64,000 nucleotides of DNA from Podarcis bocagei (taxonomy: Eukaryota): NCBI GenBank assembly GCA_964188305.1, contig OZ076889.1. One strand, written 5' to 3'. How positions within the stretch are numbered: the stretch's first letter is position 1; each line of letters begins with the position of its first letter. Positions 1 through 64,000 of this stretch are shown here, in pieces. Below the pieces are notes generated by a model. That model was not told the DNA's origin, ran no database searches, and was given only the letters and a program-made list of their open reading frames with translations. Both the position numbers and the translations under genes were made by a program.

Positions 1-186
1 TCTATTTACTGTTCCGTTTGACTATGCAAAGCTAGCCCTTTCCCCAAAATCCTATTACACCCTTTAAGATTCATTCAAAGACTTAGCCTAGATGTACAAT
101 ATTTTGATTGACAAAGAATTACTGTTCACCTCAGTATGGTTTTTGCATATTTATAGCTGAGAAAAATGCGTGAACTGGACACACTA

Positions 187-17025
<16,839 letters not shown>

Positions 17026-17439
17026 TCACCTCAGAGGAACTGACGCTACCCAGAAGCGCTTTTAGTCGTTATCGTGGCCACGTGAGACTACAATCCCCAG
17101 CATGCCAAGCGCGTTCTGAGACCGGCGTTCGGAGGGCTGGACCGTAAACTAGAACGCGGAATGAAGTAGTCGCAGAAACGTCGCCTGGAAACGGCCTTTT
17201 TTGCCTCTGTCGGTTTCAGAGATGCCCGAAAGAACAGACGCAACGAAGAAGACCCCGAGCTTTAATAAAAATCTTAGGAACCGCCACATTGAAGGTCCTA
17301 CCGCGCCAGACGTGCAGCTCTTTCTTCCCAGCGCGCCAGACAAGACCTGGATCTTTGCTTCAGAAATGGGCATAAAGATAAATAAGAGCACTGTGGTGGA
17401 GAGTTAATGCGAGAAACGTAGCTCTTGGTTTAACTGTGG

Positions 17440-17633
17440 CATTCAGCCTCCAACATTTAAAAGGGCGTTAGCCAAATTCATGGAAAATAGGGCTTTCCAT
17501 GCCTACTAGTATCGGAGGCAGTTTAGGAATCGCAAGCAGGGAGAGGAGAGCGCATCTGGCTGGCCATTGTGAGCACGGATGCTGGACTACAGGCGCCTTT
17601 GTTTTAATTCAGCCGAGCTCTTCTAACGTTCTT
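17440..17633 (+). mobile_element. CR1-type LINE 3' fragment
   Basis: Ends GCTCTTCTAACGTTCTTA, resembling the CR1 3' terminus; ...TTAGCCAAATTCATGGA... upstream. Confidence 0.5.
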
Positions 17634-17784
17634 AAGAAACAGGATTTAACCATCTTTAGCAAACAGAAAATCCTTCTCTGCTCTGTAAGCCCCGAGAAAG
17701 ACAGCCTTCTTTTCACACTGGTGCTAAAACCTTTAAGAAGCAAATCCAGAAAAACCAGTCTTAATTTGAATTTTCTCACTAAGA

Positions 17785-17970
17785 TTCAGGTAGGTAGACG
17801 TGTTGGTCTGACGTAGTCGAAATAAATTAAGAAATTGTCCAGTAGCACCTTAGAGACCAACTTTGTTCCGAGTATAAGCTTTGGTGTGCATGCACACGGA
17901 AGTGTATACCCAGACCAAACTTAGTTGGTCTCGAAGATGCTACTGGACAATTTTTGAATTTATTTATTTA
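17785..17970. mobile_element. Penelope-derived inverted-repeat element
   Basis: 31-bp arms 17832-17862 / 17923-17953 (2 mismatches) with CCAGTAGCACCTTAGAGACCAAC motif; flanking direct repeat TTTCTCACTAAGA at 17772-17784 and 17971-17983. Confidence 0.7.
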
Positions 17971-20900
17971 TTTCTCACTAAGACTCCGGATAGCATTTAA
18001 CTAGTGTTTGTCAAGCTTCTCTATGTCCAGTAAGGCAAAAGAATCACATGAAACGGGTATCAAGTTCTTGTGAATAGAGGAGATAAGATTAAGAGCCACT
18101 GTAGGCTGTGTGCCTCCTGCAGCCTTGTCACGTTAGAATGCACAGAATCAGAGTTGTACCTAATCAAGTTGTACCTAATCATGCACCTAATCAAGTTGTA
18201 TTATTTGTAGAACTGTTATCAAGCGCATTAGCTAACACTAGGCAAAATCTTTATGATGCAGCGCACTCCAGATTGGAATTTTGAGTCTAGGAAAGATCAA
18301 GATTGGCAAGCATTTTCCCTGCATTAAAATAGAACAATAGTTTGTCGCAGACTGGTTTTTAAAAGGGCAGGCAGATGCCCTGGAAAAAGCTTGCAAACTA
18401 GGCATGATAGTGCTTGCCAAATATTGTGGGTGTATGGCAACAAATAGATGTAATTTTTAGGCACCAGTGCCACACCTTCTAATATCAGCTAGCTAGTAGC
18501 CGGTAAACCAGGGCTGAGGAACTAATGGCTTTCCAGCAGTGGATGGTTGAGGTGGATGGGAGATACATCTGTGGGCAAGATACCGCATCCTTGTATTTAA
18601 CAATTTAATGGCAATTAAATTCTCTATCGGCTAAATACATACTTCCAGTTATCTTTTCCTGAGAGCCCTTATGTAGCCTGGATTGTATTATCCCTGCCAG
18701 GGCTAAAGAACATCAGGAACTAAGGCTGCAGTCCTATGTACTTAGTTGGGAGTACTGTAATACACATTCAGTGCAGGACTTCTGAGTAAACATGAATAGA
18801 ATTCCACTCTAAATTGCTTGTTGTTATGGTTCTTTACCTGCTAGATTGATAAGGCAACATGCACATGTAGAGATGCTGGCCAGACAACAGTGCAAAGTTA
18901 ACCAAATGGTAAGCCTTGTTGTAAAACTAAATACAGAACATATCCAGGGTTAGTCGTCTGAATGCAGGCAGGGAGTTCTTGCATCATTTAAGCAAACAGA
19001 TGCATATTAGCACAGGAAGGCTTTTGTGTGTAGAATAAAGCAGACACTGAACATTTATAGTGTTTATTAAATTTTATCTACACATAATCAAGACACAAAC
19101 AATATTTATGGATAGCTTTAGCTCAGTTTCTAAAATTGCATTTGACCAGATCTAACCTCTGTTCAATTTATATGAAGCTCTGAAAGTTACTCAGCAAGAT
19201 AAATACATATAAAAAGGGGGAAGTTGCTTGCATTTTCTTTCATCAAGGAGATGTATAGCAGGCATTCATTTTAAGGAGCAATAAAAACATGAGGTACTCA
19301 AAGTCCATCCTTTAGTGTGCAAAGATAGTTTAAGACTACAGGATGATATTTTAAGGGACAATGAATGTATGAGACATAAACTGTTTCTAGTATCCTAAAT
19401 AATAGTTTAATATGCTATCCTGAGCTATTAACTCCTGAGTTTACATTTTAGCTTTATGTACTTCAAACACAGGATTTTGTGATTTTTACAGTTCTATGTA
19501 AAACACATTTTATAGACATACCTTAGAAAAGGAAACAGAAGGGAAACCATTCAAGTGGATGTTTCACACTTGGGGTAGAACCAAACATAGCACTAAATCT
19601 TGCACAATGGAACCTCTTCTTCCTCTCCCCACCCCATGTGTGCCCCCCTAAATGTACTCTAGAACATTTTTGGGGGAGATGCCTGTTGCACAAGCAAAAA
19701 TCCTTGTGCTAGCAGGGCATGGTAGTTGAATCCCATCCGTAGTCTTTAAAGTTGGTTGTGTCACAAGATTGTTCTCGGCTAACTGGTCTTTTTTCAAGTT
19801 TCCTAACTTGCACAAAAAAGCCTTAAGGCATTTATTTTTTACAGTTCAACGGAATATTTTTGGCAAGACAATAAAAAAATATTGTTCTTTAAAGAATTGC
19901 AAATGTCGTAGCTTTCGATACTGCCCTCTTCCAAGAAGTTGGCGTCACTATTTGACACCATTTCCATAAAATAGTCTAAATTCAGCTTCAATTTAGAAAT
20001 GGTTTATAAACTATTAAAAAAAAAAATCTTTTCCTCAGCTATCTCCAGTCTTGCCGCCTAGATAGTTGTTACAGGAATAAGTAGGAGGAATACCCCTCAC
20101 TGTACATATATAAATAGGTTTTTATTAGGAAGACATTTAAGATGGCTAACTTCACAAGAATGTCAGCTATCTATATGTTTTGTCTTGGCACAGTGGTCCT
20201 AAATTTGTGGAGTGCTAGAAATTGCATTGTTCTATGCTACCCTCTCATATGCCACTATGAGAGAGATGACTCAAAGTTCAGACCATTGCTTTCACTTCAG
20301 CTTCTTTGCCCTAGCCTAATATTTGCCTGAAGATACACATGTGGTTAACTGCTATTTTCGCAATTTTCTGGAAGTGGATCCATAGCAAACAGGTTTTTTA
20401 AAAATCTTCTTGCAGTAAGCATTTTTTTAAAAAAATCATGTTGTGCAGTAATAGATGAAGTTGGTATGGACTGACAATAAGAAAGTGAAGTTATAGTTTC
20501 TGATACTACAAAGAAAATTAGACATTGTTGCTCTGTAGATTTTTTAAAATGTTTATTATTTTGTAAAACTCTTGTAACTCAGGCAACAGCCTCTAATGCA
20601 GAACAGAACTTCAATGAGACTGCTTCTTACTGGCAAATTAGGCTTGAGTATAAAAATGCTGTCAGCAAACAACTTGAGTTGGAGAGACATGCATCCTACA
20701 TATTGCATCTCAATTAGATTTAACAAAAATACAAAATAAACTTACCTTCAATTGTTTTTTGTACTGTTCTTAAAACTATTTTAGCTGGTTTTATGGTATA
20801 GTTGTAAATTGCCTTAAGGCATATGCAAACAGCAATTCATTGATGAATAAATAATAACCTGGTCCAAATGTGCTCATACATTCCAATTGAATTACGGGGA

Positions 20901-22457
20901 GGGTGGAACTACAGTTAATATTGGTCCCTCAATTAACAGTCTCTTTTTGTACACTCAGCATGCAAAGCTAAGCTTGGCCCCAGCACGTTTGAGATCTTAT
21001 TTCCCTTGCTGAACCCCTACTGCTTTTTCCTCCTAGGCAGTGTCCTGCAATTACGCAGTTGAAGTCTCAAGTTGGGGCTGAAAGCTCTGACAGCTGTTAA
21101 ACTGAAACACTCCCCAAACCTCCAGCTTCTCACGATTCATTAAATTTTATCCATTGAACATGAATAAAGTATTATAAATCCAGTTTTCAGACCTGGCAGC
21201 CATCACTCTCCTCCATCATACTGTATCTCATCCAAACTGTTGTAATACACACATGAACTGTCTCTACTGTATTTTTATAAAGTTGATAGATCATGACATC
21301 ATTAAATTACATCATTAAGTTTGGGTTTAATTTTGGAAGACTCATATAACCTTTAACATAAAAACCAGTGAAACAAGCTGTGCAAGACCTCAAATTAAAG
21401 ATACCAATACCTGGTTCAATGCAATGGCAATTAAAGGCTGGTATGCTTTTCACATGTGAATTTTAAAGAGATTACCAAAGGATGCAACTTTGTTACCTGG
21501 ATATTTTAAAAAGAATGATAACAATGGAGGTTTGAACAATTTTATTTTTAATTTCTTTCCCAAAAAGGGAGAAAAAGGCAAAGAGGTGTTGTGAGATGCA
21601 TCACTGTACTTGCAGATTAGCCAGTAAATGTTAATTTTATGGCCCTATAAAAATACACATACTAATTTGTGGACTACAGCTTAGCCATATTGTGTGATTT
21701 GTGCATGTGAAGGAAGCAAAAAGTATATGAAAGCTGTATTCATGGAGTAAACAGACAAGTTAAATACAATCAAGATTTTGTATAAAAATGTTTGGTTGCA
21801 AAACCAGTCATCAGTAACCACAGGAACTGAGTTTTTAGCAAGCCTGCTCAGAATGGGTGCATGATAACTTTAGTAAAGAATCATGAGAATAACGGAGCTC
21901 ACATAGGAGTCGTTTACTTCTATATATGAACGGTAAACAATTTTATTTTTCAGGTTTTAATCCAAGCTCTTGTATTGTAAGTGGATTCCATTTCCACTCA
22001 AGTGTCGGTAAAAAGATGCCATATGGTAAGATCAAGATAATTTACCCTGTGTGACAGAAGTGCAAAGTGGGACAAAACTTCCCAGTTTCAATACACATCC
22101 GAACGAATGGCGATGTCTTCCTCATTTCATTAAGCTGTGCTGTGAAAAGTCAGTGAAGTGCTTTTTCAGTGGAGGAGAGAAAGTTGGCTTTAGGGCACGA
22201 TACTTAATTTTTCTCCTGAAAAGCTGATCTGAAGAATAGTGTTCCCATTGTGCAAATCCAGTGTGCAAAATTCTATGCACATCTGCCTCTTGTTGCCTTC
22301 AACAATCCTTCTCTTAACCCTACATCATGATAAGATAAGGAACAGTTCCTCAAAATAAAGATAACCACATCTGGTGAATAATAGAAGATGTTTCATGTCA
22401 CAAAACGTGAAATAAACCAGAAAAATATTTTCCAGATATGTTCACAATGCTCAGGAT

Positions 22458-53766
<31,309 letters not shown>

Positions 53767-54055
53767 ACCGCCGCGCCCCTGAGGAGAGCAGCAGCAAAGG
53801 CGAGGGAGAACCTCGGCGGGGCTGGGGGGGCGGGGAGGAAGCGCGAGGCGGGAGGAAAGGCAGCAGCGGGTGCGGATGAGGCGCCACTAGGCGGGCTGAG
53901 GGCCGCGGCTGCTGCCGCCACCGCGCGCCAAACGCGCACGCAACGACGTTCTCTCGCGCGGAGAGCGGCGCCTGCGAGGATCCCGCCGGAACCGGTTCTC
54001 GGAGAGCGCCCCCTGCAGCACGGATGGAAGCATCGCATCCTTAGGCTGACAACTT

Positions 54056-55083
54056 TTACTTTTTTAAAAAAAAAAATTGGAGTCCTTTATTACAGATCAG
54101 GCAGGTTAAAAAGGTAGACTATGTAAAGCAGAAGACTGAAAGAAAAATGTACCCATTTAACCGTTTCAAAAAACCATGTACGGAAAGAAGCTGAAGGAAA
54201 ACACCCGAGAAGAGGCAGGTGTACCACCGTTCCCATTCTACGCTGGGCTGGTGGAGCCATTTCTCTTGCTGGTCTGCTAAAGAGAAATGTTGACAGCATG
54301 CCATCTCATTCTGCTGGTACTTAATGGGACAGGCTGGCGTGGGTCAGAGGCACCATCATGACAAACCAGAAAGTGCTGGATGAAAAGTGACTCATGGTCA
54401 ATGGTGACAGAAATGCCATGCCATGGAATGGCAGGAAGTTGCTGTTTCTGCAGTTACAAGAAAGATAGCAGTGAGCCACACCAAATTCCTGCTTAGCTTT
54501 GCAGACAGCAGGGCTGCTGGACTGGCTGATACAAGTGAAGGACAAAATCTAGGTGTTCATCAGAATTTAGTAAAACCCCATTTTCAGTGGCAAGGCATGG
54601 TTTCCAGTCCTAAAGGTTCAGCAAGGTCAAATCAGGAGAATTTCCCATCCATCATGTAGTAGCCATACATCAGTCCCAACACTATGGCTCCCCAAACAGG
54701 ATCAGATGGACTGTCCAGAAACTTCATTCTTTCGAGGGAGACTTGTTTGGAACCTTGGAGACATTAGGATTACTGTCATACGGATGAACCTCTCCTATAA
54801 GGCATTGGTCAAGCATCTCTCGGGCATCCAAAGAGTGGCCAACATCTTCAAAGTTCTCAGTGGCATCTCTACCAGCTTGTTTGAGCAGAATCTCCTCTCC
54901 ACCTGGATGCTCACTGAGGAAGCGGGTGACGTCATAGACACACCCACTGATGACCAGTTTCCTAGTTGGTGTTTCGCTTCACCACTTTGTCCAGGGTGAA
55001 GACCCCTTTTGCGGGTCTCCAGCATGTCCCCGCTACCATGCTACTTTCTTGACCCCATTCAGGCTCGCCCACCTTGACCGAAC
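54056..55083 (-). pseudogene. CYB5B: Processed (retro) pseudogene of cytochrome b5 type B, with 5'UTR, disrupted CDS (~55058-54632), 3'UTR and A-tail remnant
   Basis: Minus strand, intronless: ..[73 protein letters not shown]...*SFWTVHLI/GAIVLGLMYGYYMMDGKFS*; stops at 54962-54964 and 54724-54726 plus frameshifts; AATAAA at 54086-54091; flanking AGGCTGAC repeat at 54043-54050 and 55084-55091. Confidence 0.9.
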
Positions 55084-57868
55084 AGGCTGACTTTTGAAAT
55101 AAAAAAATGGGACAGTGGGATCCATCCATTTTTGGCTGGCTTAGGGGTCCAGCTCAATAGCTTTTGCTGGAAATAGGGATGGGCACCATTATTGCTGGAC
55201 AGGGATGGGCAGATACAATACAAAAATTGACTGTTTGCCTACATCTTGAAGCAGGGGGTGGGGAATGTTTGGCTCTTGCTGGACTACAACTTCCTTCACC
55301 CCTTGACCATTGGTTATGCTGGCTGGGAATGGTGGGAGTTGGAGTCCAACGAAGATCACATGTTCCTCCCTACTGGTTATTGCTTTGTTTGTTGATGAGA
55401 ATGAGGATGATTATGATGTGTTTTTTGTTTTCATTTTGTATGTTGCAAACGGCCCTGTGATCGTCAGATGAAGGGTGGTATACAAATTTAATCAATAAAA
55501 GTTAAAATAAATAACAAGACAAAAGACAGGGAGGAGAAATGACCTTGCTTCTTGACTGTGGAGGGACTATACCAACTTATTTCTGACCAATTAGGGAACC
55601 TTGATTGAAATGGGCTTACTCTCATGTGTGCTTAGAATTACATTCTTTACATTCATTCTGATTTGGTCTGGCCATTGCAAAGCTCTGGACAGTCAGCTGA
55701 GCAGTGGTAAAATGTGGAGATGTACTGAAGGGGCATCTGAAAGGACTGCAAGCTCCCACTGTCTGGATATTAGGGTAATCAGAGCTCCTTCTCTGGGTGT
55801 CCCTGATATCAGTTAGGTGGGTGGGGACCAGAAAAAAAATTTCTTCAAGATGGCACATGGTTGTATACATGTCATGGGCCCCTGCTGGATAGCATGCATG
55901 ATTGCTATTAATGAGTAGGCATCACTGTGCATACACAATCTTGTGTCTCTAAAAAAACCCAAGCATTTTTTTCCTCATTGCCACCATCAGAATTAAAATG
56001 CCCTCCCACTCACCCATCCTTCTCAGTAGTGAGCTATGTAGCTAAAAGCAAGCAGAGCTGTAGCTTGGCATCATTCTCTTGGCTGTACTTCAAATAGTGG
56101 TGAGGCAGTAAAGAGAGGGATTGCTGAAAGCCCAATAAGGGCTGCTTTCTTAAGCCAACTGCTCATACAGCCCTGGAAGAACAGGAGAACTGAAGGGCTA
56201 CACTGTGTTGCCACAGCTGACTTCCCTTATATGGATTGGATGAGTGCTATGGAGGATACAAAATACAAAGGCTGCACCAAGAGGCCCTAAGAATTGACCA
56301 GAATTTGGTTGCATTTATAAATTTTATGCCTGTCCTTGTCTCTTGTCTGCTCATTTATTTTGTACTGTGTGTTTTTTATTGTACATTGCCTTGTAATTTC
56401 AAATTGAAGTTGATATATAAATATAATGATGATGATGAGAGGGGACTTTTATTAATCAGAGCTGAAAAGGAAAAAAAAAATACTTGCAACTTCTACATGC
56501 CTGGAGGGCTTGCCTAAACAAAAGATGTTTCAAACAGGCACCATTAAGATTACAGTGGAAGTGCCTACTACCTGACCTCATTCACAGGAAGTTCCACAGT
56601 GTACATGCTGCCACACTAAAAGACAGATTTATTACAAGTGCAGAACAAGTATTATGTGGCACCTGTAACAAATGTCCTGCAGCATCAATACATAGCAAAG
56701 TTATTTTTCCTCCACCCCCCAATTGTATGCTGAAGCAAACTGCTGAATGGCTTGCAACGCTTTTCTTAAGAGTGGCTGAAATGCATTTAATTAATCATGC
56801 AAAAACCACAGACAAAAATGTGTGGATTTTTCACAAATCCAACATGTCCTATAAATATCCCATTGTCTGTCTTGCAGATGGATGCATGAAACCACAAGCA
56901 TGGTCTGACTATAGGCATCTTTCTTTTGAACTAGCACATTCTGAGGTAAAGTTGGGTTGCAGCCAGAATTAAATATGCCAGTTCAGATCTCATGAGCAGG
57001 CAGTAGTGAGACATGTGTCATGCCAGTGAAGTGCATGACAGAGCCTATAAACATCCAGATGATCAGAGACATTATTATTTCTGGCCTATTACCAATACAG
57101 TATTTGTACTAACCCAATTTCATTGTTGCTATTTTAAGACAAAGCTCCCTAACTGGCTTTGTTGTGCAACGGCTTTCACTAAAGAGAATGCCTGAGAGGA
57201 CGCTTTGCATAGATCAACACGGTGACAATTTAAATGTTTCCAGCACTGGCTTGTTACATCAGCACCCATGTGTTCTAGAGTAAATGCTTGAGAACACTGC
57301 TTTGCATAGACCGGCATGGTGACAAAACAATCCTATTTAAGTGCTTCCATATGAAAGATCAGAGTTTTCTTATACCAGGATCCTTGTGTTCTAGATCTGA
57401 TTCTGTCAAAATGATGGCAATCTCTCTGTAATAACCTCACTATTGTACAGGGAACCAACTAGACCACTGTATGTAACCCAATTTCATGCTGGCTGTGCAG
57501 TGGTGATATGATAAAGTCTGGTTTTTTGTTTCCTTCCCACAATGCAGTGCTTTCGAAGCTGAGGGCCTTTGCAGGAACCTGGCAAAACAATGTAATATTG
57601 GCCACTCTTTCTCCCACTCCCATACAATAGGTGCTCCCCTCTCCCCAAAATAAAAACACTGTCATAGGCCAATAATGTTTTTACCTTTAAACATGCATCT
57701 CTCATAAGGGGAAAAGGCTGGCAGCACTGGCTCCAAGGTAACATTGTCGATTGAAATGAGATGTTTATTGGTCTGAAGAGGGTACATTTCTGAAAATCTT
57801 AGGGCTGAACAGTCTACAAAACTTTTGTTACTACTCTATTGATGCTGCTACTTTGTGTTCTCATGGCA

Positions 57869-58066
57869 CAGTGGTACCTTGGGTTAAGAACTTAATTCGT
57901 TCTGGAGGTCCGTTCTTAACCTGAGGTACCACTTTAGCTAATGGGGCCTCCAGCTGCCGCCATGTGATTCCTGTTCTCATCCTGAAGCAAATTTCTTAAC
58001 CCAAGGTACTATTTCTGGGTTAGCAGAGTCTGTAACCTGAAGTGTCTGTAACCAGAGGTACCACTG
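57869..58066. mobile_element. Tigger-like MITE family A
   Basis: CAGTGGTACCTTGGGTTA...TAACCAGAGGTACCACTG|TA. Confidence 0.85.
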
Positions 58067-59021
58067 TATAACTTGGATGAGTTGTGCCAAGTCAAAGATA
58101 CACACTGGTGTTCTTAAGCTCACAAGAGGACTTTTGATTCAGCAGGTGCTTCTGCTAAGCCAATGGATGATCATAGAGGGGGTTGTTCACCATTTCTTCC
58201 TTGCCCCCACAGGTACAAGCATTTCCCCAAAAATCAGAGCGAATTTTGAGGGACACTTCTGAAAATATGGGAGGTGGCATAGGTTGACTATAGCAGAAAG
58301 AGCTGGTCTGCAAAAATCACGTTCCCTCAGAATCTGCTAGCAGAGGTGTCCACTGATTTTCCACCCAAGCAACACAGCATTTTGGAAAGGAACACACCTA
58401 GGACAGTATTTCTCTCACACACAATCTTTTTCTACACAGTTCTGGAACAGGTTTCTTCATAAAGGAGCAAAATGTTTTTCATTCTGCCCCTCCACCCAAG
58501 TGTTGATCAATATGCTCTTTATTTATTAAAATAAATAAATAAATAAATAAATAAATGTGGCACTAAGATTGTTTTGGGCATGGCTTTCAAGGCAAGGCTT
58601 TCCCTCAGGTAGCCTTCCTCAGGCTGATGCTCCAAATGTTGAGACTTCCAACTGCCCTCAACCCCAGCCATCATGACAATGGGTAAAGGAATATGAGAAC
58701 TGCAGTCCCAACATTTGGCAAGTGCCAGGCTGGGGAAGGGTGTCTTAATATGGTTTGTTCTCAAATAATGGGAATTCTGAAAGTGCTACTGGTCAGTGCA
58801 GCCAACCCATTGCAGTTGGGACAATACTTTATTATAAAACACAGTTTCCATTGCTATTCTGTAACCACTACAAGGGCTGCAGGTAGACAGAAGAAACTCC
58901 TGGACTATAGCATCCATAATTTGTACTGCTTGTACTCACTAGCTGTCAGATTTAGTGCAAGTCTTAAGAACTAATCCCATAGCATATTCCCACCACTAAT
59001 TCCAGAAGTTAAAATGAAATA

Positions 59022-59347
59022 CAGTGGTGCCTCGCAAGACGAAAAGAATCCGTTCTGTGATTCTCTTCGTCTAGCAGTTTTTTCGTCTTGCGAAGCAAGC
59101 CCATTGACGGATTAGCGCTATTAGCGGCTTTTAGCGGCTTATCAGTTTATCGGATCAGCTGATAAGCGGCTTAGCGGCTTAGAAAAAGGGGGGGGAGGAA
59201 AAAAACCCGCAGGAACTCGCAAGACATTTTCGTCTTGCGAAGCAAGCCCATAGGAAATTCATTTTGCGAAGCACCTCCAAAACGGAAAACTCTTTCGTCT
59301 AGCGAGTTTTCCGTCTTGCGAGGCATTCGTCTTGCGGGGCACCACTG
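59022..59347. mobile_element. Tc1/mariner MITE, family B
   Basis: TA|CAGTGGTGCCTCGCAAGACGAA...TTCGTCTTGCGGGGCACCACTG|TA; internal repeats CGTCTTGCGAAGCAAGCCCA and TAGCGG. Confidence 0.88.
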
Positions 59348-59864
59348 TAATAAGCCTGTAAATAAGAATTCCATAGCCCCTCAGTTTTTGATTTTTGTGT
59401 TACAAATATGTTTTATGCTTTAAATGTATTGGCATTTTTTTAAAAAGGTAACAGCCAGCCAATGTTTTTTCTTTCCACTAGCAGGTTACGTTTTAGGCCA
59501 AATGTATGTCAAGAGTCTCATTCTCTGCTGACTGAGCTATCACCTAACATAACATTGATTCTGAACTCAGTCGGACAGGTTAGAAGTGGCAGTTATATAG
59601 AGATAGAAGCAAGAAGATCAAAGCTGCTAGGAATATTTCCGTCCTTTTTCTCACTGGTCAAGACTTCCAAACTGTATTCTCGTCACCCATGAAATGGGAA
59701 AGAATGGCATCTGGTTGTGAAGACTGCTGTCCAAAAACTTACCGAAGTCAGAAGTGAGCAAATATATACCATGAGGAATTAACACAAAAAGGAACACCAG
59801 TCCAATACACAAGATAGCCGTGGGCAGGGCTTGTGCTGACAAAGCTCAAAGATGAATCCTGACT

Positions 59865-60375
59865 CTCATACTGAATCAGACCATTAGTCCATCTAGCTCA
59901 GGTACTGACTGGCAGTGGCACTCAGGGTTTAAAGCAGTGGTCTCTCCCACCCATACCTAGAGATGCTAGGGATGGAAGAAGACATTTATGTCCATTCTGC
60001 TGCAGTTTGTCTTCTAACACAAACTACATTATTAGCCTCACTTTCCAATTTGTCAGAGTTTTACATTAATTGCTATTATTACGTTATTACACACCATTTC
60101 GATGCAATGGTCATTCATTTCAATACACAGGGAACTCAATACAAATGGGGAAAAAAGCAATCAATCATGCACCACTGGCGAACTCAAAACAAGAGCGGAT
60201 ACCAATTGTATTCACTGAATTGATTTCTGTTCCAGACATGGGACAAATAAGTGAACATCGGCATTTTCCACACCGATTTCCATCAGAATTCTGTGACAAG
60301 TCTAGAGATGCTGAGGACTGAACCTGGGATGTTTTGCCTGCAGAGCATGGACTCTACACTGAGCCAAGGCCCTTC
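59865..60375 (-). mobile_element. Squam3-like SINE in two pieces (~59865-59970 and ~60301-60375)
   Basis: 3' body (CCATCTAGCTCAG..ACTGACTGGCAG) and tRNA-like head separated by ~330 bp. Confidence 0.5.
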
Positions 60376-60714
60376 CATCATTTATGTCATCTGACAGACC
60401 TTTGTAAAACATATCTACAAAAGTTACTACCTCATAAAACCCACTTGCCTACACATTCGTGGTCTTGGAAAAGAAACAGATTTGTTAAGTTTCTATGCCT
60501 ATTTGCCACAGGTAATGAGGAAATAGGTTTTTACAAGGCAGATCTAGGCTCTGTGGGATTAAGGAGAGAAAGACGTCTGAAAATGCAATGGCATGGATGC
60601 TTTTAAAAACATAACATGTGAAAACATGCATCATAAAAGAGATCAAGATGGGAAACAGCTGCAATGCAACATCTTTGAAGACACCAGCATGGAATTTTGT
60701 AACATAACCAAGGG

Positions 60715-60720
60715 TTTATT
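60715..60720 (-). terminator. Candidate KDM5B polyadenylation signal AATAAA
   Basis: First minus-strand AATAAA I found after the stop, ~680 nt downstream. Confidence 0.5.
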
Positions 60721-61399
60721 CCACAATATAAACTGCAACATTTGATACAAGCTACCAAAAAAGAAGAAAAAGCCAAAATACAGCTGTGGCCATTACTTTA
60801 CAGAGCTTTCTTGTCTCCTACATCACTAGTTCATCAGTGACACTAGAACCTAAACATTTGCTTTCTGTACATTAACCAATGCTAAAAGCACCACACGCTG
60901 TTCAGAAATAGAATTCCAGTCACTGAAACCAGACACAGAAGTTATTGCTCAGATAAATAAACCTAGTCTACAAAATCAATGGGGGGAGGGGAATCTAAAG
61001 TTTTCAAAAATGTTCAAAAGAGTAAACAGGGATTTCTTCAAAAAGAGGAATTATGGGAATTCTTAGTGCAGTGTTTTGCACCTAAACAGAGTTGATTAAA
61101 TGTGCTGGTAAATTTCAAAGAGGTAATTTAATGCTATACATGAAAAGGTGCGTGTTTTGATGCCTTCAAACTGGCGAAAAACCCCTGTCTGAACAGTCAG
61201 CATTTCAAACCTCAATAACCACAAACAGCTTAAAGGATAAAAATACAAAAGTGTCAAATTGTTTTAAGGTCTGAAAAATGATCCCATTAGGATAGAAGTA
61301 GCACCATTTGCAACTTGGCTCTAAAACCAGCCCAGTGGCTTTATGGAGAGAGAAAAAAGCTAATCTTCTGTTGTAGAGTCCTTATGTTCATCAGGCATG

Positions 61400-61537
61400 T
61401 TACTTTCGATATGGGGAGTCCTTTCCCGTACAGCTCACACATATGTAGTCTTCTTTTTCTGCCATTTCTGGAGAGACACCCACACATACTTGATGGAACC
61501 ACTGATTGCAGCAGCCATCACACTGGACCCAGTCCAC
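61400..61537 (-). CDS. KDM5B: KDM5B terminal exon coding part (PHD3, stop TAA)
   Basis: [45 protein letters not shown]. Confidence 0.95.
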
Positions 61538-63674
61538 CTAGACACAAAGAGAGAGTTAAAAAGTCTTCACACAACAACAAATATGGTACATCACTTTTAT
61601 ATCTGTTTGCTAGCAAGTTTTCTGTAGCTACGTCTAGCAGTCTACTAGTACCATATCCTGTACTGGGCACAATACTTTGAGGAGATAGAAAAACTGGTGT
61701 TCAGAAAACAGTCTTAGGGTGAAAGGCTGAAAGAACTGGGTTTGTTTGTTCTGGGTGGCCTACAATGCCCCCTCCAACTCTATGATTCTACCAAACCATG
61801 CGTTTTTACATCCTTTACAGATATTTCCTTCAACTTACCTCATCACCTTCAGGCTGCAGGCAGTTGACAGCTGGGCAGATGGCATCCTCATCTTCAGATT
61901 CTTCTTGTTCAGAGAAGGACATATCCGAAAGAAGCAACTGGCTTTCACCAGACCGCTGTATGTCAAACAACCTGTTTCTTTCCAGCTTGCTAGTACCCAG
62001 TTCCCTCAAATGAGATAATTTCAGTTTTTTCTTGTTGGGAGCTATTTTTCTGACTCGTGTTCTCATCTCACTGCAGAAATCTCCTCTCTCAAAATGTCTC
62101 TTCAGCTTCCTTTCCACAGAGCAAATTCCATCTCGCTTCCCTCGACAAAAATCAGTCTACAAGAAACATGCATTAGAAGATCATAAAGTACCATGTAGCC
62201 AGTTCCTTATACTTCTGGCATGCTATGCAGTAACCATCCACACATTTAATGAGAAGCACATATTAAGCATGGGATGCGGGTGGCGCTGTGGGTTAAACCA
62301 CAGAGCCTAGGACTTGTTGATCAGAAGGTCGGTGGTTCGAATCCCCGCAACGGGATGAGTTCCCGTTGCTCGGTCCCTGCTCCTGCAAATCTAGCAGTTC
62401 GAAAGCACGTCAAAGTGCAAGTAGATAAATAGGTACCGCTCCGGCAGGAAGGTAAACCGTGTTTACGTGCACTGCTCTGGTCCGCCAGAAGCGGCTTAGT
62501 CATGCTGCATGCTGGCCACATGACCCGGAAAAACTGTCTGCGAACAAATGTCGGCTCCCTTGGCCAATAAAGCGAGATGCGCGCCGCAACCCCAGAGTCG
62601 TCCGTGACTGGACCTAATGGTCAAGGGTCCCTTTACTTTACCTTTACATATTAAGCATAATACTTCAGCATCTCTTTCTTATAGTACTTAAGAATGAGAT
62701 TTTTTTGAAAAGTTTTACCATTTTTTCAACACAGATACAAAAAACCTCCTTTCACCTTTTAAGTGCAAGGGAATTAATATTGAGAGCACACATATTGGCT
62801 GTGAGCTGCCACAGCATGCAAGCTATCCCTAACCACTTTTGGAGCTCATAAGCAATGTCACAAAAACCTGGACATTAGAGCTTTGGTATGGCAAAGCTTA
62901 TGCAACAGAACGTTTGTAAGAATTCCATTGCAACTGCACATCTGGTGTGCTTTTTGGGGGGGAAGGGATACAGAGAAACAACTGAGCTGGATTTCTAGTG
63001 TGCCCTCTCTATCATCCTCTGGTGGCTGATGTTGAGGGAGGGGAGAAATAAAAGTGATACACAGGAAAATGCTTCTGTGTGTGCATGTGTACTGTTGATG
63101 AGAGGGGGGGGGGAGCCTGTATTTACACTACAGCAATTAAAACAAGATTTTCAAACAAGCAGATTCAAGCAATCACTCCCTTTCTGAGATGGACCCCGGC
63201 CCAAAATATTTACCTTTTCACTTGTTGGTCCTACTGGTGACCTCTGTTCTGTCTTTGCAACTGGGCTTTGCTTTGTGAATAAGATCTCATACAACTCTTG
63301 TATTTCGGGTAATGAAACCTGTAGTAGTTGGGCTTCCATCATCAGTTCATTCAGCTCTGCACTAATGGCTAGAGTGACAAACAAAATAATTTTTAATTAT
63401 CAGTGGTGAAGTTACATAGCTTTAAAACTTTTCTTTCCAAAGCACATCAAGCAAATTGAAATTATTTTTACAAATTCTCTGCCTACAAGACCCTACACAA
63501 AGGAGCTCATAATGTTATGTTTAGGATTTCACACTGATGAATGATAAGTACAGCATATTTACCATGAAGGGGGATGCAGTTTTGTCCTGTAGAGAAAGGA
63601 GAGTGTAAATGCATGGGTCTGTTATTCCAGTCATGTGGCAAAGAGAAAGATGTAGCACCAATTGTCTGTGAAAC
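61400..63674 (-). CDS. KDM5B: KDM5B (JARID1B) last four coding exons incl. PHD3; 5' part beyond right edge
   Basis: Exons 63563-63674, 63214-63368, 61839-62156, 61400-61537 in frame, ending ...[64 protein letters not shown]. Confidence 0.95.
61839..62156 (-). CDS. KDM5B: KDM5B penultimate exon
   Basis: [20 protein letters not shown]...[25 protein letters not shown]; donor gtaagt. Confidence 0.93.
62271..62645 (+). mobile_element. Full-length Sauria SINE in KDM5B intron
   Basis: GGGATGCGGGTGGCGCTGTGGG...CCCTTTACTTTACCTTT; 13-bp TSD ACATATTAAGCAT (62258-62270, 62646-62658). Confidence 0.93.
63214..63368 (-). CDS. KDM5B: KDM5B internal exon
   Basis: [51 protein letters not shown]. Confidence 0.93.
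63563..63674 (-). CDS. KDM5B: KDM5B internal exon
   Basis: [37 protein letters not shown]; ag/gt. Confidence 0.9.
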
Positions 63675-64000
63675 CTAATTAAAGAGAAGCAATTAAACAC
63701 CACCTTATTTCTTTAACATGCTGTGAACTTGAATGATAATGGTGTTAAAATGTAACTTTAAATTAACAATTGATTAAAATGACATGCCCAATATCTTAGT
63801 TTTAGAAAGTTCTATTGTTATTATTTCAATTTATTAGCCACTCTTCACCATAAGGTGCTATGTCTGGCTACAACAATTTAAAACACTATATTATAACCAT
63901 CTAAAACAAACTGAAGTCACTGGATTAGGTCCTCTTTTGGACTGGAAACTGATTAAGGAACAGGAAGCAGAAGTGAGGAATAAACAATTTTCCACAACAG

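What the first reader, a model, noticed from the sequence alone, without database searches (positions are those of the whole stretch)
54043..55095. Hidden full-length CYB5B retrocopy inserted at the edge of the IPO9 promoter
Seen: an intronless cytochrome b5 sequence on the minus strand that the ORF track misses. It keeps both heme-ligand motifs (HPGG, His at 54907-54909; GHS, His at 54835-54837) and the C-terminal membrane tail (GAIVLGLMYGYYMMDGKFS*), but is broken by two stops and frameshifts. It is followed by ~550 nt of 3'UTR, AATAAA (54086-54091) and a decayed A-tail (~54053-54065). AGGCTGAC flanks both sides, and the right copy continues TTTT/GAAA, resembling an L1 endonuclease site. Knowledge: the VAKRN-like N-terminus and YDVTRFL best match mitochondrial CYB5B; processed pseudogenes are generally considered scarcer outside mammals. 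Inference: an L1-mobilised mRNA landed ~290 bp upstream of the IPO9 ATG in the same orientation. It displaced the upstream promoter flank by ~1 kb, placed a poly(A) signal just ahead of the IPO9 TSS, and could be transcribed antisense by divergent CpG-island transcription.
Basis: partly seen in the sequence, partly recalled or inferred. Interest (0 to 1): 0.72.

Follow-up and report, generated by a model that had tools for sequence, protein, structure and literature searches.

The report
Dead CYB5B retrocopy beside IPO9 promoter
A broken, intron-less copy of the lizard's mitochondrial-type cytochrome b5 gene (CYB5B) was reverse-transcribed into the DNA just upstream of the IPO9 gene before wall lizards and sand lizards split; it is real but an ordinary processed pseudogene.

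Summary
Window 55083-54058 (minus strand) is a processed pseudogene of CYB5B. It matches all five exons of the Lacerta agilis and Zootoca CYB5B genes in order, without the four GT-AG introns. It carries 24 nt of 5'UTR, the whole coding region and about 557 nt of 3'UTR, and ends at the parental poly(A) site. A short A-rich tail follows.

The target-site duplication is 15 bp, not 8. The L. agilis ortholog shows both copies of AAAAGTTGTCAGCCT. The nick site reads TTTT/GAAA.

It lies 276 bp upstream of the IPO9 start codon, in the same orientation, at the edge of the CpG island.

The same insertion, with the same duplication, flanks and one shared stop (codon 116), sits upstream of IPO9 in L. agilis, so it predates the Podarcis/Lacerta split. 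It evolves neutrally and has lost most of its CpGs.

RefSeq (L. agilis) and Ensembl/UniProt (P. muralis) list it as a "cytochrome b5-like" protein, probably wrongly. The scan has already found other processed retrocopies in this genome.

L1 as the mobiliser is inferred, not shown.

The parts
55084..55095 (-). 5' copy of the target-site duplication. It reads AAAAG-TCAGCCT, having lost 3 nt of the 15-mer AAAAGTTGTCAGCCT. Just upstream is TTTC, so the nicked (+) strand reads TTTT/GAAA.
   Evidence: The L. agilis ortholog keeps the full 15-mer with one mismatch.
55059..55083 (-). 5' end of the retrocopy: one extra G (55083) that is not in the parent, then 24 nt of parental 5'UTR.
   Evidence: Alignment to parental exon 1 (L003 from 2977).
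54632..55058 (-). Disabled CYB5B coding region, from ATG 55058-55056 to the original TGA 54634-54632. Stops at 55043-41, 54964-62 and 54726-24. Frameshifting deletions near 55003, 54957 and 54700. Heme-ligand His codons at 54909-07 and 54837-35.
54075..54631 (-). 3'UTR of CYB5B mRNA, part of a block 91.6% identical to the last exon of the L. agilis gene. It includes AATAAA at 54091-54086 and ends at the parental cleavage site (..CCAATT).
54058..54074 (-). Tail: nine extra T's (54074-54066), unexplained, then the A-rich remnant AAAAAAGT (54065-54058).
   Evidence: The parents have no T-run here.
54043..54057 (-). 3' copy of the target-site duplication, AAAAGTTGTCAGCCT.
53767..54042 (-). IPO9 CpG-island promoter / 5'UTR (GC 0.73, CpG o/e 1.06), directly abutting the insertion.
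53617..53766 (-). IPO9 exon 1 coding part. The ATG at 53766 is orthologous to the L. agilis IPO9 CDS start at L001:7243. The exon end is approximate.

Best explanation
A spliced, polyadenylated CYB5B mRNA was reverse-transcribed at a nick in a T-rich site (TTTT/GAAA) about 0.28 kb upstream of the IPO9 start codon. The most likely mechanism is target-primed reverse transcription by an L1-type LINE. The event left a 15-bp target-site duplication.

It happened in a common ancestor of Podarcis and Lacerta. The copy brought no promoter of its own. It lost its membrane anchor to a TGA at codon 116 before the two genera split. It then became methylated and lost its CpGs, and it has drifted neutrally since. 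In the window's wall lizard it gained two more stops and three frameshifts.

It is a dead processed pseudogene that the IPO9 promoter tolerates next to it.

Shown: retrocopy structure, parent gene, target-site duplication, orthology, decay.
Inferred: L1 as the enzyme source, germline methylation, lack of function.
For: Parent and structure
- Pfam Cyt-b5 at E=1.3e-21.
- The closest proteins are lacertid CYB5B, 91% to P0001. The PDB type B isoform scores best.
- There are five collinear blocks against the L. agilis (L003) and Zootoca (L004) CYB5B genes. They are 80-97% identical and are separated in the parents by GT-AG introns of about 0.5-7.4 kb.
- The 3' end coincides with the parental sequence 11-16 nt after AATAAA.

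Insertion marks and orthology
- In L. agilis the 15-mer duplication flanks the insert exactly; it is found twice against 0.00 expected.
- Parent and retrocopy lie on different L. agilis chromosome records, CM020423.1 and CM020421.1.
- About 12 kb around the site is syntenic with L. agilis, with IPO9 next door.

Decay and neutrality
- Of 929 comparable sites, 21 derived changes are shared, 33 are window-only and 54 are L. agilis-only. The TGA at codon 116 is among the shared ones.
- Lineage-specific nonsynonymous/synonymous ratios scaled to sites are 0.94 (window) and 0.64 (L. agilis; 13 N: 6 S against 14.7: 4.3 expected). The two parents differ by 0 nonsynonymous changes.
- Between species the retrocopy is 90.2% identical, against 93.3% for the upstream flank.
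- The exon 1 part fell from 25 CpGs to 7. CpG o/e is 0.28 in the retrocopy and 1.06 in the adjacent promoter.
Against: - No empty orthologous site was obtained.
- The A-tail is short and is preceded by nine T's that neither parent has. These T's resemble the flank outside the 5' duplication (D1).
- No L1 element is linked to the event, and no LINE ORF of at least 140 aa lies in the window.
- Pairwise dN/dS against the parent is about 0.4. However, the clearly dead window copy (0.44) and the open L. agilis copy (0.40) give the same value, so it is a CpG/dS effect rather than evidence of constraint.
- Expression was not tested.
Confidence: 0.93

Rival explanations
1. The copy is, or was, functional. 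It could be a retrogene encoding a soluble, anchor-less b5-like protein: in L. agilis the frame is open for 117 codons. Or it could be an exapted piece of the IPO9 upstream region, for example a poly(A) signal that stops upstream read-through, or a template for promoter-upstream or antisense transcripts.
For: - The L. agilis ortholog is annotated as protein-coding 'cytochrome b5-like' (P0006), with an ORF from ATG to the shared TGA.
- P. muralis has a UniProt/Ensembl model (P0002).
- The insertion has been retained next to a housekeeping promoter since before the genera split.
- The window keeps AATAAA 45 bp from the CpG island.
Against: - The window copy has 3 stops and 3 frameshifts.
- L. 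agilis has HPGG changed to HPGR, GHS changed to GHF and a 2-codon insertion. Its lineage-specific N:S ratio is not different from neutral.
- L. agilis has deleted the AATAAA region.
- Interspecies identity is lower in the retrocopy than in its flanks, and the CpGs have decayed.
- By my rough estimate (about 0.1), an open 117-codon frame is not unlikely by chance at about 9% divergence.
Confidence: 0.04
2. It is a retrocopy, but it was made by something other than L1. Candidates are another lizard LINE (CR1, L2, RTE/Bov-B) or a retroviral/LTR reverse transcriptase.
For: - Lizards carry many LINE clades.
- The tail is atypical: T-run, then a short A-run.
- No L1 was identified at the site.
Against: - The 15-bp duplication begins with AAAA, the nick site is TTTT/GAAA, and the copy ends at the mRNA poly(A) site followed by an A-rich remnant. 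These are the marks of L1-type priming on poly(A).
- From general knowledge, CR1, L2 and RTE recognise their own 3' ends and rarely copy mRNAs.
- Across non-mammalian chordates, retrocopy numbers correlate with L1 copy number and with no other LINE type (PMC3136929).
Confidence: 0.1
3. It is not a CYB5B retrocopy at all. It would instead be a CYB5A derivative, a DNA-level duplicate that lost its introns, or cDNA contamination or an assembly artefact.
For: None found. NCBI names the parent simply 'cytochrome b5'.
Against: - The nucleotide match to the CYB5B-type locus includes the 3'UTR at about 92%.
- Type B structures score best.
- The same insert, with the same flanks and duplication, is present in an independent assembly of another genus.
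Confidence: 0.01

Closest known systems
LINE-1-type processed pseudogenes (retrocopies) of vertebrates, including the 404 retrocopies reported for Anolis carolinensis (PMC3136929)
   Same: Intron-less; collinear with the spliced mRNA; ends at the poly(A) site with an A-rich tail; 15-bp target-site duplication; T-rich nick site; no own promoter; disabled and drifting.
   Different: Nothing essential. The tail has an odd T-run, and the landing site is unusually close (under 0.3 kb) to a housekeeping gene's start codon.
RefSeq 'cytochrome b5-like' of Lacerta agilis (P0006, locus L001:6001-6354) and the Podarcis muralis UniProt model P0002
   Same: L. agilis: the orthologous insertion, with the same flanks, the same duplication, IPO9 next door and the shared TGA at codon 116. 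P. muralis: the model shares the Podarcis-lineage substitutions and reading-frame jumps of the window copy.
   Different: They are filed as protein-coding. The L. agilis frame is still open to codon 117, whereas the window copy has two more stops and three frameshifts. The genomic place of P0002 could not be checked because it has no contig on record.
Zootoca vivipara 'cytochrome b5-like' (P0003, L002)
   Same: Also an intron-less CYB5B copy, 93% identical to the L. agilis parent and 82% to the window copy.
   Different: Different locus with no IPO9. It starts about 20 nt further 5', shares few derived changes and loses homology abruptly inside the 3'UTR. It is an independent retroposition event.
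CYB5B, the outer-mitochondrial-membrane cytochrome b5 (parent gene; P0001, L003/L004)
   Same: Heme-binding fold motifs HPGG and GHS, the tail-anchor sequence and the 3'UTR are all recognisable.
   Different: The parent has 5 exons over about 15 kb and shows zero amino-acid changes between Lacerta and Zootoca. The copy is broken and intron-less.

Membership tests
Processed pseudogene (LINE-mediated retrocopy) | Collinear with the spliced parental mRNA across exon-exon junctions; all introns absent | tested here: met
   Five exon blocks of L003/L004 map contiguously onto window 55082-54075. The four parental introns have GT-AG ends.
Processed pseudogene (LINE-mediated retrocopy) | Ends at the parental polyadenylation site, followed by an A-rich tail not encoded in the parent gene | tested here: met
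   The parental match stops at ..AATAAAGGACTC(TC)CAATT, and AAAAAAGT follows. Nine extra T's intervene and are unexplained.
Processed pseudogene (LINE-mediated retrocopy) | Flanking target-site duplication at the exact borders of the insert | tested here: met
   Exact 8 bp in the window. A 15-mer occurs twice in L. agilis against 0.00 expected.
Processed pseudogene (LINE-mediated retrocopy) | Lies at a locus unlinked to the parent gene | tested here: met
   In L. agilis the retrocopy is on CM020421.1 and the parent on CM020423.1.
Processed pseudogene (LINE-mediated retrocopy) | Empty (pre-insertion) site in an outgroup species | not tested
   The only orthologous locus obtained (L. agilis) is filled.
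Processed pseudogene (LINE-mediated retrocopy) | Disabled and evolving without constraint | tested here: met
   3 stops and 3 frameshifts. Lineage N/S ratios are 0.94 and 0.64, not different from neutral. Identity is lower than in the flanks.
L1-mobilised insertion specifically | Nick-site consensus TTTT/AA-like, and a duplication of about 7-20 bp beginning with A's | tested here: met
   TTTT/GAAA on the + strand at 55092-55099. The 15-bp duplication starts AAAAG. This is consistent with L1 but not exclusive to it.
L1-mobilised insertion specifically | Active L1 present in the lineage at the time of insertion | not testable with these tools
No genome-wide repeat data were available for this species.
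CYB5B (type B) rather than CYB5A origin | Best match to type B orthologues at protein and nucleotide level, including the UTR | tested here: met
Functional retrogene | Intact reading frame, purifying selection and expression | tested here: not met
   The frame is broken in the window. There is no excess of synonymous change on either lineage. Expression is untested.

The most novel reading that the evidence does not exclude
The retrocopy is not inert. Lodged at the upstream edge of the IPO9 CpG island for tens of millions of years, it could act as a boundary: its poly(A) signal could stop upstream read-through, or it could be the template of promoter-upstream transcripts. In Lacerta, its still-open 117-codon frame could yield a soluble, anchor-less b5-like protein.
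Probability: 0.04. Interest if true: 0.4.

Novelty: new member of a known kind. Interest (0 to 1): 0.12.

Why it matters
Mostly housekeeping value.
- It shows that the "cytochrome b5-like" gene models of L. agilis (RefSeq) and P. muralis (Ensembl/UniProt) upstream of IPO9 are most likely mis-annotated processed pseudogenes.
- It is a clean, datable retroposition marker with a 15-bp duplication and one shared disabling stop. Its presence or absence at IPO9 could help order the rapid radiation of lacertid genera.
- It is an example of a CpG-island promoter tolerating a 1-kb insertion within about 0.28 kb of the start codon, while the insert itself was not absorbed into the unmethylated island.
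- Together with a second, independent CYB5B retrocopy in Zootoca and other retrocopies already noted in this genome, it adds to the evidence that lizards make processed pseudogenes routinely.

Tried and rejected
- Exact-product look-ups found nothing on record for P0014 (the P. raffonei parent isoform), the window's IPO9 exon-1 ORF or the 76-aa retrocopy ORF.
- The large representative protein search was not used.
- I could not reach IPO9 loci of other species. The word search cannot return a 1036-aa protein from a single-exon query, and I did not build a joined IPO9 model.
Parental exons were added to the alignment as separate fragments, then laid in one row in the script, which one search printed, to count columns and parental codons.
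- Considered and rejected: CYB5A origin; assembly or cDNA artefact, given the ortholog in another genus; and a roughly 30-nt duplication with no poly(A). The last is suggested by repeat D1, but the parental match runs through ..CCAATT and L. agilis defines a 15-mer.
- My first idea that the window and Zootoca copies start at the same parental base was wrong. Zootoca's copy starts about 20 nt further 5'.
- Rfam and tandem-repeat scans of the region found nothing.
- Pairwise dN/dS of about 0.4 was rejected as evidence of constraint, because the dead copy gives the same value.
Full report
**What is there**

On the minus strand between 55095 and 54043 the window holds a cytochrome b5 sequence with no introns. 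Three-frame translation shows the b5 motifs spread over shifting frames. The longest open piece is 54978-54727, 84 codons. It contains HPGG and GHS and matches Pfam Cyt-b5 (PF00173) at E=1.3e-21.

**Which gene it comes from**

The word search with the open piece returned only CYB5B-type proteins near the top. The best is P0001, at 91% identity, the 146-aa protein shared by Lacerta agilis and Zootoca vivipara. It is followed by "cytochrome b5 type B" of other squamates, birds and turtles. Against solved structures, the eight best chains are type B / outer-mitochondrial-membrane b5 at 92-99 bits. Most microsomal-type (CYB5A) chains score about 84 bits or less; two unnamed b5 chains reach 89-91. 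CYB5A is therefore rejected.

**Proof that it is a retrocopy**

I fetched the parental genes with their introns: L003 from L. agilis and L004 from Zootoca. The window's minus strand from 55082 to 54075 aligns to them in five collinear blocks:
- 55082-54910: about 80% identical
- 54911-54781: about 97%
- 54787-54752: about 86%
- 54755-54722: about 97%
- 54723-54075: about 92%, containing the last coding exon and the 3'UTR

In L003 the blocks are exons at 2977-3162, 8927-9055, 9594-9620, 17066-17097 and 17699-18362. Each is bounded by GT...AG. All four introns (about 5.8, 0.5, 7.4 and 0.6 kb) are missing from the window copy.

The match begins 24 nt upstream of the parental ATG, after one extra G. 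It ends at ..AATAAAGGACTC(TC)CAATT, where the parental genomic sequence goes on differently. That is the mRNA cleavage site.

The exons were added to the alignment as separate fragments, then laid in one row in the script, which one search printed, to count columns and parental codons.

**Insertion scars**

Downstream of the parental end come nine T's that the parents lack, then AAAAAAGT, then AAAAGTTGTCAGCCT (54057-54043). At the 5' border the window reads AAAAG-TCAGCCT (55095-55084). In the L. agilis ortholog the 5' copy is the full AAAAGTTGTCAGCGT. In that locus the 15-mer, allowing one mismatch, occurs exactly twice, at the two borders of the insert, against 0.00 expected.

The duplication is therefore 15 bp, and the window's 5' copy later lost three bases. 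On the nicked strand the site reads TTTT/GAAA. A duplication of this length beginning with A's, an A-rich tail and a T-rich nick site are the marks of L1-type target-primed reverse transcription. This attribution rests on general knowledge of L1 and is an inference.

**Where it landed, and when**

The 3' duplication ends 276 bp upstream of an ATG at 53766. The exon that starts there continues as the N-terminus of importin-9.

The protein search had also returned a 117-aa "cytochrome b5-like" of L. agilis (P0006). Its locus (L001) has the b5-like ORF at 6001-6354 and, 1.2 kb downstream on the same strand, a 1036-aa gene with IPO9-specific HEAT domains. Window 61000-49000 is syntenic with L001 at 84-95% in all but one short block (79%), and the retrocopy, both duplications and the promoter align base for base. 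The insertion is therefore orthologous and predates the split of the window's lineage from Lacerta. Earlier notes call the window species a wall lizard, and the P. muralis model P0002 shares its lineage-specific changes.

Among 929 sites where both parents agree:
- 21 derived states are shared by the two orthologs (13 at parental CpGs)
- 33 are specific to the window
- 54 are specific to L. agilis

The insertion is thus roughly 1.25-1.5 times as old as the split. One shared change is TCA to TGA at codon 116, which cuts off the membrane anchor. The copy was already disabled as a tail-anchored protein in the common ancestor.

**State of the copy**

Relative to the parental frame, the window copy has:
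- TAG at codon 6 (55043-41)
- an in-frame -3 deletion (55034/33)
- a -5 deletion (55004/03)
- TAG at codon 35 (54964-62)
- a -5 deletion (54958/57)
- the shared TGA at codon 116 (54726-24)
- a -1 deletion (54701/00)

Lineage-specific nonsynonymous/synonymous ratios, scaled to sites, are 0.94 for the window and 0.64 for L. agilis (13:6 against 14.7:4.3 expected). The two parental genes differ by five synonymous and no nonsynonymous changes. Pairwise dN/dS against the parent is about 0.4 for all three retrocopies, including the plainly dead one, so it reflects CpG-driven synonymous change rather than constraint.

Between the window and L. agilis the retrocopy is 90.2% identical. That is less than the upstream flank (93.3%) and the promoter (92.2%).

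**Relation to the IPO9 promoter**

GC content falls from 0.75 to 0.40 exactly at the 3' duplication. CpG o/e is 1.06 in the 276-bp promoter/5'UTR and 0.28 in the retrocopy. The GC-rich exon 1 part of the insert has dropped from 25 CpGs in the parent to 7.

I infer that the insert was methylated in the germline and never became part of the unmethylated island. That argues against it being a strong site of divergent initiation.

In L. agilis the AATAAA region has been deleted, so it is not conserved.

**Context**

Retrocopies are fewer in lizards than in mammals but not rare. Anolis has 404 reported (217 intact, 187 pseudogenes), and across non-mammalian chordates their numbers track L1 copy number (PMC3136929). 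A recent survey likewise finds retrocopies in all vertebrate assemblies, with lower counts outside mammals (VGP preprint). This scan has already recorded two other processed retrocopies in this same genome.

Zootoca carries a second, independent CYB5B retrocopy at another locus (L002). It has different flanks, starts about 20 nt further 5' and shares few derived states.

**Verdict**

The thing itself is an ordinary, old processed pseudogene. Its small points of interest are:
- the mis-annotation as a protein-coding gene in two public annotations
- its use as a presence/absence marker in lacertids
- the unexplained T-run at the tail

**Open items**
- an empty site in an outgroup
- expression on either strand
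- the enzyme that made the copy

Noticed in passing
L002:~5948-6668 (Zootoca vivipara, OY735910.1): An independent CYB5B retrocopy at a non-IPO9 locus, annotated 'cytochrome b5-like' (P0003, 140 aa). After a 22-nt deletion in the tail-anchor region its ORF runs into the 3'UTR. It starts about 20 nt further 5' in parental coordinates, and homology ends abruptly at about 6668.
   Followed up: partly
L001:6001-6354 (L. agilis) and UniProt model P0002 (P. muralis): The ortholog of the window retrocopy is filed as a protein-coding gene. The L. agilis model has 117 aa, ends at the shared TGA and has HPGG changed to HPGR. The P. muralis model hops over the stops and frameshifts. Both are probably mis-annotated pseudogenes.
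   Followed up: partly
window 54066-54074 (minus): Nine T's lie between the parental 3' end (..CCAATT) and the A-tail remnant. Both parental genes lack them, and L. agilis has a deletion at this spot. Together with the A-run they resemble the flank just outside the 5' duplication (55092-55112). Their origin is unresolved.
   Followed up: partly
window 55083 (minus): A single extra G sits between the 5' duplication and the first parental base. It is present in both the window and L. agilis, and the parent has C there. It could be a cap-derived G of a full-length cDNA, or chance.
   Followed up: no
window ~55276-55349; also 46003-46075 and L002:10759-10823: A SINE-like dispersed repeat lies just upstream of the retrocopy.
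   Followed up: partly
window 7970-8398 (minus): An ORF with Kelch repeats (Pfam Kelch_1/Kelch_6, E about 1e-9 to 1e-10). It is probably an exon of another gene beyond the 3' end of IPO9.
   Followed up: no
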